Shown: positions 1 through 64,000 of the stretch, piece after piece
How the letters are laid out: each line of letters opens with the position of its first letter
How positions within the stretch are numbered: position 1 is the first letter of the stretch
Position numbers and translations under genes: made by a program
IMG/VR virus record: IMGVR_UViG_3300045241_000115
Location: 1 to 64,000 of that record
Strand: one strand, 5' to 3'
DNA from: a virus
Length of the DNA stretch: 64,000 nucleotides
The notes under the pieces: model-generated
The model's database searches: none
What the model saw: the letters and a program-made list of their open reading frames with translations, nothing else
Told to the model about the DNA's origin: nothing

Positions 1-728
1 TTCCATCCAGGCAATTTCCACGGGCCGTTGTGCAGCCATGTGCGTGGATGCTGGCGGAAGTCGCCCTTCGCTGGATCGTGCTTGGCGAATTGACCGTCGT
101 CGTCGTCTATCGCATCGACCAGAGCGACGATGATGTCGTTGTAGTCGTCGACCAACGTGAGTGCCTTCTGATATTCCCGGAAGGCCTCGGTCTTGCCGGC
201 CTTCCTTGGATACATTTCCCAGAATTCGTCCCACCCTTCGATTTCGCTCTGCGCGCGGCGATTTCGCGCGCGCGGAGAGTCTGAACGAAGTGAAGACTCT
301 TCTTGGACTCTTTCTTGAAGGAAGGACTCTTGTGCGGTTTTCCTGACATTACCTTGTGCGGTTTTCCTGACATTTAAGATGTGCGGTTTTTCTGACATCT
401 GCTCCAGATGTGCGGTTTTCCTGACATTTGGCGAAATGTGCGGTTTTGCCGGTTCTCCGGCGTATAAACGACCATCGGGATCGAGAATGATGAAGTGGTT
501 CGTGTCGTGGAAACGGCGCTTCACCTCGATCAATCCCAGACGCACCAGCTTGGCAGAGGCGGTAGCCCGCGATTGGCGGGTATTGATGCCAAGATCGCGG
601 GCGATTTCCTCGCCGGACGGCCATGTGAGATGCGCGCCGTTGGCCCGACCGACGAGATAGGCGTACAGGGTCCGTTCGGTGGGAGTCAGGCCGGGTGTTT
701 TGAGCGCCTCCATCATTGCGCGGCTCAT
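1..728 (-). CDS. Phage replication initiator, N-terminal HTH; runs off the left edge
   Basis: Not in the ORF track because it has no stop in the window. Manual translation from ATG 728 (ATGA overlap): MSRAMMEALKTPGLTPTERTLYAYLVGRAN..TWPSGEEIARDLG, later FWEMYPRKAGK and HPRTWLHNGPW, typical of phage initiators. Contains iterons. Confidence 0.8.
   Translation of the reverse strand, partial: MSRAMMEALKTPGLTPTERTLYAYLVGRANGAHLTWPSGEEIARDLGINTRQSRATASAKLVRLGLIEVKRRFHDTNHFIILDPDGRLYAGEPAKPHISPNVRKTAHLEQMSEKPHILNVRKTAQGNVRKTAQESFLQERVQEESSLRSDSPRARNRRAQSEIEGWDEFWEMYPRKAGKTEAFREYQKALTLVDDYNDIIVALVDAIDDDDGQFAKHDPAKGDFRQHPRTWLHNGPWKLPGW
331..447. repeat. Iteron-like direct repeats TGTGCGGTTTTCCTGACAT; probable replication origin
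   Basis: Copies start at 331, 355, 380 and 409, with a partial copy at 437. They lie inside the initiator gene, as in lambda O. Confidence 0.8.
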
Positions 729-970
729 GCCCGGCCCTCCCCATCGAGCTTACCGGGGACAAGGACATAAACACGACCGTCTCTGCGATAGATCAGGCCG
801 ACTTCGGTCAGCCACTCCACGTCACTGTCTGCCAGGGGCAACATTTCGTCGTCAGCGAAAACGACGCGACCCTGCTGGGCGAAGAACTTGCTGACCCTGA
901 GCAACAGATCGAATTGGGACTGGGAGATGTCTCCCGATGCCAGGGCATTCGTTCGCATCGCGCGGCTCAT
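725..970 (-). CDS. Hypothetical protein
   Basis: ATGA-coupled to both neighbours; GGAGG RBS. Confidence 0.65.
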   Translation of the reverse strand: MSRAMRTNALASGDISQSQFDLLLRVSKFFAQQGRVVFADDEMLPLADSDVEWLTEVGLIYRRDGRVYVLVPGKLDGEGRA

Positions 971-1314
971 GCTGCCCTCCCCTGTTCAGAGGGCATGTGC
1001 ACGTAGGCGATAGGTCGCCCGACCCGCTCCCGCCATAGCTCGTACAACCGCAGCAGGTTCATCAGATAATCCCGCCGCCCGTCGCGATAGGCGCGCTGCG
1101 CCTGCATCAGCCGGATGTTCCGTCGCACCTGCTCGTCGAACCGCCGGTCGATGCCGACCGCCCGACGTTGCTCGTTGACCAGATGCCGCGCCATCTGTTC
1201 GGCGTGGATTGCCCGACCGATTTCGCGGCGTATCCGGGCGGCCTTCTGGTCGGCCTCGAAGCGGGCCTTCCGCTCCGCCTTGGACGGCATGGTGGTTTCG
1301 ATTGTCTGTGACAT
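967..1314 (-). CDS. Hypothetical protein
   Basis: GGAG RBS; coupled to the downstream gene. Confidence 0.65.
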   Translation of the reverse strand: MSQTIETTMPSKAERKARFEADQKAARIRREIGRAIHAEQMARHLVNEQRRAVGIDRRFDEQVRRNIRLMQAQRAYRDGRRDYLMNLLRLYELWRERVGRPIAYVHMPSEQGRAA

Positions 1315-1515
1315 GTACTCGACTCCATCCCAAAGGGGTTGCCTTCGGAGCCGAGACGTGCCAAATCAGGGGTTGCGACGACCCTGATTGTGACGCGGCT
1401 CGACACCCGTCTCCAAAGGTTACAGCGCCCCGTTCATGCACCACATGACGGGGCGTCTCGCATTTTACGACACATCGCGCGAGTCGGGACAAGGCGTGTG
1501 ATTTCAACGCATTAA

Positions 1516-2607
1516 TCACGCCGCGCGCCCGTCCGTCGCGCGGACCTCATCCAGCGCCGCAGCCGCCTCGTCGGCGAACAACGGACTGCCCGAGTCGGGC
1601 GCCTTTTGTTCACCGCCCGACTCGGCGCCCCAGACATCCCAGCCCAGACGCGGACCCCGGGCGAACATCTCCAGACACGCCGCCGAGGGGAACATCTCCT
1701 CGACCAATTCCGCGGCCGCCGCAGGCTTGACGCTGTGGTCGCCGACCTCGCCCTGGAACACGCTGTCCATCTGCGTCCCCGGCGCAGGCGCCGGCACCGA
1801 TCCCTTGGTCCCCAGCAGCAGCAACTCGTGGCACGAGCGGTTCCAATAGCCCGTGCCGGGGCGCGGCTTCACCCACACCCAATGCGTGTGGTACTCGAAC
1901 CCCCACGCGTCCATCACGTCGAGCGCCTCGAGCAGCATCGGCGTCGTTGCCCACAGGAACAGCGCGCAATCCTCCGCGGCGGGCACCGTCATCTCGCAGA
2001 GTTCCTCGACGGTCATCGTCGGGTAGTGGTTCTCCGCCGCCCGATCCATGCCGGTCTCTCTCGAGTACGGCTCGAACCGCCAGGGCGGATCAGCCATGAT
2101 CACGCCGTAAAGCTTGGATCCCAGCGTCGCCGATGCGCGTTCGATGTCGGCCGCAAGCTCCGTCTCGCGCGCCTCGCGCCTGATCGACTTGACGTGCTGG
2201 CGCATCAATCTGACCGGCGGTGCCTTGCTGGTCTGACGTTGCACCTCGACGGCGTGATCCAACAAAGTCCGGGCCTGCTCGGGCGGCAGCGAGGCGACGG
2301 CGCGATGATGCTCGAACGGCAGCGTATGGAGTCGACTCAAAGGGTCGAACCTTGCCGCGACCGATCCATAGGAGCGGCACGTGGCGATGGTCGGTCCCTT
2401 CCAGGTCTCGGCCTGGACGATATCAACCCGGTGCTTGTGCTTCTCGCCCGAGTTCCACCAATCCCCGATCCACCACCCGACGGCGCGTTCGGCGCGGCCC
2501 AGTTCCTCGCCGATCTCCGCCCATCGTTTCTCGCTCAGGTTGTCCGGCAACACCATTGTCGTGTCCGTTACCGTCCCGCCTTTGATGCTCACCAGATCAG
2601 TCGTCAT
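1516..2607 (-). CDS. MT-A70 family adenine methyltransferase with an extra N-terminal domain
   Basis: Motifs MADPPW, LFLWAT, HELLLLG, HSVKP, LEMFAR; N-terminal WWIGDW region. Confidence 0.9.
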   Translation of the reverse strand: MTTDLVSIKGGTVTDTTMVLPDNLSEKRWAEIGEELGRAERAVGWWIGDWWNSGEKHKHRVDIVQAETWKGPTIATCRSYGSVAARFDPLSRLHTLPFEHHRAVASLPPEQARTLLDHAVEVQRQTSKAPPVRLMRQHVKSIRREARETELAADIERASATLGSKLYGVIMADPPWRFEPYSRETGMDRAAENHYPTMTVEELCEMTVPAAEDCALFLWATTPMLLEALDVMDAWGFEYHTHWVWVKPRPGTGYWNRSCHELLLLGTKGSVPAPAPGTQMDSVFQGEVGDHSVKPAAAAELVEEMFPSAACLEMFARGPRLGWDVWGAESGGEQKAPDSGSPLFADEAAAALDEVRATDGRAA

Positions 2608-2953
2608 CTGTTACGTCTCCCCACTTTTCCTTGATGTGATCGAGCATGTCCTGCATGCGTTGCAGGTCGTTGTGAAAGTCGCGGATCAATTCGCGCCCGG
2701 AGCGCAGATAGTGCCGCGGCGGCAGCAGCTCGGGCGGTGCCGGCTCAACGTCGGTATAGCGATGGCCCTTGGCGGTCTCGTTGACGCGGCCCTGATTGTC
2801 GCCGATGTAGTTCGCGATGCGATGCTGATCGTCGCCGCGCAGCAGCATGCCTTTGATCAGCGCGCCATCGGACGGAGGCTTGCTCGCTGCCGTAACGTAT
2901 GGCGGCGTCTCCGATGCGACATAGACCCGATGGCGCTTGCTGGGAGCGGTCAT
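2597..2953 (-). CDS. Hypothetical protein, possible HTH
   Basis: Operon context; QHRIANYIGDNQGRVNE is HTH-like. Confidence 0.6.
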   Translation of the reverse strand: MTAPSKRHRVYVASETPPYVTAASKPPSDGALIKGMLLRGDDQHRIANYIGDNQGRVNETAKGHRYTDVEPAPPELLPPRHYLRSGRELIRDFHNDLQRMQDMLDHIKEKWGDVTDDD

Positions 2954-3714
2954 GCGACGATCGCTCCGCCGCCTCTACGGCCAACCGTCTTGCGGCCATA
3001 GCTGTCCAATGCCACGCGTATTTCCGCCGCTCGCCTTTCCGCCTCGGCTATGCGTTCGAGCATATGCTTGCTAAGCGCAGCCATCTCAGCGTCCAGGGAG
3101 GCCATCTGATTGCGCAGCGCCGCGAGCTCAGGATCGATCAGGATCTTGCCGTATGCCGCCTCGCGGATTTTTGTCACTTCGGCCCACGGCACACCGACGC
3201 ACTGACCGATCGCCTGATCGCTTATCGCTTCGCCGTCAGCATTCGGCAGGTAGCAACCTTCCTTGTCGTCGAAGAACTGGTCGAGCATCCGGCGGATTTC
3301 CAACCGCTGGGCCGACGTCAGTTCAATATGGTCCCGCGGCATGTGCGGTCTCTCCTGTTCAGGCGGCGGCAGTGCCGGCACCGGTTCGGCGTATCCATCG
3401 ATCACTGGAGGCTCACTCATCGCGGGAATAACCACGCTGTCGAGTTCGACCTGCCGCCGCGAACGCGACCACGCCGGTGTCTTGCGGCAGTCCGGGCAGT
3501 ACACCCTGTTGACAGCCTCGCCGTCGGTATCCCATCCGCGCTTGCGCGCTTGTGCACCAAAGAAATTGCCGTGCTTGCGCGGATTGTTGTTCGCGATTTC
3601 CAATTCGTGCAAACACGAAACGCAGGTAAATCGCACCACCGACCGGCTCGTGTTTCCAACGCTGACAACGGCACTGCTGTAAGCTCTCGGTGTTCCTGAT
3701 GCCATGTCATGCAC
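2950..3714 (-). CDS. Hypothetical protein with Zn ribbon and C-terminal coiled coil
   Basis: CVSC...CPDC pair; coupled to neighbours. Confidence 0.65.
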   Translation of the reverse strand: MHDMASGTPRAYSSAVVSVGNTSRSVVRFTCVSCLHELEIANNNPRKHGNFFGAQARKRGWDTDGEAVNRVYCPDCRKTPAWSRSRRQVELDSVVIPAMSEPPVIDGYAEPVPALPPPEQERPHMPRDHIELTSAQRLEIRRMLDQFFDDKEGCYLPNADGEAISDQAIGQCVGVPWAEVTKIREAAYGKILIDPELAALRNQMASLDAEMAALSKHMLERIAEAERRAAEIRVALDSYGRKTVGRRGGGAIVA

Positions 3715-5509
3715 TCACCTCTATCGAGTGATGTTCCGGCAGCGGTTTGGCGTTCAGCTTCCGTTTGTCGCTGAGATAGTCGAACACCTGCGGTGGCGTT
3801 TCCGGATAATCCTGCGGCACCGGCAGCTTGTTCGGCATTTCCAAAACGCGATGGCCGTACAGGTTCGGCTTGAAATAAACAGCGACGCCTGCCTCGCGCG
3901 CCTGCGCCACCAGATCGGTGATCCAGTTGAACGGCGGGCGCCATTCCGGCGTGCGCGATGATGCCGACGCGCCACCAATCACCATCCACTGAAACAGATC
4001 GAGCCGCTTGAAGCGCAGCGGTTCCAGCATGGGCTCGATCGACAGCCAGCGCACCGAAGCGTTGACGTTGGCGAACGCAGCCTCGGCGTTGTTCACTCGC
4101 GCCTGCAGATCGACCGTGGTGCCCATCCAAGTGTTGTGGGGAATGTCGAACTCAGCCATCCGCTTGGGAAACTTGGTGAGCACGAGGAAATTCCAGTTGG
4201 GCGCATTGCGGATCGAGCCCAGCACGGCATTGATCCATTCCGTCGGTACCCACCGTCCGAACCAATCGGACATCGAACCGCAGAACACGTTCCGCAGTCG
4301 ATGATCGGTATTCGCGCCCTTCGGCACGCTCATGTTGCGTGGCGTGTTGAGCTGCACCGGCTTGAACGCCGGCGCGAAACCGTGCGGAAAGGCGTGCGCC
4401 GTGTTGCCCAGCGTGGCGATATCGCGGGCATAGCAATACGGGCAATCATGCAGGCAGCCGGTGATCGGGTTCCACGACCACTTCGCCCAATCGATGCCGT
4501 CGCCCTTCTGTTCGTTGAACGTGCCGGTCGCCGGCACCTTGCGGGGATCGGTCAGGATGGCCCGCGTGTTCTCATCGAGTTCGGTCCATTCCTTGAGAGA
4601 GACGGTAGCGAACAAGGACACGGCCCGCTCCTGCGATGCGAGCGCTTGGGCCCGTTCCGCGGCGCGTTCATCCTCGATCTGTCGGATCAACGGCCGCAAC
4701 ACGCGCTCAAGCTGGACTGGCGTCGATATGTTCTTGCCATCGAGCACTACATCGACGGTGCCCTCCAGCAGCGTATCGGGATGCGCGTCGTCCAGCTCGC
4801 GCAGCAGTTCGACATAACGGCCGAACATGGCGAGCATCTCGCGCACGTCGTCCAAAGACAGCAGGCCGCGGACGACTCGCTTGCCGATGCCGTCCCAATC
4901 GAACGCCCATTTGGCCTCGGGAGCGCCTTTGAACCCACGTACCATTGCGCGCGTCTCATCACGCGACAGATCATCGCGAATGACGGTCGATACCAAGGCA
5001 GACCACAGCCACGGCTCGGCTCGGTGTATTTCCACCAGACTGGCGAAATATTCGCCGAGCTTTGTACGGCCCGCCGTACAGGCTTCCGCTACCCTGGCCG
5101 CGTTGATCTCGTCCTCAACCGCACTGGCAGACCGGCCGGCCTCGCCGGCATAGCCGCGCACCGTCTTCCCGCTCTTCAGCGCGTGCATGCCACGTTCAAG
5201 CGACGTCAGTTCGCTCTGTGCGTTGGCTAATACCAACAGCATATAGGCTTCATCGTCACTCATCTCGCGCACCCAGGTCGGCACTTTTTTGAGCTCGGAT
5301 TTGCGCGCCGCTTTCACGCGGTTGTGGCCAGATAAGATCTGGAACGCGCCGTTGAGTGGTCGCGCCATGATCGCGTGAGCCGCGTCGAACCCGTGCTCGC
5401 GGATCAATGCGGCAATCTGGTCGATCACGTCGGTCCGTTCTATCAGCCGCGGATTGCCGGGATGCGGTGTCAGCTTATCGAGCGGAATTAGCTGCGGCGT
5501 ATCACTCAT
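3707..5509 (-). CDS. ParB N-terminal domain fused to DUF5131 (Gp37/Gp68-like radical SAM)
   Basis: HPGNPR and SGHNRVKAA (ParB); WNPITGCLHDCPYCYA, VFCGSMSDWF, LTKFP, WLSIEPML, WMVIGG (DUF5131). Confidence 0.9.
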   Translation of the reverse strand: MSDTPQLIPLDKLTPHPGNPRLIERTDVIDQIAALIREHGFDAAHAIMARPLNGAFQILSGHNRVKAARKSELKKVPTWVREMSDDEAYMLLVLANAQSELTSLERGMHALKSGKTVRGYAGEAGRSASAVEDEINAARVAEACTAGRTKLGEYFASLVEIHRAEPWLWSALVSTVIRDDLSRDETRAMVRGFKGAPEAKWAFDWDGIGKRVVRGLLSLDDVREMLAMFGRYVELLRELDDAHPDTLLEGTVDVVLDGKNISTPVQLERVLRPLIRQIEDERAAERAQALASQERAVSLFATVSLKEWTELDENTRAILTDPRKVPATGTFNEQKGDGIDWAKWSWNPITGCLHDCPYCYARDIATLGNTAHAFPHGFAPAFKPVQLNTPRNMSVPKGANTDHRLRNVFCGSMSDWFGRWVPTEWINAVLGSIRNAPNWNFLVLTKFPKRMAEFDIPHNTWMGTTVDLQARVNNAEAAFANVNASVRWLSIEPMLEPLRFKRLDLFQWMVIGGASASSRTPEWRPPFNWITDLVAQAREAGVAVYFKPNLYGHRVLEMPNKLPVPQDYPETPPQVFDYLSDKRKLNAKPLPEHHSIEVSA

Positions 5510-6411
5510 GCGGCTTCCTCCCCTTCATCATCATCGAACGACAACAGCGACGGACGCTTGCGCTCTAGCACCGACAATTCCAGCTCGTTCTGAAAATTGC
5601 CCTGCCGCTCACCGTTGACCATGTTCATGATCTGCAGCCCCTCCTCGCTGTCCCAGTGATACATTCCGAGTTTGCGATGATCGCCGGTCGGATGATTACG
5701 GCCAATCGCTAGCCAGAACCGGTTTTTGCCAAAGGTCTGACGGCTTACCAGCCAATGTCTGCGCTTGAGTTTCGTGCGAATTTCGTCCGGCGAGAGCGCC
5801 GCGAACTGTTCTTCCTTTCCCACCAGGCGGAGCTTGGAGTCTTTGCCTTGCGCCTGTGAGTACCATCGATAATTTATGTTGAGGATGATATCGATCTTCA
5901 GGAATTCTTCAGCGAACTGGATGACTTCATCGACCGGCACGCCACCGCCGCCATTCTTGGCGCGGTAGAACCAGGCGTTGGGATCGCAGAGCAGACTGCC
6001 CAGCGCGTGCTGCGGCCTGTCGCGCCGACGCACCTGTTCGGCGAACCGCCCGATGACCGACTTATTATCCTCGCAGAGCAGCGAGAGGCCGGATTGCGGC
6101 AAATGACCGTAATGGACTAGCCAATGTTCCAACTTAGCGATCGCAGCGGCGTCGTAATCGCAGAACCAGGCATAGACCGGCATTGCGGTAAGTTGGCGCT
6201 GCGCCAGCTCACAGAACACCATTGGCGAGCCAGGACATCCGGCGATTTCATTCCAGCCCGAACCGGCATTGAGATCGAGATGGAAATACGGCCGCGTCTG
6301 ACGCCATGCGTTTTTCTTGGCCCAGAAGTTGGCCATTCTCATGCCGATCGACTCTGCCGATCCGATTTTGCGCTCTTTGTCGAGCGTGCCGTCTCCCTGT
6401 CCCTGCTTCAC
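5506..6411 (-). CDS. Three-Cys-motif partner protein (TcmP-like, SAM-binding fold)
   Basis: HLDLNAGSG, GSP and LCDPN motifs; adjacent to DUF5131, its usual partner. Confidence 0.7.
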   Translation of the reverse strand: MKQGQGDGTLDKERKIGSAESIGMRMANFWAKKNAWRQTRPYFHLDLNAGSGWNEIAGCPGSPMVFCELAQRQLTAMPVYAWFCDYDAAAIAKLEHWLVHYGHLPQSGLSLLCEDNKSVIGRFAEQVRRRDRPQHALGSLLCDPNAWFYRAKNGGGGVPVDEVIQFAEEFLKIDIILNINYRWYSQAQGKDSKLRLVGKEEQFAALSPDEIRTKLKRRHWLVSRQTFGKNRFWLAIGRNHPTGDHRKLGMYHWDSEEGLQIMNMVNGERQGNFQNELELSVLERKRPSLLSFDDDEGEEAA

Positions 6412-6629
6412 AGCGTTTCCCCCTCATCCATCATTGGCAGCGTGCGCGCGACCAGCACGCCGCCGCGGCGCCGCGGATTGGCTTTCAGAGCCAATCGATG
6501 TCGCTTGCCGATCACCGCCCGCACCGTGACACCGAGGCGGTCGGCGATCTCGGGATCCGTCAGCCCCTCGCGCACCAGCCGGCGCAGCGAGGCGGTACGC
6601 TCGTCGGACCACAGATTGTCCCAGGGCAT
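6408..6629 (-). CDS. GcrA-like HTH regulator
   Basis: WSDERTASLRRLVREGLTDPEIADRLGVTVRAVIGKRHRL matches the GcrA N-terminus. Confidence 0.8.
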   Translation of the reverse strand: MPWDNLWSDERTASLRRLVREGLTDPEIADRLGVTVRAVIGKRHRLALKANPRRRGGVLVARTLPMMDEGETL

Positions 6630-7192
6630 CAGTTCACCCCCGCGAACAGCGGACCGGCGGCCGGACGGATGCCGAGCCGTTGGCGGCAGTACCAAAGCCA
6701 CAGCAGCGCAGAGTCGCCCGCGTTATGGTCCGGCACACGCCAGCCCATGCGCAGGCAATGCCTCAGCACCTCGCGTTTGACGGTGTCCTTGGCGAAATAG
6801 CGCCGGCCCATGATGTCCGCGCGCACCGTGCCGGGATCGACCTCGAAGATCGGGATGCTGGCGTTCCACGCCTCCATGCGCGCGATGCCGCGCAGGGTGA
6901 GCTGCTGGGCGGTGATCATCAGCGAAGTGTGGGCGGGCAGCGGCAGCGGCGCTTCCAGCACGAGCTGCGCCGGCGCCATGCGTTCGATCGCGTCGATCAT
7001 CCAGTCGTCGAACGCGAGATAGCGCGCGTCCTCGGTCGGCTCCCGCAGCCAGACCGAGCCATAGTGTGGCTTCGGATCGCCGATCAGGCCGTAGGTCCAA
7101 CCGAAGGTGCGGGCGAGGTCGAGGGCGAGGATGCCGCCAGAGCGAAAATTGGGTGCGGCCGCGAGGGCCGCCTGCTGGGCGGGTCGCGACAC
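6629..7192 (-). CDS. RuvC-like Holliday junction resolvase
   Basis: ILALDLA..GW, LVLEAP, HNAGDS acidic motifs. Confidence 0.75.
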   Translation of the reverse strand: MSRPAQQAALAAAPNFRSGGILALDLARTFGWTYGLIGDPKPHYGSVWLREPTEDARYLAFDDWMIDAIERMAPAQLVLEAPLPLPAHTSLMITAQQLTLRGIARMEAWNASIPIFEVDPGTVRADIMGRRYFAKDTVKREVLRHCLRMGWRVPDHNAGDSALLWLWYCRQRLGIRPAAGPLFAGVN

Positions 7193-7235
7193 GGCAAGAC
7201 TCCTGAAGGGGGAGAACGGTCAGCCGGGCCGCGTG

Positions 7236-7880
7236 TCAGTAGACGGTCGCCCCATTCTCCGTGGCGACGACCGGCCCCCGCCGTCGCGCCGAGCGCTGCC
7301 CTGTACGACGCGGCGTACGCGTTTGTCGTACGGGCTTGTTCTCCAGCGGCAGGGGATCCTGCTTGCGGCGCGGACGGCCCCTCCCCCTCCTGGCGGTGGC
7401 GACCGTCGCATCCGGGCCAAGCTCGCGGGCCTGCGCCGCCTTGCCCTTGCGCCACCAGTCGGTCCAGTGGACGTGAAGCTCGCTGCCGGGAGGATATGGG
7501 CAGTCCTCGACCGGGACGCCGTGGCGACCGGCGCGGTAGCCGGTTTCCTCGGCATCCCAGAGGTCTTGCCCGGCCTGGGTTTTTTCGGTGATGGCGAAGT
7601 CCATCCCGTCGAACAGTGACTCGGGCGTTACAGGGATGTGACGCAAACCGCTGTAGCGGATCTCGTCACGCAGGTTATTCACAACGGTTTCCGGTTCGAT
7701 CTTGCCGTTCCGAATCGCGCGCCGCATGGCTTTCTCGTTATGTCCCGCCGCCTTGATCTGTTTGTAGATCAAACGTAATGCCGAGTTTTCCTCGTCGCAC
7801 CTGCGCTGCTGGGCCATGACTTTGTGCATCCAGTCCAGCGCCTCGTCATTGGAGATCGCTTCGGAGGCGTTTGTAACCAT
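7236..7880 (-). CDS. GapR-like DNA-binding domain fused to an Rmf/CrpP-like motif
   Basis: LRLIYKQIKAAGHNEKAMRRAI, then GYRAG..CPY..W..WRKG. Confidence 0.55.
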   Translation of the reverse strand: MVTNASEAISNDEALDWMHKVMAQQRRCDEENSALRLIYKQIKAAGHNEKAMRRAIRNGKIEPETVVNNLRDEIRYSGLRHIPVTPESLFDGMDFAITEKTQAGQDLWDAEETGYRAGRHGVPVEDCPYPPGSELHVHWTDWWRKGKAAQARELGPDATVATARRGRGRPRRKQDPLPLENKPVRQTRTPRRTGQRSARRRGPVVATENGATVY

Positions 7881-7977
7881 GACGTTTTCCGACCTTTCGC
7901 TAACGTTTCCCGGAATTGTCGCGATTAATTAATTCGGCAAGAAAGTTATGCATCTTGTATTGAAAGGGGGTCCCGCA

Positions 7978-8259
7978 TTAATCTCCCGGCGTGACTCGGA
8001 AAGGGCCTGCCCGACCGCTGTGGGCCGATACGGTCCGTAGGTAGTCGTAGGTGATGCCGTGGATATGTCGCACTCGTGCCGACCTCTCGACCTGTTCCCA
8101 ATGCACCTGGGGGATCGATGAGCGACGCCGCCATGCCACCACTGTCTGGTACTGGACACCGCAGTCATCGGCGAGAACCCGCATTGCGGGCCACATCCGA
8201 ATGATGTCCGCGAAACTCAGTATGGCGAGGGCAGTGCCTTGCCGTGACCCGGATGCCAT
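7978..8259 (-). CDS. Cro-like HTH protein
   Basis: SFADIIRMWP..LADDCGVQYQTVVAWRRRSSIP; divergent from the CI-like gene; start uncertain. Confidence 0.75.
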   Translation of the reverse strand: MASGSRQGTALAILSFADIIRMWPAMRVLADDCGVQYQTVVAWRRRSSIPQVHWEQVERSARVRHIHGITYDYLRTVSAHSGRAGPFRVTPGD

Positions 8260-8271
8260 CAGACTGCCATT

Positions 8272-8298
8272 ATTGTGCCAGGCGCAAAATTCTGACAA
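8272..8298 (-). promoter_or_regulatory. Leftward promoter with putative repressor operator
   Basis: Minus strand -35 TTGTCA at 8298-8293; operator ATTTTGCGCCTGGCACAAT at 8290-8272 matches 9068-9086 at 17/19. Confidence 0.6.
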
Positions 8299-8315
8299 GG
8301 GGGTACAGACAGTCA

Positions 8316-8978
8316 ATGTCTGAAATCAAGACCCTCCCCCGGCCGGAGGATCGTCGCCTGATCGGCGGTCGATTGCGAAAGGCGCGCGAGGACGCCGGTT
8401 TCAAGACCGTGCGCGAGTTCGTCCTGCGCAGCGGGCTCAAATACGACACCTATTATCAGCACGAGACCGGGCGTCGTCCGCTGACGGTCGGCGCCGCGAC
8501 GCTTTATGCCAGGCTGCTGCAGGTCTCTCCCGCATGGATTTTGACAGGAGACACTTCCCACCGCCCAGGGTTGTGTCGTATCGTTGGGGAAGTCGGTAAC
8601 AACGGCACGGTTGTGCTGTTCGACACAGAGGGAGGCATCGATCCCGCGGTGGTCCCAAATGCGGACGAACACCTGGATATCCTGCGGGTCACCGACGACA
8701 GTGGAAAGCCGTTTACCGGCCTAAACGACTTGGTCTATTTCCGCCCTCTGCTCGGCTACAACAAGCTCGAATGCCACGGCGTCGATTGCGTCGTCCGGCT
8801 GGCGGACGGGCGCGTGCTGATCCGTCAGGTGATTGCCCAGGGCGGGAACCTCGCGACCCTGCTCGCCTACAACGGGAAACCGGAACTCAACGTCGAGATC
8901 GCCGCCGCATCGCCTGTGGAAATCGTGCGCAAGAGGCGGTCGTTGGGTCCCGTCGAGCAGCAGCTCGTCGCCGCCTGA
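8316..8978 (+). CDS. CI-like repressor (XRE HTH plus S24-like C-terminal domain)
   Basis: RLRKAREDAG..TYYQHETGRR..VSPAWILTG; C-terminal DCVVRLADGRVLIR. Confidence 0.85.
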   Translation: MSEIKTLPRPEDRRLIGGRLRKAREDAGFKTVREFVLRSGLKYDTYYQHETGRRPLTVGAATLYARLLQVSPAWILTGDTSHRPGLCRIVGEVGNNGTVVLFDTEGGIDPAVVPNADEHLDILRVTDDSGKPFTGLNDLVYFRPLLGYNKLECHGVDCVVRLADGRVLIRQVIAQGGNLATLLAYNGKPELNVEIAAASPVEIVRKRRSLGPVEQQLVAA

Positions 8979-9008
8979 TCTTCGTCTGATCTGATCCGAT
9001 AATTCAGC

Positions 9009-9036
9009 CGCCCTGGCGTTCACGCCGGGGCGTTTT
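9009..9036 (+). terminator. Intrinsic terminator after the repressor
   Basis: CGCCCTGGCG-TTCA-CGCCGGGGCG-TTTT. Confidence 0.65.
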
Positions 9037-9057
9037 GCTGTGCGTCCTGCCGCGCGC

Positions 9058-9086
9058 TTGACAGGCCATTTTGCGCGTCGCACAAT
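9058..9086 (+). promoter_or_regulatory. Sigma70-type promoter overlapped by an operator
   Basis: TTGACA-17 nt-CACAAT; operator ATTTTGCGCGTCGCACAAT at 9068-9086. Confidence 0.7.
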
Positions 9087-9134
9087 TTGCACGCCACACA
9101 ATTTGTGCGTGGTGCAAACAGAAAGGACGCAACA

Positions 9135-9677
9135 ATGCCCAAACACACTGCCGCCGTGCCCATTCAACCACCCTCGCGGTTCGCCGTGCAGCGCGCCCTG
9201 GCCGTGCTGCGTGGCGTCCGCGAGGCCCTGATCGCCGACGATCCCTCCATCGCCGACGACCCCAGGCTGATGACAGATATGCTCGATGGCGAGGGTGGCA
9301 ATGCTCTCGACATCATCGCCGACGACGTGCGCGCCGCCATCGAGGCCGAGGCGTTGGCCGACATCGCGCGCAAGCGGGCCGCCGAGCTGTACGAACGGGC
9401 CAACCGGCTGGACCGGCGCTGCGACACGTTGAAGCGCGGCGTCCGCGACGTGCTGCTCGAACTCGGCCTCCCCAGGCTGGAACGCGACGACTTCACCGCC
9501 TCGGTCAACAAAGGCTACCGCCACGTCATCGTCACCGGCCCCTACCCCGATGAATACGCGCGCATCACCCGCGAACCCAAGAAGAAGGAGATGAAGGAGG
9601 CGCTCGACGCCGGCAAGGATCTGCCCTTCGCCTCGCTGTCCAACCCGGAACCCGGCCTGACGGTGAGGACAAGCTGA
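9135..9677 (+). CDS. Siphovirus Gp157 family protein
   Basis: Coiled coil then FTASV..PDEY..EPKKKEMKEALDAG..FASLSN..LTVRT; strong RBS. Confidence 0.8.
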   Translation: MPKHTAAVPIQPPSRFAVQRALAVLRGVREALIADDPSIADDPRLMTDMLDGEGGNALDIIADDVRAAIEAEALADIARKRAAELYERANRLDRRCDTLKRGVRDVLLELGLPRLERDDFTASVNKGYRHVIVTGPYPDEYARITREPKKKEMKEALDAGKDLPFASLSNPEPGLTVRTS

Positions 9678-10990
9678 TGAGCGAGCAAGCCACAGTCACC
9701 AAGACCCGGGCGAAGGCAAATCGGGTCGCCGGCACCGGAACCCTGGTCAAGACCAACGGCAACGGCCACCCCCCGGCGCCGATCGATCTGCCCGAGGACT
9801 TCCTGCTCCGCATCGCGCGCGACACGACGATAGACGCCGACAAGCTGCGCGCGGTCGCGGACGTCTATGTCACCATGCAGGAGAAACAGCGCGCATGGGT
9901 CCGCGAGGACGACAAGGAACGCGCCCGGGTCGCCTACTTCGCCGCCAAACCCGCGATGCAGGCCGAGTTGCCGGTACTCGAGAAAACCACGCCAAACCAG
10001 GAGGGAAAGGGCAAGTACCTCGACTACGGCGAGTTGTGGGAGACGTGCTGCCCGATCTGGACCAAGCACGGTTTCACGGTCGCCTTCGACATCGTGCCGA
10101 CCGATAACGGACTGATCCGCGTCAAGCTGATCCTTGATCATACAGCGGGCCATCGCGAGACCTTTCTGGCGCCCGACACGCCACCCGACACGGCTGGGCC
10201 AAAAGGCACACCCAACAAAACGGTCCCGCAGGGCAATCAAGCGACGATCACCTTCGTCCAGCGCGGTCTGCTGACGCGGGCTCTCGGCATCGGCATGAAA
10301 CGGGAAGAGGACGACGGCAACAGCGGCGCGACCGGCGATCATCGCGCAGCGCCGCATACAACAAGGACCGAGCGCCGGTACGCCGACGACCGCCCGCCGG
10401 TCAATTGGGTCGATAGCACCGTCGAGCTGCTCGACGCCGCGAAGACCCTGGAAGCCTGGGAGACGCGGATCATCCAGGCGTTGCGTAACCCGCCGTCCGT
10501 CACCGAGGTCGAGGACCTCAAAAGCCGGCTGCGCGCGGCGGTCAACGGCATCCACGACCGCGCGGTGCGCAATCGCATCGCCGATGCGTTCCGTGCGGCC
10601 TCGGGCAGTCTCGCGCCGTCAGCAGAGTCCAAACCCCGAAGCGCGGAAGGCGAAGACGCCGACCGGGCCGAGGCGGCGGAAGCACAAGCGGCCCTCGAAG
10701 CGCGAATGCGTTCGTCGGCGGAAGCCCTGCGGCAGTCGCGCGAAGCCAGGGCGGCATCGGGCGCGCCGGAATGGACCGCGCCACTCAGTGACGACGAGCA
10801 ATGGGCGGAGAACCAGATCAGCGATCTCTCTCTGGTCAGCGACATGAACACGTTCCTGGTGATGGCGAACGCCGCCGAGACTCAGAAGAAAATGAAGACG
10901 TTCTCCACCACCAACCGACCGCTCTACGAACGCGTGAAGGCCGCATACGAGGCTGCCCAGACGCGGATCAGCCGGGAGGCCGCGCGATGA
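9677..10990 (+). CDS. ERF family single-strand annealing protein
   Basis: AMQAELPV.K, KYLD, HTAGH, QGNQATITFVQR..L..LGI..EDDG. Confidence 0.8.
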   Translation: MSEQATVTKTRAKANRVAGTGTLVKTNGNGHPPAPIDLPEDFLLRIARDTTIDADKLRAVADVYVTMQEKQRAWVREDDKERARVAYFAAKPAMQAELPVLEKTTPNQEGKGKYLDYGELWETCCPIWTKHGFTVAFDIVPTDNGLIRVKLILDHTAGHRETFLAPDTPPDTAGPKGTPNKTVPQGNQATITFVQRGLLTRALGIGMKREEDDGNSGATGDHRAAPHTTRTERRYADDRPPVNWVDSTVELLDAAKTLEAWETRIIQALRNPPSVTEVEDLKSRLRAAVNGIHDRAVRNRIADAFRAASGSLAPSAESKPRSAEGEDADRAEAAEAQAALEARMRSSAEALRQSREARAASGAPEWTAPLSDDEQWAENQISDLSLVSDMNTFLVMANAAETQKKMKTFSTTNRPLYERVKAAYEAAQTRISREAAR

Positions 10991-11319
10991 CCGAACTTGT
11001 CGACCGGCAGTTCATGCTGTCGGCGATCCTCGCGCGCGATCCCGACGCGACAAGACTCCATCTGCGCCATCTGCAGGTGTTGGAACACGTCTGCTCCGGC
11101 AACGGCGTGCTGACATCGGCAGTGATTGCCGCCGAGCTTGACATCAGCCCGGCGCAAACGTCGCGGCTGCTCGCCAAGCTGGAGAGCCACGAAATGATCA
11201 CGCGCTCCGATCCACGTTATCGCCCGATGACGTGGGGGCCGACGGTGCGCGGCCGCGCGCTGATCATACGCCTGCGCACCTACGTCTCTGCGTGCCTGTC
11301 AACCGACCAAGCCGCCTAA
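10987..11319 (+). CDS. MarR-like winged-helix protein
   Basis: IAAELDISPAQTSRLLAKLE..TVRGRAL. Confidence 0.7.
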   Translation: MTELVDRQFMLSAILARDPDATRLHLRHLQVLEHVCSGNGVLTSAVIAAELDISPAQTSRLLAKLESHEMITRSDPRYRPMTWGPTVRGRALIIRLRTYVSACLSTDQAA

Positions 11320-11335
11320 ACAGAAAGGAACAACC

Positions 11336-12934
11336 ATGAACACGCTGAGTATCGCGCTTGAGAACCTGCGCCCCGATCCCGCCAACGCCCGTCATGTCTG
11401 CGACAACGACGTTTCCAGCCTCGCCGCCTCCATCGACCGCGTCGGCCTGTTGCAGCCCATCGTGGTGCGGCCCGACGGCGACTCCTGGCTCGTCGTCGCC
11501 GGCAACCGTCGCGTACAAGCCTGTCGTACGCTTGGTCGTACGCACATCGACGCCGTGGAATTCGCCGTGGACGAGGACCATGAGGCCGTCGCGGCGTCGG
11601 CTGCGGAAAACATGGTGCGCATGCCCATGCACCCCGTTGACACGTGGCGTGCGATGACCGCGCTGATCGATGGGGGCTACTCCCGCGAGGGTGCCGCCGA
11701 CGCGCTCGGCGTCTCCCACGTCATGGCCCGTCGCCTCGATCATCTGGGCCGCATGGCGCCGCAGCTCGTGGACGCCATCGCCACCCAGGCGGAACTGCCC
11801 CAGGCGTCGATCATGCGCACCATCGCGCTGGCCCCGACCCCGGTGCAGCAAAAGGCCCTGGCGGCCGCGAGCCGGGGCGGCAAGGTCGATTGGTGGCGCG
11901 TCGCCCAGGGCTGCGAGACCACCCGCATTCCGATGACGCGGGCGATCTTCGACACCGAGGCCGCCAGCGTCACCTTCGACGAGGACCTGTTCGCCCAGCC
12001 GGACGATGACGAGCGGTTCACCACGACCGACATCGCAGGCTTCCTCAAGGCGCAATGCGACGCGCTGGACGCCAAGGCTACGGCGTCCAAGGGGCGCATG
12101 ACCGCCTATGTCTGGTCGCGCCCCCTGCGCCTGCGCGACCGCATGCCGAAGGGATGGGCGGCGACTTACGACGACCCGCCGAAGCGGTGGAAGAAGGACG
12201 ATCCGCGTCATCTGTTCGCCAGCGTGATCGGCGAGGGCTACGAGATCGGCGCGGTCGAGTACGTCGTGGCCGCCCCCAAGGTGGACCGCCCGGCTGCTGC
12301 GGCAACGGTCGGGACCGAGACGGTGCGCGAGCGGTCGCCGATCAGCAAGATGACGATAAACCGCCTCGCGATGATGAAGCGCGAGGCCGTCGTGGAGCGT
12401 CTGCCTCTGATCGCGGCGAACGCCAACCCCTCGGACATGCTGCGCGCGCTGTTGCTCGTGCTGACCTTCGAGAATGTCAGCCTGTGGGACAGCGACCGCC
12501 GCTACGGCACCTCGCCCTATCGCGACCTCGCCCGCCATCTGGTCGATCACGAGGGAAAGCCTGTCGATCTGTCCGAGGCGCAGCTTTGCGTCCTAGCCGC
12601 CGATGCGATCGGACGCGTGGTGAAGTTCGAGGGCGCCGACATCGCCAACTCGTCCGGCCCCCAGGCCGAATGGCTGGCGGCGATGGTGGGGGCCGAGATG
12701 CCACGCTGCGACAGCGAGGAAATCCTGAAAGGGCTGACCAAGGACGCGCTGATCGAACTGGCCCGCCAGCACGGCATATCCGAGCAGGGCAAGACCGTCG
12801 AGATCAGGGGGAGGCTGATCGGACATTTGCCCGACTGGCGGCCCGCTGACTTCGGCGCCAAGGGCCCGTCCGGCTACCACTTCGAGCGGGAGCAGGCCGA
12901 CGACGAGTCCGACGATGCGGAGGAGGCTGCGTGA
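11336..12934 (+). CDS. ParB/RepB/Spo0J family protein
   Basis: SLAASIDRVGLLQPIVVR, AGNRR, AENMVR. Confidence 0.85.
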   Translation: MNTLSIALENLRPDPANARHVCDNDVSSLAASIDRVGLLQPIVVRPDGDSWLVVAGNRRVQACRTLGRTHIDAVEFAVDEDHEAVAASAAENMVRMPMHPVDTWRAMTALIDGGYSREGAADALGVSHVMARRLDHLGRMAPQLVDAIATQAELPQASIMRTIALAPTPVQQKALAAASRGGKVDWWRVAQGCETTRIPMTRAIFDTEAASVTFDEDLFAQPDDDERFTTTDIAGFLKAQCDALDAKATASKGRMTAYVWSRPLRLRDRMPKGWAATYDDPPKRWKKDDPRHLFASVIGEGYEIGAVEYVVAAPKVDRPAAAATVGTETVRERSPISKMTINRLAMMKREAVVERLPLIAANANPSDMLRALLLVLTFENVSLWDSDRRYGTSPYRDLARHLVDHEGKPVDLSEAQLCVLAADAIGRVVKFEGADIANSSGPQAEWLAAMVGAEMPRCDSEEILKGLTKDALIELARQHGISEQGKTVEIRGRLIGHLPDWRPADFGAKGPSGYHFEREQADDESDDAEEAA

Positions 12935-13128
12935 TGGGCGAGGCAGTCGAGGACATATTGGACGGACTCGCATGCGAGGTTTGCGGAGTGTGGTTCGATG
13001 ACGTGCTGGACGGGGGCGAGCCGCCCGGTCACCCGCGACGATGCGAACAATGCGAACCGACCCGGCCACAAAGCCGGGAGCGCAATCGCAAGGAACGACG
13101 ACGCCGGCTGGCGGCGAGGCCGACATGA
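12931..13128 (+). CDS. Small Cys-rich hypothetical protein
   Basis: CEVC...CEQC; GGAGG RBS. Confidence 0.6.
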   Translation: MMGEAVEDILDGLACEVCGVWFDDVLDGGEPPGHPRRCEQCEPTRPQSRERNRKERRRRLAARPT

Positions 13129-13316
13129 GCGGCATCGGCAGGGTGCCGGCGTGGTGGCTCACGCTGACGGGCATCTCGGCGAGCGCCGCGCTCGAACTGC
13201 TGCGCGCGGTCGAGCGCCGCGGCGTCTCCAAGAACGACCGCCGGGAGGTCGAGCGCATCTGGCACGCGTTGCGCATTGATCAGGCCATCGAGAAGACCTT
13301 GGGAGGAGCGCCATGA
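13125..13316 (+). CDS. Hypothetical protein
   Basis: ATGA coupling at both ends. Confidence 0.55.
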   Translation: MSGIGRVPAWWLTLTGISASAALELLRAVERRGVSKNDRREVERIWHALRIDQAIEKTLGGAP

Positions 13317-13531
13317 GTCAAACTGAACTGGTGCCGATCGACCTGCCGGAGATGATCGGCGAAGTGCGGCGCGAACTGAACTACCGCCAGCGCGCCTATC
13401 CGCAGTGGGTGTCCGAAGGGAAACTCAACTCACGGATGGCGGCTCGTCAGATCGACCGGATGGAAGCGGTCCTGAACCTTCTGATTGATCTGAATGGACC
13501 ATCGCGTCCGCAGGCGCGGCGGGCGGCGTAA
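13313..13531 (+). CDS. Conserved phage hypothetical protein
   Basis: EVRRELNYRQRAYPQWV..GKL motif; GGAGGAG RBS. Confidence 0.7.
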   Translation: MSQTELVPIDLPEMIGEVRRELNYRQRAYPQWVSEGKLNSRMAARQIDRMEAVLNLLIDLNGPSRPQARRAA

Positions 13532-13895
13532 GCAGTGGGCGTCGGGGGAATGCCGTCAGCCATCTGGCGAGTTCCCCCGACAGCCTGTTCAACTGCCCGG
13601 CCGGCACCGGGCGTCCTCGCACCTGCGACAGGCGCTCTGCCAACGTCAGCCAATTGGATAGATCCTCGAGCGAAAGGCCGGTCAGCATTGGCGTTTCGCG
13701 GGGCAATTCCCCTGGCGCCTCGATCTCTCCCAAGTCCTGGCCGCGCTCGGCTGCGACATAAGCGCGGATCGCCTGCCCGACCCATTCGGCAACCGTCGCG
13801 TCCTGCCGCCGCGCCGCCGCGAGCGCCGCCGCGCGGTCCGCTTCGTCCATGTCTCGGATCGTCCAATGCGACGCCACGGTATCCCCGTACGACAT
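13425..13895 (-). CDS. Ribbon-helix-helix-like protein
   Basis: WTIRDMD..AAARRQDATVAEWVGQAIR; start uncertain. Confidence 0.55.
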   Translation of the reverse strand: MSYGDTVASHWTIRDMDEADRAAALAAARRQDATVAEWVGQAIRAYVAAERGQDLGEIEAPGELPRETPMLTGLSLEDLSNWLTLAERLSQVRGRPVPAGQLNRLSGELARWLTAFPRRPLLTPPAAPADAMVHSDQSEGSGPLPSGRSDEPPSVS

Positions 13896-14014
13896 TTTGT
13901 CGTACGCGCTCGTACAGATGTGCTACGCGTCGGGGCAAGTTACAAAAGCGACGGAACGTTCGCGCGGCTCAGGGCGGCTACCTCCCCAGGCTGACACGTC
14001 CAAGGAGTGTTGTC

Positions 14015-14380
14015 ATGAGCGGCCCGGTCTACCAGGGGCCGCTGACACGGTATGGCGATTTACCGGCGGCGAAGCTGTGGCAAGCATGGCTGCGCGCTCG
14101 GTACAAATCGCGCCGTCCTCCCGTGATCGGCGGCAAGGTCATCGCCCTGGCGCTCGCCTGTTATGGAGACTCGATGGCATGGCCGTTGACCGAGGATATC
14201 GCGGACTATTTCGGCTGTACGCAGACATCGGTGAACTCTCAGGTCGGTCTCAACGTGCGTCGCGGCCTGCTGAGTTGGCGGGGAGAGCCGCTGTACGTGA
14301 GCCGCCTGTGGTCGCCGGTCACGATCCGCTACCTCGAGCCGTCGTCGGAGGTTCGCAAAGAGAAGTTCGATGGGGTTTGA
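14015..14380 (+). CDS. HTH-like hypothetical protein
   Basis: AAGGAG RBS; TEDIADYFGCTQTSVNSQV. Confidence 0.55.
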   Translation: MSGPVYQGPLTRYGDLPAAKLWQAWLRARYKSRRPPVIGGKVIALALACYGDSMAWPLTEDIADYFGCTQTSVNSQVGLNVRRGLLSWRGEPLYVSRLWSPVTIRYLEPSSEVRKEKFDGV

Positions 14381-14412
14381 CATGAGCCGGGCGGCGGGAG
14401 TCGGATCGCCCC

Positions 14413-14637
14413 ATGCACATCATCCGGCTCCGCGATCCCGAGCGCCGCATGGCGCGCTATCACTGTCTCTGCCTGCAAGGGACGCTCTGGCGGCAGGGGG
14501 TCGCCGTCGTCCATGAGTGGGGCCGCATCGGCAGCCCGGGCACGGTCCGCAGCGAGGACCATGCCGACGAGGCGGCGGCCAGGAAGGCGGTCGCGCGATA
14601 TCTGCGCGTCAAGCGCCGGAAGGGCTACGGACCATAG
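14413..14637 (+). CDS. WGR domain protein
   Basis: MARY..LQGTL..EWGRIGSPG..KRRKGY. Confidence 0.85.
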   Translation: MHIIRLRDPERRMARYHCLCLQGTLWRQGVAVVHEWGRIGSPGTVRSEDHADEAAARKAVARYLRVKRRKGYGP

Positions 14638-14674
14638 ACCCGGTTATCGATCCAACGGGGAGTTTCAAAGGGTT

Positions 14675-14875
14675 ATGAGCGAGTATCCATGGGGATCGGG
14701 ACGCGCGAATGCACTCCGCTGGTGTGCGCTGGAAATATGTCGCAGGGAGCATCCCGCTAATCTTTGCGACGAGCCATGTGTTCGCTGCTGGCAGGGAGCG
14801 GAAGCACAGATGCTGGAGGCGCAGGAGGTTGCCCGGTCGATCCGGCGAGCGCTGATGCGCCGGAAGGCTCCATAA
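14675..14875 (+). CDS. Small Cys-rich hypothetical protein (cassette 1)
   Basis: Starts at the repeat ATG and stops at the next repeat TAA. Confidence 0.65.
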   Translation: MSEYPWGSGRANALRWCALEICRREHPANLCDEPCVRCWQGAEAQMLEAQEVARSIRRALMRRKAP

Positions 14876-14918
14876 TTGCCGACCCGGTTATCGATCCATT
14901 GAGGAGTTTCAGGAGGTT

Positions 14919-15143
14919 ATGAGTGAGCATCCCGAGCAGTATTTGGGCGACGGACTCTATGTGAGCTTCGACGGCTACCATGTGGTCCTGCGGGCACCGC
15001 GCGTGGGCGGTGATCACTTCGTTGCCCTGGAACCAGAGGTGATGATCGCGTTTCAAGCATACCTCACGGCTTTGGCTCGTAAGCATCCGGAACTGCAAAC
15101 GCGATGGAATATGATGCGTGAGGCTGACCGCAAGACACCATAA
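14919..15143 (+). CDS. Conserved phage hypothetical protein (cassette 2)
   Basis: YLGDGLYVSFDGYHVVL..ALEPEV; AGGAGG RBS. Confidence 0.75.
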   Translation: MSEHPEQYLGDGLYVSFDGYHVVLRAPRVGGDHFVALEPEVMIAFQAYLTALARKHPELQTRWNMMREADRKTP

Positions 15144-15186
15144 TTGCCGACCCGGTTATCGTGCCAATGAGGAGTTTCAAAGGGTT

Positions 15187-15396
15187 ATGAGAGAGGTGCA
15201 TGGCGTGGCTTACGCACACAAAGTCACCATGTCGGAGGCGGAAAGCGAGACTCAAAATGTGCTCGTCACGGATGACGGAACCGGAATCCGGCTGACGCTC
15301 ACTGCTTGCTCGTATCCGGCGCGGCTCACTCCCGAGGAGGCTCGGTTCATAGCGCAGGCGCTCACGGAGGCAGCCGATCGCTGCAAGGCACCATAA
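15187..15396 (+). CDS. Hypothetical protein (cassette 3)
   Basis: Bounded by repeats; LTPEEARFIAQAL motif; alternative GTG start at 15205. Confidence 0.65.
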   Translation: MREVHGVAYAHKVTMSEAESETQNVLVTDDGTGIRLTLTACSYPARLTPEEARFIAQALTEAADRCKAP

Positions 15397-15441
15397 TAGC
15401 CAATATCGTCCCTTCGGGTCGGTGAGGAGGGTTTCGCCACA

Positions 15442-15681
15442 ATGATCAAGGCAATCGCGCACGGCGCCAACGGTCGCAAAATCCTGGTGCTCGGCCTGAG
15501 CTTCGGCGATCTCCGCGAGGCGCCCGGCGACACGTTCATCCGCGTCGTCGACGGCAAGGAAATGGGGCTGGACATGGACGTGATGATTATCTCCGGCGAG
15601 ACCGAGGCGCATATGGCGGAAACGCTGGCCGGCATCGGGCCGGATACCAAGGTCCACGTCAGTCCACGCTCGAGGAGTTAA
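15442..15681 (+). CDS. Hypothetical protein
   Basis: GAGGAGG RBS; MIKA..ILVLGLS..GETE. Confidence 0.7.
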   Translation: MIKAIAHGANGRKILVLGLSFGDLREAPGDTFIRVVDGKEMGLDMDVMIISGETEAHMAETLAGIGPDTKVHVSPRSRS

Positions 15682-15686
15682 AGACC

Positions 15687-16034
15687 GTGAACGATAATGA
15701 CTTTCTACAATGGCTGCACGAGGCTAGCGGTTATCACTTCCCGACTGAGCTGCCCGGCGGGCGCTACGCCTGCATCAACCGGCGCTGGCACAACACACAG
15801 GTCATCACGGGCCGGATGGGAGATCGCACCGGGTTTGCTGACGCTTGGTGATACGATTCCCCCGAGCATGCCCTGGCAGGGCTGCTGGAATGGCTGGGCC
15901 GGGAAGGGGAGGGAGAGCCTGCCGGTTGGTTCCGGCACGCAGCGTCCGGCCGGCGCGTCTCCCGCTCGCCCGATGAGCGCGATGACGCCGGCAGGCGGGT
16001 GGGCGCGGTCGGGGTGACGTATGTGCGCAGGTAA
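15687..16034 (+). CDS. 115-aa gene with an in-frame TGA at 15849-15851: selenoprotein/readthrough candidate or pseudogene
   Basis: GAGGAG RBS and GTG start; the readthrough frame fills the gap between neighbours; context ADAW*YDSP; hairpin immediately 3' of the TGA. Confidence 0.7.
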
Positions 16035-16046
16035 GGAGGAAAATGA

Positions 16047-16277
16047 ATGTCCGACGAGCCGACGGAAAGGCTGGAACTCAGGATCACGCCAGATCTTTGG
16101 CAGGCGATCGACCGTCTGGCGAAGGAAGAGGGCCGCCACATTACATCCATGGCACGCTTGCTGATCGAGCGGGGCCTATTGGCTACGGCGTCGCGACCGA
16201 AACCGCACCATTTAGTCCCTGTCGCGAACCGCTGGGGCCTGGACAAACCACGCAAAAGGCCACGCTACCCGCGATAA
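16047..16277 (+). CDS. Arc/ribbon-helix-helix protein
   Basis: RLELRITPDLWQAIDRLAKEEGRHITSMARLLIERGL; AAGGAGG RBS. Confidence 0.75.
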   Translation: MSDEPTERLELRITPDLWQAIDRLAKEEGRHITSMARLLIERGLLATASRPKPHHLVPVANRWGLDKPRKRPRYPR

Positions 16278-16450
16278 CTGGCCTTATCGCGCATAACGGA
16301 ATTTCGGAGTCCAGGATTGACCAACCTGATCTGGGCCGTGATCCTCGGAGGGGCCGCTGGGCTCTATATCGGGGCCGCGTTCGGATGGGCCTTCAAGGAG
16401 TGACGCCATGCCAGACAGGACGATCCTCGAGCAGGCCAAGGTGCCGACGA

Positions 16451-16702
16451 ATGGCTGAGGGGCAGAGCCGGGACGAAATGGCCGTCGAGCGCGCGGTCGA
16501 GAGCCTGTATCGCGTCCTCGAGTTCCGCCGATGGGTGCAGAGCAACGTGCTGTTCCCGACCGTTCCCGACACCGTCGTTCACCCGCTGCTGGACCATCTG
16601 CGCGAGGCCGAGCACAGGCTTCTCGCCGCCCTTTATGACCGCGACGCCCTCGACCGCGTGGCAGCAATCAACCGGACGCTCGCTCGGCCCGGGAAAGTGT
16701 GA
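16451..16702 (+). CDS. Hypothetical protein
   Basis: Plausible helical ORF ending at a convergent terminator. Confidence 0.5.
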   Translation: MAEGQSRDEMAVERAVESLYRVLEFRRWVQSNVLFPTVPDTVVHPLLDHLREAEHRLLAALYDRDALDRVAAINRTLARPGKV

Positions 16703-16705
16703 ATG

Positions 16706-16733
16706 AAAAAAGGCCCCGACGGGGTGCGGGGCC
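16706..16733 (-). terminator. Intrinsic terminator of the late operon
   Basis: Minus strand GGCCCCG-loop-CGGGGCC-TTTTTT at the convergence point. Confidence 0.75.
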
Positions 16734-16762
16734 AGGGAGTTCCTTTCAGGGTGAGGGCGATC

Positions 16763-16951
16763 TTAGCCGCGGATTACCTGCACCCACTGATGACGATTGA
16801 GCGACACGACGCGATCGACGCCGGTCGCGTCGTTGTGCAACGCAACATCGATCCGTCGCGGCATGTACGAATTGTCGATCGCGGTCACGCGCTCGCCGGC
16901 AATCTTGTCGCCGATCGCGAGCAGCCGCGCCTCGACGGTAACGGTGCTCAT
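16763..16951 (-). CDS. Hypothetical protein
   Basis: ATGA-coupled. Confidence 0.55.
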   Translation of the reverse strand: MSTVTVEARLLAIGDKIAGERVTAIDNSYMPRRIDVALHNDATGVDRVVSLNRHQWVQVIRG

Positions 16952-17163
16952 GCGGTCCGGGCCGGCTCGGGCATCTGGCCGCCCTGGCTCTGCGCCAACT
17001 GCTGCTGGTAGAGCTGGATCTGCGCGGTCGCCTGGTTGCGCAGCTCCATGATCAGATCGGCGACGGTCTCGAACGGCTGCTTGCCGATGATCGCGAGCAC
17101 CATGTTGGCCTGCGCCATCGGCAGCGTCCAGGTGATTTCAGGCTCGGGGGGACGGGTTGTCAT
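16948..17163 (-). CDS. Small fibre-associated hypothetical protein
   Basis: AAGGAG RBS; ANMVLAIIGKQPFETVADLI. Confidence 0.65.
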   Translation of the reverse strand: MTTRPPEPEITWTLPMAQANMVLAIIGKQPFETVADLIMELRNQATAQIQLYQQQLAQSQGGQMPEPARTA

Positions 17164-17247
17164 GCGGTTCTCCTTGGCTGTGGTCAACGCAAAGCGCCCC
17201 GCGTCCGCGAGGACGCAGGGCGGCGACGGCGGGTGTGTCAGAACCGG

Positions 17248-17544
17248 TTAGAAACGCCTGGGCTGCGGGAGGGACTCTGGGCGAAGCAGCGGGCGAGGCT
17301 CTGGGATGGTTTCGACCGCCTGATGCTGTGGCGGTGTCGTGTCCTTCCTGATGTGCGGGCCCGGCAGGTCGGGCGGATCGGGCGGCGGCGCTATCGGCGC
17401 ATCGACCACCCTTGGGTCGGGCTGCCACGCGTGTTCGATGATGACCATCGGCTCCGGCGACTCCCGTTTGGCATCGAGATCGGTCGGCGGCGTCGGCACA
17501 TCGGCCGCGTGCAAGAGTGGTGGGTCGGGTTCGGGTTCAGCCAT
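17248..17544 (-). CDS. Proline-rich hypothetical protein
   Basis: Overlaps the fibre stop; AAAGGA RBS. Confidence 0.55.
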   Translation of the reverse strand: MAEPEPDPPLLHAADVPTPPTDLDAKRESPEPMVIIEHAWQPDPRVVDAPIAPPPDPPDLPGPHIRKDTTPPQHQAVETIPEPRPLLRPESLPQPRRF

Positions 17545-19657
17545 GGGCCATCCTTTCGATCTTGTCGTCTAATTGCGCGATGGCGCGGAACAGGTGCGCC
17601 ATCATCGTCAGCGGATCGAGGAACTCTTTGCCGGTGGGGCTTTCGCTGTCCGGCCCGACCACAACAGCATCGGGGATCGTCTCGCGCAGTTGCTCGACGA
17701 TGAACCCATGCTCTACGTGTCCACCGCCCGCGATCCAGTCGAAGGCGTTCGTCGGCGTCGCGCAGATCGCGCGCAAACTGTCAAAAGAGCCTGCGGCGCG
17801 CACGTTGGTTTTGCGATCCAGGGTGGAGGACGGGTAATAGACCGGCACCAGCACAAAGAGGCCGTTGTTTGCCAGAGACATCAGGTGGCCGCCGCCGCCT
17901 TGGTAATTTCCGCCGCCATCCATGTGACCGAAGTTCATTTGGTTGACGACCTGGAACCCCATCGCATTGCCGTCGCCCACGCTCCATGCGGTGACGGTCG
18001 GCTGCTGCCCCGGATTGCCCAAGGACATGAGGCGTCCGTTGTGGCTCGTGATCGAATTGTTGCAATTCAGGTTGCCGTCGAACTGCCCATCGCCATACGA
18101 GCGGATGTATTGCGCATAGGCGCCGGCGCTACAGTTGAAAGTGGAGTCGATTTGCGCCGCGCCGTGGATGATCAGTCCGGTGTTCGAGATGATGTTGCCG
18201 CCGGCGAGGAACTGTCCGTTGACAGTCTCGTTGCCCCAGATCTGCGAATAGCTTGCATAGAGCTGATAGCAGGAAATCTGGCCACTGACGTCGAAGTTGG
18301 CGCAATGCAGACTGCCTGCGACATAAAAGCTGCCGTTGCACTGGCCAGACCCGTAGAGCGTCATATAGCCGTTGTTGTCGAACACGGTGTCGGCGCGCGT
18401 CGGATTGCCAGAGCCGTCCATCTGGCCGAGCCACAAACCGCTGCCATCGACCCACATCCCCTTGGCGACGCCAGCGCTCGTGCTGTAAGCACAGACCGAT
18501 GGCGCGCCACCAAGGCTCAATATCCGCGAGCCGTAGGCGCGGATCGCTCCTGACACCTGGAAGTTCGCGACACCGTCGAGGAACATCGACTGGCCGCCGG
18601 CGCAATACCATGTGCGGTTGCCTGTCTGGCCGTCCCAGCTATCGAACCATGAGCCGGCCCACTGTCGGTAACGGAAGCGGCCATCCCAGAAGTTGATGAA
18701 GTCGCCGACATTCGCGAACCACACGCTCGATCGAAAGCCGGAGGCCGCGGCCACATACAGGCCGGAGTTGATGTTCAACTGTCCGCTGAGTGTGCCGCCC
18801 GTGAGCGGCAGATAGTTGCCGACGAGCGTGTTGCTCCATCCGACCGTCGCGAGCTGGCCAACATAGACGCCATCGACCGCGGCGACGACGAACGAGCTGT
18901 CCCAGCCGAACGCTGTGCGGTGCGACAGGAAGTTGCCGCCGAGGCCGGGATAGTTGATGCCCTGGCCGCCGACGCCGAGCGGTCCCGTCATCTGGCCGCC
19001 GGCGATCGGCACGTAGGGAAGCAGAGCGCCGCCCACGGTCGGCGGGCGCGAAAAGTTCACGACGCCGGTCGCGCGATTGATCGACATCGGCGTGTCGAGA
19101 TAGGCGCCTGCGTCATTGAAGCTATTGATGTCGAGATTGCTGCCGGCGTTGGCTCCGACCTCGGGCGCGTTGTCGGGCAGCGATATCTGCCAGCGCGCAC
19201 TCGCTCCGGTGTAGCCATTGATGGAGGTATATTGCCCAGCCTGCCGGACGAGGTTCACGCTGCCCGACTGACCGGCCGGCGCTTGGATTTGCAGCGTCGG
19301 GGCGTTGATATAGAGCGGTCCCGTCAACGTGCCGCCAGTGAGAGGCAGGTAGCCGACACCGACCGCGCCTTGCGCGACCGTCGTGATCGCTTGACGGAAG
19401 TGCGTCTGCAGCGCCGCGAGACCGCCCGGCGTGCCGTCGTCCAGCATGTCCTGATTGATTTCGTCGGACGTGAACTGGCCGATCATGTGCGAGATCAGCG
19501 AAGCCTGCCGCCACACCTTGTTCAGTTGCACGCTGAGCGCGGTGCCCGTCGAAAACCCAAGCAGCCGCGCGGTGAAGCCCGCCGAGATATAGTCGGCCTG
19601 CGTCATCACGTTCGCTGCCGGGTCGCCGGCAAACGCCAGGAAGTCGTTCGTTGCCAT
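17537..19657 (-). CDS. Tail fibre with C-terminal S74-like chaperone
   Basis: MATNDFLAF..QLNKVWRQ anchor after DUF2612; YLPLTGGTL repeats; SSTLDRKTNV..HGFIVEQL..coiled coil. Confidence 0.85.
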   Translation of the reverse strand: MATNDFLAFAGDPAANVMTQADYISAGFTARLLGFSTGTALSVQLNKVWRQASLISHMIGQFTSDEINQDMLDDGTPGGLAALQTHFRQAITTVAQGAVGVGYLPLTGGTLTGPLYINAPTLQIQAPAGQSGSVNLVRQAGQYTSINGYTGASARWQISLPDNAPEVGANAGSNLDINSFNDAGAYLDTPMSINRATGVVNFSRPPTVGGALLPYVPIAGGQMTGPLGVGGQGINYPGLGGNFLSHRTAFGWDSSFVVAAVDGVYVGQLATVGWSNTLVGNYLPLTGGTLSGQLNINSGLYVAAASGFRSSVWFANVGDFINFWDGRFRYRQWAGSWFDSWDGQTGNRTWYCAGGQSMFLDGVANFQVSGAIRAYGSRILSLGGAPSVCAYSTSAGVAKGMWVDGSGLWLGQMDGSGNPTRADTVFDNNGYMTLYGSGQCNGSFYVAGSLHCANFDVSGQISCYQLYASYSQIWGNETVNGQFLAGGNIISNTGLIIHGAAQIDSTFNCSAGAYAQYIRSYGDGQFDGNLNCNNSITSHNGRLMSLGNPGQQPTVTAWSVGDGNAMGFQVVNQMNFGHMDGGGNYQGGGGHLMSLANNGLFVLVPVYYPSSTLDRKTNVRAAGSFDSLRAICATPTNAFDWIAGGGHVEHGFIVEQLRETIPDAVVVGPDSESPTGKEFLDPLTMMAHLFRAIAQLDDKIERMAHG

Positions 19658-19675
19658 TCCGGCGTGTCCCCTTGT

Positions 19676-20380
19676 TTATGTCGTCAGGACGACGATGCCC
19701 CAGGCCGCTTCATCAAATCCGCCCAGCGGACCGCCAGATGATGCAGGCACATCGAATGCAAAGATCGGCTGCGTCGAAAGCGTCGTCTCGATGAAGTTCG
19801 TCCGCACGCCGGAGGGTTTGATGGGAAAGTCCTGCTCCAACACAGCGAGAAGCAGCGAGCTGATCAGCGCGGACGGGATCAATATGTCCATCGCCATAAG
19901 CCCCGTCGGCGTGTCGCCGAGATCCTGGATCACTATGCCAGGAAACACCGCGTCGAGCTGATCGGCGATCTGCGACAGCGTGCCATCCCACTGGTTCGCA
20001 ATCGCCTGCAGCTTGAGCACCGCGCGATATGTCTCGTCGTCCAGCGCGACAAGGCCATCTGTCGGATCATACCGGCCCAGCCACACGCCCTGGTCGAAGC
20101 CCGTGCGCGGGCTGCTGCCGGGTGTGCCATCGAGACTGTCATCGAAGCTGAAGAAGACGCCCTTGATCGGCTGTTTGACGTAGCGCGTGCGGCCGATCCA
20201 CTGGCCGACAACATCGAGCTGAACGCCGACCGCGGTGTCCAGATCGAAGTCCGCCGTCAGCTTTGCCAGCATGTCCTGGGCGTCGACCAACGGCTGGATC
20301 AGCGCCGCGACGGTGTTCATGAACCGCGGCCGCGTCGAATGCCATGACGTGATCAGGCCGAGGTATTCTGCTAATGTCAT
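19676..20380 (-). CDS. DUF2612 baseplate protein
   Basis: FDLDTAVGVQLDVVGQWIGRTR, LDDETYR, NQWDGT. Confidence 0.85.
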   Translation of the reverse strand: MTLAEYLGLITSWHSTRPRFMNTVAALIQPLVDAQDMLAKLTADFDLDTAVGVQLDVVGQWIGRTRYVKQPIKGVFFSFDDSLDGTPGSSPRTGFDQGVWLGRYDPTDGLVALDDETYRAVLKLQAIANQWDGTLSQIADQLDAVFPGIVIQDLGDTPTGLMAMDILIPSALISSLLLAVLEQDFPIKPSGVRTNFIETTLSTQPIFAFDVPASSGGPLGGFDEAAWGIVVLTT

Positions 20381-20385
20381 CGACG

Positions 20386-20571
20386 ATGAACCGCGAGCAC
20401 ATTTCCCTCCTTGCCGCGCCGCTCTACGCCGCGTTGATCGTCACCGCTGGCGCCGAACGGCAGCCAATGACTGATGACTGGCACCTGATGGCGCAGGGCA
20501 TTGCCGTTCGCCGCGCGTTGCAGCTATGGCGCGAGACGTTAGGAAACGGTGATGATGACGTCGCTCGCTAG
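20386..20571 (+). CDS. Antisense small hypothetical protein
   Basis: Fills the gap between baseplate J and DUF2612. Confidence 0.45.
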   Translation: MNREHISLLAAPLYAALIVTAGAERQPMTDDWHLMAQGIAVRRALQLWRETLGNGDDDVAR

Positions 20572-21765
20572 ACAGGTCGCTTCCTGGAAAATGCTGATCG
20601 GGATGTTCGTCGTGCCGTAGGTGCCGGTCGTCGGCGTCGCAATCGTCATCGCCGTGATGTCGTAGGTGTTCGTCGCTCCCGTCGGCATCCCCGTCGCATC
20701 GCACAGGTTCGCCGGCAGCCACAGTTTGGAATAAATCACGCTCTCGCCCGATCCCATCTCGTTGATGAAGTCAGCGACCGTTTGCGAGATCGCCTGCCCA
20801 ATGATCGTTGAGTAGCCGTTCTTCGCGGTCAGCGTGATATGCACGCCGATCGGCACCGAGGTCGGGATATAGAAACCTATGTCGTGCGGCAGCCCGTAGA
20901 TGTCGTTGACCATCTCGCGCGTGCTGCCATACGTGTAGCAGCCGGGCGTCTTCTTCAGCACGATCGTCTGAGCGATCTGGATCGCATCGCCGCCACGCAC
21001 CACCATGCTGATGCTGTGCGGCGGCAGAGGGCCGACGCCGGGCGGCGGCGCGCTGCCGGTATAGTCATTGTTCGTGTCGTTCTCGTAGCCCTTGACCGCG
21101 ATCACGCCATCCAGGCCAGCGATCGCGCCGATGATGCCGGAAAGCACCGACAGCGCAGGCAATGCGGTGGACTGGCTCTGCCGGACGCGAAGCTGCGCAT
21201 CCGTCTCCAGCGGTGCTCCCGGCGTCGCAGCGGCCGGGTTCGAAGCGCTCTGCCAGCCAAGCGTCACCGTTGCGATGCGCGATATGTCTCCCGGCGGCGC
21301 GGTCACCGCGCCAAGCGTCTGACACGTCGCCGTCACTGTGATCGCCCCGGAGGGCGGGATCGTCACGGACGGCGGCAAGGCCCAGTTGTTCGATGGCGTG
21401 TCCTGCACGATGCCGTTGGTGATCACCGATCCAGCGGTGCCGATCAGCAGCAGCGCCGCCGTGGAATTCGTCGGCACATGACGCGCCATGCCGTTGATTT
21501 TGACGTTGGACGACAACCCGACGCCCTGCGCCGTCGTGGGACTAAAACTGTTGTAGACCGCAGCGCAGGCGGAGTTGACGTCGCTGAGCGCAAGCGAGAA
21601 CACGCCGATCAATTGGCCGTCCTGGCTGTCGTTGGAAACAACGATGTCGCCGCCGTAGATCGCCTGAAACTGACCGATCAGGAAAGACTGGATGTCAGCG
21701 AAGCTCGGCGCGTGAAAGCCGCTCGCATCGACATAAGCCGAGGTGGGAGAGATCGTTCCCGACAT
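20539..21765 (-). CDS. Baseplate J/gp47 family protein
   Basis: DSQDGQLIG, ETDAQLRVRQ, YENDT, PHSI. Confidence 0.9.
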   Translation of the reverse strand: MSGTISPTSAYVDASGFHAPSFADIQSFLIGQFQAIYGGDIVVSNDSQDGQLIGVFSLALSDVNSACAAVYNSFSPTTAQGVGLSSNVKINGMARHVPTNSTAALLLIGTAGSVITNGIVQDTPSNNWALPPSVTIPPSGAITVTATCQTLGAVTAPPGDISRIATVTLGWQSASNPAAATPGAPLETDAQLRVRQSQSTALPALSVLSGIIGAIAGLDGVIAVKGYENDTNNDYTGSAPPPGVGPLPPHSISMVVRGGDAIQIAQTIVLKKTPGCYTYGSTREMVNDIYGLPHDIGFYIPTSVPIGVHITLTAKNGYSTIIGQAISQTVADFINEMGSGESVIYSKLWLPANLCDATGMPTGATNTYDITAMTIATPTTGTYGTTNIPISIFQEATCLASDVIITVS

Positions 21766-22233
21766 TCACCACACTCCGGCTCTGATCGCGACATGGAACT
21801 CTGTGATGTCCACGCGCCCTGGCATCGTCAGATCCGCCGGCGTCATGGAGACGCGCGTGCCGCTCGTTGCAAGAATGCCCACCGTTGTTGCAATCGGCAC
21901 GCCTGTCGGTGCAGCGAGCGGGACGGGCGCGGCGCGTAGCGTGATCGGCACGTCGGGCGCAGCGAGCGGGGCGGGTGCGGCGCGTAGCGCGAAGCGCAAC
22001 ACGACGGGAGGGGCGGGCACCACAAGACGCAGCACGGGCGGCGGTTGGGCGGGCGCTGCAATGGGCGCCGCGCGCCGCCTGACAGGCCGTGGGGGCGGCG
22101 TGACAATCGCAGGGGCGATCAAACGCAGACGCGGCTCCGGGGCGCGTAGCGCAGGCCTGGGCAGCGCGCGGGGCACGTCACGAGCGCGCGCCACTCTGCT
22201 CGCCGGCGCCGGCGCCAACACGACGAGCGGCAT
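21766..22233 (-). CDS. Pro/Ala-rich protein sharing a C-terminal motif with the upstream baseplate gene
   Basis: TAATG coupling; LRAAPxPLAAP repeat; MTPADLT..DI..F..AGxW. Confidence 0.55.
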   Translation of the reverse strand: MPLVVLAPAPASRVARARDVPRALPRPALRAPEPRLRLIAPAIVTPPPRPVRRRAAPIAAPAQPPPVLRLVVPAPPVVLRFALRAAPAPLAAPDVPITLRAAPVPLAAPTGVPIATTVGILATSGTRVSMTPADLTMPGRVDITEFHVAIRAGVW

Positions 22234-22760
22234 TACCAGCGTCCCGCCTCGAGGCGCTGGATTGCGAAGTCCCGAATATCGCTGCGCGGGCCTTGCGTCA
22301 GATCGGCAGGCGTCATGCCGATCGACGTCCCGCCTGTCACGCCGAGCTGCTGCGCGTTGATGATCGGCGCCGCCGCGGCCGCGGGAAGGGGAGGGACCGT
22401 TCCCGGCAGCCGGGCCGCCGCGAGAGCGACCGCGCCGTACACCGTGTCGATCGTCATGCGCGCCGTCCAGTCGCGCGCCTCGCCATCCATCACGGAGTAA
22501 TAGTTCGCGATGCCGATCACGTTCGGCGTCGTCTGCACGCGCTCGCGTACAACGATGTCGCGCGTCGCCGACGTGCGCTCGCCAAGCACCTGCGTCGACC
22601 AGGGCGTGCCGTCGGACGTGTCAGCGAACCATTCGCCCTGACCAAGCCGCAACCGCGTCATTACCCATTGGCCGACGCCCTCGGGCTGATTAATGAAAAA
22701 GTTGCCCTGGCCTTGGCCGAACGTCATGTCGCCGTTCGCATCGAGGCGGCGGTATCTCAT
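22233..22760 (-). CDS. Baseplate wedge protein (gp46/gp25-like) with C-terminal extension
   Basis: MRYRRLDANGDMTFG..RL.L..GEWF.D..GTPW..IDTVYG. Confidence 0.8.
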   Translation of the reverse strand: MRYRRLDANGDMTFGQGQGNFFINQPEGVGQWVMTRLRLGQGEWFADTSDGTPWSTQVLGERTSATRDIVVRERVQTTPNVIGIANYYSVMDGEARDWTARMTIDTVYGAVALAAARLPGTVPPLPAAAAAPIINAQQLGVTGGTSIGMTPADLTQGPRSDIRDFAIQRLEAGRW

Positions 22761-22909
22761 CTGCGTTTGATGCCGACGTAGCGCGAGACGACCTGGCGCA
22801 CGGCATGACAGCCGCGGCACGGCCGGAACACGGCCGTCCACGCAGGCCGCTTTGGCGGCTGCGCGACGAATGCTGGCTTTGGGTGGGATTTAGCAGGCGG
22901 TTCGTTCAT
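22757..22909 (-). CDS. Small hypothetical protein (50 aa)
   Basis: Manual translation MNEPPAK..CRGC..; GAGG RBS; ATGA overlap. Confidence 0.4.
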   Translation of the reverse strand: MNEPPAKSHPKPAFVAQPPKRPAWTAVFRPCRGCHAVRQVVSRYVGIKRR

Positions 22910-22996
22910 AGCTCGTCCTCATCCGAAGGAGGCGGGCGATCCGCGGTGCACGCGATGATGATCAGCATCAGCACAACGATGCCGACGTAGAGGATT

Positions 22997-23716
22997 TTAT
23001 GACCCGCCGATCGGCGGCGGTTCGCCAGCGGTGTGACGATGCGTCGTCAAGCCGACCGAGCCGCCGCTGCCGAATTTGCCGGTCACTTCACCCTTGCATT
23101 CGATGCGACCGGTGACCGTCACCTTCGGGCAGTCCAGCACGATCTCGTTCGCGCTTTTGACCGTCACCTTGCCGCCCTGCGGATCAAGCTCCACGAGCAG
23201 CATACCGTCGTCGCTGCGGAGCTGCACCGTCGTCGCGGAAACTGGCGCTCCTGAGTTGCGCAGCAGGTCGGAGCCACCGCCCGGTACTTTGGGCTGACTG
23301 CGTAGCCCGACATGGGCGACGGCGTCCGTGATGTCGTGCATGCGCCAGTCGCTCGGCTTCTGGACGCCTCCCTGCTGGTGCCAGTTGTCGATGCTGCGCT
23401 CGCTGAAAGACAGCCAGCATTCATCGCCGGCCTTGACAGGGAAGCTCAGCATGTGGCCGCCGCCGCCAGGGAAGTGCACGGGCACGTCGGGGATGTTGGC
23501 AATCGTCAGCGGTGTGATCGTGCCGTCCGTGTTTCTTTGGAAAGCCTGCAGCGCGGGCTGGACGACAGCGGTCAGCTTCGTCGCGTCGTAACTGACGATC
23601 ACGCCCGGCATCCCGGTGTGGATTTGCGACTGGCGGCCGTCCAGATGCGTCTGCGTCGCCTCGAACTGATCGATGCCGCGTTGCCGCCATTCCAACGGAG
23701 GCGCTGAACCGCTCAT
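22997..23716 (-). CDS. Baseplate spike (Gp138-like)
   Basis: DVPVHFPGGGG..FPVKAGDEC..ERSIDNW..RMHDITD; terminal HRH. Confidence 0.85.
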   Translation of the reverse strand: MSGSAPPLEWRQRGIDQFEATQTHLDGRQSQIHTGMPGVIVSYDATKLTAVVQPALQAFQRNTDGTITPLTIANIPDVPVHFPGGGGHMLSFPVKAGDECWLSFSERSIDNWHQQGGVQKPSDWRMHDITDAVAHVGLRSQPKVPGGGSDLLRNSGAPVSATTVQLRSDDGMLLVELDPQGGKVTVKSANEIVLDCPKVTVTGRIECKGEVTGKFGSGGSVGLTTHRHTAGEPPPIGGS

Positions 23717-24048
23717 GTCTCTGTCACCCAGTACACGTGACTGCCCGTGCCAAGATTGGCGAAGGTGGGCACGCGCGCGCCGTGCGCGTCGCCATCCGTC
23801 GCGACGAGCATGATGCCGCCCAGCGCGAGATATTCGTACTGGGCCAAAAGGTCCGCGCCGATCACCAGAGGAATGCCGCAGACGATGGGCGCGCCGTACG
23901 TGTCAGCGATATCGACCGTCCAGCCGCAGCCGCCGGCGGCCGTCGTGTCGCGGTAGACGAACGTGAGCTCGTAGCGCACGCCAGACAGCACGATGCCGAA
24001 GTTCACCGGCGAGTTCGTCAGCGGGATCTCGGCGTACTGAAAAGCCAT
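23713..24048 (-). CDS. Baseplate plug-like protein
   Basis: EIPL..GIPLVIGADLLAQYEYL..PTFANLG. Confidence 0.75.
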   Translation of the reverse strand: MAFQYAEIPLTNSPVNFGIVLSGVRYELTFVYRDTTAAGGCGWTVDIADTYGAPIVCGIPLVIGADLLAQYEYLALGGIMLVATDGDAHGARVPTFANLGTGSHVYWVTET

Positions 24049-24806
24049 CAGAACAGCCCCGGCAGCAGGCCGTGCAGCGCTTGCATGCCCTTCTGCTTCA
24101 GATCGGCGAGCGGCGTCGATGTGCGCTCCGTTGGCGTGTCCGTCTTCTTGTCAGGCGCAGCAGTCGTCGCCTGCGTGGACTCTGGCTTTGCCTGATCGGA
24201 TTGCGCGGGCTGTGTCGTCGTCTGTGTCTCGACGATGAACACTTCCTGCATGTGACACTCGATCATCAGGCTGTATTCGGTCGTGTGGTCCGTCCGAACG
24301 CCAAGCTCGACGATCACCATGTTCTCGTAGGTACGCTTGCCAGTCGTCAGTTGAAACGGCTGGACGGGATTGCCGCCCTTCGCCGCTTCTTCCTTGTCGT
24401 ATTGCAGCTTGATCAGGCCGTCGTAGATGTCCCTGACGCGCTGCTCCGTTGCCGATGACAGCAGTCCCTTGCCGGCGCCCAGCAGGCCGCCGCCGATGTT
24501 CTCGAAGCCGCCTCCCGCCTGAAAGCCCTGGACTGCTGACCCGACGGGATTGGCGTTCGTCCAGCCCATGCGCATCGTCACCGTCGCAGGCAGCTTGAAC
24601 GCATGATCGGAGACGGGCGATCCGCGCGCGACGGGATGCTGCGTCACCTGCAACCGATCGCTGTGCTGCTCTTCAATCGTCACGTCGGGGATTATCGCCC
24701 CGACCCTGCGCGTGTTGCGGATGAACGCGGGCATCAGTCCCGCAGCGGACAACCCTTGCTGCGCGAAGGATGCGCCTGTGGAGAGGCCGGCGAGCAGTCC
24801 GCTCAT
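24048..24806 (-). CDS. Baseplate/tail tube initiator (Dit-like)
   Basis: PDVTIEEQHSD..TQHPV..SDHAF, TGKRTYENM. Confidence 0.8.
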   Translation of the reverse strand: MSGLLAGLSTGASFAQQGLSAAGLMPAFIRNTRRVGAIIPDVTIEEQHSDRLQVTQHPVARGSPVSDHAFKLPATVTMRMGWTNANPVGSAVQGFQAGGGFENIGGGLLGAGKGLLSSATEQRVRDIYDGLIKLQYDKEEAAKGGNPVQPFQLTTGKRTYENMVIVELGVRTDHTTEYSLMIECHMQEVFIVETQTTTQPAQSDQAKPESTQATTAAPDKKTDTPTERTSTPLADLKQKGMQALHGLLPGLF

Positions 24807-27247
24807 GCGAGCCGCGACTGTGAGTAGCGCGTCTGGAAGTCGAATACGCGCGTCATCTCAGCATAAACCTTGTGCCCAGCGAGAGTCGGATCGGGCGACT
24901 GCACGACGATCGAGGCGGTGTTGTTGACCGCAAGTTGCCTGCCGCCCGGTCCATCGGCAGCGGAAGTCTGTCGTCTTGCGTTTGACGGCAGCCGAGAAAT
25001 TTCCAAGGTGGAGCGTCCGTGCTGCCATGGATCTGCGGCGCGAAGATTGCCCGACGATGCCTCATAGAACCCGCCCCAATTGTGCATCGCCAGCGCCTCG
25101 CGCCAGCGCGCGAATGCGGGATTGTTATTTAGTTCATAGACCATGAATTGGAGCTGCGTTTCCCGTTCCCTGGGGTCCATCTTTCGTTGGTTGGCGAATG
25201 CTTCGAGCGCTTTGTGGCGCGATCCAGTCCATTGCGCCAATCCGACCGCATCGGTCCCGCCGACATCATAAGCGCCGCCACCGAACCGAATGTCTGAGCG
25301 CAGGCCACTCTCAAACTTCATCGCTGAAACGATCTCGGAGGCTTGCTCTGGTGGGATGTTCAATCGCTGCGCGATATCGTCGCGCAAGTCCGCCGCGCTC
25401 ATCGCCTGCTGCGTCGTCATCGGACCGCCGCCAGTCAGCGCGCTGCCTGCCTGCGCGACGCCGCCGGCCGCTGCCGCTTGCTCCGGCGTCAACCCAGCCG
25501 CCAGACCTTCTGATGCGTCCTGAAACACCATCTCATTGTGTCGGATCAGCTCGCCGATGCCTTCGGCGGTTTCCTTCCCCCACTTTCCGATGGTTTCAAG
25601 GATGCCGATCGTCTTCTTATCCGTCTTGGTGACGGGAGCCTTCGTCTCATCCACGGTCCCATACGCAGGCCCAGACGAATTGTCAGTGGAGAACAGAGGG
25701 AACGTGCGTTTCAGCCAACCACCGATGCCCTCGGCTATCGTTTTGCCGGTGATCAGTCCCGGCTCCGGCCCTTGCCCCTCGCGCGACTTATCCGGCGCTG
25801 GCGGCGGCTTGCCTCCCCATGTCCCGCCTGTCGGCCTGCCATACTCATCGACCACCGGCGCGTTCATATGACCAGCAAGGCCGCCGAGGCCGAGCATCGC
25901 AAGAATTCCCGCCAGCACTCCGCCGCCAGCGGTCGTGAACAGCAAGCCGAGTCCTCTAACTGCCCATGAGAGTCCTCGGATCGACCCGGTAACCATGTTG
26001 ACCTTGGGAACAAGTCCAAGGAAGAAGGCGGCAATGCCAGCACCCAGGAGCCACTCGAAGGCGCCCTTGAGGCCCGTCATGCTCTCTACCCAATCGTCGA
26101 ACTCCTTGACCATCGGAGTCACGGACTTGGCTATCTTGTCGAAACCGCCCCAATCGAATGCCGTCTTGACCGTGCTGCCAGTCTCTTGGTTCTTCTGCCA
26201 TTGCTGGTAATCGTCCAGCGCGAGCATAAACAATGTGAACAACGCGAGGAACCGCCCGAGTGGCGAGGACAGCAGTTGGATGCCGACCTTCAACGCGAGC
26301 ATTGCTTCCGCCGCGTCCTTGACCGCAGGCGGCAGCTTGCCGATCCAATCGATCGTGTTGATCAGCAGATCGATCCAGGTGCCCAGCGCGGTGATGAAGC
26401 CGCGCAGGAAGGCAATCGCATCCGGTGCGTAGCGGATGATCAGATTGAACAGCGCCTCGAGATGCGGCTGCATCTGCAACAGCGACTTGTTCAGCTTGTC
26501 GATGTCGGGACCGATCGCGGTGAACAGGCGAAGTGCGAACTTCTGCGTCAGCGTCTCGAAGAACAACCCCATCGTGTTGAACTTCTGGACCATCGCGTTG
26601 GATGCCTCGCCGTAGGCATCCGTCTGTTGCTTCAATCTGCTCCTGACATCGCCGCGTGAGCCGCCTCCGCCGACACCCCAGATCTGCGCTTGCAGCCTTT
26701 CGTTCTGCTGGGCGTACTGCGCATAGCGAGGATCGGCGATCGCGCGCATCTGGCGCTCGTCCAATCCCATCATCTGCGCGTATTGCAGCGCGATCGCATA
26801 GGCGGTCGTGCCGGGGCGGTTGGCGCCCATCGCGGACAGCCGGCGCCCGAGCTGCTCAAGCTGCAGGTCGGTTTCGGTGGCCGTCACGCCAAGCGTGCGC
26901 ATGAAGCCCGTCGCGGCCGCGCCCATGCTGCGCTGCCATGAGCCGAACCGCTCCATCGCCGACTGCGCCTCCGACGTGGAGACGCCCAGGTTCGCCATCG
27001 CGAAACTGGCACCTTGTATGGCGGCGATGGACGTGTTGAGCCGCTGGCTCGCCCAATAGAGCGCGTCGCCGTGCTGCGCGAGCTTCTTGGTGATCTCCAC
27101 CAGGCCGACCGACAGGCCGACGAGTTCCGTCGTCACGCCGCCGATGGATGACGCGACGCGTTTCAGATTGTTGAGGAAGTTCTGCTGGCTTGGCTGGTCG
27201 ATCGTGTATTTGACGTTGACCAGGAATTCTTCGAGCGTCTGTGCCAT
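24803..27247 (-). CDS. Tape measure protein with C-terminal tail lysozyme domain
   Basis: LEEFLV N-terminus; ESGL..GLAQWTGSR..L..QLQFMVYEL. Confidence 0.8.
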   Translation of the reverse strand: MAQTLEEFLVNVKYTIDQPSQQNFLNNLKRVASSIGGVTTELVGLSVGLVEITKKLAQHGDALYWASQRLNTSIAAIQGASFAMANLGVSTSEAQSAMERFGSWQRSMGAAATGFMRTLGVTATETDLQLEQLGRRLSAMGANRPGTTAYAIALQYAQMMGLDERQMRAIADPRYAQYAQQNERLQAQIWGVGGGGSRGDVRSRLKQQTDAYGEASNAMVQKFNTMGLFFETLTQKFALRLFTAIGPDIDKLNKSLLQMQPHLEALFNLIIRYAPDAIAFLRGFITALGTWIDLLINTIDWIGKLPPAVKDAAEAMLALKVGIQLLSSPLGRFLALFTLFMLALDDYQQWQKNQETGSTVKTAFDWGGFDKIAKSVTPMVKEFDDWVESMTGLKGAFEWLLGAGIAAFFLGLVPKVNMVTGSIRGLSWAVRGLGLLFTTAGGGVLAGILAMLGLGGLAGHMNAPVVDEYGRPTGGTWGGKPPPAPDKSREGQGPEPGLITGKTIAEGIGGWLKRTFPLFSTDNSSGPAYGTVDETKAPVTKTDKKTIGILETIGKWGKETAEGIGELIRHNEMVFQDASEGLAAGLTPEQAAAAGGVAQAGSALTGGGPMTTQQAMSAADLRDDIAQRLNIPPEQASEIVSAMKFESGLRSDIRFGGGAYDVGGTDAVGLAQWTGSRHKALEAFANQRKMDPRERETQLQFMVYELNNNPAFARWREALAMHNWGGFYEASSGNLRAADPWQHGRSTLEISRLPSNARRQTSAADGPGGRQLAVNNTASIVVQSPDPTLAGHKVYAEMTRVFDFQTRYSQSRLA

Positions 27248-27251
27248 CGTC

Positions 27252-28397
27252 TTAAGCCGACGTTGTCAGTTCAGGCTTAACCGGCTTGATCGGCGCGGTC
27301 ATCATGTAGGTGAACCACGGATTGCCGCGGTTCTCGCCGATGTGCTGCACGCCGCCCACTTCGTAGAACCCGCTCTCGTTCAGGCCCATGCGCTGAATGT
27401 TCAAGCGCTGCGCGTCCGTCGGCAGGTTGTCCGCGTCACCGGACGGACTCGCCTTCTGCACGACGAGATCGCGCTCATCGATATGGATGCGCCGCCCTGG
27501 CCGGATCGCGAAGTTCAACAGGCTATGGACCTCAACGCCGCCGTCCCGCGTCTGTGCCGGGACGTCCAGCATGCCGGACTGTGAGTTGAGCACCGGCACC
27601 TGCTCCGTCGCGAACGTCTCGAACTCCTTCAGGATGTGCAGCTTGTTATCGTCGTCGATGTGATAGTGCGCGCCAGCGGAGCGCACGACATCGCGCAGAA
27701 CGTCGCTCGCCATGCCGAAACAGACGCGCCCACGCGGCGCCTTCTCCTTGCCAAGATCCGTGATGTAGCCAAGCCCTATACCGTATGGCGCCATCGCCGC
27801 GGCGCACGCATTGACGACATCCCGCTGCGTCGCGCCGGCGGGAAGCGTCGTATTGACGACTGCCTGGGTGACCGCCTCGTCGCCCGTCGCAGCGTGCAGC
27901 TCGATATACGTGTCCGTCGCGTTCTGCCGGCCGTATTTGAACCATGCGATCGGCCCAGCGAAGATTTTGCCGTATTGCTGCGATGGCGCCTGGTAGCCCG
28001 CCTCGAGCAGCACATGCGTCAGCGTCTTTTGCAGCCTCGCGACCAGGTTGCTGTCGATGTTGTAGATCGTGATGCGCGCCTTCCACAACGTCTGGCCGAG
28101 CTGCTTGGAGACATCGAAGTTGAACGCGAGTTTCGACAGATCAACAGCGTCCTTGCCGGACTGCGTGCCGACCGTCAGGTTCCACTTGCGCATCCACAGC
28201 TTGCCGGCGCTGTGCGGATCGAGCGGCATGTCGGGACGCTGGACTGACGACGGGGCAGCGATCGCCGACTTCGTCGCGCCCTTGCCGATTTCCCCTGGCA
28301 GCAACGGCGCAGGCGGGCCGGGAACGCTCGTGTCGGGGAAGTTCAGATCCCCGCCGCCAGCGATAGGCCCGCGTGGTGCTACGACCGCGCCGCTCAT
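27252..28397 (-). CDS. Baseplate hub protein
   Basis: ARITIYN, LEAGY, PRGRV.FG, G.NRGNPW. Confidence 0.8.
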   Translation of the reverse strand: MSGAVVAPRGPIAGGGDLNFPDTSVPGPPAPLLPGEIGKGATKSAIAAPSSVQRPDMPLDPHSAGKLWMRKWNLTVGTQSGKDAVDLSKLAFNFDVSKQLGQTLWKARITIYNIDSNLVARLQKTLTHVLLEAGYQAPSQQYGKIFAGPIAWFKYGRQNATDTYIELHAATGDEAVTQAVVNTTLPAGATQRDVVNACAAAMAPYGIGLGYITDLGKEKAPRGRVCFGMASDVLRDVVRSAGAHYHIDDDNKLHILKEFETFATEQVPVLNSQSGMLDVPAQTRDGGVEVHSLLNFAIRPGRRIHIDERDLVVQKASPSGDADNLPTDAQRLNIQRMGLNESGFYEVGGVQHIGENRGNPWFTYMMTAPIKPVKPELTTSA

Positions 28398-28660
28398 CGG
28401 CGATTGTGCTCCGCGTAGGCGTCCTCGGCGCGCTGCTCGTTCTCTTCCTGGGCGTCGATGTAGTCGTTCGCGACCGCGATGATTTCCAAATCCAGCGTGC
28501 CGTCCACCAGGCCCTCGAGGCGACACATGCCTTTGTAGACAGGTCGCATCAGGAAATCTTCTCCATCTGGGAGGCCAACCCACTCAATCCCAATGAGGGC
28601 GTCTGGGGTTCGGCGTCGCCAGGTACGTTTGGGAGCGCCAGCCCTGTAGCGAAAAAACCC
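28394..28660 (-). CDS. -1 frameshift extension of the tail assembly chaperone
   Basis: Overlapping -1 frame entered at G GGT TTT; LPDGEDFLMRPV..DGTLDL..N. Confidence 0.7.
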   Translation of the reverse strand, partial: GFFRYRAGAPKRTWRRRTPDALIGIEWVGLPDGEDFLMRPVYKGMCRLEGLVDGTLDLEIIAVANDYIDAQEENEQRAEDAYAEHNRR

Positions 28661-29049
28661 GACAGGTTCTCCTGGATCACGTTCCACGCGATGTGGACGA
28701 GCTCCGTCAGGTCATAGTCCTCGAACTGCTCGCGGCCTGCCGTGGGGTTCCACAGGTCCATCCATATCTCGCCCTGGCCGTTCGCGCCCGCGCGACGCTG
28801 CACGCCGGCGAGGCATTGGTTCACGAGATCGTCCACCTCGTGCTTTTCCATCGAGGCGAAGGCGCGGAAGAACGGCCCCATGAACATCAACTGGCGCGCG
28901 GATGCGTTCTGGCCTTCCTCCGGCGCGGTGACCGCGAATTGCACGAGCGGCCCGAACAGCGGACCGACGCCGCGCAACAGATGCAGTTGCGCGCGCGCGT
29001 TCAGCCGCTTGGTGCGATACGTGTGGCCGCCGACTTCGAACTCCGGCAT
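28549..29049 (-). CDS. Tail assembly chaperone
   Basis: Follows the tube gene; ends ..VIQENLSGFF at a slippery site. Confidence 0.8.
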   Translation of the reverse strand: MPEFEVGGHTYRTKRLNARAQLHLLRGVGPLFGPLVQFAVTAPEEGQNASARQLMFMGPFFRAFASMEKHEVDDLVNQCLAGVQRRAGANGQGEIWMDLWNPTAGREQFEDYDLTELVHIAWNVIQENLSGFFATGLALPNVPGDAEPQTPSLGLSGLASQMEKIS

Positions 29050-29052
29050 GGG

Positions 29053-29508
29053 CTACGCGCTCCCAGCCGTGCCGTCGCCCAGGATGCCGTCGATGGATCC
29101 AGCATCGAACACCCACTCCTGCGTGCCGCCCTCTTTCGCATAATTGACGTTGGGCCAACGCTGGAAGGCGCATTGACGGCAACTGATCTGATCGCCGCGC
29201 GCCGGGTCGCTGATGACGATCGTATTGTTGCCCCACAACGCGGACGACACGCGCTGCAGGTCGTACATCATCGCGAGCAACTGGTTCGTGCCGGATGTCT
29301 TGAGGAACCTGATCGTCACGGTGCCGCCGTTTCCGGCATGGAGGCTGTGCATCACGCAGCCGTCCGCACCGATGGTCATCGTGTTTTTGTTCTCGACCAT
29401 CGCAATGCTGATGCCTTCTTCGGCATTGCATGAGCCGTAACCGAGCGAGAACGATCCGCCGGGCCCGACAATCGTCGCGGCCACGTCCATGAAGCTGTAG
29501 GTCGCCAT
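29053..29508 (-). CDS. Tail tube protein (DUF3277-like)
   Basis: TYSFMDV.A..GPGG, AEEGI, MTIGADG..MHSL. Confidence 0.85.
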   Translation of the reverse strand: MATYSFMDVAATIVGPGGSFSLGYGSCNAEEGISIAMVENKNTMTIGADGCVMHSLHAGNGGTVTIRFLKTSGTNQLLAMMYDLQRVSSALWGNNTIVISDPARGDQISCRQCAFQRWPNVNYAKEGGTQEWVFDAGSIDGILGDGTAGSA

Positions 29509-29584
29509 GTATGAGCTCCATCTGAGGGATGCGGCGCCTCACGGCGCTGCGGTCGCCTTGCCCAAGGGCGATGTATGAAGGGGC

Positions 29585-29809
29585 TTAGAGCGGCGGCAGC
29601 GTCACTTTGCCGACGCGTGGAACAGACTTCGGCTTTGGTTTGGCGGGCGCGCGGTGCCTGTCGTTCAGGCCCATGCGACGCAGCTCGCGCGAGATCGCCT
29701 CGTTACCGCGACCCAATCGCTCGGCCATCACGTCGTAGGTCAGGCCTTGCTCGCGCATTTTGCGTAGCTTCGCCCGTTCCTCATCGGTCCAGTGGTTCGT
29801 GCGTCCCAT
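29585..29809 (-). CDS. Second GcrA-like HTH protein
   Basis: WTDEERAKLRKMREQGLTYDVMAERLGR. Confidence 0.6.
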   Translation of the reverse strand: MGRTNHWTDEERAKLRKMREQGLTYDVMAERLGRGNEAISRELRRMGLNDRHRAPAKPKPKSVPRVGKVTLPPL

Positions 29810-29813
29810 CGCA

Positions 29814-30449
29814 TCACCACGTAGCGAATTTCAGTGCCGCCGCCTTCATCGCCAGCGCCGCGCGTTCCTCCGCGGCCGGCTGCAAAGGCTGGATCCACGC
29901 GAGCGCCAGACCGCCGACGGCAACGCCGAGAATGGGCGGCACCGCGACCAAGCAAACGCGGCGATAGCCTTTGACGGCCATCGCCTTCATGTCCTCGTTC
30001 AGCGCCTCGCCAGCGTTGACGCACGCCACTTCATTGTTGAGAAATTTGACAACCAACGGCATCGAGGACTCTGGCAGGAGCGCTTGCTGCGGACCGGAGC
30101 TGGGGATCCAGCGGTTGCCGTCACGATCCACGCCGACGCGGTCAACCAAGATATTGTCGTTGATATTGGTCTCGATCAGTAGCGCATAGTCAGCGCGCGT
30201 GTCGCGCAACAGCCGGTCGGCGTCACGCAGGAATACGGGAGAGTCCAGCTCCGCCTGTTCATGCGCTTTGTGCAGGATCGCATCGGCGATCGTGCCACGC
30301 TCGAGATAGAGGATGTATCCGAGGCCGCCGAGGACGAGCAGGACGATGACGACGATGGCTTTCCAGGGACGGTCCATGAAAGCGAGCAGGCCACGGAACA
30401 CCGATGCGGCGGTGAGCTTTTCCTCCGGCTCCGGCGCCTTGTCGCTCAT
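29814..30449 (-). CDS. Holin-like membrane protein (single N-terminal TM plus soluble domain)
   Basis: TM AIVVIVLLVLGGLGYILYL; coupled to the putative endolysin. Confidence 0.55.
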   Translation of the reverse strand: MSDKAPEPEEKLTAASVFRGLLAFMDRPWKAIVVIVLLVLGGLGYILYLERGTIADAILHKAHEQAELDSPVFLRDADRLLRDTRADYALLIETNINDNILVDRVGVDRDGNRWIPSSGPQQALLPESSMPLVVKFLNNEVACVNAGEALNEDMKAMAVKGYRRVCLVAVPPILGVAVGGLALAWIQPLQPAAEERAALAMKAAALKFATW

Positions 30450-30820
30450 TCGATAGCGATCTCCACGACGTAGAACATATCGCCGTCGTTGACCGCGTTG
30501 CCGCTGCCGCCGCGGTATCTGATCACGCGCTGATGCACGGGCTGCCCGCGCCATTGATCGGAAACGAGAAGTCCGTCGCTGTTCTCGCTCAGCAGCACCG
30601 CCGTGTGCGAACGCCCGTCCGTGTGATTGCCGTACAGTCCGTTGGGATCGAATGTCGCAATCGCGGTGCCAGGCGCGCACCCGCTGCCACGCACCGGATC
30701 GCCGCGCCGCCAGAGTGACGTGTGAGGAAGGCCGCAGACCTCCCTCACATACGCCACGCAATGACCGTCCCCGACCACCGTGCCGGAATGCCGGTGATGA
30801 TCGGTCGCGGTGTAAGGCAC
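30446..30820 (-). CDS. BPSL0067/Tae-like Cys-His amidase, putative endolysin
   Basis: VGDGHCVAYV..T..WRRG..GTAIATF..HTAV..DQW. Confidence 0.75.
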   Translation of the reverse strand: MPYTATDHHRHSGTVVGDGHCVAYVREVCGLPHTSLWRRGDPVRGSGCAPGTAIATFDPNGLYGNHTDGRSHTAVLLSENSDGLLVSDQWRGQPVHQRVIRYRGGSGNAVNDGDMFYVVEIAIE

Positions 30821-30821
30821 G

Positions 30822-31475
30822 TCAGCCGCGCTTTGGCTGCGCTTCGGGAGGCAGGCCCTGATCAGGATGCCCCGGCACTGGCGGCAATCCCTGATCCGGG
30901 TGCCCAGGCACCGTGTGAGGCGGGTAGATCGGATGCGTTGGCTTCAGGCTGCAATCGATCGTCGTCCAACGATAACCGACGCCGACGATCCAGCAGAACA
31001 CCGTCAGCTTGCCCGTCACGCCCGGCGGCAACGGCGGATAGACCGCGCCGGGAGGCAGCACTGGCAACTGCTCCGCTGTGCCCCCGCCGCCGCCAGGACG
31101 ATAGATCGGATGCTCCGGAGAGACAGGAACATCGATGCCATAGTTCGGATCGACCGGACGCGGCGGATGCGGCCACACGGTCGGCGGCGTCGGTAGGCCA
31201 TAATCGGGATCGACGGGATAGGTCGGGCGTGGCGGTCGAGCGATCGGATGCGACGGACGCTCGCCAGTCGGCGGCAGCGGATGACCTGGCGTTACCGGCG
31301 GCAGAGGGATGCCGTAACCCGGATCGACCGGTCCCTCACCACCAGGGAGTCCCTGATCGGGATGACCGCCTTCATCGACGCCATACCCAGGATCGACCGG
31401 CCCTTCAACGCCGGGGAGTCCCTGATCGGGATGTCCACCACGGCGAATGCGCAGAAAGCCACTAACGAATGGCAT
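30822..31475 (-). CDS. Proline-rich repeat protein
   Basis: GHPDQGLP x4, PVDPxYG x4; AAGGAG RBS. Confidence 0.75.
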   Translation of the reverse strand: MPFVSGFLRIRRGGHPDQGLPGVEGPVDPGYGVDEGGHPDQGLPGGEGPVDPGYGIPLPPVTPGHPLPPTGERPSHPIARPPRPTYPVDPDYGLPTPPTVWPHPPRPVDPNYGIDVPVSPEHPIYRPGGGGGTAEQLPVLPPGAVYPPLPPGVTGKLTVFCWIVGVGYRWTTIDCSLKPTHPIYPPHTVPGHPDQGLPPVPGHPDQGLPPEAQPKRG

Positions 31476-31564
31476 AGGCTACTCCTTCATGTTTTAGGTT
31501 GTAGACACGGTCATCCATACGCTGTCGCCACGCGATTGCGTGTGACTGTATGGGGTCGTTTGGA

Positions 31565-33436
31565 TTATCTGTTGACGTTGACGATGACGTTGGCGAAGTG
31601 CACCGCGCCCGCGAGTTTGATCGCGCATTGGATCGTCGGCGCGATACGCTGCTCCCTGATCGCCTGCGGCTGCGCCTCGACCAACGGCGCCCAGACATAA
31701 AAGCCCTTTGGCAGCATTTGGCCGTACTGGATCTGGCCGAAACCCGGCGCATTCCACTGCCCGGGCGCGACCATGCCGTTGACGACCGCCTGTTGCAGCG
31801 AGGCTTCCACGGTCGCGACAATGATGTGCACGCCTTGGTTCGTCTGCGGGATTTTCGTTGGGCTGGTGTAGAGCACGTTGAACACATCCGTCTGAATGCG
31901 GTTCGCCAGCCAATCGACGTTGTGCCGCTCATCGAAGAACATGCCCGAACACATGACACCCTCTTGGATGATTGCCGCGTCGTTGCTGTAGGTGACGAAC
32001 ACATTGGCGCGTTTCAGTTTCAGCGCGGCCGCCTGGTTCTCTGTCAGAACTTCCGCAGCGACCCCTGGCTCCTGCTTGAATTTCAGCGTGATCACCGTGT
32101 TGTTCGCCTCGAAGTCCACGGTGAACGCGCGGGCATACATGCTCGCGACCGCATAGGGACTGCTGCTGCTGAATTGGCCGAACGAGCGCGTGTAACCCAG
32201 CGCCCTCATCTGGGAGAAGATGTCGTTGATCACGACAGGATCGAGCGCGGCGGTGTCCTGCGACGTGAAGCCAAAGATCGAGACAGGATCGCAAGCCTCG
32301 ATGTACTCCGCGACGTTCACATAGTCCGTCGTCGTGATGTCGTTCGTCAGCGCGAACTGCAGGCCATACCATTGCGGATGCGCGCGCAGCGCGACCGCAC
32401 ATTCCAAGGCGGTCTCGGCCGCGATGCCGTTGACCGGCGCGGAGGCGCCCGTTGCCTGCGTCAGTTTCAACGGCGTGGAAACGTCCTGGCCGATGCCGGC
32501 AGAACTCGCGTAGCTCAGTGACGATGTCGGCCCGTTGGAGATCGCCTGGATGTGGAACCGCGTGCCATCGAACCAACACGACGCGCCCTGCAAAGCATTG
32601 TTGATGATCGTCGCCGCGCCGTTCAGGTTCGTCACACCGGAGAAGTCCATGCCCGTCGTGCCGTTGACGGGCGCCTGTGCTCCCGTCGCGGAGCTGAGTC
32701 TCAACTCTTGGGCAAGGTTGGTGCCTGCCGCGCCGACAGTCGCGTAGGTGATCGTCGATGTCGTGCCCGTCGTCGCGCTGCGGATGACGAAGGCACTGTA
32801 CGTCGTGCTCCACGTCGCGCTGCCGGACGTGCCCAGACCGGTGTCGATCAGCGCCGCGGCGGCCTCGAGGAACGGCAGCGTGTCCGTCTCGGTGATCGTC
32901 GTGAAATCGATTGGCCCTACCGCCTTCGCCGTGCCATCGATCGTGATGCTCATCTCGCCGTCAGTGACGCCTTGCAGCGTCGTCACCAGCGCATCCTGAT
33001 CCGTCGTGGAGAACAGGCCGCCGGTCAGATGTGCCGAGGACGCCTGGACGGTCCTTGGTGTGCCGTCGATCGTGATCGCCATCGTGCCGTTGGTGACCAG
33101 TTTCATCTGGCTCAGCAGCGTCACCTGCTGCGACGGCGTCAGGATGCCGCCATGCAGCACGGCGGACGTTGGCGTCTGCGCGAAGCGGCCGACATACAGG
33201 ATCGCCGGCCGTGGCGACTGACTGAAAAACAAATCGGCAGCCAAGTATTCCGGCGCCGTTGTGCCGAAGTCCGCTGCGACACCATCGAGCGTCGCGTATT
33301 CGCGCAGCCGCTCCGAAACATCGACGACCGCGGAAGGCCCAGCGATGCACAAGGCGCCGAAGTTGCGCAGCGGCACCGCCAGCGGCGACATATTGATCGT
33401 GACGTCTACAACGTCGGAGACGGACAAGCCGGGCAT
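31565..33436 (-). CDS. Tail sheath protein (DUF3383)
   Basis: DFG...PEY.AA..FFSQSP.P, TLKFKQEPGV, FFDE.H..DWL, KIPQT, AGAVH. Confidence 0.9.
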   Translation of the reverse strand: MPGLSVSDVVDVTINMSPLAVPLRNFGALCIAGPSAVVDVSERLREYATLDGVAADFGTTAPEYLAADLFFSQSPRPAILYVGRFAQTPTSAVLHGGILTPSQQVTLLSQMKLVTNGTMAITIDGTPRTVQASSAHLTGGLFSTTDQDALVTTLQGVTDGEMSITIDGTAKAVGPIDFTTITETDTLPFLEAAAALIDTGLGTSGSATWSTTYSAFVIRSATTGTTSTITYATVGAAGTNLAQELRLSSATGAQAPVNGTTGMDFSGVTNLNGAATIINNALQGASCWFDGTRFHIQAISNGPTSSLSYASSAGIGQDVSTPLKLTQATGASAPVNGIAAETALECAVALRAHPQWYGLQFALTNDITTTDYVNVAEYIEACDPVSIFGFTSQDTAALDPVVINDIFSQMRALGYTRSFGQFSSSSPYAVASMYARAFTVDFEANNTVITLKFKQEPGVAAEVLTENQAAALKLKRANVFVTYSNDAAIIQEGVMCSGMFFDERHNVDWLANRIQTDVFNVLYTSPTKIPQTNQGVHIIVATVEASLQQAVVNGMVAPGQWNAPGFGQIQYGQMLPKGFYVWAPLVEAQPQAIREQRIAPTIQCAIKLAGAVHFANVIVNVNR

Positions 33437-33458
33437 GGCATTGCTCCTTGGGGGCCGG

Positions 33459-33689
33459 ATGCTGTTGGTGAGAGTCGTCGCGCCCCACTTCGTCGCGGGG
33501 CTCGTGCTGGACGATCAGGATCGCTGCGTGAGAGCAGCGCCCATCCTGCGGTGGACGCTTGGCTGGCGGCGCGAGGACTTGCGCGATGTGTTCGAGCAGA
33601 AGCGGTGGCGCGCCTCGGTGATCTCGCGGTTCGACGCTATGGACGGACCACGGTGTTCGGACGCACCGTCACCGTCACGTCGGACGTAG
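33459..33689 (+). CDS. Antisense phage hypothetical protein
   Basis: LVRVVAPHFVAG..VRAAPILRW; fills the gap before the sheath gene. Confidence 0.55.
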   Translation: MLLVRVVAPHFVAGLVLDDQDRCVRAAPILRWTLGWRREDLRDVFEQKRWRASVISRFDAMDGPRCSDAPSPSRRT

Positions 33690-34272
33690 AGCCGTCCAGT
33701 TCGCGGTGCACGACGATGTCCGCGCCGTCCAGATTGAGCACGGGGTAGGCGCGGTCGATCTGGCCGCGCATCTCGAGGCGGATGTCCAGCCGGTCGATCC
33801 ACTGCTGATTGATCAGCTCCGCGTTGCGCGCGAGGTCGTGGACGGAAAGCAGCTTCATGCCGACCAGGTGCATCGGCTCCCAATTTTGCGGCACGTAGAG
33901 GCCGTCGCGGAATGCGCCCGCCAAATCCTCTGCTTCCGGCCCGTAGAACGTCGCGACGACGGTCAGCGTCGCGTGGCGCTGCATGCGATCCACGCCTGGG
34001 CCGGGAGCGCCGGGAAGCTGCGTGACGCTATCGTGGACGATGTAGGGGTAATCGTCCGCCTCGACATGCGTGATGCCGATCGCCGCCCATGTCGTGTCCG
34101 CTGAGGGCTGCGCTGGCGGCATGGGCTGCCATCGCGGTCTCACCAGTGTCCCCGGCAGCGCGGTCAGCGCGACGACCGCCTGTTGCAGAGCGGCGGTCAC
34201 TTCCCGCCCCGTGGGCGGCGGCGTCAGCACTTCCGCGATATAGCCGCCCGTCGCGGATGTGTTGCCGCTCAT
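33637..34272 (-). CDS. Neck/tail terminator protein
   Basis: NTSATGGY, LVRPRWQ, FYGP, ELINQQW..R.D. Confidence 0.8.
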   Translation of the reverse strand: MSGNTSATGGYIAEVLTPPPTGREVTAALQQAVVALTALPGTLVRPRWQPMPPAQPSADTTWAAIGITHVEADDYPYIVHDSVTQLPGAPGPGVDRMQRHATLTVVATFYGPEAEDLAGAFRDGLYVPQNWEPMHLVGMKLLSVHDLARNAELINQQWIDRLDIRLEMRGQIDRAYPVLNLDGADIVVHRELDGSTSDVTVTVRPNTVVRP

Positions 34273-34357
34273 CGCTGCCACACACCGGCCTTGCCGCATC
34301 TCGGGCAGCACGGCCCGGGCGCGAAGGCGATCTTGCAGTCAGAGCAATACCAGAGGC

Positions 34358-34735
34358 TCACCAGAACCTCGCGTCGCTCTCCATTGCGCGCAGCAGCAGC
34401 CATAAGAACAGGCGCGACATCACGTCGGTGCCCAAAGTTTTCTGCGTCGCCAGATGCTCACGCAGCCCTTCGATGCTGCCTTCCCATTTGCCATCCGCAT
34501 GCAGCGTAATCACCAGATCGGGCGACAGCGTGATGGTGGTCGGAAACCATGGCGTCTCGTTGAACAGCCACGTGCCGGTGAACATCGACGGATCAGCAGC
34601 TACCAGATGCGACGCGTCGACCGTAACGATGTCAGCAACGCCAAGCATCTTGCTTTCCGCTTCGTCGCGGACCGCCTCGGCGGTTTCCTTGAACGCCTTC
34701 AGCCATTGCTCCGAGTGATCGTCAGCGTTGCTCAT
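34358..34735 (-). CDS. Hypothetical protein
   Basis: GGAGG RBS; operon context. Confidence 0.55.
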   Translation of the reverse strand: MSNADDHSEQWLKAFKETAEAVRDEAESKMLGVADIVTVDASHLVAADPSMFTGTWLFNETPWFPTTITLSPDLVITLHADGKWEGSIEGLREHLATQKTLGTDVMSRLFLWLLLRAMESDARFW

Positions 34736-34905
34736 CAGTAAATCCTCCCGCCGCCGAACAGTAGCACGAGCACGATGACGATCAGCACGATGCCGAGCAG
34801 GCTGAAGCCGCCCTGGCCGTAGTAACCTCCCCGATAGCCGTAATATCCGCCACCCAGGCCGCCAAAGAGCAGCACGATGACGATGATGATCAGGATCAGG
34901 CTCAT
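34735..34905 (-). CDS. Small two-TM protein (DUF3309-like)
   Basis: Manual translation MSLILIIIVIVLLFGGLGGGYYGY..LLFGGGRIY; AAGGAG RBS. Confidence 0.7.
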   Translation of the reverse strand: MSLILIIIVIVLLFGGLGGGYYGYRGGYYGQGGFSLLGIVLIVIVLVLLFGGGRIY

Positions 34906-34949
34906 CGGCGGTTCTCCTTTCAGGGCGCGACGCCAGTCCTCAAGGGTAG

Positions 34950-35282
34950 TTATGGCGTGAAGCTCTCCAAGGTCTCGTGGTCGAGCTTCTCAGTCGGCTC
35001 CAATCCATGTGCCCGCTGATAACGGCCGAGCGCGCCGGCCGTCGCCGGACCCCATACGCCATCAATCGGCCCGTGATAGAACCCATCGCGCGTCAACCGC
35101 CCCTGAATGCCCTTTATCTGATCACGCGTCGCCGACGAGTCTCGCGTTGACGCCTGGGCTTCTGTCTGCGCCGCGCTATGGGCAGCGCTCTGCACCGGCG
35201 GTGCCGGCACTTGCGCTGCGGGCTGCGAAGGCTGGCTACACGCCGCCAGCGCGAGGACGCCAAGGAATGCCACTCTAAACAT
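34950..35282 (-). CDS. Lipoprotein with peptidoglycan-binding domain
   Basis: Lipobox LAAC; IQGRL...GFYHGPIDGVWGPATAGAL..YQ...GL. Confidence 0.8.
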   Translation of the reverse strand: MFRVAFLGVLALAACSQPSQPAAQVPAPPVQSAAHSAAQTEAQASTRDSSATRDQIKGIQGRLTRDGFYHGPIDGVWGPATAGALGRYQRAHGLEPTEKLDHETLESFTP

Positions 35283-35421
35283 CTCTACCGACCTCCTGTC
35301 GCGCATGGCGAAGCGCGTTCACTTCCTCCGTCAGTTGCCTCACCTGCTCCGACAGCCGCGACACCACCAGCTCCAGGTGCAGCAGCCGACGATCCAGTTC
35401 TCGCGCATCCCCATCAGCCAT
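35275..35421 (-). CDS. Small coiled-coil protein
   Basis: Manual translation MADGDARELDRRLLHLELVVSRLSEQV.. Confidence 0.45.
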   Translation of the reverse strand: MADGDARELDRRLLHLELVVSRLSEQVRQLTEEVNALRHARQEVGRDV

Positions 35422-35427
35422 GATGGT

Positions 35428-35616
35428 TCACCGAACTCCAGGACCTTGGATGGCAAAGCCAAACACCGCCCAGCCCAGCAGAAAAAACAAAATGAACAGC
35501 CAGATCGCGTTGAACCGCGGCACGTTCGGGTTGCCAGCATACGGGCCCCAATAGCCGGCGACGTGAAAAATTATCGCCAGCAACATCAACAGCCAGAAGA
35601 TGAACCCGATCGTCAT
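35428..35616 (-). CDS. Small two-TM membrane protein
   Basis: GGAGG RBS; two hydrophobic helices. Confidence 0.7.
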   Translation of the reverse strand: MTIGFIFWLLMLLAIIFHVAGYWGPYAGNPNVPRFNAIWLFILFFLLGWAVFGFAIQGPGVR

Positions 35617-35617
35617 A

Positions 35618-35848
35618 TCAGTTCCTCCCCGTGCCTGCCCGTATCCAGAAGATCATCTCGTCCATCTTCGGGATCGCCATGCTGCGCGCATGGTGGGACA
35701 GGTTCGCGCTCTCGATGAATGCGCGGCACTGCTCCCGCCACGCGTCGATTGCTTCCTTGGACAGAGCTCGCGATTGCGCCGCGCCAACCTTGTTCTCGGC
35801 GTATTCGACCTGCGCGTTCAGGCTGATGTCCTTCGGGAGATCGCTCAT
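35618..35848 (-). CDS. Hypothetical protein with Acb2/Tad1-like C-terminal helix
   Basis: AAGGAG RBS; ARSMAIPKMDEMIFW. Confidence 0.55.
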   Translation of the reverse strand: MSDLPKDISLNAQVEYAENKVGAAQSRALSKEAIDAWREQCRAFIESANLSHHARSMAIPKMDEMIFWIRAGTGRN

Positions 35849-36033
35849 GTCTTGGTCTCCTTTGTCGCGCGCGAGAGGCATTTGACCTCGATGAAAACGT
35901 GCAATTCCAACTCGCCCTCGGTCTCTTGGTAGATTGATCTGGCTTGGCCCCAGCGGACGGTTCTGATGTGATCGAGACATGCCGCCGCGCATTTCATGAT
36001 GTGACTCCGGGTCCGATCCTCGTCCTCGTTCAT
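35845..36033 (-). CDS. Hypothetical protein
   Basis: ATGA coupling at both ends. Confidence 0.5.
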   Translation of the reverse strand: MNEDEDRTRSHIMKCAAACLDHIRTVRWGQARSIYQETEGELELHVFIEVKCLSRATKETKT

Positions 36034-36419
36034 GGCGGCCCCGCTTGTGGAGAGATCGTCTTGATCTCCATCGTCGCCTCGTAGTGCCCTGCGTTGTTCG
36101 CGAAGTTGCCGAAGCGGGCGACGTTGGTGACGACGTGCTCGCAGCCACGCCATAGAACCGTGTCCGCCTTGTTGGTGTCGGTCGCGGTGGCCAGCGCGAA
36201 CGTCGTGATGATCTCGTAGCTGCCGCCTGTGCGCGCGAGGTCTGGCGTCACGGTCAGGTCGTCGCCGCTCATCGCGCCGATGTAGGCGAGGATGTCGAAT
36301 TGCTGCGTCTGATACGTCACCCTGCCGTCCTGCCCGATCACCTCGACGCTGCGCAGCACGGTGACGGGATCCACGAAATCTGGATCGAACAGGTTCTCGA
36401 CGACGCTGATGTTCGCCAT
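36030..36419 (-). CDS. Head closure / head-tail joining protein
   Basis: DPDF...V.R......GR, D.V.WRG; position in the neck module. Confidence 0.7.
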   Translation of the reverse strand: MANISVVENLFDPDFVDPVTVLRSVEVIGQDGRVTYQTQQFDILAYIGAMSGDDLTVTPDLARTGGSYEIITTFALATATDTNKADTVLWRGCEHVVTNVARFGNFANNAGHYEATMEIKTISPQAGPP

Positions 36420-36433
36420 GCTATGCTCCTGCC

Positions 36434-36772
36434 ATGCGGGTGATCGTCTGTGGCGGGCGGAACTACAGGAACGAGGCCGAGATAGCGCGGCGGCTAGGCG
36501 CCTTCCATGCGCGTCACGGGATCGAATGCATCATCCACGGAGGCTATCGCGGTCTCGATCGCCTGGCGGCACGCTGGGGCGAGCGGAACGGCATTCCGAC
36601 GCTCGCGGTCCTTGCCGACTGGAATCGCTACGGCGACGCGGCCGGACCAATCCGCAATCGCGCAATGCTGCGAGAGAAGCCGGACGCGGTGATCGCGTTC
36701 GAAGGCGGCAACGGGACCGCCGATATGATCAGACAGGCGCTGTTCGCGGGCTTGCAGGTCTTTCTCGACTAG
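36434..36772 (+). CDS. DUF2493 / YspA-like SLOG protein (antisense)
   Basis: MRVIVCGGRNY, IIHGG..G.D, ADW..YG.AAGPIRN..ML, AF.GG.GT.DM. Confidence 0.85.
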   Translation: MRVIVCGGRNYRNEAEIARRLGAFHARHGIECIIHGGYRGLDRLAARWGERNGIPTLAVLADWNRYGDAAGPIRNRAMLREKPDAVIAFEGGNGTADMIRQALFAGLQVFLD

Positions 36773-37374
36773 CTCTCCGCCTTCCTGACGACGTAGGTGA
36801 TGCTGGCACGGAGCTGCCCGGTGTCGATCAGCGGCCGCACATTCAGGCCCGCGCCGCCCGTGTCCCAGGAAGAGCTGCCATAGGCGGTCAATGCCTGTCG
36901 CATCGTCATGCCCGCTGCCTGCCCGCCCTCCTTGATTTCACGCAGCTTGCGCCGTCCTCCCTGCGTCCTGCGCAGCCGCCCACGGATTGTCGCCGCGGCG
37001 AGCGGCGCGTACGGCGGCGCCGGATTGCTGATCTCGCGCACGACGGAATTGCGCGCGGCCATGCCGACCTTCTCAAGCACGAGCAGCGACGCCGCTACAT
37101 CCTTCGCTTCCAGCGCGTCCTGTGCGCCCTTCTTCATGATCGAGACGATCTGCGGCCGCGCCTTCTTGATGCCAGGATTTATGAACGGTCTCGCTGGGAT
37201 GTTGTGCGCGGGCGAGCCAAACTCATGCACGCGGGCGAGCATTGCGTTGGTGACGACGCCTTCCTTGCGCGCGCCCTTTTCCTCTGGGACGCCGACGAGC
37301 ACCTCGCTCCTGGTCAGCGCGGTGACGCGCGCGAGCAGCTCGTTGACGTTGTCGATTGTCTTCTTGACGTCCAC
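36769..37374 (-). CDS. Neck protein
   Basis: VLVGVP, NAMLARVHEFG, IPARPF, PLIDTGQLRASITY. Confidence 0.85.
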   Translation of the reverse strand: MDVKKTIDNVNELLARVTALTRSEVLVGVPEEKGARKEGVVTNAMLARVHEFGSPAHNIPARPFINPGIKKARPQIVSIMKKGAQDALEAKDVAASLLVLEKVGMAARNSVVREISNPAPPYAPLAAATIRGRLRRTQGGRRKLREIKEGGQAAGMTMRQALTAYGSSSWDTGGAGLNVRPLIDTGQLRASITYVVRKAES

Positions 37375-37375
37375 G

Positions 37376-37726
37376 TCACATCGCCGAGCCGCCGTTGTCC
37401 AACTGTTCGAGGAACGGTCGCGCGATCGGCCAGAACGTATCCCAGGCCGTCGCGAGGCTGTCGATCGCATAGCGGTAGTCGCTGCCCTTGGCACCTGGAG
37501 TCTCGGGATCGGGTTGCACGCCAAAATTGTTAGGCGGTGCCGGCGGCATCGCGCCAAACGACGCCGTCTCAAACTCGGTGCCTTCCACACCAGTATAGCC
37601 TGCCGACGCAGTGGCGACGGCTTCGCGCAGCCGCGTGATCTGACCGTGCAGTTGAATGAACCGGTTGACCATTTGGTTCGTCATGGTGCCAAACGGCGTC
37701 TGATTGGAGATGATGGTTGCCGTCAT
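37376..37726 (-). CDS. Hypothetical protein, fibre-associated
   Basis: Coupled to the upstream fibre gene. Confidence 0.6.
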   Translation of the reverse strand: MTATIISNQTPFGTMTNQMVNRFIQLHGQITRLREAVATASAGYTGVEGTEFETASFGAMPPAPPNNFGVQPDPETPGAKGSDYRYAIDSLATAWDTFWPIARPFLEQLDNGGSAM

Positions 37727-39519
37727 GTGATGATCCTTTCAATGGCTTCGACACGAGCGGTCAGTTGCTGCACGGAACCGACCAGGGCCGCCATCATCCT
37801 GTTGGCATCGATGCTCATCAACAGCATGGAGTCGCGGCCATCCAACCGCTTCGGTGCGACGACGCCGTGGCCCATGACACCAGACGGAAACACGTCGGCC
37901 ACACGCTGAGCGACGAAACCGACCGGTATTAGTTCGGCATCAGGATCGGCATCGCCAGGGATGCCATGCGCCATCTTGCGGTAGCGGAACTCGTGCAGCG
38001 GGATGCGACACACAAGATCAAGACAGTCGACGCGGCATGGCGCGATGTCATGCTTGATACGCTCATCTGAGGGGTTGCCGATGCCGATGTCAGAGTTGCC
38101 CGACCATCGCTGATAGAGCCAACCGCCGCTGACGAACCACGACCAGTTGTCCGGGTTTGCTGTGGCGGTGGTGCAGATGTTCGGCACGAAGCTGTTGCCG
38201 GCGGCATGCAGTTCTGTGGTGTAGAAGTTGCCGCGATTGGATGCGTCGCCGCCGGGAGCGACCGTGAAGTTGATCGTGTTGTTCTCGACGAAACGCCAGT
38301 TCCCGTCGTTGCTGTTGCGCGCAAGATAATAGGCAGGGTTGTCGGCGACATAGAACACACCGCTCACGCACATGACCGCATCTGCGGTGCGCAGCCGTCC
38401 GTTAACCGTCAGACCGCCCGTGCAGGTGTCACCGCCTTTATAGAGGTAGCGTCCGTCGGACGTGCCGGCCGGATAGAAGTTGTTGCTGACCCACGTGCTG
38501 GAAACCAGCGTGCAGGCGTAAGCGCCGTTGGCGTAGGCCGGAACGTTCGTTCCATCCCAGTTGAAGCCTATCCAGTAGGCGCCGCCGCCAAGGACACCCG
38601 CGATCTGCGATCCCCAGGCATTGTAGCCTGAGCCACCCGCCCATAGCGTGCTGTCCGCACGGATGTCGCCGGTCGAATGCACGTAGGCGCCGTAAAGCCC
38701 GCCGCGCACGGTGAGATTGCCGGCAGTGTCGAGCGTGGAGTTGATCGTGCCACCTTCGACAAAGCGCCACGCGCCATCACTGCCACGCTGCAAGTAATAG
38801 CCGCTCGCGATGTAGAACAAGCCACCGCTCGCCATCACGTTAACGCAATGCACCTCGCCGCTTGGAGCGTAAAGGTTCGCAGCCGTAAGACTGCCTGTCA
38901 TCGTGTCGCCGCTGACGTTGACATACACCGCATCCACGACTTGCGTCACGTCATTGGTGGTCAAGGTTACGGCGCCTTGGCGGCCATTGAACGATACGAC
39001 ACCGGAAGCGCCGATGAGACTATCCACATAGCGTTTCGTCGCGGCTTCGGTTGCCCCGAGCGGATCGCGTGACAGCAGCAGCGGCCCGGTCAACGTATCG
39101 CCGCTGGTATTGACATAGGCCGCGTCTGATTGAACAGCGGTGCGGTAGGGTGCCAGCGCCGTAGTGATCTGCGCGCCGACCTGTGCGGCGGTCTGATAGC
39201 CTGCTGGGTTGGTCGCGTTGTAAGGCGTGAAGGTAAGCGCGCCCGTCTCGTCGCTCGAAGTCAGCGTGACGACGCCCTTGCGCCCGTTGAAGGTGACGAC
39301 GCCAGCGTTGTCCACGTATTGTTTGGTCGCCGCTTCCATGAACGCGAGCGGATCGCGCGACAGGATCAGCGGCCCGGTCAGCGTGCCGCCTGAGATGGGC
39401 AGCCAGATCGGCGTGGATGAGGACGATGAGGTCCACTTCGCGCCATCCCAGCGATACGACGCGGACGGCGACTGCACGATGTCGCCGATCGTCGGGCTGT
39501 TCGGGAAGTCGAACGCCAT
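37723..39519 (-). CDS. Fibre protein with S74 chaperone
   Basis: DP..AATKQYVD and LP..GGTLTG repeats; SDERIKHDI..GFVAQ. Confidence 0.8.
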   Translation of the reverse strand: MAFDFPNSPTIGDIVQSPSASYRWDGAKWTSSSSSTPIWLPISGGTLTGPLILSRDPLAFMEAATKQYVDNAGVVTFNGRKGVVTLTSSDETGALTFTPYNATNPAGYQTAAQVGAQITTALAPYRTAVQSDAAYVNTSGDTLTGPLLLSRDPLGATEAATKRYVDSLIGASGVVSFNGRQGAVTLTTNDVTQVVDAVYVNVSGDTMTGSLTAANLYAPSGEVHCVNVMASGGLFYIASGYYLQRGSDGAWRFVEGGTINSTLDTAGNLTVRGGLYGAYVHSTGDIRADSTLWAGGSGYNAWGSQIAGVLGGGAYWIGFNWDGTNVPAYANGAYACTLVSSTWVSNNFYPAGTSDGRYLYKGGDTCTGGLTVNGRLRTADAVMCVSGVFYVADNPAYYLARNSNDGNWRFVENNTINFTVAPGGDASNRGNFYTTELHAAGNSFVPNICTTATANPDNWSWFVSGGWLYQRWSGNSDIGIGNPSDERIKHDIAPCRVDCLDLVCRIPLHEFRYRKMAHGIPGDADPDAELIPVGFVAQRVADVFPSGVMGHGVVAPKRLDGRDSMLLMSIDANRMMAALVGSVQQLTARVEAIERIIT

Positions 39520-42500
39520 CAGTGCAGCGTCCTGGCTTTGAGTTCTTGCACTTCGGCGTGAAGCTCCTGCACTGCTCTGACCAAGGCGGCGACGATAGGC
39601 GTGGTGCTGAAGCTCAGTCTTTCACTCTTAGGATCGACCTCGCCGTCAAATCCTATGCCGCATGGTATTGCTGCCTCGGGGATAATCTCGTGGACCTGCT
39701 GGGCGCCAAAGCCGATGTCCTCACGATCATCAGGCACTAGCTTGCGGTTGATGCGAAAAACACGACGATACCGGACAGGTCGCAGCCGCAGCACTTCAGC
39801 CAACCCATATTCTGACGGCACGATGTCCATTTTGACGCGCTCATCTGAGCTAAGGTCTTGATACGGACCCATGCCCCCGACATAAAGCAGGTTGTTGTAG
39901 CACCACCTGTCGTTGCGATTATACCATTGGTAGCCGTAGCCAGCATTATACCATATCAAGTCGCCATTGGAGCCGTTCCAAAGCCAGAACCAACTTCCCG
40001 CAAACGAGAATTGCCTGTTAGCGCCATTCGGAAAGAAGCCGAAGTTGCCGTCGTTCTGAGCAAACACGCCACCTTGGGCAAGGACCGAATTGGCGGCATA
40101 GAAATCCCCGTTGGCACGCATACTCGCCTTAAGCGCAGCATTGGCGACGAAATCGTAATTCCCGTTTCCGGTGTTATAAGAAAAATAGTAGTTCGTGTTG
40201 TCGGCCCAATAGATGGCATTGCCCGCGTTCATGATGTAGCTGCCCGAGCGGATGATGCCGGTGACGGTCATTTTAGGCGTGGTCACTTGCAGGTTCGCCA
40301 GACCATCGACGTTCAGGTTCATATTCGTGCCGTCGGAGAACCCGACGTAGCCCTGTCGCGTGCCAGCCGCGTTGAAGAACCCGACGTAGCCAGCATTCGA
40401 GGCGCCGCCTGGATTGAGTTGAGCGTTGCCGGTGCCTTGCCCAGCCGTCACAGAGCCACCCACTGTGGCGTTGCCGGTCACGTTCAATCCGACGATGTTG
40501 GTCAGTCCGCTCGCGCGGTTGATGGTGATCGGACTGTCGAGGTATGTGCCGGCGTCGTTGAAGCGTGAGACGGCGAAGTTCGACCCCGTGTTGCTGCCGC
40601 TCTCTGCCGTGGCGTCGGCCATAGAAATAGTCCAGCGCGGGGCTGCGCCGGTATAACTAGCGATCTGAGCACCGAAACCAGATGCGCGGGTCAGATTGAG
40701 GTTCGCCCACTGGCCAGCAGCCCCGTTGATACCAACCGCGTTGGTCACGGCGAGACTGCCCGACAGGGTTCCCCCTGTGAGCGGAAGATACGCGGAGAGC
40801 GACGCGGAGACCTGTGCGGCGGTTTGATAGCCCGACGGGTTGGACGCCGCGTAGCGGCTGGTATCCGTGGGATGAACGTGATCCGCGCGCGCCCACGTCG
40901 TGCCGGTGCCGACAGCGGCAGTCCCGTCCATCACGGGTGTAGTCGTGGACGCCGGCAACACCGCAACCACGTCGGCGTTGGTCAGCACCACCGCGCCTTG
41001 GCGCCCATTGAAGCTCGACACGCCCGCGACGCTGGCAGCGAGCGCGTTCATCACAAAAGCCGTGGTGGCCCAGAATGTCGTGCTGTCGCCGGGCGAGCGC
41101 GTGTTGCCGGCATTGTAGAGCGGATAGATGCCGGCAGTGTCAGTCCACACCGCCTGCGAGGCGCCCGACGGGATCGTAATAGTGCCACCGCTCGTGCCGC
41201 GAACGGTGGTCGGCTGTGTCGTGGTATTGTTGATCGTCCATAGCAGCCGGATCGTCGAAGCGACCGGCATGGTGATCGTGGATGGCGCGGTCGGGCTGCC
41301 ATAAACGTAAAGATAGGCCCAATCCACTTGATCGACCGATGGCGTCGCCGCGTTCGACGTCACATCCACAAGGCCGCGCGCCTTGTTGCGATCGGAATAT
41401 TGCTTCGTCGCGGCTTGCAGCGCAGCGGTCGGATCAGCAGCCAGGAGCAGCGGCTGGTAGACGTTCACGTTGCCGCCGGCGGCCGCGAGAACATCATTGC
41501 CAGCGATCACAAGACCAATGACTCCACCGGCAGCGGCGACGAGGTTCAGGCGTCCGCTCGACACCCCTACCCCGTAGCTGGTGCTGAATAGGGCGATGTG
41601 CTTCGACAGATCGTAGATCGAACCGCCGACCGCGTTGCCGAACGACAGCCCGACATTTGCCGTCAGCAATCCATTGAATGTGGCGGGTCCACTGACGGTG
41701 AGCGCGCCGGTCATTTGCAGCCCATTCACCGTGAAACGCGCAATCCGGTTTTGATTAGCATCGGATGCGGTGTCGTTCTGCCCGCCGTTGTTGACCCACA
41801 CATCGAGATATTCATTGCCCCATGCGCTCGTTGAATACCCAGAGCGCAGCGACGCAGTGAGGCGCGCCCCCAGGTCCGCGCCGCTTTGGAACGTGCCGGC
41901 GAACCGCAGCTTGCCTTCCAAAGAATTACCGACGCCGGGTGGGCCTACCTGTAGCTGGGCGCTCGTCGCGGTCGGCAAGACGGTGACGACCAGCGCGCCA
42001 GTCATCGTATCGCCGGTCACGTTTACCCACCGCGCATCCCCTGCGGCTGGCGTGATCGTGTTGTTGTCAACATACTGCTTGGTCGCGGCGTGCATTGCGG
42101 CAGTTGGATCGGCGGGAAGCGTGATGCCGTTTGAGTTGATCACCGCTATGTCAACACCAGCCTTCACGAACACATGTTGACCACTAGCATCAACGTTGTA
42201 ATTGAGGCGAGCAGAAGAAACGCTGAAACCGTAAGTGCCGCCCCACAGACTGATGTGGTGCGAAAGATCTGTGATACCACTGGTCACACTACCAAGCGAC
42301 AACCCAGCATTTGCCGTCAGCAATCCATTGTTAACTAGCGCACCAGAAAGTGTGCCGCCGCTAAGAGGTAAGTAATTTCCAAGGTCGCCCGAATTTGCCA
42401 GTTGTCCGACATGGTTGCCGTCGACATACATATCGGCATGGCCGTTGACCCAGGCGAAACCAAAGAGGTTGCCGCCACCAGAGATACCAGCGTAACCGAG

Positions 42501-44525
42501 ACCGACACCCGCAATATTCAAATTACCACCGGAGCCAAGGGTCATAACTTGTTTGGCGGTGGAGGCTGCGGTCTGCTGAAACCACGCGAACGAAGTGGTG
42601 GGCAGGAAGCCGAGGAAGTTATTGAAGAAATCAACCTCTGCCTGACCGGCGTTGAAATTCCACCCGATCGAACCTACTGCCCCAGGCAGTGCCGGGATCG
42701 TGCCACCCAGATTGCCAAAGACCGATAAGAGGGAGGCCGCCGCTCCCGAGTTCGCCGTCAGCAGCCCACCCACAGTGAGCGGACTGTCAGAGACGTTCCC
42801 TCCTGGGGCGAGATGCAGCAGGCGCGTTGTGGCAGAGTAGAAATCGTGCACCGCGCCGCTGCCGGCGATGTAATTCAGGGTGTGGTCGGTGACCGAGAAG
42901 CCATAAGCGGCGCCATACAGATCGATGTGGTGCGAAAAATCGCTTGGCGTGCCTGAGACTGCGGAACCGAGCGAGATGCCAAAGTTGAAAGATGAACGCT
43001 GCATGAACTGCGACGTGCTGTTGAATGTCGCAGCCACATCCACCGCCACACTGCCGGAATAGAGCCGGATAAGCGTGGTTTCGACCGATTGATTAGCCCA
43101 GAACGAAATGTCTAACCGGTTGGAATAGTTGCCTATCATAAACTGCGAACCGGCAGGACTTGCGTTGCCGATCCATATCGCGGCGTAATGACTGGCCGTG
43201 TCCAGGTAGAGGTTCGCGCCGAAGCTTCGCCAGCCGGTCTCCGGTGCATTGATCGTCAGCGTTCCGGTCATGGTATCGCCGGCAACGTTCACCCATCGCG
43301 CATCGCCAGCCGCCGGGGTGATCGTGTTGTTATCCACGTATTGTTTCGTCGCCGCTTGCAGCCCGGAGGCGGGATCGGCGGCGAGCATCAACGGACCAAA
43401 GAGATTGATGGCGCCGGTAGCGCGGATGATTTGCAGTCCGTTGCCGATAAACGAGCCATCGTCGGCGAAGCGATGGATGATGAAATTGGTGCCAGCGTTG
43501 CCGCCGCTCTCGGCCTCAGTGCCGCCGAACTCCACCGACCAGCGCGTCTTGCCTTGACGTTTGCTCTCAAAGTAACCCGCTGCCGTCCCGGCGGCCTGTG
43601 TCGTGTTCCATTTGACCGCAGGCCAGTCGCTACCCGTGCCGGTGACATACAGCGCCGAGTCGGTCGCCGACTGGATCGTCAGTGCGCCGGTCAGCGTGCC
43701 GCCTGTCAACAACAGGTATCGTGCATCACCCTGTGCCTGCGTCAGATAGCGCGCGTCGCCCGTGCGCATGTTCAGCCCATCGGTCGCCGCCGTCGCGTCC
43801 GCCACCTGCGTGATGCGGTTGTTCAGCATCGACAATGTGCCGTAGAACTGGGCGGCACCGGCAAACGTGCCGAAAATCGTGCTGCCCTGCACGCTCATGA
43901 CGATCGCGTTAGCGCTGCGCGATAGCCCGGTGCCGTCGGCCGCACCAAGCTGCAAGGCCGGCGCAGCAACGGTGCCGTTCGGCAATTGCAGCGGCCCGGT
44001 GAGCGCGCCACCGGTCAAAGGCAGATAGGCGCCCTCGACGCCTGTGATCTGCGCGTCAACGTATTGCTTGGTCGCCGCCTCCATCGGATCGACCGGGTTT
44101 TGGAACAGATACAGCGGCCCCTGCATCGTGCCGCCGACCAGCGGCAAATAACCCGCCATGCCGCTGTTCGCGATGACCCACTGGCTGCTGGTCGGGTCCG
44201 TGTAGCGGATGAAGAGCTGCGTCGAAACGCTGTCCCACCACAGATCGCCAGAGTTGGGCGAGCCTGGTGGCGTGTCCGAGATCGTGACCGAGGCGCCGCC
44301 GCCAGGACCGCCCGACGCCGCGCTGTTGTACAGCAGCTTGCGTCCCGTCGCGTCCATGTCGGTCGGCACACCGACCCAGAGTTTCATCGGGTCCGCAAGC
44401 TCGATGCCAAGCTCGCCCACGAGCAGCAGGTTCTCCGGCGGCGCCTTGTCCGGATCCACCGTGTAAAGATGCTGAGCGAGATCCCAGCGCTCGCCGCTCA
44501 CGCGCGTCCGAACGTCGTCCGGCAT
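39519..44525 (-). CDS. Long fibre protein (about 1668 aa) with S74 chaperone
   Basis: Multiple AATKQYVD and YLPLTGG modules; SSDERVKMDI..IGFGAQQV. Confidence 0.85.
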   Translation of the reverse strand: MPDDVRTRVSGERWDLAQHLYTVDPDKAPPENLLLVGELGIELADPMKLWVGVPTDMDATGRKLLYNSAASGGPGGGASVTISDTPPGSPNSGDLWWDSVSTQLFIRYTDPTSSQWVIANSGMAGYLPLVGGTMQGPLYLFQNPVDPMEAATKQYVDAQITGVEGAYLPLTGGALTGPLQLPNGTVAAPALQLGAADGTGLSRSANAIVMSVQGSTIFGTFAGAAQFYGTLSMLNNRITQVADATAATDGLNMRTGDARYLTQAQGDARYLLLTGGTLTGALTIQSATDSALYVTGTGSDWPAVKWNTTQAAGTAAGYFESKRQGKTRWSVEFGGTEAESGGNAGTNFIIHRFADDGSFIGNGLQIIRATGAINLFGPLMLAADPASGLQAATKQYVDNNTITPAAGDARWVNVAGDTMTGTLTINAPETGWRSFGANLYLDTASHYAAIWIGNASPAGSQFMIGNYSNRLDISFWANQSVETTLIRLYSGSVAVDVAATFNSTSQFMQRSSFNFGISLGSAVSGTPSDFSHHIDLYGAAYGFSVTDHTLNYIAGSGAVHDFYSATTRLLHLAPGGNVSDSPLTVGGLLTANSGAAASLLSVFGNLGGTIPALPGAVGSIGWNFNAGQAEVDFFNNFLGFLPTTSFAWFQQTAASTAKQVMTLGSGGNLNIAGVGLGYAGISGGGNLFGFAWVNGHADMYVDGNHVGQLANSGDLGNYLPLSGGTLSGALVNNGLLTANAGLSLGSVTSGITDLSHHISLWGGTYGFSVSSARLNYNVDASGQHVFVKAGVDIAVINSNGITLPADPTAAMHAATKQYVDNNTITPAAGDARWVNVTGDTMTGALVVTVLPTATSAQLQVGPPGVGNSLEGKLRFAGTFQSGADLGARLTASLRSGYSTSAWGNEYLDVWVNNGGQNDTASDANQNRIARFTVNGLQMTGALTVSGPATFNGLLTANVGLSFGNAVGGSIYDLSKHIALFSTSYGVGVSSGRLNLVAAAGGVIGLVIAGNDVLAAAGGNVNVYQPLLLAADPTAALQAATKQYSDRNKARGLVDVTSNAATPSVDQVDWAYLYVYGSPTAPSTITMPVASTIRLLWTINNTTTQPTTVRGTSGGTITIPSGASQAVWTDTAGIYPLYNAGNTRSPGDSTTFWATTAFVMNALAASVAGVSSFNGRQGAVVLTNADVVAVLPASTTTPVMDGTAAVGTGTTWARADHVHPTDTSRYAASNPSGYQTAAQVSASLSAYLPLTGGTLSGSLAVTNAVGINGAAGQWANLNLTRASGFGAQIASYTGAAPRWTISMADATAESGSNTGSNFAVSRFNDAGTYLDSPITINRASGLTNIVGLNVTGNATVGGSVTAGQGTGNAQLNPGGASNAGYVGFFNAAGTRQGYVGFSDGTNMNLNVDGLANLQVTTPKMTVTGIIRSGSYIMNAGNAIYWADNTNYYFSYNTGNGNYDFVANAALKASMRANGDFYAANSVLAQGGVFAQNDGNFGFFPNGANRQFSFAGSWFWLWNGSNGDLIWYNAGYGYQWYNRNDRWCYNNLLYVGGMGPYQDLSSDERVKMDIVPSEYGLAEVLRLRPVRYRRVFRINRKLVPDDREDIGFGAQQVHEIIPEAAIPCGIGFDGEVDPKSERLSFSTTPIVAALVRAVQELHAEVQELKARTLH

Positions 44526-44773
44526 TACCGCCCGCTCCACCATTCGTACAAGTCCGCGATCTCCCGGAGCCGCTCGGCAATCAGCGCGTTGTGCTTTGCC
44601 GCTTGCGGCCACATCGCCGGATGGACAACCCGGCCCGGCTCCGCTCGCAGATAGGCGCGCGCGACCTTCAACTCCGTCAGCAGATCGTCAACCACCAACG
44701 CGAGGCGTGCCTTTTCCTCACGCTGGCGTTGGACGATTGCCTCCTCGATCTCGAACACGTCGGCGCGCGTCAT
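44525..44773 (-). CDS. Hypothetical protein
   Basis: TGATG and TAATG coupling. Confidence 0.55.
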   Translation of the reverse strand: MTRADVFEIEEAIVQRQREEKARLALVVDDLLTELKVARAYLRAEPGRVVHPAMWPQAAKHNALIAERLREIADLYEWWSGR

Positions 44774-45300
44774 CACGAACCCCAGCGCCACATCACGCCC
44801 AGGCTCCACGTCAACACCGTCCCCGACATCCCGCCGCTCGCTGCCCCCAGCGTCTCGTATCCGCCGATGCCGACGATGCGCATCAGCCAATAGAACCTCT
44901 GGCCATACATCGTGTAATTCCACGGTCCGCCGCCCTCGACCGCCGTCACGTCAACGTTGTAGCCGACCGAGACCTTGCTGACGCTCTTGTTGGTCATCAG
45001 ACCGCCGGCGGCGCCGGGCGCGCCGCCACCTCCCTGCATCGCACGCTGCGACAGCGCCAGCATGTGCGCCGTCATCAACTCCACACCGGCCTGCAACAAC
45101 GAACCCCAGCGATACGGGTCGAGGCAGGCGGTATTGAGATCGATGAAGAATTGCACCTGCGAGTCAGGATAGGTGGTCGTGTCGGAAAACTCGGGGAAAT
45201 GGGAACGGAACGTCGGCGGGTCCGTGACCGTGCTCGTCGTCAGCGCGACAGGAACCGGCGGCGTCCCCTCCGGCAGCAGCGGCGAGAGGACCTCGCTCAT
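44773..45300 (-). CDS. DUF4054 head-tail adaptor
   Basis: FRSHFPEF, LMTAH.L, SVSKVSVGY, WNYTMYGQRF. Confidence 0.85.
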   Translation of the reverse strand: MSEVLSPLLPEGTPPVPVALTTSTVTDPPTFRSHFPEFSDTTTYPDSQVQFFIDLNTACLDPYRWGSLLQAGVELMTAHMLALSQRAMQGGGGAPGAAGGLMTNKSVSKVSVGYNVDVTAVEGGGPWNYTMYGQRFYWLMRIVGIGGYETLGAASGGMSGTVLTWSLGVMWRWGS

Positions 45301-45306
45301 GCGAGC

Positions 45307-45714
45307 TTAGGCTTCCTTCGCCGGCGCGGTCCTGCTCGCCGACGATGCGTGCTGAGAGGATGGCGGCACCCGTTCCGCCGACAACGGCGGTTGCGCTTGC
45401 TTCGGGGCCGTCGCGTCGGCCGGCGCGGGTTGCGACGGGTCCTCCTCCCTCGGTTTCATGACCTCGATCGCCTGGTATTCCGGCATTCCTGGCGTCGGGC
45501 CAGGTTCCTCGTAGCCCTCGAGATGCATCTTGCAATACCAGTGGTTGGCGACCTCGTCGGGCACATCGTCATATGTGCCGACGGCGAAGTACTTCTTCTC
45601 CACCGCGCCATAGACCGGCAGCTTCTTTTCGGCGTTCTGCGGATCCGGCATTTCGCCGATCTGCTTCGGGTCAAGCTGCAGCATGAACGGCTTGACGACC
45701 TTGATGGTAGCCAT
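45307..45714 (-). CDS. Virion-associated protein (STY1053-like)
   Basis: I.V.KPF.L..FAVG..DVPDEVANHWY; AAGGAG RBS. Confidence 0.7.
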   Translation of the reverse strand: MATIKVVKPFMLQLDPKQIGEMPDPQNAEKKLPVYGAVEKKYFAVGTYDDVPDEVANHWYCKMHLEGYEEPGPTPGMPEYQAIEVMKPREEDPSQPAPADATAPKQAQPPLSAERVPPSSQHASSASRTAPAKEA

Positions 45715-45906
45715 TGCGGTCTCCTTTCCGCGTGGATCAACGAACGACAGTGATCGCCTCCGCGCGCCTTCGCCGGGAACGCGCGGAGGGCCACCCTTTG
45801 GCCTCACCGGGGAGGAAGGTTCTTGGCCAGCAGCTTGTGGGGTGGTTCTCTCTGCGCGTCCGCGGAGATCGCCACGTCGGACCTCACCCCGGAGGGTTCT
45901 TGGCCG

Positions 45907-46116
45907 TCAGCCCTGATAGAGTTTCGCGCGCACCGCCGCGTCCTTCGCCTCGAGCAGCTTGCGCAAGGCTACTGTACGTTCCGTGTTACGCGGTAGCGCC
46001 TCTATTAGATGACGCGCCAGTTGGCCGAATGGCTTCGACACCTCTTTCAGGTCCTCGCGCAAATGGTCATAGGCAAAGAACTGAAAGATCGGTTCAAGGC
46101 TTTCCGGTCCGGTCAT
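45907..46116 (-). CDS. Small helical protein, Acb2/Tad1-like
   Basis: FFAYDHL..Q.A..L...P...ERTVALRKLLEAKDAAVRA. Confidence 0.65.
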   Translation of the reverse strand: MTGPESLEPIFQFFAYDHLREDLKEVSKPFGQLARHLIEALPRNTERTVALRKLLEAKDAAVRAKLYQG

Positions 46117-46233
46117 CGTTCATTTCCTCATCAGAGGCAGGCAATGGGGCGGATCGGCGTGCGCGCGTGAGCGCGGAGTAATCTGCCGCCCGCAAGGCTG
46201 AGAATAAGATCGGAATATTTAGCGTCGGTTTTG

Positions 46234-47220
46234 TTAGATGCCGTCGCGGTATCCAATGGTCTCCGGATACGGGCTTTCGACCTGCCCCATCCGTGCCCAG
46301 TACGTCGTCAGGTTGTAGAGGCTGCGCCATTCCAGCGGTGTTCTCTGCAACGGCGTCATCGGGAAACGCACTTTGTCGTATTCCTTCGTGTAGGCGATCA
46401 TCCGCTGCGTGTTGCCGCTGCCGCGGTTCTTCAGCCACTTCGACGCCTGGATGTTCAGCGGCTTGGCGCCGTTCGTCGTGGTCAGGTTGTTCTCTTGGAT
46501 GTAGCGCAGCACCGAGACGTTGCCGGCCGAGCTGACCTTGGTCGAGATCAACAGCGACATCTGCAACGGCGGAATGCGCAACTCGGACGGCACGATTGCG
46601 AAGCCCGACGCTTCCCACACGCTTTCGAGCAGCTCGTTGATCTGCGCGATCATCGTATCGGGGTTGGTCGTCCAGGCACCGCCGGTGACGTTTGCGACGT
46701 TGGTCACCTGCGACAGGTTCGTGATGCCTGTCGTGCCGATCAGCGGATCACCGATATAGACGAGCTGATCGATGTCCATCTGATTTTTGAGCCGAAGCGC
46801 TTGGAACTTCTGCTCATCGATCGGACGGCCAAGCTGCATCGCCGAGGCGAGTTCCGGCATCGTGTAGGACAGCTCTTGCGCCCACAGACGCAGGGGCAGA
46901 GCGGTCTTGCCGATGTCCAGCGATACGCTCTGGATCGCGTTGGTGGCTTTGCCGATCCACGAGATGCCTTGCGTGGCAAAGCCACCCGAGGCGCCAAACG
47001 TGGAATTGGTGAAGGACGACCACTCGTCGCCGGTCGTGATGTCGGATCGCAGGTCGATATCGCGTGACCATGTGATCGACACCAGCGGCTCGTGCAGTGC
47101 GGGATCGAGCCGTTCGAGTTCGCCGAGCAGGAAGGCGCCGGCGCTGTCGCGCGTGACGCCGTCGAATGTTTGCAGACCTCCGTACGTGGGAGGGCCGCCC
47201 ATGTTCATGCCGTCTGGCAT
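46234..47220 (-). CDS. Major capsid protein (DUF2184)
   Basis: GAFL.GELERLD..L.EPL, TWSRDIDLR, GRPID.QK, YPETIGYRDGI. Confidence 0.9.
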   Translation of the reverse strand: MPDGMNMGGPPTYGGLQTFDGVTRDSAGAFLLGELERLDPALHEPLVSITWSRDIDLRSDITTGDEWSSFTNSTFGASGGFATQGISWIGKATNAIQSVSLDIGKTALPLRLWAQELSYTMPELASAMQLGRPIDEQKFQALRLKNQMDIDQLVYIGDPLIGTTGITNLSQVTNVANVTGGAWTTNPDTMIAQINELLESVWEASGFAIVPSELRIPPLQMSLLISTKVSSAGNVSVLRYIQENNLTTTNGAKPLNIQASKWLKNRGSGNTQRMIAYTKEYDKVRFPMTPLQRTPLEWRSLYNLTTYWARMGQVESPYPETIGYRDGI

Positions 47221-47290
47221 GTGAGCTCCTTTCAGTATTCGATTGTGAGGGAGGGGGTTGCCGCTGCGACGCTGCGGCCCGCGTCAGGCG

Positions 47291-47806
47291 TCAGATGTTG
47301 TAGGCAACCTCGACGATGCCGTTCGCGTCAGCGCCCGACATGAAGATGGCATTGGGCAGAGCGACGCAGGTGCCGGCCGCAGGAGCGACCGCTGTCACGT
47401 TGCCTTGCGTCTGTCCGCCGGCACTCGCGCCCGTCCAGACATTGACGGGAGCGTTCTTCACCGCGGCCGTTGCGCCGCCGAGTTTGACCAGCATGTATCC
47501 GCGCCGCAGCACGTCGACCGTCCCTGCTGGAGGCGGTGTTGCTGCGCCGATCGGATCGTTGAGCGAGCCGGGCGGTACGCCGAAGCCCTGCGTCGGGTAG
47601 GGACGCACGCTCAGACCGTAGAAGCCCGCCACGTCCGCGGTTGCAGGCGGGCGGATCGTGCCGGTCGCAGGATCCATCACGACGACCTGGCCGTAGTACG
47701 TGGGAGGCGTCGTCGTGTTGATCTGCTGGGCCTCGACCGTCGCGTGCTCAACGCGACTGAGTGCCCCGGGAAACCCCGTGGGCATGTTCAAGAGGTATGC
47801 TACCAC
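47291..47806 (-). CDS. Capsid decoration/cement protein
   Basis: MP.G.PG..SR, VRPYP, DVLRRGY, DANG.VEVAYNI. Confidence 0.8.
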   Translation of the reverse strand: MVAYLLNMPTGFPGALSRVEHATVEAQQINTTTPPTYYGQVVVMDPATGTIRPPATADVAGFYGLSVRPYPTQGFGVPPGSLNDPIGAATPPPAGTVDVLRRGYMLVKLGGATAAVKNAPVNVWTGASAGGQTQGNVTAVAPAAGTCVALPNAIFMSGADANGIVEVAYNI

Positions 47807-47840
47807 TTGCCTATCTCCTTTCCTTGCGAGTGGTTGGTAG

Positions 47841-48782
47841 TCACGAGGCGCGACGCGCAGTGCCGCCCCAGGCGGCCCAGCGTTCGGCGTTGCGCTTGTT
47901 GATGTCCTCGATCTTCGCGCGCAGGCTGTCGTTGGTGGCCCGCTGCTGCTGACCGAACTGCGGGCTTGGGATGTTCGCCGCATTGTTCATCGAACGCATG
48001 CGATCGGACGCATCGATGAACAGCATGCGCACCGCATCGCAGGACATCGTCTTGATCGCATCGCTGGTATGACGTCCGATCGCCACCATGCCGCGCTCCG
48101 TGCCGGCCGCCGTCAGCAGAGCGGAACGACGCGTATCGCAGATGCGTTGCCCGGCCTGCTTCATGCGGTCAGGCCCGAGCGCGCCATCGAGAACGCCGAT
48201 CTTGATACCGGGAGCGAGCACTTCCGCGCGCGCCTTGGTATCGCGGATCACCGAGTTCATCGCCGAATTGACACGCGCGACCAACGTCGCATCGCCCATC
48301 ATCGACTTGCCGGTCTTGAGCGCGGGATCGGCCTCCATCAGATCAGGCTCGGCCGATGGCGGATCAGAGGACGTAGCGGCGCCCTCGCCGGGCGGGTCGG
48401 CCAGTTCCTCGTCCTTGGTCTCGTCCTTGTCGTCCTCGTCGTCGTCCTTTTTGGGCGGGAACTCATCGCGCCCGGTCAGTTTGTCGGTGATCGCTTTGAC
48501 CGCGTCGCGCAGCTCTTTCAGAGTGTCGTCGGTCTTCTTTTTCCAATCGTCGTCGTCGTCACCGTTCTTGTCGGGATCGGCATCGCCGGTGCCGTTGCCG
48601 CCTTCGTTGTGGTGATTGTGGATGACGATGGCCTGCTTGCCTTCGTCACCGTCCGGCTCGTCGTGTTCTGGGCCGGCTGCCGCAGCAGCTTCCTCGGCAT
48701 CCAGCACGATCTTCGCGACCGACGCCTTGTCGCGCGCGAAGAACCCTTCGTAGATGTAGTCACGCAACGTGCGCTTGCTCAT
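47841..48782 (-). CDS. Capsid scaffold-like protein
   Basis: Acidic; RAEVLAPG and INKRN..W resemble the usual C-terminal half of DUF2213 proteins; GGAGG RBS. Confidence 0.7.
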   Translation of the reverse strand: MSKRTLRDYIYEGFFARDKASVAKIVLDAEEAAAAAGPEHDEPDGDEGKQAIVIHNHHNEGGNGTGDADPDKNGDDDDDWKKKTDDTLKELRDAVKAITDKLTGRDEFPPKKDDDEDDKDETKDEELADPPGEGAATSSDPPSAEPDLMEADPALKTGKSMMGDATLVARVNSAMNSVIRDTKARAEVLAPGIKIGVLDGALGPDRMKQAGQRICDTRRSALLTAAGTERGMVAIGRHTSDAIKTMSCDAVRMLFIDASDRMRSMNNAANIPSPQFGQQQRATNDSLRAKIEDINKRNAERWAAWGGTARRAS

Positions 48783-48820
48783 CGTTGCCCTCCTTTGCTG
48801 GCAGTAGTCACAGCCGCAAA

Positions 48821-48997
48821 TCACGGCTGGTCGGGCTCGTCGGGATAATCGATGTCCTCGTCGAGCTTCTCGATCGGCGATTTCTGTCCGACCAAGGACG
48901 GCACACCGAGTTGCTCGGCCTCGCCGTCCCACACCACCTCGTCGTCGATGGTGACGATCATGCCGTCGGACGTGTTGCTCTTGGGGTCCTTGGCCAT
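48821..48997 (-). CDS. Small acidic protein
   Basis: MAKDPK..DEPDQP, directly after the ART domain. Confidence 0.5.
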   Translation of the reverse strand: MAKDPKSNTSDGMIVTIDDEVVWDGEAEQLGVPSLVGQKSPIEKLDEDIDYPDEPDQP

Positions 48998-49008
48998 CGC
49001 TTTCCCTT

Positions 49009-52000
49009 TCAGACCGTGGTGCAGCGAACGATGTGCTGCTTGCCGACTTTCTCGATTTCGTAGACATCGAATGCGATGCCGTGCCGCAGCAGCACTTCGT
49101 TCTCTGAGACGTAGGATTTGTCTGCCGCCCATATGCCGAGTGCCGGCGTTCCCTTTCGGGCGACGATTTCGTAGATCACGCTCTTGGATGAGAACGCCGC
49201 TTCCTTCGCCATGCTGGTCGAAGTGAAACCGAGGCGCTGTGGCCGCACGATTTTGCCGGCCGCCAGACCGTCCTTCCATTGCTGCAGCATCGCGTCGGGA
49301 ACGTCCTCGCCGCGTCGCAGTATCGCGTCCGCGTGCAGCACCGCGTCGGGATGCTCGAACAGAAGGTCGATGTCATCGACCATTTCCTGGGCGTATGCCG
49401 GCGCCGTGGCGTCGCTGCGCAATGCACCGTTGATGCCGCCGGACCCGCCTTTGTAGGAGACACATGCGGCCTTGCCGGCCTTGCTCACGTCGGGCTTGGT
49501 CCACCACGAACGATCGAGCGAGGGGCAAATAGCTCTGGCCTGCGGAGCGGCGGCGCTGGGGACGTCGTGTGCCTGCTTACGTTTTGCCTGCGCTATCTCG
49601 AGGCGCTTCTGGTTCGGCGTTCGGACCGCGTTGGGGCTGGGTGTGGTCGAGGAGGACGGGGACGCAGATGTGGCCGGACTCACGGTTCCGACCGGCGTAC
49701 CGCTCAGCTTTTGGATCCATTGGTTGGCAAGTGTTTTGACGGAAGGATCGAGCGATGTGTTCGCCAGCGCGGTGATCTTCGCGATCTTCGCTGCGCTGAT
49801 GTTGGAGGGATCGACCGCGATCTTGAAGATTTGGGCATGTAGCGATGCCGCGCTTTGCGGCGGCGGCGTTGAGGCCGCTGGCTGAGGCGTCGGCGTCGCG
49901 GCCGGTTTGGGCGGTACGGACGCGGTCGGTTTCGGCGCCGCCTTGGCCGAAGGCGTGACGCCATGCGCCGCGCCCACATGGGCGATCATCGTGTTGGCGT
50001 ATTTGGCGATCGATCCGTGTTTATAGTTGCTGGCGAGCTGCTGGATCTGCGCGGCCGCCTCGTGCGGGTCGGTGCCTTTTGTCAGCAATTCCTTGGTGAG
50101 CGCGTGCAGCTTCTTGCCGGCCGGCGTCGACCAATAGGCGGGCGGATGAGGCACGGTCTGCGCCGCAGCCGCGACCTTGCTCCCACCACTGCCGCCGCCG
50201 CCCCCACCGCCGCCCGATGTGAACTCGCCACCGCCCGGGCTGCCCTTCGGCACGCGTGGGTGCTCGCCTTCCACGAAGTCGGCGTCGGCGTAATCGATGT
50301 CCTCGCCGTTGTCGTAGTCGATGTCAGCGCCATCGTCGGCCTCGCCTTCGTCCTCGTCCTCGAGGAATTCCAGCGGGTCGAAGCCCAGCATGGCGATGAC
50401 ATCGGCGGGCGTTACCTCGAGCAGCTCGTCGTCGGGATCCTCGTCATCCTCGTCCGGATCCGGCAGCGGAGATCCGACCTCGCCCCAATGGGCGTCGGGA
50501 AGTTCTCTGTCCCCGTCGTCATCGGCCCATGCAGCGTCCGCAGTGCCGCCGATGCCGGCCGATTGCTGCCATTGCGCGAACACGACCGGCGAGATGTAGG
50601 ACTGCAAGGCGATCGTCGGCGTGTTGCCGAGCTTCTGCGAAACGATGGTGGCGACGTGTTTGACCGCGCGCTTGTACTCGCGCTCGTTGGTCGGCTCCGG
50701 CGTTCTCTCCACTTCATCGAGCGCGGTCTGCGTGCCGAGGTGGGTGCGGAAATCCTTGGTCTTGAACGAGCCGTCGCCGAGCGAGTGGACGTGCTTGAGC
50801 AGCCCGCCTGCGTTGACACCGAACAGATCGCCGCGTGCGCCTGCGGCCTCTTTGCGCTTGAGCAGCATCTTGGCGATGCCGGGGTCCTGGATCGGCAGGT
50901 CGAGGGAGACGCCCTTCTTGCCGGTGAAGCGCAGCCGCACGCCGTCCTTCAGCGAGACGACGTGGCGACCTTGGAGTGTGGTGGCGCCGTATGCCTGCGT
51001 CTCAGCCCCGGTATCGCCGGTGCTGCCGGGCCGGATGCCGGTCGCCATGATCAACGCGGTCGCATCAGCCGCCTCGCGGGTCGCAAGCTCGCGCCGCGCC
51101 GCCTCGTTCTGTTTGCGAACGTCCTTGAACGCCTCGGCGAGCTTCTTGGCGCGCGCGAACTTCGCGGCCGCCTGTTTGGCGGAGAATTCCGCCGAATAGA
51201 CCAATTGCCTGCGACCCTTCACGTCGCGTCCGGTCGCCTGCAGTTTGGCCGCGGGATCGGGCGAATAGGTGACGTCGGTCCAGGCGGGCGGGAGCTTGAG
51301 CTTCTGGATGTGCTCAGGCAGGTCGGCGCCCGACGAAGTGACGCGTTTGCCGTTGGCGACCTTCGTCGTCTCGTGATGAGCGGCAGCGCCACCGCCGCCA
51401 CCGCCACCTGACGTGAACTCACCACCGCCAGGACCGCTTTTGACGCGCGGATGCTCGGACTCAACGAAGGCGTCGTAGCTGTATTCGGGTGTGCCGCTGT
51501 CGAGGATCGTGCATCGGCTGCCGCAGCGACCTTCGTCCACCAACGCCACGTGGTTGCAGAAGATGTTGCGCTGTCGGCCGAGGCCAGGAGCCGTCTGCTC
51601 GTAGTGCGCGTTGTACCCCACGCTGATCGCGCGCTTGCCGCGCTTGACCGCATCGATGCCGCGTCGTGTCGTGAAGATCAGATCCGCAAGCAGCAGGTCA
51701 TCGTAGGCGCCCTCACCGCGGCGCGGATTGGACACGTAGCCTATGGCGAGATCGGAATAGTTGTCTGGCCCGACCGCATCGTACGGATGATCGTCCACCA
51801 GCGGTTTGCCAATGAAGCTGCGCACGCTGTCTGGCGAGAACACTTCGGACGCCTCGCGGTCGACGTGCACGCGCCCGCCCTGGTCGCCCTGCAATGGAGG
51901 GACTTCATTTTCCCAGTAAATCTGCGTGCCGGTGCGCGCGATGGGCACGTTGCGGCAGATCAGGTAGCCTTCGGCGGTCTCTTCCTGATTGGCCGAGAGT

Positions 52001-52023
52001 TTGGAGACGGTATGCCATTCCAT
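49009..52023 (-). CDS. Polyprotein: DUF2213 + type IB topoisomerase + ADP-ribosyltransferase
   Basis: GYLICRNVPIARTG..NHVALV..GRCG; PPAW, GIRPG, GKKG, KDFRT, LGNT, SYI; INGALR, RRG, FTSTS, ENEVLL. Confidence 0.9.
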   Translation of the reverse strand: MEWHTVSKLSANQEETAEGYLICRNVPIARTGTQIYWENEVPPLQGDQGGRVHVDREASEVFSPDSVRSFIGKPLVDDHPYDAVGPDNYSDLAIGYVSNPRRGEGAYDDLLLADLIFTTRRGIDAVKRGKRAISVGYNAHYEQTAPGLGRQRNIFCNHVALVDEGRCGSRCTILDSGTPEYSYDAFVESEHPRVKSGPGGGEFTSGGGGGGGAAAHHETTKVANGKRVTSSGADLPEHIQKLKLPPAWTDVTYSPDPAAKLQATGRDVKGRRQLVYSAEFSAKQAAAKFARAKKLAEAFKDVRKQNEAARRELATREAADATALIMATGIRPGSTGDTGAETQAYGATTLQGRHVVSLKDGVRLRFTGKKGVSLDLPIQDPGIAKMLLKRKEAAGARGDLFGVNAGGLLKHVHSLGDGSFKTKDFRTHLGTQTALDEVERTPEPTNEREYKRAVKHVATIVSQKLGNTPTIALQSYISPVVFAQWQQSAGIGGTADAAWADDDGDRELPDAHWGEVGSPLPDPDEDDEDPDDELLEVTPADVIAMLGFDPLEFLEDEDEGEADDGADIDYDNGEDIDYADADFVEGEHPRVPKGSPGGGEFTSGGGGGGGGSGGSKVAAAAQTVPHPPAYWSTPAGKKLHALTKELLTKGTDPHEAAAQIQQLASNYKHGSIAKYANTMIAHVGAAHGVTPSAKAAPKPTASVPPKPAATPTPQPAASTPPPQSAASLHAQIFKIAVDPSNISAAKIAKITALANTSLDPSVKTLANQWIQKLSGTPVGTVSPATSASPSSSTTPSPNAVRTPNQKRLEIAQAKRKQAHDVPSAAAPQARAICPSLDRSWWTKPDVSKAGKAACVSYKGGSGGINGALRSDATAPAYAQEMVDDIDLLFEHPDAVLHADAILRRGEDVPDAMLQQWKDGLAAGKIVRPQRLGFTSTSMAKEAAFSSKSVIYEIVARKGTPALGIWAADKSYVSENEVLLRHGIAFDVYEIEKVGKQHIVRCTTV

Positions 52024-52209
52024 GATGACGGGGCGCCTCCCCTGACCGACGAGGAACGACACAAGCAGCAAAAGTTGCGGCTGTGGGCTATGGAGTTGTC
52101 CTATTCCATGCCGGAATTAGACGACCTGATGCTCGGTCGGCCGCCTCGTCCGCCGCCGTCATTCTGGCAGCGCGTGAAGCGTTGGTTTCGGCGGCTTTAT
52201 CGCGACTGA
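52012..52209 (+). CDS. 65-aa antisense protein containing a major-capsid-like segment
   Basis: GGAG RBS; LRLWAMELSYSMPEL vs capsid LRLWAQELSYTMPEL; C-terminal FWQRVKRWFRRL. Confidence 0.65.
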   Translation: MPFHDDGAPPLTDEERHKQQKLRLWAMELSYSMPELDDLMLGRPPRPPPSFWQRVKRWFRRLYRD

Positions 52210-52248
52210 TAGACGCGCACGCGCCCGTTGCGCATCACGTCGCTGCGT

Positions 52249-52539
52249 TCATCGCCGAGTGACCTTGACGCGGCCTGACGGCATCACATCGATGCGCAAA
52301 ATGCGCCTGGTCGCGCTGTCCTTCGGCTTTTGACGTGCCGCCTTGGTTTTGGCGTTACGCTCGAACGCCGACTCCTTGCCCTCCCAGTACTCTTCCTCTT
52401 TCGGCTTCTCGGCCATGGCATCTACCCCTGTGATCGTGCCCTTGTTCTTGGAGCGGTAGAACACCTCCTCGCCCTTCTCCTCGCCGTACTGCTCCTTCAT
52501 GGCCGCGAGGATCTTCTCGCCCTTCGCCGTCAACGGCAT
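52249..52539 (-). CDS. Conserved head-module hypothetical protein
   Basis: MPLT.KG.KI..AM..QYG..KGE.VFY.S.NKG.I.G. Confidence 0.75.
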   Translation of the reverse strand: MPLTAKGEKILAAMKEQYGEEKGEEVFYRSKNKGTITGVDAMAEKPKEEEYWEGKESAFERNAKTKAARQKPKDSATRRILRIDVMPSGRVKVTRR

Positions 52540-52796
52540 CAGCCGTCTAACTCGCAGGGATCGATCATGTACATGACCGCCGACAGCATCGCCGCCTTGG
52601 CCTCTGGATCAACGGTCAACTCGCGCAACTGGTCGTGGATCAGGAAACACATCGCCAGCAGCACTTCGCCGCGCGAGTGGCCGACCGCCGCTTTATCCAG
52701 TTTCCTCGCCAGCGCTTCCACGCGATCCTTATCGAATAAGCGGCCCGGCTCCAGCGCATACAGAATGTCGTCGGTGAGCTGCATCACGGTTTCCAT
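52539..52796 (-). CDS. Hypothetical protein
   Basis: TGATG coupling. Confidence 0.5.
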   Translation of the reverse strand: METVMQLTDDILYALEPGRLFDKDRVEALARKLDKAAVGHSRGEVLLAMCFLIHDQLRELTVDPEAKAAMLSAVMYMIDPCELDG

Positions 52797-52869
52797 ACGG
52801 AGATCACCGTCGCGACGATCAGCACGAGCGCGATGTTGATGAGCAACTGTGCGGTGAGACGGTGCATCG

Positions 52870-53406
52870 TCACCTCCCCCGAGAGAGTACGAACCGGGCG
52901 GGATAGTTGATAGCGCCCCATCGCGGCGTCGCCCTGCCCACCATACCGGCCCGCTCCATCACCTTGATCTGCTCGTAGACCGCCACCCGCGTCAGTCCAC
53001 AGCCCGCGGCGATCTCAGCAACGGTGACGTCGTTGTGTGAGGCCAGGAATTCCGTTATCCGCTTCTGTCGCGACGGCCCCACCAGCGTATCCTCGCGATT
53101 AACTTCCGGGGATGTTTTCAGTCGGGCGCGATAGGCAGCGCGTTTGATCGCGATGAACCGCAACGGCGCGGTCTGGCTGAGGCCCGGCTTGATAATGCGA
53201 TAGACGGCCATCGGTTTGTCGTCGATCCGCACGAGATAACTATGACGCGACGCGCCGCCGCCTATCACGACACCATGGCCTTCAACGATGGGATGTCCGC
53301 CGACCGCCGCACCGTGCACCACCACGCGGTCACCAATCTGAAACGGCGCATCCGACGGGATCGGATGAGCGTATTGCGGCGTCATCCTGCGGTTCGCGCG
53401 CGGCAT
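52870..53406 (-). CDS. Protein with C-terminal winged HTH
   Basis: TVAEIAAGCGLTRVAVYEQIKVMERAGMV. Confidence 0.6.
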   Translation of the reverse strand: MPRANRRMTPQYAHPIPSDAPFQIGDRVVVHGAAVGGHPIVEGHGVVIGGGASRHSYLVRIDDKPMAVYRIIKPGLSQTAPLRFIAIKRAAYRARLKTSPEVNREDTLVGPSRQKRITEFLASHNDVTVAEIAAGCGLTRVAVYEQIKVMERAGMVGRATPRWGAINYPARFVLSRGR

Positions 53407-53409
53407 ACC

Positions 53410-54222
53410 TCAGTCAGGGATGATCGGCAGCGCGACGCAACGACAATTCCAAATCTGGCCGGGATGGCTGTGATAGTCGGGCGGATCAGACAGCGGCGGA
53501 TCATCCCAACTGTGCACCGAATGGTTGAGCTTGCGATGCGACGGCCGGACTTTCCAATCGCCCACCGTCTGCCAGATGTACTGCTCGGCACCGATATGCT
53601 TGGCCCGTGCCTGGGTCAGCACCGAGGCTGTGCGCGCCGTCTCGGTTCTGGCGATCAGCGTCGCGCGGTTCTTCAGCCATTCCTCCGTCGCCTTGGGATG
53701 CGCCTCGGCAAGCGCCTCCTCGATTTCCGCTGTGCGCTCGGGATATCGCGCCGAAGTCTCCAATGCGGCGACCGTGCGCTCGTGCACGCGCTCGGCGGCT
53801 TCGGTGGGCAATGACGTGATCAATTCGACCTGCTCGGCGAGTAATTGCTGCATGTGTTCGCCGGTCGGGGCGTTGCGGATTTCCATCTGCAGGCCGGCGG
53901 ACATGCGGGCGGTGTATTTCTGCCACGCCGTTTTGTTGCGTCGATTGACCTCGCGGATCATGCGCCACGCCGTCGCCCGCGCCCACGGCGTGATCGCCGT
54001 CTTATAGGCGCGCATCGCTTCGCGGATACGAGCGAGCTGCGCCGGCGTGAACGGCGTCTTGGGATCCTCGGGCGCATGCGCCTCGACGATGCGCGCGATA
54101 TGGCGCGCAGCCTGACGCAGTTGAGCGCCGTACGAGGCCTGAGCGTTGCGGGCCTTCTGGAATTGGGCCTCGGCTGCTTCCGCCTGACGTTGTGCTTTGC
54201 GGCGTTCCGATTGCGACGGCAT
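53410..54222 (-). CDS. MuF/gp7 head morphogenesis protein
   Basis: RATLIARTETAR, YIWQT.GD..VRPSH, HPGQIWNCRC. Confidence 0.9.
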   Translation of the reverse strand: MPSQSERRKAQRQAEAAEAQFQKARNAQASYGAQLRQAARHIARIVEAHAPEDPKTPFTPAQLARIREAMRAYKTAITPWARATAWRMIREVNRRNKTAWQKYTARMSAGLQMEIRNAPTGEHMQQLLAEQVELITSLPTEAAERVHERTVAALETSARYPERTAEIEEALAEAHPKATEEWLKNRATLIARTETARTASVLTQARAKHIGAEQYIWQTVGDWKVRPSHRKLNHSVHSWDDPPLSDPPDYHSHPGQIWNCRCVALPIIPD

Positions 54223-54226
54223 CGCA

Positions 54227-54652
54227 TCAGACGTTCGGCGGATCCTTGAGCGCCAGCGGGTTGTCGCGCGCCCATTGGTTCCAGGCAACCGCCAGATCGT
54301 AGTCGGCGAACTTGGCGTAGATCGGCCGGTTTGCGCCGTTGTTGGTCGCCAGCGCATAGAACATCTCGGTCGGTGTGCCGCGCGCGATGTCGGGAGCGAA
54401 CAGCGTGGTGCCTTCGCGCACGATCCAAGCCGGCGATTTGACCGGCGATGTGTCAGGCGGCGGTCCCCCCATCGAGCCGAGGATCACCGGCACGACCGGT
54501 ACCGCGCCCGTCTCATCGACGAGCCATGCCAGCACGGGGTTGTCGTGCAGGATCACCCAGGCGAGGCCGGGCCCGATACCATCGACGGGGTCGGGATTGT
54601 ATTCGCAGGTGACCAAAATCGAGCCGGTGACCGGTGCAACGGCGAGGGTCAT
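54227..54652 (-). CDS. Hypothetical protein
   Basis: ATGA-coupled to the portal gene. Confidence 0.6.
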   Translation of the reverse strand: MTLAVAPVTGSILVTCEYNPDPVDGIGPGLAWVILHDNPVLAWLVDETGAVPVVPVILGSMGGPPPDTSPVKSPAWIVREGTTLFAPDIARGTPTEMFYALATNNGANRPIYAKFADYDLAVAWNQWARDNPLALKDPPNV

Positions 54653-56181
54653 TCCTCATTCTCCATGCTGCTCGCGGCACCATTGCCGCTCTTGGGAACG
54701 GGGGTCGAGACGCCCGGCATTCCTGGACCGACGCCCCCGCCAGCGCCGTTCGTCTTGCCACCAGGGGCCGCTCCGGGCATTCCCGGCATCGTCTCTCCAG
54801 GCTCGGGCTGCTCCCACGGCGCGGGCGCCTCGCCTGCGTCCTCGATGTCCTGCTCGGAGATGTTCGTGAACCTGCCTGTTTGGATGCTGCTCTGTTTCAA
54901 CTCTTTCAGCGCGATCTGCGTGGTGATCACGCCGGCGTCGTGCAGCAGCTTGATTGTATCGGAGTCGCGTTGCGCGACCTCGGCCTTTTCCATCTCGTTC
55001 AACTGATAGAGCGAGTTGAAGGTGAACGCGAACGTATCGGGCGTATCGGTGCCAAGCGTGCTGCGCCATATCACGTCGAACAGCTTGGTCAGCGGCCTGC
55101 GCAACCGCGCCTCCTGCTGCGCCTTGATCATGTCATAGTACTGCCGGAGGTCGCTTTCCCCGGTAGAGTTCAGCCCAGCCGGCGATTGACCGAACAGCCG
55201 CACGAGCGGAATGCCGAGGGCGCCCGAGATCTGCTGGCCCAGCATCAGCAACGTCTCAGACAGACCAGCGAACGAATACGAGTGCGTTTCGAATTCATCC
55301 TCGGCATCGATGACCGTCAGCCCTTCGTTGGACTGATAAATCCGCATCAGTTCCATCAGCTTGTGGAACTTCTCGGTCAGCTCGGAATTGAATGCGACGA
55401 GGTTGCGGTAGTCTTTGACCTTGTACGTGCGCAGATAGGCTTTATAGAGAAGCTGCGCGGTGCCCATCGTGCCGCTGTCAAATGCGACGAGACGGTCCTG
55501 CAACCGCTCGATCACGCTCATGCCCCACAGGTTCTCAGTGATGCGTTGATTGAACGGCAGCCCGATGCCGTCGAGACGAATGCAGCGGGAGTAATGCACC
55601 TTCATGTTCGGCAGATACGGCGCCTGCTGAACCACGTCGTACTGCACGGGCATGCCGTAATCGGGGCCGAACTCCTTGACGAGGTTCTGATACGTTGGCT
55701 GGACCATCCAACGATCCAGCACGACGAAGCCTTTGAGCTGATCCTTCGCGATGCGGTCGGTCAGCAAAGGCTGCGCCGTGTCCTGACCGTCGATCATCAT
55801 GACCATCAGCGCGCCGCCGTACAGCCGGCTCCATTTGATCGTGTCGCCCAAGCTCTGCCACATGCAGAGTTCGTTGATGCGGGTGTGGATTTTTTCGATG
55901 TCGTCAGGCGGCGTGTCGGAATTCATGATCACGCCGGCCCGCGTCATGTCGTCGGCCACCACATCAACCGCGGCGCCGACGACCCACGAGCCGCGATACA
56001 TCCACTCGAGCTTCTGCCGCAGGCGAGTGAGCGGCAGATAGCCGTAGGTCGTGGCCGCCATCAGGTTTTGCGTGCCGATGCCCACGCGCGCGGCGAAGTT
56101 CTCCACCGAGTCCGTCGTCATGGCGCCTTCCCATGACGATGCACCGGCGCGCACCCGGATGCGTGGGCGCGTGCCTGACAT
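54649..56181 (-). CDS. Portal protein (DUF1073)
   Basis: YRGSW..VD..ADDMTR, WSRLYGG, IPLVRLFGQSPAGLNSTGESD..YYD. Confidence 0.9.
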   Translation of the reverse strand: MSGTRPRIRVRAGASSWEGAMTTDSVENFAARVGIGTQNLMAATTYGYLPLTRLRQKLEWMYRGSWVVGAAVDVVADDMTRAGVIMNSDTPPDDIEKIHTRINELCMWQSLGDTIKWSRLYGGALMVMMIDGQDTAQPLLTDRIAKDQLKGFVVLDRWMVQPTYQNLVKEFGPDYGMPVQYDVVQQAPYLPNMKVHYSRCIRLDGIGLPFNQRITENLWGMSVIERLQDRLVAFDSGTMGTAQLLYKAYLRTYKVKDYRNLVAFNSELTEKFHKLMELMRIYQSNEGLTVIDAEDEFETHSYSFAGLSETLLMLGQQISGALGIPLVRLFGQSPAGLNSTGESDLRQYYDMIKAQQEARLRRPLTKLFDVIWRSTLGTDTPDTFAFTFNSLYQLNEMEKAEVAQRDSDTIKLLHDAGVITTQIALKELKQSSIQTGRFTNISEQDIEDAGEAPAPWEQPEPGETMPGMPGAAPGGKTNGAGGGVGPGMPGVSTPVPKSGNGAASSMENEE

Positions 56182-57557
56182 CAGAGGTTCGCCCAGACGT
56201 TCAGGTTGGTGGCGGCGACGAGCTGAAAGGCGCGCGAGGTCGCGTCCGCGTCATCATCGTGCGGGAGCATGGGGAAGCCCTCGAGCATCTGAAACCAGCG
56301 CTCGTTCCAATCGCCGCGCAGCACGAGCACGTTGCCCGCCTGGGCCTGGGCCGAGAACGGACTGAACCGCGTGATCTTGTCGCCGGTCTCGGGCGAGTAC
56401 TCGATAGGGAAGCCGGCCAGCATGCGCACGAAGGCGGCGATCTGATGCTTGCCCGCTTGGCCTGGATCCTGTGGCAGCCCGACCTTGCAGCCGTAACCGT
56501 CCTGGCTGGACGTATTCAGCACGACACGCTCGACATCGGCGGGTGTGCCGCGCATGGCTGAGGCATGCAGCACGATGTACTGGCCTTGCAGCGTGCGGCC
56601 GATCTTGACCGATGCCGTCCAGTCCGGATCGTTCTCTTTGGTCTCCGGCGTCGCCGCAAGATCCCAGCCGCGTCCGCTCAGCACCAATGCTGGCGGGATG
56701 TCCACCACACGAACCCACGAGCGGTTGAAGTACAGGCCAGCGGACGGCCTGATCTTCCAATTGCCGTTCAACAGCCTTTCGCGTTCGACCGCCGGCAACA
56801 TCATCAGATTGCCGAGGTACGCCGGGTCGTTGCGCATCAACGCCGGGTTGTCGGCCAACTTGGCGGCTATGAATGTGGCGGATTTGATAGTCGCTCTCGA
56901 TTGCCCGGTTGCGCGCATCGCCTCGTGTTTGCTGTCGAACCAGAGCAGCCCATCGTCGGGGCCGCGCACGAAGTAGCGGACGACGCCGGAGCGTTCGGCG
57001 ATCGGGTAGCCGGACTGCTGGTCGATCCACCAGGCGATGAACTCGGCGACCCACGAACCGGCATCGGCATTGCAGCTCGCGCGGATGTATGGCCGCACGC
57101 CGGTCAGACCGCGGTTGCGGGAGAGCAGGTAGAAGAACTGATGGCGGGTGAACGTGGTCAGCTCGTCGAAGCAGATCAGCGGAACCTGCGAGCCGTGCCA
57201 GTCCAGGACGGTGTGTTCATATTCCAAATGGCTGAGTTTGACGCTGCCGCCGTTGGGCCAGCGCCATTGCAGCAGATGGTTGATCGGGATGCCCTGGCCG
57301 TGCGGGAACACCTTCATGCTCTCGGACCACAGCCCGCCCGGGCGACGGATGTCGGTGGTGTTGCGGCGGAACATCACCGCATCGAAGCCGCGTGTGCGGG
57401 AGGGGTAACGCATCGCTTCGAGCAGGAGCGCCCACGATTTGCCCGAGCCGGCGGCGCCGCCGAAGATGGCGATGTCGGCCGATGAGCTGAGGAAGGCGAG
57501 TTGCGGGCCTTCCTGCGGCATGATGCGGCGTTCGGTTTGTCCGATGGCGGCACTCAT
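56181..57557 (-). CDS. terL: Terminase large subunit
   Basis: GGAAGSGKS Walker A, FDELT Walker B, WDLAAT, QDPGQAGK, HDDDADA. Confidence 0.92.
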   Translation of the reverse strand: MSAAIGQTERRIMPQEGPQLAFLSSSADIAIFGGAAGSGKSWALLLEAMRYPSRTRGFDAVMFRRNTTDIRRPGGLWSESMKVFPHGQGIPINHLLQWRWPNGGSVKLSHLEYEHTVLDWHGSQVPLICFDELTTFTRHQFFYLLSRNRGLTGVRPYIRASCNADAGSWVAEFIAWWIDQQSGYPIAERSGVVRYFVRGPDDGLLWFDSKHEAMRATGQSRATIKSATFIAAKLADNPALMRNDPAYLGNLMMLPAVERERLLNGNWKIRPSAGLYFNRSWVRVVDIPPALVLSGRGWDLAATPETKENDPDWTASVKIGRTLQGQYIVLHASAMRGTPADVERVVLNTSSQDGYGCKVGLPQDPGQAGKHQIAAFVRMLAGFPIEYSPETGDKITRFSPFSAQAQAGNVLVLRGDWNERWFQMLEGFPMLPHDDDADATSRAFQLVAATNLNVWANL

Positions 57558-58003
57558 GCGGCCTCCTCGACCTCGCCTTCAATGATCGGGCCGTCATCGT
57601 CAGGCTCGGGCTCGTCGCGATGGTTGGGCGGCATGTAGATGTGCACGGTCTCGGCGCGGTCCTCGCCGAACAGGCCGTCGAGCACGGCGGCCTCGGCGCC
57701 CTTCGGCAATTTCCATTCGTCGCCGGCCCGGGTGAGCAGCCAGAACTTGATGGCCGAGACGTTGCCGCTCATGGCCTGTTTGACCAGCGAGGCGCCGATC
57801 GCCGCCTTGACCCGCTCGTAGCCGCCAGCGAGTTCATGACGAAAGGCGTGAGCGAACGTCTTGTTGGACACGCCGATCACCTCACCGCACACCCGATGCG
57901 AAATGCCGTTGGCGACGAGGACGCGCACCAGCTCGCGTTGCTCGTCGGTGGGCACAAAGGCCGGTCGGCCGACGCCCGATTTGCGTGGTGCGGAGGCGTC
58001 CAT
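57554..58003 (-). CDS. terS: Terminase small subunit
   Basis: GRPAFVPTDEQR HTH; A.SGNVSAIKFWL; immediately upstream of terL. Confidence 0.75.
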   Translation of the reverse strand: MDASAPRKSGVGRPAFVPTDEQRELVRVLVANGISHRVCGEVIGVSNKTFAHAFRHELAGGYERVKAAIGASLVKQAMSGNVSAIKFWLLTRAGDEWKLPKGAEAAVLDGLFGEDRAETVHIYMPPNHRDEPEPDDDGPIIEGEVEEAA

Positions 58004-58036
58004 CCATAAATCCTTCGGTTCATTGGTTGTGGGATT

Positions 58037-58357
58037 ATGCCGAGGCCGCTGTTCATTCCGCTGCGCGGCGAATTCTTCGATGCCTTCGCGCGTGGCGAGA
58101 AGACCGAGGAATGGCGTCGGCATGGGCCGCGTTGGAATGACGAGGTCTGTTCGGTCGGGCGGCGTGTCGTGCTGTCACGCGGCTACTCGGGCGCGCGATT
58201 ATCGGCCCGGATCACAGCGATTGCGGTGCGTCCTGCGAGACTGCCTGAGGTGGTCGCGATCTACGGCAGGGACACGCCGTGCCTGGTTCTGACTCTTCAG
58301 GTGGCAACCACGAGACGAGCGGCGAGGTCGCGGTCTTCCATCGCCGGCCCGCAATAG
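58037..58357 (+). CDS. ASCH domain protein (antisense)
   Basis: PL..EFFDAF..GEKTEEWR..LSRGY. Confidence 0.75.
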   Translation: MPRPLFIPLRGEFFDAFARGEKTEEWRRHGPRWNDEVCSVGRRVVLSRGYSGARLSARITAIAVRPARLPEVVAIYGRDTPCLVLTLQVATTRRAARSRSSIAGPQ

Positions 58358-59457
58358 GCGAACACGGCGTTGGGCCGTCCACCGAAGCCGCCGGCCATGT
58401 CGGGCGCCGATGAGATGTTGACGTTGCGACGGCTCGGACGCCCTGGCGGCGAGACGAGGTCCCAGACCGGCGAACGATCGAAGGATCGGATCAGCATGGG
58501 GTGCGCCGGATAGGCGTGATAGCGACGAGCCGCGGCGCGATAGGCCGAGGCGACGCGGTCGGCGAGCACGAAGGCGAGGCCGAGGCCCTGGAAGTCGGGC
58601 AGTGTGACCAGCCGGCTCATGCCGTAGATGTTCTTGCTCTTGGCGTGCGGGCGATAAACGACGGCTGCGAAGGCGGCCGGAATGCCGCTGACCGACAGGC
58701 GATAGCACCGGGAGGCTGGCGGAAGGTCGGCGGTCAGATAGTGAAAGCGAGCGAAGGCGCTCCAGGCACGATGGTCGACGCGATGGATTTCGCAGTCGAG
58801 GGGTGGTCGTCGTTGAAGAGACCTCCAGCGGAAGTCCATGGTGGCCGGGTCGAATATCCAGTCCGGCTGCAACCAGTCTTCCAGATCGTAATGGCAGGTG
58901 GCGGCGACGAAGCGGCGTGAGGCGTCGCGGCGGATGAACTTCTGCACGGCATGGGCGCCGATCTTGGCCACCTGGCGATCAACCACCGAGGTGAACTCGT
59001 CGCAGACCACGGCGGGTTTCCCATCGAACGCGTTCGATGGGGTCCCGTGATCATCGCCTTCGAGCAGGCGGCGCGCGAGATCGACGCGGAAGCGCTCCCC
59101 ATTGCTCAGGACGGCGTACGGGCGCAGCCACGCCGGGATGGTGTTGAAACCGACCGCTTGGCAGATGCGGGCGACGGTCTCGACGCTGTGGCGGCGGTCG
59201 AAGTCATCAATCACCGAGGCGCCCGGCCATTCGAAGGACAAGGGCGCGCCGAAGATGCGGTTGAGAATGGTGGTCTTGCCTGAGCCTGAGGGCCCGACGA
59301 TCAAGCCGATCTGCCAGGGCTGCTGTTCGATCGGCAATTGGCCGTGCCAGTTCAGCGTGGCGCGCTCGGTCGGTGGCACGTCGAACATCGATGAGACTTG
59401 CGCGGCCCGCGCCGAGTTGGAGATCGGCGAGGTAACGGTGATATCGATCTCGGGCAT
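58297..59457 (-). CDS. ABC-type ATPase fused to a GNAT acetyltransferase
   Basis: GPSGSGKTT, LSNGERFR, CDEFTSVVDR; HYL and SRLVTLPDFQGLG. Confidence 0.85.
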   Translation of the reverse strand: MPEIDITVTSPISNSARAAQVSSMFDVPPTERATLNWHGQLPIEQQPWQIGLIVGPSGSGKTTILNRIFGAPLSFEWPGASVIDDFDRRHSVETVARICQAVGFNTIPAWLRPYAVLSNGERFRVDLARRLLEGDDHGTPSNAFDGKPAVVCDEFTSVVDRQVAKIGAHAVQKFIRRDASRRFVAATCHYDLEDWLQPDWIFDPATMDFRWRSLQRRPPLDCEIHRVDHRAWSAFARFHYLTADLPPASRCYRLSVSGIPAAFAAVVYRPHAKSKNIYGMSRLVTLPDFQGLGLAFVLADRVASAYRAAARRYHAYPAHPMLIRSFDRSPVWDLVSPPGRPSRRNVNISSAPDMAGGFGGRPNAVFAYCGPAMEDRDLAARLVVAT

Positions 59458-60059
59458 CAGGTGATCAGGGGCTTGGCGGTCAGGCCGAGGGCGCGGATGC
59501 GATCGATGGCGTCGGCCTGGGCGGCCTCGTCGGCGCATTCGACGAGGACTTGGTATTGCAGTCCGTCATGGAGGCGACGTGTCACGGGGGTTCCTTCGCC
59601 GAGGATGGTGGAGATGTCGGGCATGTTGAAGCCGGTCAGCGACAGATCGAAGCCGGCGACGCGGAGGTCGCCGAACTCGCCGCGCAGCAGATCGATGTCC
59701 CAGCCGGCCTCGAGGGCGAGCTTGTTGTCGGCGATGACGTAGGCGCGGCGCTCGGGCTGGCTGAGATGTGAGAGATCGATGGTGGGGCCTGTCCAGGGAT
59801 CGGCGTTGCGCGGGATGGGTTGATTTGCCTCGGCCATCTCGATGGCGGCGGCGAGGCGCGCATGGCCGGCAATCAGGCCGGACTCGGCGATGAGCATGGG
59901 GTTCGTCCAGCCGAAGCGGGCGAGCGAGGCGCGGATTTTAGCGAGCTGGGATTTCGTGTGGGTGCGTGAGTTGCGCGCATAGGGTTCGAGGTCGCGCAGC
60001 GGCCGGTATGTCACCGATAACTGTGTCGCCTGCCGATCGTTACCATTGTGGCGTGGCAT
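59457..60059 (-). CDS. ParB/Srx N-terminal domain protein
   Basis: PYARNSRTH, FGWTNP, IAGHARL.AA, AYVIADNKLA. Confidence 0.85.
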   Translation of the reverse strand: MPRHNGNDRQATQLSVTYRPLRDLEPYARNSRTHTKSQLAKIRASLARFGWTNPMLIAESGLIAGHARLAAAIEMAEANQPIPRNADPWTGPTIDLSHLSQPERRAYVIADNKLALEAGWDIDLLRGEFGDLRVAGFDLSLTGFNMPDISTILGEGTPVTRRLHDGLQYQVLVECADEAAQADAIDRIRALGLTAKPLIT

Positions 60060-60702
60060 GCGGTGGCCTCATGGCGTGAGGATGCGACAAAAGACTGTTT
60101 CGCTAGTTGAAACAGTTGCGACAATAACTGGCCGAATATTGCTGCGGGTGCCGTCTGATCGTGTCGGAAGCCATTGATCTGACAAGGAAATAATACAGAT
60201 TGTTCCGTTGCGGCAATCTGCGACTATCGCATTGCTATCGATGATCTTTGACAAATGAATACGGATCGCACGCCGCCCCACACGGGGCGCGGGGGTCGCT
60301 CGGGGGCCAAGCGCACGTTGCGCGGGGTCGAACCCATCCACGAGCCGCTTACGCGATGTGCACGTCTACCGCGATCCGATGATCTGTTCCTGATCATTTC
60401 CCGTCTTTGACAAATAAATCCGCCACCCTGAGCACGAAACGACATCCGTGGTCGCGCAGCCTATCGGCGCAATCGGATGCACGTCATGCGAGGGGAGCGG
60501 GTTTCATAGGCAACCCAATTCACCGCATTCCCGCGCTTCGGCGCTGCCTGTAAGGCGATGCGGGGTGATGTTCGTGGATGTTTAGTTGCATCTCGGTGCA
60601 ACCCTCTGCCCGTGGCTATCGGGGTGAGGGCGGTTACCTGCCTGCAAGGCGTGCGACGAAAGCTGACGCGAACAGCACCGGAGTGGTTTGGTGTGTTCTT
60701 TT

Positions 60703-60812
60703 CTTTCTGTTGATTGGCATCGTGTGAAGGCTACGGCCTTTGCGCGATGCCGGTCCGGGATGTGAGCCATCCCGCTGAACGAGGCCATGAGGCCGAAACC
60801 CAACAGAAAGGA
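60703..60812 (+). ncRNA. Type III hammerhead ribozyme (variant core CUGAACGA)
   Basis: GUC at 60753-55; stem I CGGGAUG/CAUCCCG; stem II GGCC/GGCC; GAAA; stem III extended by 60703-12 pairing with 60801-10. Confidence 0.75.
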
Positions 60813-60819
60813 ACATCAT

Positions 60820-61083
60820 ATGACAATGGATCAATTTGTTCTCGGCGCGCGCGTGCGTCTCGTTCGCCGCGCCGGCGGAAACTACCCGGGTGCGAGTTTC
60901 TGCATCGAACCCGGCCCGATCGGCACGGTGATCAAATCGCCCGAGGATTTCTGCGTGGACGAGTTCGCCCCGAATGTCGGGGTGCGGTTTGATGACCGCG
61001 TTGCCGATCTCGATATGTGGGACAACATCGTGATCGTGGGCGACGACTTCGACGCCACGGCCGATCATTTCGAGACACTCTGA
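60820..61083 (+). CDS. Hypothetical early protein
   Basis: AGAAAGGAAC RBS; lies between ribozymes. Confidence 0.7.
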   Translation: MTMDQFVLGARVRLVRRAGGNYPGASFCIEPGPIGTVIKSPEDFCVDEFAPNVGVRFDDRVADLDMWDNIVIVGDDFDATADHFETL

Positions 61084-61152
61084 GACGAAACACGGCGCGT
61101 TGCGTCGTGTCCGTCGGCGCCTGCCCCTCCCGACGCTGATGAGTCAGGGGCA
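61084..61152 (+). ncRNA. Type II hammerhead ribozyme with pseudoknot
   Basis: GAC-GAAA-stem III-GUC(61111)-CGUCGG/CCGACG-CUGAUGA-GUC; loop UGCCCCU pairs with AGGGGCA. Confidence 0.92.
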
Positions 61153-61171
61153 AACAGAAAGGAACAACCCT

Positions 61172-61342
61172 ATGCGCAAGCAAATCGAGACGATGAAGAC
61201 GAAGCTGCAGACGATGCTCGCCCGCGCCGAAGAGAAGGCCGACAGCGAGAACGAGACGGTCGGCGACAAGTACGCCGCCGTCATGGACGGTCTGCAAACC
61301 GCGCTCGACGGCCTGGACGAAGCGTTGCTCGCATTTGAATGA
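61172..61342 (+). CDS. Small acidic helical early protein
   Basis: Conserved RBS; stop codon overlaps the next ribozyme. Confidence 0.7.
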   Translation: MRKQIETMKTKLQTMLARAEEKADSENETVGDKYAAVMDGLQTALDGLDEALLAFE

Positions 61343-61415
61343 CGAAACGCGCGGTGGATGAGACATCGCGCGTCTGCATGGAACCCCGCCCATCCTGCAC
61401 TGATGAGTCAGGGCG
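61340..61415 (+). ncRNA. Type II hammerhead ribozyme with pseudoknot
   Basis: UGAC-GAAA-CGCGCGGUG/CAUCGCGCG-UC(61374)-UGCA..UGCA-CUGAUGA-GUCA; CGCCC pairs with GGGCG. Confidence 0.92.
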
Positions 61416-61434
61416 AACAGAAAGGAACATCACA

Positions 61435-61737
61435 ATGCCAAAGACCACAATCATGCTCAAGGCCGACGTTGCGCAGCGCAAGGCGCGTCATACGTGCCCC
61501 CAGTACGATCAATTCAAGAAGCCATCGCGCAAGGCGTCCAGAGCGAAGATTGATCCGACGACAACCGCCGAGGCGGATCAGGCGATCTACGAGGCCGCAC
61601 TGAGTCAGGTACGCGAGGCGATGCGCCGCTTCGCCGGCCCGCATGCGTCCAAACGCCAGCTCAAAGAGATCGACGCGGCGCTGAGCGAGGCATTCGGGCA
61701 ACTCGACGCCATCGCGTACGATCTTGTTTGCATGTGA
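61435..61737 (+). CDS. Hypothetical early protein
   Basis: Conserved RBS; stop codon overlaps the next ribozyme. Confidence 0.7.
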   Translation: MPKTTIMLKADVAQRKARHTCPQYDQFKKPSRKASRAKIDPTTTAEADQAIYEAALSQVREAMRRFAGPHASKRQLKEIDAALSEAFGQLDAIAYDLVCM

Positions 61738-61806
61738 CGAAACGCGGCGCGCGCAGCGCTGCGTCTGCACGGACCTGCCCCACCCTGCACTGATGAGTCA
61801 GGGGCA
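61735..61806 (+). ncRNA. Type II hammerhead ribozyme with pseudoknot
   Basis: UGAC-GAAA-CGCGGCGC/GCGCUGCG-UC(61765)-UGCA..UGCA-CUGAUGA-GUCA; UGCCCC pairs with GGGGCA. Confidence 0.92.
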
Positions 61807-61823
61807 ACAGAAAGGAACAACCC

Positions 61824-62018
61824 ATGCCTAAGTTTCGTATCTCATACGAGATCGAATGCGAGGCCGCCAACGCTGCCGAAGCGTTGGAGGGCTTTTTGTC
61901 GTCCGGCCACGTTCACGAGGAAGAGTGGACGGTGACGCGGGTTCATCCGCGGCCATCGTCTGTCATCGTGACGGCGCGCAACCCGCGCAAAATACGGCGT
62001 GACGGAGCGACGCGATGA
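61824..62018 (+). CDS. Hypothetical early protein
   Basis: Conserved RBS. Confidence 0.7.
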   Translation: MPKFRISYEIECEAANAAEALEGFLSSGHVHEEEWTVTRVHPRPSSVIVTARNPRKIRRDGATR

Positions 62019-62542
62019 GCGACAGCACTTCCCAGCTTGTCGCTGTTCTCGGCATGTTGGGATCGCAGTTCGACGGCGAGTGCCTGAACGCGGCCCGGAT
62101 GGCCGAGAAAATGCGACGCAAGATGGACAAGACGTGGCAGCAATTGCTGACCGCCGGCGCGTCGTCTCCCAAGGACGAGCTCGGCTGGCTCGCACGCGCG
62201 TTGCGTGCCGAGAAAATGGTCAGCGATCTGACGGCGCGTATCGGCAAAATGGAGGCCGAACTTGCCGAATTGCGCAAGGCTCGTCCGAGCGCGTCCGCGT
62301 CCTCGACCGGCCCACGTCCTCGCAGTCCCGGCTACAAGTACTCACTCAGCGCCGAGACCGAGCAGATCTTGATCGACAAGATGTTGCTGATCGAACGATC
62401 GACCAACGAGATCTATTACATCACCAAATGGCCGCGCGCGCATTTGCGCGTCGTCCTCGAGCGCATCGCCCATCGCCGCAAACTCGAGCTTCATGTGCGG
62501 CGACGGTTCGGCAGCACGTTCTATCGTTTCACGCGTGTCTAA
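62015..62542 (+). CDS. Hypothetical protein
   Basis: LGMLGSQFDGE..NAAR motif; coiled coil. Confidence 0.7.
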   Translation: MSDSTSQLVAVLGMLGSQFDGECLNAARMAEKMRRKMDKTWQQLLTAGASSPKDELGWLARALRAEKMVSDLTARIGKMEAELAELRKARPSASASSTGPRPRSPGYKYSLSAETEQILIDKMLLIERSTNEIYYITKWPRAHLRVVLERIAHRRKLELHVRRRFGSTFYRFTRV

Positions 62543-62588
62543 CCCGTACGGATGCAGCATCGTTCGATGCTGTATTCGCCTGGGTTAG
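62539..62588 (+). other. Conserved intergenic hairpin, copy 1
   Basis: CUAACCC-GUAC-GGAUGCAGCAUC-loop-GAUGCUGUAUUC-GCCU-GGGUUAG. Confidence 0.65.
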
Positions 62589-62653
62589 CGGGGACTCATT
62601 CCGAGTCCCGCCCAGGCATCGCAATCATGCGATGGATACAGAAAGGAACATCC

Positions 62654-62998
62654 ATGCCTACCATGAAGACGACATCTGAGCCCCGCGGTCAGACGGCCAT
62701 CATCTGCAAGGTGCTGCAGCACAAGGACGGTTATACCGCCCAAGAGCTGCTCGCCGAGACGGGTGGCACGACGCCGCACAACTCCTATTCGCTCCAGCTC
62801 ATCGCCGATCGCTTCGGCTATGACTTCGTGTCCCACAAGGGCAGCGAGTACGAGGACGGGCTGATGCGGTATCGCTTCGTCCGCAAGGCGGCCCGCAAGG
62901 CCGTGAGCACCCGTCGCGCCGGCAAGGCGAAGGCGGTTAAGGCGGCGGCCGCGTCGACCAAGCGGCCTGCGAAGAAGACCGCGAAGTCCAGGGCGTAA
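62654..62998 (+). CDS. DUF3489-like winged-helix protein with Lys/Ala-rich tail
   Basis: AIICKVLQHKDGYTAQELL..RYRF; histone-H1-like tail. Confidence 0.6.
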   Translation: MPTMKTTSEPRGQTAIICKVLQHKDGYTAQELLAETGGTTPHNSYSLQLIADRFGYDFVSHKGSEYEDGLMRYRFVRKAARKAVSTRRAGKAKAVKAAAASTKRPAKKTAKSRA

Positions 62999-63046
62999 CA
63001 CGAGACCGAGCGCGGCGGGCGATCATATCGTCCGCCGCGAACGGAC

Positions 63047-63096
63047 CTGACCCGTACGGATGCAGCATCAAACGATGCTGCATTCGCCTGGGCCAG
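63047..63096 (+). other. Conserved intergenic hairpin, copy 2
   Basis: CUGACCC-GUAC-GGAUGCAGCAUC-loop-GAUGCUGCAUUC-GCCU-GGGCCAG. Confidence 0.65.
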
Positions 63097-63130
63097 TGAT
63101 GGTACAGGGCTAAACAGAAGGGAACACCGA

Positions 63131-64000
63131 ATGGCGAGAGAGTTTCTCACGTTGAAGCAATTGCGCGAGAGGACCTGGAAGAACCAAGACGAGGCTATTC
63201 TGGATCTGAAACGCGCGGGGCTGAAGCCGGTCGGCACCGACTATGTGCTGGGCGAGCATACGCCCGGCAGCAAGGTCTGGCAGTTGCTGGACCGCACGGA
63301 CGCCGATGGTTCGCAAGAGCCGCCGACGGCCAAGCCGGCGAAGGCCGCGAAGGCTCCCAAGAAGACGGCCAAGTCCGAACATCCGGGTGACGCCGACATG
63401 AAAGCCAAGGCCGCGAAGGCGACCGGCTATGACGTTCACTTCCGAGTCAGTCCGACCAAGAAGTTGAACGAGCAGGCCGACACGTTGGAGGCGGCCCGTG
63501 CGATCGCCGCGCGCATGAATGCCGAACACGGCAAGAATGGGCGACGTGCGATGATCTACGCGCGACAGGCGAAGGGTCCGTCCATCCCGATCACAGGCGA
63601 CGATCCGCCTGTGACGAAGGTGGCGGAGAAGGTGAAGGGCGCGAAGGCGAAGCCCGCCGATGCGCCGGAGCCGGAGCCTGCGCCGGAGCCTGCGAAGCCT
63701 GCCGAGCCGGCCAACGACATGACGCCGTTGCCGGCGGCCAACGGGCCGTACAACTTCCGTCTCGATCAGCCGCCGGCGCAGCATTCGCTGTTGCCGACGG
63801 CGCTCGAATGGTCGCGCAAGACCGGCTTCGTCGTGGCGATCATCGACAAGGCCGGCAACGTCGTGCGCAAGATCGACGGCCGGCTGGGCGGCAAACGTCC
63901 TACGCGCACGGCGACGCGCGTGGCAACGCGCACCCCCCGCGCACCGCAGGGCGAGGGCAAGATGGCCACCGCCACGCGGCTGCTGATGCGTCCCGAGGGC
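63131..64000 (+). CDS. Lys/Ala/Pro-rich protein; runs off the right edge
   Basis: Manual translation MAREFLTLKQ..; ends KMATATRLLMRPEG (DUF3489-like start); conserved RBS. Confidence 0.7.
   Translation, partial: MAREFLTLKQLRERTWKNQDEAILDLKRAGLKPVGTDYVLGEHTPGSKVWQLLDRTDADGSQEPPTAKPAKAAKAPKKTAKSEHPGDADMKAKAAKATGYDVHFRVSPTKKLNEQADTLEAARAIAARMNAEHGKNGRRAMIYARQAKGPSIPITGDDPPVTKVAEKVKGAKAKPADAPEPEPAPEPAKPAEPANDMTPLPAANGPYNFRLDQPPAQHSLLPTALEWSRKTGFVVAIIDKAGNVVRKIDGRLGGKRPTRTATRVATRTPRAPQGEGKMATATRLLMRPEG

Follow-up and report, generated by a model that had tools for sequence, protein, structure and literature searches.

The window analysed here, a 64,000-nt stretch of the viral record IMGVR_UViG_3300045241_000115, contains five short repeats within 1.7 kb, each bridging the stop codon of one gene and the start of the next (Table 1). 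All five are in direct orientation. At every one of them, the stop codon of the upstream gene falls inside the ATAA or ATAG of the left arm, and the upstream proteins end, from site 1 to site 5, in GP, KAP, KTP, KAP and PR. Sites 1 to 3 extend into GGAGTTTCA..GGTTATGAG, from which the next ATG is taken. The initial annotation had placed the five sites at these positions, had read the left arm as the stop codon, with the endings GP, KAP, KTP and KAP, and had described the continuation of sites 1 to 3 into the next start; the repeat search and the reading frames bore out all of this, the fifth gene ending in PR.

Table 1. Genes and repeat sites of the array (positions in the window)
Feature	Position	Strand	Description
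WGR-domain gene, 74 aa, upstream edge of array	14413..14637	+	Pfam PF05406, 2.4e-10
Site 1	14628..14677	+	left arm 14628-14637, with TAG stop of WGR gene; spacer ACCCGG 14638-14643; right arm TTATCGATCC 14644-14653; tail with GGAG, leading to ATG 14675
Cassette gene 1, 66 aa, no family	14675..14875	+	GC3 0.63
Site 2	14866..14921	+	left arm 14866-14875, with TAA stop of cassette gene 1; 12-nt spacer 14876-14887; right arm 14888-14897; tail leading to ATG 14919
Cassette gene 2, 74 aa, weak phrog_11545	14919..15143	+	GC3 0.63; many phage homologues
Site 3	15134..15189	+	left arm 15134-15143, with TAA stop of cassette gene 2; 12-nt spacer same as site 2; right arm 15156-15165; tail leading to ATG 15187
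Cassette gene 3, 69 aa, no family	15187..15396	+	GC3 0.67
Site 4, diverged	15387..15444	+	left arm 15387-15396, with TAA stop of cassette gene 3; spacer TAGCCA; right arm ATATCGTCCC 15403-15412; longer tail with GAGGAGG, leading to ATG 15442
Arc-like ribbon-helix-helix (Arc/RHH) gene, stop within site 5	16047..16277	+	phrog_3431, 3.4e-9
Site 5, near-canonical	16268..16319	+	CGCGATAA-CTGGCC-TTATCGCG; near-perfect palindrome 16268-16293, with TAA stop of Arc/RHH gene; tail ..GGAATTTCGGAG, then TTG start 16317
Possible hydrophobic ORF, 28 aa, start from site 5 tail	16317..16403	+	putative, from reading of the sequence

The repeat search recovered a 68-nt repeat in three copies (14616-14683, 14860-14927 and 15128-15195; 72 to 100% identity to the reference copy), and a 19-nt repeat family added 15383-15401, a diverged fourth copy. 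Three matches to the right-hand 23-mer were found at up to three mismatches, compared to none in 100 shuffles. A scan of the whole 73,959-bp genome of this soil phage gave no further copies. The arms pair with each other at 7 to 9 of 10 positions (11 copies, five phages), and in an alignment of eight copies 73.6% of cells pair, compared to 25 to 39% when the partner is slid. The spacer is 6 nt long at sites 1, 4 and 5, and 12 nt long at sites 2 and 3. The longer core had been described as the two flanking cores joined together, which holds for its second half, equal to the site 1 spacer, but less well for its first half, where only 4 of 6 positions equal those of the site 4 spacer.

The three genes bounded by a site at both ends have a lower GC3 than the flanking genes (0.87 and 0.84). 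They are mutually unrelated: no BLASTP alignment was obtained among their proteins at E values up to 100, and the possibility that they are paralogous tandem genes was rejected. Elsewhere, the phage carries an Erf-like gene (9677-10990).

Site 5 is related to a family of sites of the form CTAC-GCGCGATAA-N6-TTATCGCGC-GTAG (13-6-13), followed by an asymmetric tail (GTAG..GGAATT). Against a profile built from 34 independent family sites it scored E = 4e-7, with the + orientation preferred; one iteration brought this to about 5e-10 (5.4e-10), a figure that is not independent because the four sequences added include site 5 itself. Judged by sequence, site 5 clearly belongs to this recombinase-associated family. 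The best direct match of sites 1 to 4 to the same profile had E = 5.3 (site 1). An intermediate copy, L4b in the relative L004, is matched both by the family profile (5.8e-5) and by a profile of sites 1 to 3 (3e-3), and sites 1 to 4 would join the family more distantly, only transitively through this copy.

What marks the family in bacteria is its association with one Cre/Xer-like recombinase, which is present in 46 of the 120 bacterial stretches having the perfect palindrome; in 34 stretches, a homologue lies at most 250 nt from it. The site is mostly found 0 to 100 nt upstream of the recombinase start. The enzyme has domains PF00589 and PF02899, with weak XerC/D/A matches; among proteins of solved structure Cre is its best relative, and the alignment covers almost the full length; at least 2,565 database proteins belong to this recombinase family at E ≤ 1e-10. 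Across several phyla the recombinase is the sole conserved neighbour of the palindrome. In Acetobacteraceae, the recombinase gene and an HTH-DnaJ gene diverge from each other, and the site occupies the promoter region between them. The number of sites per bacterial genome ranges from 1 to 10. An Acidiphilium genome has 10, compared to 0 for a control pattern, and their flanks are discordant, left and right occurring in differing combinations (for example, left 96%, distal right 58%). Within the library searched, no paper has both arm sequences in a relevant context. The early proposal of a tyrosine-recombinase-type palindrome is supported by the score of site 5 and by the position of the family next to Cre/Xer-like genes.

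The phage itself has no cognate recombinase gene beside its sites. Its CheckV-complete genome lacks PF00589, PF00239, PF16684 and PF01797, and encodes no tyrosine or serine recombinase, protelomerase or Y1 transposase. A phage-encoded enzyme acting on the sites was rejected on the absence of these four domains. The initial annotation had correctly seen no recombinase in the window and had pointed to the rest of the genome as a place to find one; the remaining 10 kb were inspected, and none is there.

The perfect palindrome was found in 23 viral contigs, with the recombinase in none of them, compared to 46 of 120 bacterial loci; four of the palindrome-bearing viral records were scanned whole and have one site each. 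No close relative of the recombinase family was found in IMG/VR, by a search sensitive to close relatives only. At the phage loci, many upstream ORFs end in ..AR* within the left arm, as at site 5. Copies of the repeat stand between unrelated genes in L001, L004 and L022; the one in viral contig L001 is an 88%-like copy, and a GcrA-like gene is the only one that this contig and our phage have in common. A pattern derived from sites 1 to 3 had no match in genome and metagenome contigs and a single true viral match, a second match, in L002, being rejected as due to chance. The phage collection searched contained no close DNA relative of this phage.

Signs of crossover at the sites were found in the complete phage L239, which carries a full site together with three half-sites, one left and two right, all with the common spacer G(T/A)GCGN. 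Its homology with L217 (97.5% over 158 nt) stops 1 nt from the arm boundary, and at its half-sites homology to other phages begins exactly at the spacer edge. When the viral loci carrying a site were compared by BLAST, all against all, just 2 of 146 internal HSP ends fell close to a site; the evidence for crossover therefore consists of the comparisons of L239 with L217 and L231.

Site-linked variation of gene content among related phages had been put forward as a check on the cassette reading. In the relatives L003, L008 and L016, the WGR homologue ends in an ATGA stop/start overlap without a site, and other genes directly follow it, which speaks for the exchange of modules. Against it, a site is absent from both gene ends in some 80 homologues of cassette gene 2 from other phages. 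Alternative arrangements at the junctions were also sought in sample sequence. Only one run, the likely source sample, contains the stretch, and its Logan contigs give a single arrangement and no alternative junctions, rare variants being able to escape contigs.

The explanation that we tentatively favour is that a recombinase supplied in trans swapped single-gene modules at these sites. Because the family adjoins Cre/Xer-like recombinase genes in bacteria, the five repeats probably mark places where single genes were swapped in. The repeats would be copies of a lox- or dif-like core, with arms of about 9 to 13 bp, a 6-bp spacer and an asymmetric tail of 20 to 30 nt; in bacteria, the site family accompanies a single family of Cre/Xer-like tyrosine recombinases. 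The copies are placed at the stop-to-start junctions of small early genes: the left arm encodes the final two codons of the upstream gene together with its stop, and the tail brings the next gene its Shine-Dalgarno sequence and start. We infer both that recombination built the array and what catalysed it: a recombinase from the host, a resident plasmid or a mobile element may have inserted or exchanged single-gene modules, giving rise to the succession of WGR gene and cassette genes 1, 2 and 3.

On the same reading of module exchange, the sites would differ in their present state. Site 5 still looks usable. Sites 2 and 3, as they stand with their 12-nt spacers, could not be used by a tyrosine recombinase. 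Sites 1, 4 and 5 differ from one another in spacer, and sites 2 and 3 have 12-nt spacers, so no recombination of the five sites with one another is possible. Since sites 1 to 4 are only distantly linked to the family, and two of them have the longer spacer, they may be fossils, diverged or composite (half-site joined to half-site), which today would probably serve mainly as intercistronic linkers providing a stop, a ribosome site and a start.

As the main rival, a linker function might also be the whole story, although we think this rather doubtful. In that case, an imperfect inverted repeat with a conserved Shine-Dalgarno leader would set termination and re-initiation, or mRNA processing or stability, a role suggested for the extended start-associated sequences (ESAS) of Cluster K mycobacteriophages, and any shuffling would proceed by homologous recombination between linkers, as at the PeSLs of T4-type phages (PMC2839356), with the Erf-like annealing protein assisting. 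Each copy extends precisely from a stop codon to the following start, in gene orientation, with GGAG 12 to 13 nt before the ATG, and this frame-exact placement and the conserved ribosome-site tail fit a translational role equally well. Imperfect inverted repeats, a variable spacer and a conserved start-proximal motif also recall the ESAS/SAS elements (PMC3203893), and the arms covary mildly (score 0.119 compared to 0.065 in shuffles, and reached by 12 of 500 shuffles). Against this, six copies folded no better than shuffles (z of +0.5 to +1.4), the hairpins alone are weak (-3.4 to -6.7 kcal/mol), RNAalifold gave no arm consensus, and no relevant match to the Rfam 15 covariance models was obtained for 13000-17500 with E values up to 10, so that an RNA element was rejected. 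Nor do the copies share a promoter or terminator pattern. One promoter-like match was found, on the opposite strand at site 3 only; no terminator was detected at sites 1 to 4, and a weak one lies on the opposite strand at 16260-16274, overlapping the left arm of site 5. A sigma-54-like GG-N10-GC and an IHF-like motif were likewise rejected, as by eye they fit only sites 2 and 4, and only site 2 and the L001 copy, respectively. The absence of any recurrent pattern goes against the case, raised at the outset as one that would undo the cassette reading, that the repeats are promoters. A pure linker also leaves unexplained the palindrome beside recombinase genes in several phyla, and half-sites whose breakpoints fall at the edge of the spacer.

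Binding sites for a regulator are an improbable alternative. The repeats would be operators for a dimeric DNA-binding protein, either the phage Arc-like or an HTH protein or a host factor, blocking or tuning operon transcription on the model of the stoperators of Cluster A mycobacteriophages. Their palindromic form, with GC-rich arms about an AT-rich core, suits such a role, the best copy lies at the end of the Arc-like repressor gene, and the Acetobacteraceae site sits in a divergent promoter region. However, spacers of 6 and 12 nt place the half-sites on different helix faces, it is the recombinase and not the HTH gene that is conserved beside the palindrome across phyla, L001 shares only its GcrA-like gene with this phage, and half-sites persist in L239. 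That the array is the remnant of a tandem duplication of one small gene and its spacer, with the spacer alone conserved, is disfavoured and hardly credible: the periods (244, 268 and 253 nt) and the gene lengths (66 to 74 aa) are indeed similar, but the three proteins do not align, the repeat also lies between unrelated genes in three other loci, and cassette gene 2 has a widespread family of its own. A host REP-like repeat was rejected too: 1 to 10 copies per bacterial genome are too few compared to the tens to hundreds of REP sequences, and the partner is a tyrosine recombinase rather than the Y1 transposase (PF01797, absent from the phage) of REP-RAYT systems.

The actor suggested by the initial annotation, host XerCD, which would work here at dif-like sites in an IMEX-like or pdif-module-like manner, now appears very unlikely. 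The annotated Xer/dif-type geometry, ATAA-N6-TTAT, does hold for sites 1, 4 and 5; sites 2 and 3, with their 12-nt spacers, depart from the fixed 11-6-11 form of dif, a 28-bp site with two 11-bp arms and a 6-bp central region (PMC6449649). Magnetospirillum dif (PMC2731167) has a XerC arm similar to the left arms, ..CGCCATAA, and the right arm of the L022 copy, TTATGAGAC, can be set beside TTATGCGAC. However, 10 of 11 copies have TTATCG, whereas the published dif table has TTATG in all entries but Caulobacter and Desulfotalea (TTTATG), with an overall G+C of 0.14 to 0.39 (PMC2731167). The repeats have neither a TTATG-initial XerD arm nor a low G+C, their spacers being GC-rich (ACCCGG, CTGGCC). 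A Magnetospirillum-like dif pattern was found at noise level in five candidate host genomes, and a host dif was rejected on this result and on the difference between the arms. Finally, the sites on either side of pdif modules alternate in orientation, and the sites here are all direct.

Early regions of phages are mosaics of small unknown genes, whose exchange is mostly ascribed to homologous or illegitimate recombination. Exchange of modules at the sites, if true, would add a third, site-specific route, linking phage and plasmid gene pools, and would draw attention to a family of simple recombinases that is large and unstudied; the 13-6-13 target core, which is the same in several phyla, could possibly yield lox-like tools. 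A broader proposal, which we offer as a speculation and consider rather unlikely, is that tailed phages of soil Alphaproteobacteria carry orphan sites for a widespread, uncharacterised family of Cre-like recombinases of host plasmids or small mobile elements, as an integron-like platform on which genes move between phages and plasmids. Each gene would end in a site providing its stop and the next ribosome site, the enzyme would never be phage-encoded, and the hosts would probably be Acetobacteraceae-like. Should they be no more than linkers, the sites would be a further case of start-associated repeats.

Among known systems, the ESAS/SAS repeats of Cluster K mycobacteriophages also consist of imperfect inverted repeats with a variable spacer (4 to 13 bp), upstream of a Shine-Dalgarno and start motif, in one orientation and in the non-structural half of the genome (PMC3203893). 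They differ in sequence and number, with 11 to 19 copies genome-wide compared to five in 1.7 kb here (PMC3203893), and no link to a recombinase gene is reported for them. As the sequences are unrelated, we take this likeness as an analogy, not a homology. PeSLs of T4-type phages are short conserved intergenic cassettes on either side of small non-essential ORFs. They serve as the junctions at which modules are shuffled, and mini-circles form between adjacent cassettes; a PeSL is a strong promoter plus a terminator stem-loop, and recombines by homology (PMC2839356, PMC4122927). Here, neither the sigma-70 early promoter nor the terminator stem-loop is found as a recurrent pattern, and the core is a palindrome of recombinase type. 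The pdif/dif modules of Acinetobacter plasmids are closer in that sites of ATAA-N6-TTAT type bound small accessory modules, which include toxin-antitoxin genes and shuffle between replicons, one arm being better conserved (PMC6449649); the Acidiphilium genome resembles this arrangement. The pdif sites are chromosomal-dif-like and bound by host XerC and XerD, whereas the arms described here are unlike dif, a dedicated Cre-like recombinase travels with the site family, the carrier is a tailed phage and the sites are direct.

With integrons, the array shares a one-orientation series of promoterless single-ORF units, each of which has at its end an imperfect palindrome, sometimes overlapping with the stop codon. 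The initial annotation had proposed an integron-like but non-attC system, and this part of it, single-ORF cassettes in one orientation with a site at the 3' end, stands. The array is nevertheless not an integron. The phage has no IntI with adjacent attI and Pc, and no tyrosine recombinase at all; the arms misfit the attC inverse-core/core consensus, RYYYAAC / GTTRRRY; and the sites, at about 26 bp, are far shorter than attC and have a conserved tail with the ribosome site of the next gene.

Cre/loxP differs from the present sites in sequence, to which it is unrelated, and in spacer, which is 8 bp in loxP and 6 bp here. The phage copies are moreover orphans without a recombinase gene, and stand at gene junctions as several copies and half-sites rather than one. 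The design is otherwise the same: two inverted arms of about 13 bp enclose a short asymmetric spacer, and in bacteria the site adjoins the recombinase gene, just as the loxP of P1 lies beside cre.

The initial annotation had described repeats at the junctions of small genes of this soil phage, and these were confirmed by a repeat search of the window, by shuffling and by a whole-genome scan (see table). The right-hand 23-mer of the repeat occurred in none of 100 shuffles, and no additional copies were detected when the whole phage genome was scanned. The intergenic gaps between successive genes (37, 43, 43, 45 and 39 nt) are each fully occupied by the element, whose left arm corresponds to the last two codons and the stop of the gene before, and whose tail provides the Shine-Dalgarno sequence and the start of the gene after. 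Of the five sites, numbered in the order of the genes, sites 4 and 5 are diverged but genuine members of the set, and the tail of site 5 (GGAATTTCGGAG) is identical to that of one copy in a distant relative, L004. The arms form a consistent imperfect inverted repeat, in which 7 to 9 of 10 positions pair over 11 copies; paired cells represent 73.6% of the arm alignment, compared to 25 to 39% when the partner is slid. Covariation between the arms is mild, the observed score being reached by 12 of 500 shuffles.

Features located in the window
Feature	Positions	Strand	Basis
68-nt repeat unit, three copies	14616-14683, 14860-14927, 15128-15195		repeat search of window
19-nt repeat family, extra member	15383-15401		repeat search of window
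GcrA-like gene	6408-6701	-	sequence similarity

The GC3 of the three cassette genes enclosed by sites 1 to 4 is 0.63 to 0.67, compared to 0.87 for the preceding WGR gene and 0.84 for the gene at 15442-15681; this is consistent with a later arrival, although other genes of the operon are low as well (0.70 to 0.71). The three enclosed proteins share no similarity, so that a decayed gene duplication was rejected.

In three relatives (L003, L008 and L016; ParB at 43 to 47% identity), the WGR gene is kept; its stop there forms a 4-nt ATGA overlap with the next start, and the genes that come after it differ. Among some 80 viral loci with homologues of the second cassette gene, the site was present at neither gene end, and at many of the downstream junctions there is an ATGA overlap (..CCATGAGCGA.). 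This common junction accounts for window proteins that end in P and are followed by proteins beginning with MSE, and the element seems to have been inserted into a junction of the ATGA type. The element also separates unrelated genes in L001, whose copy is 88% like site 1, in L004, with three or four copies, and in L022. The L022 copy (L022:7132-7200, of the site 1 type) is a fossil junction: it comes after a TAG stop that belongs to the upstream gene itself, and the downstream ATG has decayed (GGGCTTAGCGAG replaces GGGTTATGAGCGAG). In L004, the tail of the site family occurs as an 18-nt direct repeat, CACGCCTAGTGGAATTAG, on each side (14138-14172 and 14643-14660) of a 158-aa gene with no Pfam hit (14175-14651), and this gene seems to have been inserted into a site copy.

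Site 5 in its perfect form, GCGCGATAA-N6-TTATCGCGC (18 specified bases), was used as a search pattern; by our estimate, chance would yield about 17 occurrences for the genome collection and about 1 for the viral one. Its matches comprise at least 120 bacterial stretches and 23 viral contigs. In Alphaproteobacteria and phages, the palindrome widens to CTAC..GTAG and continues with an asymmetric tail, TGGAATT.. Of the 120 bacterial stretches listed, 46 contain a recombinase homologous to the query L103:4303-5343, and in 34 of those 46 it lies within 250 nt of the site, which is usually 0 to 100 nt 5' of the start. This arrangement was seen in Acetobacteraceae and Dehalococcoidia; in Gemmatimonadota, Longimicrobiales and Vicinamibacterales, the recombinase gene lies between two inverted sites. 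The protein has Phage_integrase and SAM-like domains, its best solved relative is Cre, and it scores far under the XerC/XerD equivalog cut-offs; its family is large and bears generic names only.

Several arrangements were observed around the bacterial sites. In L115:4040-5296, L177:4274-5493, L120, L130 and L133 (Gemmatimonadota, Longimicrobiales, Vicinamibacterales and one alphaproteobacterial MAG), a recombinase gene of about 0.9 kb is flanked by inverted palindromes with reverse-complementary spacers, and the whole, about 1.2 kb long, amounts to a minimal recombinase-in-a-box unit. In Dehalococcoidia (L097, L101, L106, L118, L137, L144, L156, L163 and others), the same palindrome has other strongly conserved flanks (..CTTGCGCACGCCCGTTCGCC before the site, ATCTTTTACCCGCCGAAATCGCC.. 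after it), lies 5' of a distant recombinase homologue and occurs in several copies per chromosome. In Acetobacteraceae (L103:3769-4158; also L193, L117, L215, L245, L252 and L253), a small gene with HTH and DnaJ domains diverges from the site and recombinase gene. In two genomes (L192 / L244:4377 and L141), the site, its tail and a promoter-like TTGCC-N17-GAGGCT/AATGCT precede an smc-like gene that takes the recombinase's place.

A family profile built on 34 independent sites matches site 5 (E=4e-7) and L004 copies (1.7e-7 and 5.8e-5), and gives no direct match to sites 1 to 4. A profile of sites 1 to 3 and L001 matches L022 at 5e-4 and, at 3e-3, the L004 copy that the family profile matches at 5.8e-5. 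Since sites 1 to 4 reach the family solely via the L004 copy, their membership is transitive. By eye, their tail (GGAGTT.TCAAAGGGTT) bears a likeness to the bacterial tail (GGAATTATTTGGGTT).

There is evidence that the sites of this family are recombination sites and not operators alone. One Acidiphilium genome has ten sites, compared to none for the reversed control pattern; three adjoin the recombinase gene and seven adjoin small modules of other kinds, including an apparent BrnA-type antitoxin. The right arm and some 30 to 45 nt of tail are common to the ten sites, whose left and distal right flanks are differently combined (between L247 and L251, likeness is 96% for the left flank and 58% for the distal right one). 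In the complete phage to which L239 belongs, a full site is accompanied by a left half-site and two right half-sites, and all four have the spacer G(T/A)GCGN. Where this phage resembles L217 (97.5% over 158 nt) and L231, the homology starts precisely where the spacer gives way to the right arm, and at the left half-site divergence begins immediately after the spacer. By analogy, sites 2 and 3 could owe their 12-nt spacers to the joining of a left half-site plus its spacer to a spacer plus its right half-site, an origin for which the separate half-sites of this phage offer a parallel, and which would fit the remark in the initial annotation that two cores appear joined.

No homologue of the L103 recombinase was found in phage loci bearing sites, and only 4 of the 27 viral records with a site contained a PF00589 gene of any kind; four viral records lacking the recombinase, scanned whole, had one perfect site each. 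Our phage record (73,959 bp, rated complete by CheckV, about 63% G+C), the first 64 kb of which the window covers, contains no tyrosine recombinase, serine recombinase, protelomerase or Y1 transposase. It encodes tailed-phage functions (sheath, baseplate, tape measure, portal, terminase), an Erf-like annealing protein and two ParB-like proteins. The GcrA-like gene suggests an alphaproteobacterial host; its product is 66% identical to the GcrA-like protein of contig L001 (L001:783-995, -), and this is the sole gene common to the phage and that contig. Other repeats were observed: a 25-nt unit (..TGTGCGGTTTTCCTGACAT..) in four tandem, iteron-like copies near the record's left end (328-430), and a second start-proximal family (..AAACAGAAAGGAACA..ATG) upstream of five genes (11314-11346, 61148-61180, 61411-61443, 61801-61833 and 63108-63140), preceded at 61095 and 61749 by a block with CTGATGAGTC. 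A GC-rich hairpin with a T-run (16712-16733, minus strand) closes convergent leftward genes, the rightward operon ending just before, at 16702.

The use of host XerCD at dif, proposed initially, was not borne out: the sites carry TTATCG and their spacers are GC-rich, and in the dif sequences quoted in PMC2731167, AT-rich overall, the XerD arm starts with TTATG in all but two. Nor did the integron reading hold, as there is neither IntI nor an attC consensus. The stretch was present in a single sequencing run, probably that of the source sample, and the assembled contigs of this run revealed no alternative junction. An RNA element was rejected, the RNA of the sites not being unusually structured; it matched no Rfam family, and no promoter or terminator pattern recurs among the site copies. 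We tentatively favor, at a little short of even confidence, the view that the repeats are sites, or fossil sites, of a Cre/Xer-like recombinase, and that this enzyme, acting in trans, inserted single-gene modules at them. The strongest rival holds that sites 1 to 4 are plain translational or regulatory linkers, any shuffling occurring via homology. The two readings are compatible: fossil sites may have been retained for the stop, ribosome site and start that they supply. As linkers, sites 1 to 4 would be likened to the start-associated ESAS/SAS repeats of Cluster K mycobacteriophages (PMC3203893), and their shuffling to the homology-driven exchange at the PeSL cassettes of T4-type phages (PMC2839356).

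Follow-up and report, generated by a model that had tools for sequence, protein, structure and literature searches.

Here we describe a protein from the head module of an uncultured phage that is, in our judgement, probably a polyvalent protein whose cargo is anchored to a maturation protease, cut free at conserved tags and delivered with the DNA, with one of its two enzymes held in check by an antidote. Its gene lies in the window (the whole stretch of 64,000 nucleotides analysed here, positions 1 to 64,000 of IMG/VR record IMGVR_UViG_3300045241_000115), which belongs to a complete viral record of 73,959 bp from a 74-kb uncultured soil phage. On translation, positions 49009-52023 of the minus strand form a single stop-free open reading frame of 1004 aa; the ATG at 52023 is its likely start because relatives align with it residue 1 to residue 1, and its stop codon occupies 49011-49009 (minus strand). 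The frame contains, in order, a DUF2213 domain, a type IB topoisomerase (TopIB), an acidic module, two small helical bundles and a C3-like R-S-ExE ADP-ribosyltransferase (ART). On the genome, this gene has MuF on one side and an independent scaffold gene on the other, within a head module ordered TerL, portal, MuF, polyprotein, scaffold, cement and major capsid protein (MCP). The original prediction had placed DUF2213 at the N-terminus, a type IB topoisomerase with its expected catalytic residues and an R-S-ExE ART in one 1004-aa frame, and the reading frame, Pfam and the motifs agree on this; every motif it named was located, namely GIRPG at aa 329, GKKG at 368, KDFRT at 423, LGNT at 465, SYI at 475, TPADVIAMLGFDP at 538, RRGE at 903, FTSTS at 933 and ENEV at 974.

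The constant anchor of the polyprotein is the DUF2213 domain, to which we assign the assemblin / T4 gp21-like prohead serine protease fold (51496-52023, minus strand; aa 1-176). Pfam finds the domain at aa 14-176 (E 7e-43); its modelled fold is assemblin-like, with T4 gp21 as the best structural match, and the gene lies between the portal and major capsid genes and adjoins the scaffold gene, the context of a prohead protease. H79, S134 and H158 are invariant in 102 sequences, and their order and spacing resemble those of the HCMV triad His63/Ser132/His157, which makes them a candidate catalytic set of the putative DUF2213 protease. The literature searched yielded no biochemical data on any DUF2213 protein. 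Ordinary family members are protease-scaffold fusions of 400-500 aa (median 461 aa); this phage encodes the scaffold apart, in a 313-aa gene (47841-48782, minus strand) that corresponds to the C-terminal half of such fusions, matching phrog_1961 positions 197-414 and starting where the scaffold begins in 400-500-aa DUF2213 proteins. That a scaffold-like part stands apart at this place is what had been proposed beforehand. Two relatives, P0005 and P0008, carry the scaffold fused in frame behind TopIB, so that protease, TopIB and scaffold form one ORF; the cargo there lies within a protein whose C-terminal part is a homologue of the scaffold half, a part that presumably binds capsid protein. We set aside a 408-aa ORF at 47841-49067, which is mostly an arginine-rich off-frame read, the scaffold beginning at 48782 behind a GGAGG site. 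We also rejected the idea that frameshifting or readthrough links ART and scaffold, as each of the three genes occupies its own frame and the intervening 58-aa gene is real.

Across a clade of related phages, whose genomic context was taken from IMG/VR, the N-terminal domain is 77-81% identical (58% in the more distant locus L016) and the cargo behind it varies, with TopIB, NUDIX, DUF7178, Zeta and ART all found on DUF2213; this survey of C-terminal cargo supports that part of the earlier suggestion which makes a putative protease the anchor of the cargo. MuF is indeed short, as had been remarked: the gene at 53410-54357 (minus strand) encodes 315 aa ending with the MuF domain (PF04233, aa 212-309) and carries no cargo, and MuF is short in relatives too. 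The portal (PF06381; 54649-56181, minus strand) is likewise cargo-free in this phage. Directly upstream of the polyprotein lies a conserved 96-aa gene (52249-52539, minus strand), found at the same position in L001 and L003-L009 with 51-81% identity and matching no Pfam or PHROG family. No cultured relative with such cargo was found; the nearest, Rhizobium phage RHph_N28_2 (TerL 56%), has an ordinary head module.

The first cargo enzyme is a type IB topoisomerase with bacterial N-domain and catalytic core (50554-51378, minus strand; aa 216-490). Pfam identifies Top1B_N_bact at aa 234-267 (PF21338, E 2e-11, 43.9 bits against a cut-off of 27) and Topoisom_I at aa 279-471 (PF01028, E 7e-17, 61.9 bits against a cut-off of 23.7), and the TopIB cut-off was also passed when the genome that holds the window was searched. 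Alignment to Deinococcus radiodurans TopIB 2f4q (E 4e-25) pairs R331, K369, R426, N467 and Y476 with chain positions 137, 174, 239, 280 and 289, as counted from the printed alignment; we take R137/K174/R239/N280/Y289 of 2f4q to be the catalytic pentad. The R-K-R-N-Y pentad is thus complete here, and the module would be an intact DNA-relaxing enzyme. Of 108 related cargo TopIBs, 107 have the identical set, an argument that selection maintains the activity. In other phages, the same cargo is far more often on portals than on the protease: among the 119 listed relatives, TopIB anchors comprise about 65 PF06381 portals, three MuF proteins and one PF05136 portal. TopIB cargo is frequent in metagenomes, and the 50,697 deposited phage records gave only one weak TopIB match.

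Behind TopIB follows an acidic module (50278-50553, minus strand; aa 491-582; pI 4.1) containing the motif TPADVIAMLGFDP, which recurs behind TopIB in 10 related proteins as well as in L001, L002 and L015, and in L020 falls in the next ORF. The module matched no Pfam or PHROG family. It had been described as an acidic spacer: acidic it is, but the notion of a mere spacer does not hold, as the module is conserved and travels with TopIB. We regard it as a conserved TopIB companion and a possible cis inhibitor.

Each cargo module, here and in relatives, is preceded by a short tag with the pattern [FW]xE[SAG]xHPR..GxF, of which 156 copies occur in 115 related proteins at both anchor-cargo and cargo-cargo junctions, with portal, MuF and DUF2213 anchors alike. 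The search pattern demanded neither the aromatic residue at -5 nor the glutamate at -3, and these are present in 155 and 154 of the 156 copies, respectively. The window holds two copies only, both within the polyprotein ORF: tag 1 (51379-51477, minus strand; aa 183-215) reads D-A-F-V-E-S-E-H-P-R...G-E-F and tag 2 (50164-50277, minus strand; aa 583-620) reads D-A-D-F-V-E-G-E-H-P-R...G-E-F, each followed by a glycine run. Tag 1 has low AlphaFold2 confidence (pLDDT 39-59) and is therefore probably disordered. In the AlphaFold2 monomer of aa 1-230 it was undocked from the protease cleft, a result that says nothing either way. Among nine scanned loci (L015, L017 and L020-L026), five have DUF2213 homologues (L017, L021, L022, L024 and L025); the distant portal-ART fusion in L017 was found to lack the HPR tag. 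A tblastn search of deposited phages with the 29-aa tag gave no match, the query being too short. T4 gp21 follows the cut-site rule L/I-x-E. The tag could also be a targeting or retention signal instead of a cut site.

The second cargo enzyme is the C3-like R-S-ExE ART at the C-terminus (49012-49629, minus strand; aa 799-1004). Pfam places ADPrib_exo_Tox (PF03496) at aa 930-993 (E 2e-7, 31.2 bits against a cut-off of 23.4), the catalytic motifs fall at R904, S935-T-S937 and E974-N-E976, and the R, TSxS and ENE elements are invariant in six ART homologues at 35-48% identity. Foldseek matches the ART model to C3bot (2a78_B) over about 212 aligned columns (E 1.4e-9, TMt 0.66-0.70, probability 1.00). 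Read from its ExE motif, the enzyme would be specific for arginine, as ExE-type ARTs usually are. Ahead of it AlphaFold2 models two three-helix bundles (aa 629-687 and 728-773) with a proline-rich linker between (49699-50142, minus strand). These bundles travel with the ART, giving weak tblastn matches upstream of it in L010, L011, L014, L027, L028 and L033; aa 618-800 returned no ESM Atlas match, no homologue among 5.8 billion proteins and no Pfam or PHROG family.

The stretch from the ART stop to the scaffold gene holds a 58-aa acidic ORF (48821-48997, minus strand; pI 4.05; motif V-x-W-D-G-E-A-E) that was absent from the original prediction and that, going by a complex model, is the predicted antidote, or immunity protein, of the ART, covering its catalytic cleft. 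The protein matched no Pfam or PHROG family. A homologue directly follows the ART stop in L010, L011, L012, L014, L015 and L017, with a start-stop overlap (ATGA) in L010-L012 and L014; moreover, a search with only the small ORF led to nine IMG/VR loci, and in every one of them an ART lies directly upstream, the arrangement of a toxin and an adjacent small gene. The modelled complex of ART and 58-aa protein scores 0.87 against 0.48 for the best control, on a mark that 58 of 80 complexes with solved structures reach but only 2 of 110 mismatched pairs, a calibration that is approximate here because our own alignments were used. Its interface covers R85-E87, S116-S118 and 154/157 of the ART alignment, i.e., the catalytic residues; contacts agree in at least 81% between runs, and the partner has a pLDDT of 69-70. 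An antidote of this kind is reasonable for an ART whose intended site of action is another cell.

We infer encapsidation, cleavage at the tags, ejection and the roles of the enzymes as follows. DUF2213 would be an assemblin/gp21-like maturation protease that normally enters the procapsid with the scaffold. The ancestral protease-scaffold gene would have been opened such that cassettes hang on the protease, with the scaffold usually a separate gene, and each cassette would begin with the [FW]-x-E-[S/A/G]-x-H-P-R..G-x-F tag in a disordered linker. Inside the prohead, the protease may cut at or near the tags, and the freed TopIB unit (enzyme and acidic module) and ART unit (two bundles and ART) would then exit the head together with the DNA when the next cell is infected; in the producer, the ART would be kept inactive by the downstream 58-aa acidic protein, seated over its NAD/catalytic cleft. 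The parallel with poxvirus virion TopIB suggests that the topoisomerase may relax injected or host DNA, and that with T4 Alt suggests that the ART may modify arginines of host proteins. Host takeover or anti-defence, the ends named in the original prediction, would be possible outcomes of such delivery. Cassettes are exchanged between protease and portal anchors. A point against this cargo scheme is that the scaffold is a separate gene in this phage.

Other explanations differ in whether the fusion is real, whether its parts belong to the virion and whether they are cut or delivered. We give almost no credence to a chimeric assembly or a decayed pseudogene as the origin of the fusion. The exact four-part combination does occur on this single contig only, among the 119 listed relatives, and short low-depth Logan contigs bridge the repeated tag regions, joining 50218 to 51389 and 48876 to 50299; yet an assembly artefact, the hazard named with the original prediction, is contradicted by a 3989-nt Logan contig from a soil-metagenome run that covers 48858-52600 with zero differences and even depth and spans the whole ORF, although that run may be the source sample and so counts as a second assembler, not as an independent sample. 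All 1004 codons are open, the catalytic motifs are all intact, and the pairs DUF2213-TopIB, DUF2213...ART and TopIB...ART each recur in one ORF on independent contigs from independent samples. We dropped a claim of cassette-less variants drawn from the Logan mini-contigs, whose sides of only 20-21 nt are too weak. It is also very improbable that the ART and the small ORF have nothing to do with virion cargo and merely make up a toxin-antitoxin or exclusion module that came to lie at the 3' end of the protease gene. A toxin with an adjacent neutraliser is the architecture of toxin-antitoxin and polymorphic-toxin systems, and the cassette moves between genomic positions. Against this, the window and L010-L012, L015, L017, L027, L028 and L033 all show the ART as the in-frame C-terminal end of a long open frame within the block of head genes, and a free-standing ART was not seen at the loci examined. 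Its ORF starts with DUF2213 in the window, L011 and L012 (L010 lacks only the first 50 residues, at a contig end), is 1519 aa long and overlaps the portal match in L017, and in L027, L028 and L033 stays open to the edge of the fetched stretch, with the anchor beyond view; the cargo tag precedes the ART in L033 just as it does here.

Two further alternatives concern the fate of the enzymes. Like the virion RNA polymerase of N4, the polyprotein might enter and leave the capsid uncut, and the HPR tags would then bind scaffold, capsid interior, portal or DNA for docking, retention or spacing; we hold this to be unlikely. The tags lie in disordered linkers with no predicted in-cis docking to the protease, and ORFs of L008 and L015 that have no recognisable anchor start about 70-100 aa before the tag, as would fit an address label. 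On the other side, a targeting signal would be redundant on cargo already fused to portal or protease, where the tag is nonetheless present; portal-fused cargo needs release before it can exit via the portal channel; the hydrophobic-x-Glu plus small residue of the tag resembles the L/I-x-E rule of T4 gp21, DUF2213's best structural match; and the DUF2213 protease co-occurs with the tag. Alternatively, the enzymes might act late in the producer and be delivered nowhere, with TopIB serving replication, concatemer resolution or packaging, the ART modifying phage or host proteins and the protease processing only the polyprotein. We think this decidedly unlikely, even though the gene lies within the late head operon and TopIB could plausibly relieve torsion during DNA packaging: a tightly linked antidote predicted over the ART active site argues against a need for active ART in the producer; portal, MuF and protease-scaffold proteins, all of them internal head components, carry this cargo as a fusion; and the free variation of cargo identity among close relatives is better explained by conflict effectors than by core functions in replication or packaging.

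If protease-anchored, tag-cut delivery is correct, a DNA topoisomerase would be added to the enzymes carried in tailed-phage heads, and the maturation protease would itself take on the carrying of cargo. With its conserved sequence, the tag is a simple means of searching metagenomes for packaged effectors, as well as a candidate cut or address signal that might be reused for loading proteins into capsids, and the ART and its predicted antidote would form a compact new inhibitor-enzyme pair. A phage TopIB under such clear selection also provides a testable setting for the role of bacterial type IB topoisomerases, parallel to the poxvirus virion enzyme. More tentatively, and as a possibility on which we would not yet rely, DUF2213 and the [FW]xE-x-x-HPR..GxF tag may constitute a general, exchangeable system of cargo loading and release in many uncultured phages, in which any tagged enzyme on protease, portal or MuF would be loaded, clipped and injected, with TopIB the commonest payload and each TopIB copy bearing its own acidic safety catch. 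Were this so, virion-borne TopIB would be a strategy common to phages and poxviruses, and the poxvirus-like TopIB genes found sporadically in bacteria could plausibly have phages as their reservoir.

Several parts of the polyprotein have recognisable counterparts. The TopIB module shares family and pentad with Deinococcus radiodurans TopIB (PDB 2f4q/3m4a), including the Asn at the fourth position common to bacterial enzymes, and family with poxvirus virion TopIB (PDB 2h7f), which poxviruses carry in the particle, where it supports early transcription; unlike either, it forms part of a polyprotein of the phage head, where a leader tag precedes it and an acidic module accompanies it. The ART has the fold and R-S-E motifs of C3-like and binary-toxin ARTs (C3bot, CDTa and iota Ia; PF03496), ExE being a trait of the arginine-specific members, but is only about 20% identical to them, follows two helical bundles in place of a binding domain and has a 58-aa acidic protein, which matched no family, as its partner. 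T4 Alt is a packaged and injected arginine-specific ART, loaded through the assembly core by a capsid-targeting sequence that gp21 cuts after hydrophobic-x-Glu. Alt is a separate protein with an N-terminal signal, whereas the ART here is fused to the protease; no sequence similarity between the two was detected, and we know of no antidote gene for Alt in T4. MuF polymorphic toxins of temperate phages, reportedly described by Jamet and colleagues in 2017, are said to combine a constant head-protein N-part with variable C-terminal toxins and a small immunity gene next to them. The polyprotein likewise has a constant head anchor, a variable C-terminal toxin and a small downstream gene; its anchor, however, is DUF2213, its phage's MuF is short, and it carries two enzymes in series with tags between.

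Our searches found no paper that deals with fusions of TopIB to phage head proteins, with the function of DUF2213 or with the HPR tag. The closest described system is that of the phage-type polyvalent proteins, with effectors fused to portal and MuF (Iyer, Burroughs, Anand, de Souza and Aravind, 2017; PMC5512222), an article that also cites the MuF effectors. There, as here, unrelated effectors (in our case, TopIB and ART) share one polypeptide among the head genes; there, as we propose here, the proteins are predicted to be packaged, cut by a built-in peptidase and delivered with the DNA; and ART, NUDIX, InPase and Zeta are shared cargo. In the text of that article, neither TopIB nor DUF2213 is named ("topoisomerase" appears once, in the reference list) and the HPR tag goes unmentioned. 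The processing enzyme proposed there is a zincin-like metallopeptidase, whereas the candidate here is a head-maturation serine protease that doubles as the anchor. We regard the polyprotein as a variant of the phage polyvalent proteins, with the protease anchor and the ART-antidote cassette as its new parts.

The 1004-aa polyprotein (52023-49009, minus strand) is best pictured as a protease-anchored polyvalent protein that would take two enzymes into the phage head. Translation gives a single open frame of 1004 codons with no interruption, and the ATG at 52023 is likely its start, since relatives align from their own first residue to residue 1 here. Pfam recovered each domain of the original prediction: DUF2213 (aa 14-176, E of 7e-43), a type IB topoisomerase (TopIB; bacterial N-domain at aa 234-267, catalytic core at aa 279-471 with E of 7e-17) and an ADP-ribosyltransferase (ART; ADPrib_exo_Tox at aa 930-993, exceeding the gathering score). 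All of the motifs named in that prediction were also located. The source record is a 73,959 bp IMG/VR virus genome rated complete. An assembler chimera, which would have made the fusion artefactual, is excluded because a 3989-nt Logan contig reproduces the whole ORF, spanning 48858-52600 with zero differences, in a soil-metagenome run that may be the window's own source sample.

DUF2213 is very probably a head protease. An AF2 model built on a 102-sequence alignment is confident for aa 1-170, and in keeping with the prohead protease role initially proposed, herpesvirus maturation proteases, together with T4 gp21, make up all of its top Foldseek matches (probability of 0.97-0.99, though with E at ~5e-3). 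The alignment shows no variation at H79, S134 or H158, whose order and spacing recall the His/Ser/His triad of cytomegalovirus protease.

The surrounding minus-strand genes run TerL, portal (PF06381), short MuF, HTH gene, a conserved 96-aa gene, polyprotein, 58-aa ORF, scaffold, cement protein, major capsid protein (PF09950) and DUF4054. The gene between MuF and the 96-aa gene (52870-53406, minus strand) encodes a 178-aa winged-helix (MarR/ArsR-like) protein and, since it has no counterpart in related loci, may be a moron within the head operon. The DUF2213 domain is N-terminal across 6773 representative DUF2213 proteins, with a median length of 461 aa among 137 newly fetched best matches, and in ordinary members a conserved G-R-C-G-x-R-C domain end leads straight into the scaffold part. 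The window's scaffold gene begins exactly where that part starts. Its originally predicted existence as a separate gene was borne out by phrog_1961, a 417-aa family whose first half resembles the DUF2213 part of the polyprotein and whose second half matches the scaffold gene. Directly 5' of the scaffold ATG (48783-48830, minus strand) the frame reads C-G-C-D-Y-C, and C-x-C-D/E-x-C-like strings also precede the scaffold Met in one related cargo protein (P0005) and one related locus (L015); this may be a leftover of the G-R-C-G-x-R-C end or a conserved RNA/RBS element.

Among sixteen related IMG/VR loci (L001-L016), gene order is the same and core head genes for the most part share 55-88% identity with their window counterparts. 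Identity of the DUF2213 domain holds at 77-81%, falling to 58% in L016, which is more distant, and behind this constant N-domain the cargo varies among TopIB, NUDIX, DUF7178, Zeta toxin, ART and domains without assignment. TopIB is DUF2213 cargo in L001, L002 and six related proteins (P0003-P0008). In P0005 and P0008 a single ORF carries TopIB between the protease and scaffold parts, a layout that offers the best indirect evidence that cargo would follow the scaffold into the procapsid. Some relatives (L008, 2714-4945 and 4942-8265; L009 likewise; L015, 151-5304) encode the polyprotein as a pair of abutting ORFs, of which the second starts ~70-100 aa ahead of a tag with no recognisable anchor; a frameshift, an error in sequencing or tagged cargo that lacks an anchor could each account for this.

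The tag in question, [FW]xE[SAG]xHPR..GxF, lies within near-identical stretches opening both cargo units (aa 183-215 and aa 583-620), its only two copies in the window. A loose search pattern (HPR, then G-x-F, flanking positions unconstrained) returned 156 copies in 115 proteins of the fetched set, with F or W at position -5 in 155 of 156, E at position -3 in 154 and a small residue, mostly S, A or G, at position -2. Copies lie at anchor-cargo and cargo-cargo boundaries, flanked by acidic residues before and a glycine/serine-rich run after, and are absent from ordinary cargo-less DUF2213 proteins. We read the tag as a putative release site of the DUF2213 protease because its core, hydrophobic-x-Glu-small, is similar to the rule for cut sites of T4 gp21, the closest fold; the main alternative is that it serves in targeting. 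DUF2213 homologues are also encoded in 5 of 9 further loci scanned, portal-TopIB phages among them.

The best solved relative of the TopIB is that of Deinococcus radiodurans (2f4q, E of 4e-25). R331, K369, R426, N467 and Y476 align to chain positions 137, 174, 239, 280 and 289, its catalytic R137, K174, R239, N280 and Y289, and 107 of 108 related cargo proteins share exactly this pentad. By hand count of the 119 relatives listed, the same TopIB is borne by a PF06381 portal in about 65, by DUF2213 in 9, by MuF in 3 and by a PF05136 portal in 1. A tblastn search of 50,697 deposited phage records with the TopIB module gave one weak match only, and in Rhizobium phage RHph_N28_2, the closest phage in culture, the head module is of the ordinary kind. 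The acidic stretch behind TopIB includes T-P-x-D-V-I-A-M-L-G-F-D-P, which also comes after TopIB in ten related proteins plus L001, L002 and L015, and is found in the next ORF in L020; sequence comparison confirms the link of this module to TopIB.

For the second unit, an AF2 model of aa 612-1004 (pLDDT 77.8) contains two three-helix bundles (aa 629-687 and 728-773), which travel with the ART, and the ART domain from aa 799. The predicted ART fold held up, matching C3 exoenzymes in Foldseek (E of 1.4e-9, TM of 0.66-0.70 on target), and six homologues all keep the catalytic Arg, the TSxS and the ENE unchanged. Directly after its stop lies an acidic 58-aa ORF, the putative antidote (48997-48821, minus strand; pI 4.05), with a V-x-W-D-G-E-A-E motif and no Pfam or PHROG family match. 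Homologues lie 3' of the ART in L010, L011, L012, L014, L015 and L017, in many cases with a start codon that overlaps the ART stop, and an IMG/VR search with this ORF alone returned nine loci, three or four of them new, with an ART directly upstream in all nine. In L017 (TerL 55%, a more distant group) the helical-ART-antidote cassette ends a 1519-aa ORF (4437-8996) overlapping the portal match. In L027, L028 and L033, of the same group, the cassette lies upstream of 3001, the ART ending the gene just 5' of MuF, a gene presumed by analogy with L017 to be that of the portal; the tag is absent in L017 and present in L033.

Modelling supports binding of the 58-aa protein to the ART. Their complex scored 0.87 against 0.48 for the best control. 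When the tool was calibrated, 58 of 80 solved complexes attained this mark, as did 2 of 110 mismatched pairs, figures that apply only roughly here given our own alignments. Runs shared at least 81% of contacts (partner pLDDT 69-70), and the modelled interface takes in the catalytic Arg along with the STS serines and the ExE region.

A 26-nt direct repeat (48838-48863 and 50283-50308, 88% identical) brackets the tag 2-helical-ART-antidote cassette, encoding D-I-D-Y-P-D-E near the end of the 58-aa ORF and E-D-I-D-Y-A-D just ahead of tag 2. The same I-D-Y-P tail closes two TopIB-only relatives (P0006, P0129), and the repeat could be the footprint of an insertion or a C-terminal tail that has a function. 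Tiny Logan contigs (80-151 nt, depth 2-4), with flanking sides of only 20-21 nt, bridge the two tags (50218-51389) and the D-I-D-Y repeats (48876-50299), representing either related phages of the same soil or cassette-less variants.

We infer that the polyprotein would be packaged, probably cleaved at its tags, and its enzymes ejected towards their presumed targets, each with a brake of its own, the predicted 58-aa antidote for the ART and possibly the acidic module for TopIB. Poxvirus TopIB aids early transcription; a delivered TopIB could likewise support this step by relaxing the incoming genome or, as another option, collapse host supercoiling.

Polyvalent proteins, as described in PMC5512222, belong with MuF toxins and T4 Alt to a general class that is already known. 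TopIB, DUF2213 and the tag all go unmentioned in PMC5512222, and our literature search found no paper on TopIB fused to phage head proteins, on DUF2213 function or on the tag. New here are a protease serving as anchor, the protease-TopIB-scaffold intermediates, and a mobile ART-antidote cassette carried on the protease or on another head-gene anchor upstream of MuF, which in L017 overlaps the portal match.

Follow-up and report, generated by a model that had tools for sequence, protein, structure and literature searches.

How does a phage genome come to carry, on the strand opposite to its late operon, a small open reading frame (ORF) that resembles part of a major capsid protein? We examined this question in a 64-kb window of DNA, the initial part of an IMG/VR virus record that comes from a soil metagenome and measures 73,959 bp. 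The late head module of this phage lies on the minus strand and includes a Mu-F-like protein, p85, p96, a DUF2213 fusion, a scaffold-like ORF, a cement protein and a PF09950 capsid protein. Between p96 and the DUF2213 gene, a gene caller predicted a protein on the plus strand (Table 1), which clusters with no other sequence of the protein collection. The evidence presented below favors interpreting this ORF as an accidental open frame across a nonfunctional recombination scar, probably not a maintained gene, over readings in which the peptide or its RNA has a role.

Table 1 Features of the locus and of one relative (L004); coordinates are window positions unless the relative is named
Feature	Position	Strand	Remarks
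GGAG	52003..52006	+	5 bases before ATG 52012; antisense of DUF2213 Val-Ser codons (GTC TCC)
65-aa orphan ORF (mini-ORF)	52012..52209	+	Stop TGA, then TAG
Spacer, 225 nt, between p96 stop and DUF2213 ATG	52024..52248		Absent from L009, L011 and L014
L004-homologous block: DUF2213 leader/SD and first ~7 codons of the L004 reverse HTH gene	52030..52063	+	blastn, local alignment
Capsid-like piece (QQKLRLWAMELSYSMPELDDLM-LGRP)	52066..52143	+	Family-HMM profile positions 107-133; inverted relative to the capsid gene
Pro-rich basic ORF tail	52144..52196	+	Minus strand may hold a degraded copy of p96 codons 62-79; weak
Probable degenerate duplicate of p96 3' end	52197..52247	-	RSDVMRNGRVRVYQSR-stop compared to p96 end RIDVMPSGRVKVTRR-stop
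p96, 96-aa upstream late gene	52249..52539	-	Orthologue of the gene abutting DUF2213 in L009, L011 and L014
Mu-F-like protein	53410-54357	-	
DUF2213/topoisomerase IB/ADP-ribosyltransferase fusion, 1004 aa	49009..52023	-	Pfam E 7e-17, 2e-11, 2e-7
Major capsid protein gene, PF09950, HK97 fold	46234..47220	-	Pfam E 2e-71; Foldseek
Capsid codons 107-133	46822..46902	-	Most conserved stretch of the family (110-133 = 46822-46893)
L004 84-aa HTH regulator gene	L004 4580-4834	-	phrog_16747 E 5e-7; phrog_323 transcriptional regulator E 2e-5

Some features of the genome as a whole deserve mention. Window positions 1-~280 and positions 73,780-73,959 of the record (G000) share up to ~150 nt, visible as matches of 23-49 aa at 98-100% in four of six frames, so that the record, although classed as linear, probably represents a closed or terminally redundant genome. 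A 270-aa domain is common to the minus-strand ORFs 17540-19675 and 39522-44687 (33% identity, E 3e-23). Direct repeats at the protein level occur at 38.9-44.7 kb and 61-65 kb, with short units at ~39-44 kb and 61-65 kb.

A first-pass annotation, made from the sequence, had described a 65-aa plus-strand ORF with a GGAG ribosome-binding site that overlaps the DUF2213 start head-to-head, and all these elements are found in the sequence. The overlap, which includes the DUF2213 ATG at 52023, measures 12 nt. Both the ATG and the GGAG of the ORF are the antisense of DUF2213 N-terminal codons (MEWHTVS), and the DUF2213 start, MEWH..., is the same in relatives. In the relative L004, the same antisense ATG is present without the GGAG, and the frame that it opens (MPFH...) stops after 11 codons. 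A sigma-70-like and intrinsic-terminator consensus scan of both strands across 51700-52700 returned zero promoter-like and zero terminator-like sites. The G+C contents by codon position of the ORF (0.67/0.46/0.72) are the most coding-like of the three frames, a periodicity that would follow from two of its pieces having kept their native reading frames, while its GC3 of 0.71 compares to 0.735-0.84 in six real genes. By our estimate, a stop-free stretch of 62 codons arises with a chance of ~0.16 at this composition. The predicted fold of the product is of low confidence (Atlas pLDDT 0.66, pTM 0.28), and searching the ESM Atlas with it gave a best score of 0.84, which is chance level. Among the sequencing runs listed for the stretch there is a single soil DNA run, probably its source, and no RNA run. 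An independent Logan contig from this DNA run covers 51000-52846 without differences, making an assembly artefact unlikely.

The same annotation had noticed a capsid segment within the ORF, and this similarity is genuine: residues 22-44 agree with capsid residues 110-133 at 18 of 24 positions, including 13 of the first 15. Pairwise BLASTP of the ORF against the capsid yielded an E value of 8e-9, and tblastx against the whole 74-kb genome in six frames yielded 5e-5. At the nucleotide level, blastn of the ORF region against the genome recovered just 41 nt at 78% (E 1e-3). When the 1078 six-frame ORFs of the genome were all compared with one another, the ORF/capsid match was the only cross-strand one, the remaining internal matches being direct DNA repeats. 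Together, the two protein-level E values and this singular position among the 1078 ORFs rule out chance similarity. A DGR template/variable repeat pair was also considered and rejected, as the mismatches are, by inspection, not adenine-specific. The capsid-family HMM aligns ORF residues 19-44 to profile positions 107-133 with 16.7 bits and extends no further in any frame. Against Pfam, the ORF had no match even at E 10, the PF09950 model included. On this profile evidence, the ORF is best described as holding a 27-position fragment of a family spanning ~330 positions, not as a PF09950 member.

For the capsid protein itself, the best Foldseek match of the model was the cyanophage Pam3 capsid (8hdt, E 3e-19). 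In an alignment of 119 homologues, positions L110, W113, E123, L124, S126, G131 and P133 are invariant, and the family consensus at positions 110-133 reads L.LWGMELSYT.PEL, followed by E, S and A. The segment was mapped on an AlphaFold2 model of the capsid (mean pLDDT 73, ~75 over the segment part), as the first-pass annotation had suggested, which placed residues 111-120 in a strand, 121-129 in a short helix, 130-135 in a turn and 136-155 in a long helix. From HK97-fold topology, we take residues 111-129 to be the strand that returns from the E-loop and then leads up to the spine helix; inter-subunit contacts are formed there in HK97 folds. Compared to the capsid family, the piece in the ORF has the invariant S126 and the near-invariant A127 replaced and one codon deleted. 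Every state across its central 15 residues (110-124) also occurs in the family, and the changes are concentrated toward the ends of the piece.

We then compared the piece to the phage's own capsid gene and to other capsids. The same residue is encoded in 18 of 23 aligned codons and, by our count, nine of the 15 codons with synonymous alternatives use a different one. The synonymous codon differences are as originally listed, with a nucleotide identity of 48/69. Random recoding of the peptide with phage codon usage predicts 49.5 +/- 2.2 nucleotides identical to those of the own capsid gene, and 49 were observed. Recent duplication of the phage's own capsid gene is thus rejected, in agreement with the earlier assessment, because the nucleotide identity does not exceed what the peptide forces and other capsids are just as close as the phage's own. 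The earlier idea of a mimic of the phage's own capsid stood in one part only; the match to the capsid family is real but not specific to the own protein. A capsid that is ~63% identical to it (P0039) likewise matches the ORF at 18/24 positions. Q108 and M115 of the ORF are majority states of the wider family, where the phage's own capsid has L and Q, while R111 and S120 are shared with the clade to which the phage belongs, R111 being seen in nine clusters only, the phage's own included. Among 80 distinct IMG/VR capsid gene segments, nucleotide identity to the piece ranged from 35 to 52 of 78, with 49/78 for the own gene. With equal peptide scores for P0039 and the own capsid, and DNA identity within the range of the others, the expectation that the piece would resemble and covary with the own capsid was not borne out. 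None of the 80 segments represents a near-exact donor (best 52/78), so the donor capsid would be an unsampled one if the fragment was captured passively. The data suggest that the piece either derives from an unsampled capsid lineage or encodes a peptide that has been kept for a very long time. As the copied segment is the most conserved in a large family, high peptide identity with randomized synonymous sites is expected from any unsampled relative.

Conservation of the peptide invites a functional interpretation, in which it would imitate the capsid strand-helix and act as a decoy against capsid-sensing defence or as a dominant-negative factor for the assembly of superinfecting relatives. 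The copied segment being the most conserved part of the family is consistent with such a role. So is its location: in the model, it provides the strand and the helix that lead into the long helix, by textbook inference an inter-subunit contact region. The peptide is also conserved although its synonymous sites are fully randomized relative to every sampled capsid, and direct capsid sensing by defence proteins is established (CapRel, PMC9712102). However, an unsampled capsid donor would give the same pattern, the loss of S126, A127 and one codon would be odd for a faithful mimic, and the piece shows no special likeness to the capsid of this phage. The lack of homologues means that no covariation with capsids can be shown, and the arguments against expression discussed below apply here as well. 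For the membrane-tethered decoy or dominant-negative mini-gene that had initially been proposed, no support was found, and we consider a mimicry function quite improbable. The same low standing applies to its most specific form, a separately encoded capsid-epitope decoy that would have been observed soon after it emerged from the debris of recombination.

A role at the RNA level appears less probable still, to the point of being highly doubtful. Here, the inverted stretch in the minus-strand late transcript would be antisense to the capsid segment 5 kb downstream and regulate its translation or processing. Both segments belong to one late transcription unit in opposite sense, and the computed duplex energy amounts to -78 kcal/mol, but random synonymous recodings of the peptide give duplexes of equal or greater strength (mean -84, sd 9), 74% of them being no less stable. 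The identity of 49/78 corresponds to that expected from the peptide alone, the stretch has no Rfam match and its fold is not unusual (z -1.8 and -1.5). Since the nucleotides are not kept beyond the peptide, there is no sign of selection for pairing, which disfavors an antisense RNA.

Homologues of the ORF were sought in protein libraries drawn from ~15 billion proteins. A word search of a 5.8-billion-cluster collection at near and longer lengths returned the ORF itself only, and a full HMMER scan of 1.84 billion representatives gave the ORF and two spurious matches, both eukaryote-like tandem-repeat proteins (P0122 and P0123) that were discarded as homologues. IMG/VR, JGI metagenomes and GTDB genomes were scanned with back-translated patterns, which detected no second copy of the ORF. 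Furthermore, ~96 related capsid loci (16 + 80) contained no second capsid-like copy and nothing like the rest of the ORF. The suggestion of a functional mini-gene thus found no support, with no intact-frame homologue in any collection searched. Orphan status is common among real phage accessory genes, and this counts against the scar.

The most informative evidence came from the junction at which the ORF lies. We compared 16 close relatives (capsid 49-88% identical) and then 80 more, with the junction visible in six of the close ones. In three of these (L009, L011 and L014), the stop of the p96 orthologue abuts or overlaps the DUF2213 ATG, and the spacer seen in the window is directly observed to be absent. 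In L003 and L005, other same-strand genes end a few bases before DUF2213, and in L004 an opposite-strand 84-aa gene occupies the slot. Counting the window, L003, L004, L005 and the group of L009, L011 and L014, there are five arrangements upstream of DUF2213. This varied DNA points to a recombination hot spot and to a lineage-specific origin of the spacer. Terminal inverted or direct repeats that would indicate mobile-element ends were not convincingly found at the spacer.

The DUF2213 head protein itself also varies in its cargo among relatives, with a 1091-aa form in L004 (4855-8130) and a 1363-aa form in L005 (4246-8337). In L003 (3185-4825), the DUF2213 domain is fused straight to scaffold-like sequence that constitutes a separate ORF in the window.

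The L004 gene in the slot is intact and has weak Pfam matches to HTH_23 and GcrA. Located within the late head operon in reverse orientation, it starts 21 nt from the DUF2213 ATG and is a singleton in IMG/VR according to a pattern scan. Window positions 52010-52052 directly matched L004 by blastn (84% over 45 nt, E 2e-7), and the homology continues to ~52063. The local alignment of the block scores 29, compared to a shuffle mean of 13.7 +/- 2.4, and none of 2000 shuffles reached 29. Where L004 reads MTEEQH, the window reads LTDEERH, and CCTCCCCCATGACC of L004 corresponds to CCTCCCCTGACC in the window, such that the L004 ATG has become CTG and 2 nt fewer are present. As a consequence of the 2-nt difference, the antisense-DUF2213 frame (MPFH...) is fused to the stump of the HTH gene and runs on in frame. 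The stump comprises nine aligned codons with zero synonymous and, by our count, ~6 nonsynonymous nucleotide changes relative to L004, a pattern that would be expected without constraint. A relationship of the ORF body to the L004 gene found no support (BLASTP E 9); just the leader and first ~7 codons are homologous. A resemblance of the ORF body to a GcrA-like HTH was likewise dismissed for lack of a Pfam match at E 10 and of a PHROG match at E 1.

The capsid piece starts directly after this L004-homologous block. Further downstream, the spacer contains sequence that may derive from p96. Positions 52142-52193 resemble p96 codons 62-79 weakly (score 23; 95th and 99th percentiles of the null, 22 and 24). 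The end of p96 is probably duplicated immediately behind its stop codon, recognizable as a 29-nt repeat at 72% with a 14/16-nt core (p 0.0013 for adjacent 62-nt segments; protein score p 0.016). This duplicated tail is probably real but the weakest of the three spacer fragments. Equidistant DNA, mixed residue states and a fragment-filled spacer fit best with the neutral alternative already raised in the first-pass annotation, capture of a capsid-gene fragment from a related phage.

Could such a composite nevertheless be a young gene, translated from the ATG at 52012 into a 65-aa peptide of recycled fragments? Its accessory role need not involve the capsid likeness and could, for example, reside in the basic amphipathic tail acting on a membrane or nucleic acid. 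The frame is open through three junctions, GGAG precedes the ATG by five bases, the G+C by codon position is coding-like and best in this frame, and the ORF was called by the gene caller. Moreover, the intact opposite-strand gene in the same slot of L004 indicates that reverse genes are tolerated there. Against this stand the lack of a homologue in the collections searched, start signals that are by-products of DUF2213 codons, the lack of a detected promoter or terminator in 51700-52700, the low fold confidence and the missing start codon of the ancestral reverse gene. From these sequence data, we judge an expressed young gene unlikely, although it would be the strongest of the functional readings.

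We therefore return to the recombination scar as the preferred explanation. This interpretation builds on lineage-specific DNA at a hot spot, stumps of genes, a lost ancestral start, borrowed start signals and the missing homologue; on a capsid fragment without the invariant S126, the near-invariant A127 and one codon; and on the lack of promoter-like or terminator-like sites and a GC3 below that of real genes. The locus has the hallmarks of a mosaic-junction remnant, with lineage-specific DNA at a variable boundary and gene fragments lacking starts or ends. In the lineage of the window, the spacer would have been built from leftovers at the hot spot upstream of the DUF2213 gene. On the plus strand, these would comprise, in order, the DUF2213 leader; the first codons of a reverse HTH regulator gene, intact in L004 and deprived of its start codon in the window; an inverted HK97-fold capsid-gene fragment of ~80 nt, probably contributed by an unsampled relative that branches close to the base of the phage's clade; and a degraded second copy of the 3' end of p96. 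They may have been joined when co-infecting phages exchanged DNA, by an illegitimate or microhomology-guided event, both order and mechanism being our reconstruction. With fragments joined in frame, stops rare at 62% G+C and an ATG provided by the antisense of MEWH, a gene caller sees a 65-aa protein, which we infer would not be expressed.

Several observations weigh against the scar. Three recognizable pieces in native frames within one stop-free ORF have a chance of roughly 1 in 15-20, a figure tempered by ascertainment bias as only open scars get flagged. The GGAG is at ideal spacing and missing from L004. The best donor reaches 52/78 nt, so recent passive capture needs an unsampled donor, and the lack of foreign states in the central 15 residues provides a weak, post hoc hint of constraint. 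Both the missing donor and the family-like center would be explained equally well by capture from an unsampled lineage of a sparsely sampled soil clade.

How does the locus relate to known systems? Like PF09950/DUF2184 capsids, the ORF has residues (19-44) that align to profile positions 107-133; unlike them, it covers only 27 of ~330 positions. Morons, in the Hendrix model, are accessory genes that have been inserted among the late genes of a phage and are transcribed independently of them. The spacer resembles them as a lineage-specific insertion between two conserved late genes, in a slot that holds a reverse HTH gene in L004. In contrast to morons, the ORF lacks promoter-like or terminator-like flanks and a family, and its start is borrowed from the antisense of a neighbor. 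As such signals are missing, it does not qualify strictly as a moron.

Capsid-derived triggers of defence are a further point of comparison. In T4, the Gol peptide, a short internal capsid segment, triggers abortive infection by the Lit protease. CapRel SJ46 senses the major capsid protein (PMC9712102). Capsid-sensing defences of these kinds make the decoy idea conceivable. Unlike in these systems, where the trigger is the capsid protein itself, the putative decoy would be encoded by a separate ORF. We know of no description of a separately encoded capsid-segment decoy; if true, the mimic would be the first known to us.

As a scar, the locus would be ordinary but a clean worked example of how a phage ORFan can originate. 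Three unrelated fragments, the 5' end of a regulator gene, an inverted capsid piece and the tail of a neighbor, together with an antisense start, suffice for a protein annotation, which serves as a warning that intragenomic peptide mimicry should not be read as function. A similar case is Island3 gp68 of a mycobacteriophage, an orphan ORF that stands as an insertion when the genome is compared to a close relative, and of which the last 18 residues repeat the end of the neighboring gene (Pope et al. 2011, PMC3029335) and which was read as the footprint of recombination between short sequences (PMC3029335). Both are small ORFs without homologues at a gene boundary with a short copy of the neighbor's end, here probably the p96 tail. 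Unlike Island3 gp68, the proposed scar also includes a piece of a distant gene in inverted orientation (from the capsid gene at a distance of 5 kb or from another phage), together with the 5' remnant of a regulator gene that runs in reverse, and its ORF is opposite to the operon strand. The closest known kind is, thus, the orphan ORF at a mosaic joint.

Follow-up and report, generated by a model that had tools for sequence, protein, structure and literature searches.

Structured leaders and spacers of early phage transcripts are cut by RNase III into gene-sized mRNAs, as in the lambda N leader and the early mRNAs of T7, and processing of a leader by this enzyme can relieve occlusion of a ribosome binding site (RBS). 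Clusters of hammerhead ribozymes that flank single genes have been described in prophages of Agrobacterium, Azorhizobium and Clostridium scindens (Perreault et al. 2011, PMC3088659), in a report whose text contains no occurrence of 'Shine-Dalgarno' or 'ribosome binding'. According to that source, a natural hammerhead with an insertion after A6 ('A6a') has low activity in vitro, which is attributed there to loss of the A6-N7 phosphate contact with U4. In E. coli, engineered hammerhead and twister constructs that carry the Shine-Dalgarno (SD) sequence in a stem give 5- to 100-fold more reporter when the ribozyme is active (Felletti et al. 2016, PMC5052635). A 2019 review treated the role of ribozymes in bacteria and phages as open, and our full-text literature searches for a natural anti-RBS clamp laid across a ribozyme returned engineered systems only. 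Here we describe a phage leader that appears to combine these two elements, a variant hammerhead and a strand complementary to the RBS of the first gene downstream.

Genomic setting and related phages

The window analysed here is a stretch of 64,000 nt that forms bases 1-64000 of a 73,959-bp IMG/VR virus record, complete according to CheckV, whose DNA was found in one soil-metagenome sequencing run, probably that of its source sample; no RNA run came up for this phage. From 60.7 kb on, the + strand carries an array of short genes with the box ACAGAA(A/G)GGAAC in front of each (6 copies in the window and 14 forward copies genome-wide); the sequence ACAGAAAGGAAC lies upstream of six array genes in the window and occupies 14 forward-strand positions in the genome. 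Every RBS box of the array has a structured RNA 5′ of itself. The first of these is the variant type III hammerhead described below, the next three are type II hammerheads (two scoring 25.0 and 27.6 bits, the third recognised by pattern) and the two that follow, at 62541 and 63050, belong to one hairpin family, for which no Rfam model matched at E <= 10.

The first array gene (60820-61083, + strand, from the list of ORFs) has its start codon at 60820 and encodes 87 aa. A Pfam scan of the predicted protein was empty, and no relatives of it were found among viral contigs. The stop codon of this gene overlaps into the following type II hammerhead.

A promoter-like motif, TTGACA-AA-TAAATC (60407-60420, + strand), lies in the putative start region of the leader transcript. 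The general form of this motif (TTGACA, 2-4 nt, T[G/A]AAT[C]) was present in 8/8 records examined, 20-400 nt 5′ of the pyrimidine-rich tract that we call the anti-box, and its conservation suggests that the anti-box is transcribed, i.e. present in RNA; a scan for the sigma-70 consensus returned no classical promoter. The anti-box is preceded by a structured, untranslated leader (60430-60688, + strand), recognised by folding of 60425-60860, which yielded many nested helices and a minimum free energy (MFE) of −197 kcal/mol. No start codon or ORF fitting the box spacing was found in 60430-60688 on either strand, and among the relatives this leader ranges from 0 to about 400 nt in length.

Searches with the locus itself were unproductive: BLASTn of 60400-61500 against 50,697 phage records returned no match, the pattern 'type II 3′ end + RBS box' had 0 matches in viral contigs and the 16-mer CACTGATGAGTCAGGG matched only unrelated phages with type II arrays (L009-L015). 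Two genes upstream, on the opposite strand, led to relatives; they encode an ABC-ATPase/GNAT (acetyltransferase) fusion (58300-59538, − strand) and the large terminase. The fusion protein returned no prophage relative among genome contigs and ten loci among metagenome contigs, 0 of which had a recognisable anti-box/array in the available sequence. The comparative set used below consists of ten related uncultured phage records, the window included, and comparisons within it are not independent.

The first element is a variant type III hammerhead

An earlier note on this DNA, made from the letters alone, had read the first element as a type III hammerhead with a core one nucleotide too long, and a descriptor scan bore out both the reading and its coordinates. 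The element spans 60752-60800 (+ strand) and was recovered by the descriptor scan, by Rfam Hammerhead_3 and by our covariance model R1, as well as through covariation. The stems are those that the note had proposed: stem III has 3 bp (G60752-C60800, G60753-C60799 and U60754-A60798; GGU/ACC), stem I has 7 bp (60756-62/60768-74, CGGGAUG/CAUCCCG, loop UGAGC) and stem II has 4 bp (60783-86/60791-94, GGCC/GGCC, loop AUGA). Stems I and II are closed by loops and stem III is open, which is the three-helix layout of RF00008. Cleavage is predicted after C60755, at the GUC triplet G60753-U60754-C60755, an NUH triplet in which U60754 pairs with A60798 as A15.1-U16.1, and the GAAA is intact at 60795-98. 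The core at 60775-82, CUGAACGA, is one base longer than CUGANGA, with the remaining core bases in place; these 8 nt take the element outside the RF00008 consensus core (CUGANGA + GAAA).

Against Rfam Hammerhead_3 (RF00008), the element scored 24.1 bits (E = 0.078 in 4.5 kb), where the gathering score is 48.5, and no Rfam match at gathering level was returned for the whole window. Homologues in related phages likewise fall below the gathering score (L020, 42.5 bits; L016, 29.8 bits). Between the loops UGAGC and AUGA there is no obvious complementarity and a loop I/II contact is not assignable by eye; the loop sequences also differ among the six hammerhead homologues.

Besides the window element, these homologues comprise five further type III hammerheads in related phages, with cores CUGAUGA (L016), CCGAUGA (L018 and L051), CUGAAGA (L020) and CUGAAUGA (L053). 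Model R1, built from L016 and L018 only, returned all six hammerheads as its top matches, the window element scoring 22.4 bits (E = 8e-4 in 122 kb). Matches scoring under the window (L076, L082 and others) look like chance and were set aside. The six hammerheads were aligned on the model, the MAFFT alignment being structurally wrong. In the model-based alignment, 78/78 cells hold standard pairs and 8/13 pairs change on both sides, a level of covariation that was reached by 0/500 shuffles and that no slid register came close to. Since pairing and covariation go far beyond shuffles and slid registers, the hammerhead fold is under selection and, judged by fold and covariation, the window element is a genuine type III hammerhead. 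Stem III measures 3-4 bp in the first-slot hammerheads, i.e. those that stand ahead of the first gene, and 5 bp in the internal ones (L020, L051).

Between the anti-box and the ribozyme stands an insert hairpin (60716-60751, + strand), the 36-nt UACG hairpin of the earlier note, which proved to have 16 bp capped by a C(UACG)G tetraloop. In L018, L016 and L053 this spot is taken by hairpins that are unrelated to it and differ in size. The four bases ahead of the hairpin, GAUU (60712-60715, + strand), are paired with GGUC (60752-55) in both the MFE structure and the ensemble; this pairing extends the insert hairpin and competes for the strand that carries the cut site. In the nearest-neighbour model, which leaves out hammerhead tertiary energy, it beats stem III by 2.4 kcal/mol, with pair probabilities of 0.84-0.94 (outermost pair 0.38) vs 0.006 for stem III. 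The same pairing is predicted in L016, and GAUU/GGUC is a plausible inhibitory alternative to stem III. A 136-nt stretch across the domain folds at −65.8 kcal/mol (z = −7.3; 0/200 shuffles fold as well).

The core insertion and a probable slowing of cleavage

Stem II of the L020 hammerhead is identical to that of the window (GGCC..GGCC) and its core is the canonical CUGAAGA; for this reason, the window's extra core base is read as an insertion. Written as CUGA-AC-GA, the window core has either an A added after A6 or a C added after N7. The core of L053, CUGAAUGA, is of the same 8-nt type, set within entirely different stems. By analogy with A6a, the window insertion should make cleavage slower without abolishing it, and the insertion and the competing GAUU/GGUC pairing together probably make cleavage slow. 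That the slow core acts as a timer is plausible on the same analogy, and the recurrence, in two phages at this position, of a core type measured as slow hints at selection for slow cleavage. Non-canonical cores were found in 3/4 first-slot and 1/6 internal hammerheads, a difference that is not significant (rough Fisher p about 0.2).

A long-range helix covers the first ribosome binding site

The anti-box, UGGUGUGUUCUUUUCUUUCUGUUG (60689-60712, + strand), pairs through its bases 60700-60712 with the RBS box of the first gene, CAACAGAAAGGAA (60801-60813, + strand), the strand that holds the SD sequence AAGGA at 60808-12. The earlier note had described a perfect 10-bp helix that covers part of this RBS. 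The exact complementarity stands, with CUUUCUGUUG (60703-12) complementary to CAACAGAAAG (60801-10) at every position; the length has to be revised, however, because the helix runs for 13 bp (60700-12/60801-13), with one U-G and two U-A pairs beyond the 10 bp, and therefore covers the whole AAGGA and not a part of it. With the whole leader of ~435 nt folded, the central pairs of the helix have probabilities of 0.9-0.99.

All energies given here are nearest-neighbour values. The clamp duplex was calculated at −19.9 kcal/mol vs −10.5 ± 2.9 kcal/mol for composition-preserving shuffles (p = 0.006). The 10-mer of 60703-12 has a single + strand copy in the 64 kb, its − strand copies being the RBS boxes themselves. 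The 5′ part of the anti-box, GGUGUGU, is in two records, the window and L022, a better match to the consensus box than to the flank of the first gene. The SD strand forms one side of the helix that closes the ribozyme and adjoins stem III, as would be expected of an RBS-gating switch. In the window, the SD region (AGAAAGGAAC) is predicted to be unpaired with a mean probability of 0.05 in the full-length RNA, a value that rises to 0.64 when the 3′ product is free.

Clamp and slot occupants across ten related phages

The order anti-box, cleaving element (or candidate) and first RBS box was the same in 10/10 records. Each relative has an RBS box of its own, repeated nearly unchanged at all array genes (AACAGAGGACACC in L016 and L018, UUGAACAAAGGACC in L019, ACAGAGGA(A/G)CAC in L020 and UCAGAGGACACC in L117) and, upstream, one pyrimidine-rich anti-box that begins (U/A)GGUGU and, apart from short expansions by dinucleotides, reads as the reverse complement of the box of the same phage. 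Box and anti-box change together: ACAG occurs with CUGU and UCAG with CUGA, and in a single record (L117) ACACCU is paired with AGGUGU. Compensatory pairing joins ACAGAAAGGAAC with GUUCUUU..CUUUCUGU (window and L037), ACAGAGGACACC with GGUGU..CCUC..CUCUGU (L016, L018 and L053), UCAGAGG with CCUCUGA (L117 and L022) and GAACAAAGGAC with GUCCUUU..UGUUC (L019).

In 10/10 leaders, the MFE structure joins the anti-box to the first RBS box, enclosing 100-170 nt. Each leader duplex beats composition-preserving shuffles (p 0 to 0.08), and the duplex energy summed over eight phages is −148 kcal/mol vs −87 ± 9 kcal/mol for the shuffles. Own and foreign boxes could not be told apart by duplex energies across phages, which are thus no test of specificity.

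The slot enclosed by the clamp holds a type III hammerhead in four records (window, L016, L018 and L053), a twister in two (L020, twister-P5, 37.3 bits with a threshold of 37.6; L118, twister-P1-like, 32 bits, E = 5e-4) and an element assigned to no class in four. The slot of L037, the closest relative by terminase (83 % identity), is occupied by a clear homologue of the window hairpins at 62541 and 63050, which makes this element a candidate for a new processing element. The first-slot element of L019 is twister-like by eye; cmscan did not support the assignment, which was dropped. For the first-slot elements of L022 and L117, no Rfam family was matched. A constant layout with a varying class of element is as expected if what matters is cleavage between the two strands.

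The first gene differs as well: in L016 it has its homologue in window gene 3 (E = 2e-14), in L018 in window gene 6 (E = 3e-34), which weakens the case for gene-specific regulation. Read from these homologies, any control is of the operon head and not of one particular protein.

Predicted cleavage products and a proposed mechanism

The predicted cut after 60755 would put anti-box and RBS on different products, 5′ and 3′ respectively, the division on which an RBS-releasing switch depends; the cut position was assigned for the four first-slot hammerheads only. Across the window and its relatives, the SD region is predicted to be unpaired with a probability of about 0.05-0.25 in the full-length RNA vs 0.56-0.73 when the 3′ product is free. 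Binding between the two products is predicted at −14.4 (window), −14.9 (L016), −16.0 (L018) and −15.8 kcal/mol (L053), which by our own estimate would correspond to a Kd in the picomolar range and to dissociation over hours; left to themselves, the strands would part slowly and, at the concentrations of a cell, only in part. As the products are predicted to stay bound, cleavage alone would not free the RBS.

These energies bear on the central proposal of the earlier note, that cleavage could release the anti-RBS strand. The cut does lie between the two strands; release as such, however, is at odds with products predicted to remain paired at −14.4 to −16.0 kcal/mol. The structural premise of the switch holds and is strengthened by the comparative data, and cutting, occlusion of the RBS in vivo and release are steps that we infer from it, so that the proposal as a whole is partly supported.

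We propose the following mechanism. One long-range helix of 13 bp would both fold the ribozyme and hide the SD sequence of the first gene, the 3-bp stem III being closed from outside by the anti-box/RBS-box helix in the leader of a phage early operon. Self-cleavage after C60755 would end the covalent connection of anti-box and RBS, give the mRNA a 5′-hydroxyl hairpin end and convert a lock made within one molecule into a duplex of two, at about −14 kcal/mol. The remaining duplex would then be cleared by leader decay, by a helicase or by ribosome invasion. Cleavage would in this way be a necessary permitting step for translation of the operon head and not itself the switching-on.

A real type III hammerhead, a clamp that hides the first RBS and a cleavage that permits translation together make up our best explanation of the comparative and folding data, to which we assign a probability of roughly 45 %. 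Weighing against it are the score below the Rfam threshold, the off-consensus core, the predicted preference for GAUU/GGUC, the products that are predicted to stay bound, the change of first gene from phage to phage and, in the window and L022, the poorer fit of GGUGUGU to the first gene's flank. Retention of the clamp while the class of ribozyme changes gives the concrete hypothesis that cleavage permits translation, and with it a testable role for phage ribozymes.

Alternative explanations

The helix may be a folding device only. It would then close and insulate the self-cleaver that heads the transcript and gives it a defined 5′-OH end, and hiding of the RBS would be a side effect of using the sole non-coding sequence 3′ of the ribozyme, with translation of the first gene not meaningfully gated. 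A first-slot stem III of just 3-4 bp does need a closing helix from outside, and the helix encloses the whole domain in 10/10 leaders; the lack of conservation of the first gene and the predicted pairing of the products after cleavage would also be unsurprising under this explanation. It has more difficulty with L020, where the first RBS box lies about 100 nt past the twister and the helix is not a direct extension of a stem, and with the internal ribozymes, which fold without any such clamp. A permanent block of −14 kcal/mol on the first RBS would, moreover, be costly unless resolved. On balance we consider this explanation unlikely, and it is nonetheless one to be taken seriously.

A second explanation moves the function to the cleaved-off leader, which, through an anti-box that matches each of some 15 identical RBS boxes in the operon, would be an antisense regulator of early-gene translation. 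Leader and first mRNA arise 1:1 and should by prediction stay paired with each other, one leader per ~15 boxes is a poor ratio, and the cross-duplex energies do not tell own from foreign boxes; we therefore regard a trans-acting leader as improbable, despite the presence of one anti-box and many near-identical boxes in each genome (14 forward copies here), an anti-box that tracks the phage's consensus box (more closely than the flank of the first gene in the window and L022) and the maintenance at every gene of the full 12-13-nt box, beyond what an SD sequence needs. A wider form of the preferred reading would join the two roles in a class-independent module, in which any self-cleaving RNA can fill the slot and the cut both permits translation of the operon head and frees the leader to pair in trans with every early RBS. 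We would give this only a small chance of being right. If true, it would amount to a global anti-RBS regulator made by a ribozyme, and the hairpin family at 62541, 63050 and in L037 would be a new self-cleaving or processing class.

The insertion could also have abolished cleavage, leaving a decayed ribozyme whose helix would hold translation down constitutively or offer RNase III a site of about 21 bp. The stems speak for maintenance, as 14/14 stem pairs are intact and covary with the homologues, L053 keeps the same core type with different stems, and the slot is always structured, with recognisable self-cleavers as 6/10 occupants. Set against these are the 8-nt core, the low activity published for an insertion after A6 (PMC3088659), the score under the Rfam threshold, the competing pairing of the cut-site strand and an MFE helix that reaches about 21 bp with internal loops. 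We regard decay as improbable.

Finally, an incidental complementarity, with the pyrimidine tract read as a terminator tail (the U-rich tract comes after a weak terminator-like hairpin at 60675-94), a promoter element (TTGACA stands about 20 nt 5′ of the anti-box in L018 and L053) or an opposite-strand RBS (L016 has an ATG after the box on that strand), is very improbable and all three readings were dropped, given that the anti-box covaries with each phage's RBS box, that the C-rich anti-boxes of the relatives would be poor terminator tails and the hairpin directly 5′ of the anti-box is not consistent among them, that opposite-strand ORFs are absent or 11-14 codons long and unconserved, and that the U-G pair of the helix fits + strand RNA only.

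Comparison with known systems

Under the preferred reading, in which cleavage permits translation of the operon head, the locus differs from RNase III processing of phage leaders in the agent of the cut, which there is a host protein and here would be the RNA itself.

As a ribozyme, the element shares with type III hammerheads of RF00008 an open stem III junction, GUC, GAAA, closed stems I and II and covarying stems. It departs from them in its 8-nt core, CUGAACGA, and in a 3-bp stem III that runs across a hairpin junction into the 13-bp RBS helix. With the A6a variant (PMC3088659) it shares a single nucleotide added in the A6/N7 region, the hammerhead being intact otherwise, a likeness drawn from published description and not from sequence; unlike A6a, the window variant occurs in two diverged phages and in an operon leader. 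The window ribozyme adds a member to a known class, and its core variant is of a kind described before.

As an array, the locus resembles the prophage clusters of Agrobacterium, Azorhizobium and C. scindens (PMC3088659), where multiple ribozymes divide a long phage transcript into gene-sized segments; in the window, three type II hammerheads stand directly downstream of the first element. Unlike in those clusters, the first ribozyme of the window has a dedicated anti-RBS strand, and the related phages swap the ribozyme class within one slot.

As a switch, it is reminiscent of the engineered systems of Felletti et al. (PMC5052635), in which SD and anti-SD likewise form the closing helix and cleavage parts the strands covalently. 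With 13 bp, and about −14 kcal/mol predicted to remain after cleavage, the window helix is a long one, which makes spontaneous release of the strand doubtful. In contrast to the engineered switches, the window element is natural, has no aptamer and carries a hairpin inserted before stem III; if the proposed mechanism is correct, it would be a natural counterpart to designs that synthetic biology made without a natural model.

Ribozymes and hairpins in the early gene array

Further along the early gene array of the window, two spacers that follow the hammerheads (62541–62600 and 63048–63100) carry members of a hairpin family with the sequence pattern CUAACCCG..GCAGCAUC..GAUGCUG..CCUGGG, for which no Rfam family was matched at an E value of 10 or below. 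A clear homologue is present in L037, the closest relative by terminase (120–192, − strand), where it lies between the first ribosome-binding sequence (RBS box) of the array and the leader strand complementary to it (anti-box). As this is the exact slot taken by the type III hammerhead in the window (60752–60800), we regard the hairpin family as a candidate for filling the role of a self-cleaving ribozyme.

The window also encodes three type II hammerheads (61084–61153, 61340–61417 and 61735–61807), each with the canonical CUGAUGA core and each starting at the upstream stop codon or just past it. Their loop I (GCCCCU) could pair with the 3′ tail AGGG(G)C. All three score below the Rfam gathering score (25–27.6 bits vs 37), and one was detected by pattern alone.

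Ribozyme classes are mixed within a single early operon in related phages, and in the relative L020 matches to twister-P5, hammerhead III, hammerhead II and twister-P1 occur in series (4810–4880, 2555–2614, 1950–2002 and 1190–1249, − strand); a further site lies in L019 (2297–2364, − strand). The order of the array genes is shuffled among relatives: genes 3 and 6 of the window (61435–61737 and 62654–62998) are the first genes in L016 (4414–4677, − strand) and L018 (4363–4671, − strand), respectively, a pattern consistent with genes being exchanged like cassettes at ribozyme/RBS-box junctions.

Conserved sequences around the array

A promoter-like motif (TTGACA, 2–4 nt, T(G/A)AAT(C)) is conserved upstream of every leader examined, at 60407–60420 in the window and at equivalent sites in L016, L018, L019, L020, L022, L037 and L053, lying only ~20 nt before the anti-box in L018 and L053. 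Its halves are spaced far too closely for a sigma-70 −35/−10 pair. Outside the early array, the RBS box ACAGAAAGGAAC recurs as two exact copies, at 11320–11331 of the window (+ strand) and 71246–71257 of the genome (− strand).

Upstream of the large terminase gene, a divergently transcribed gene (58300–59538, − strand) specifies a protein in which a P-loop ABC-type ATPase is joined to a GNAT acetyltransferase region, as assigned from weak Pfam matches; this protein is conserved, with 49–72 % identity, in 21 viral and metagenome loci.

Hammerhead core variation in relatives

The type III hammerheads of L018 (4688–4735, − strand) and L051 (483–529, − strand) are homologous and retain all stems intact, with the core CCGAUGA rather than CUGAUGA. 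These predicted ribozymes carry an apparent U4C change, at a core position that is normally invariant in hammerheads.
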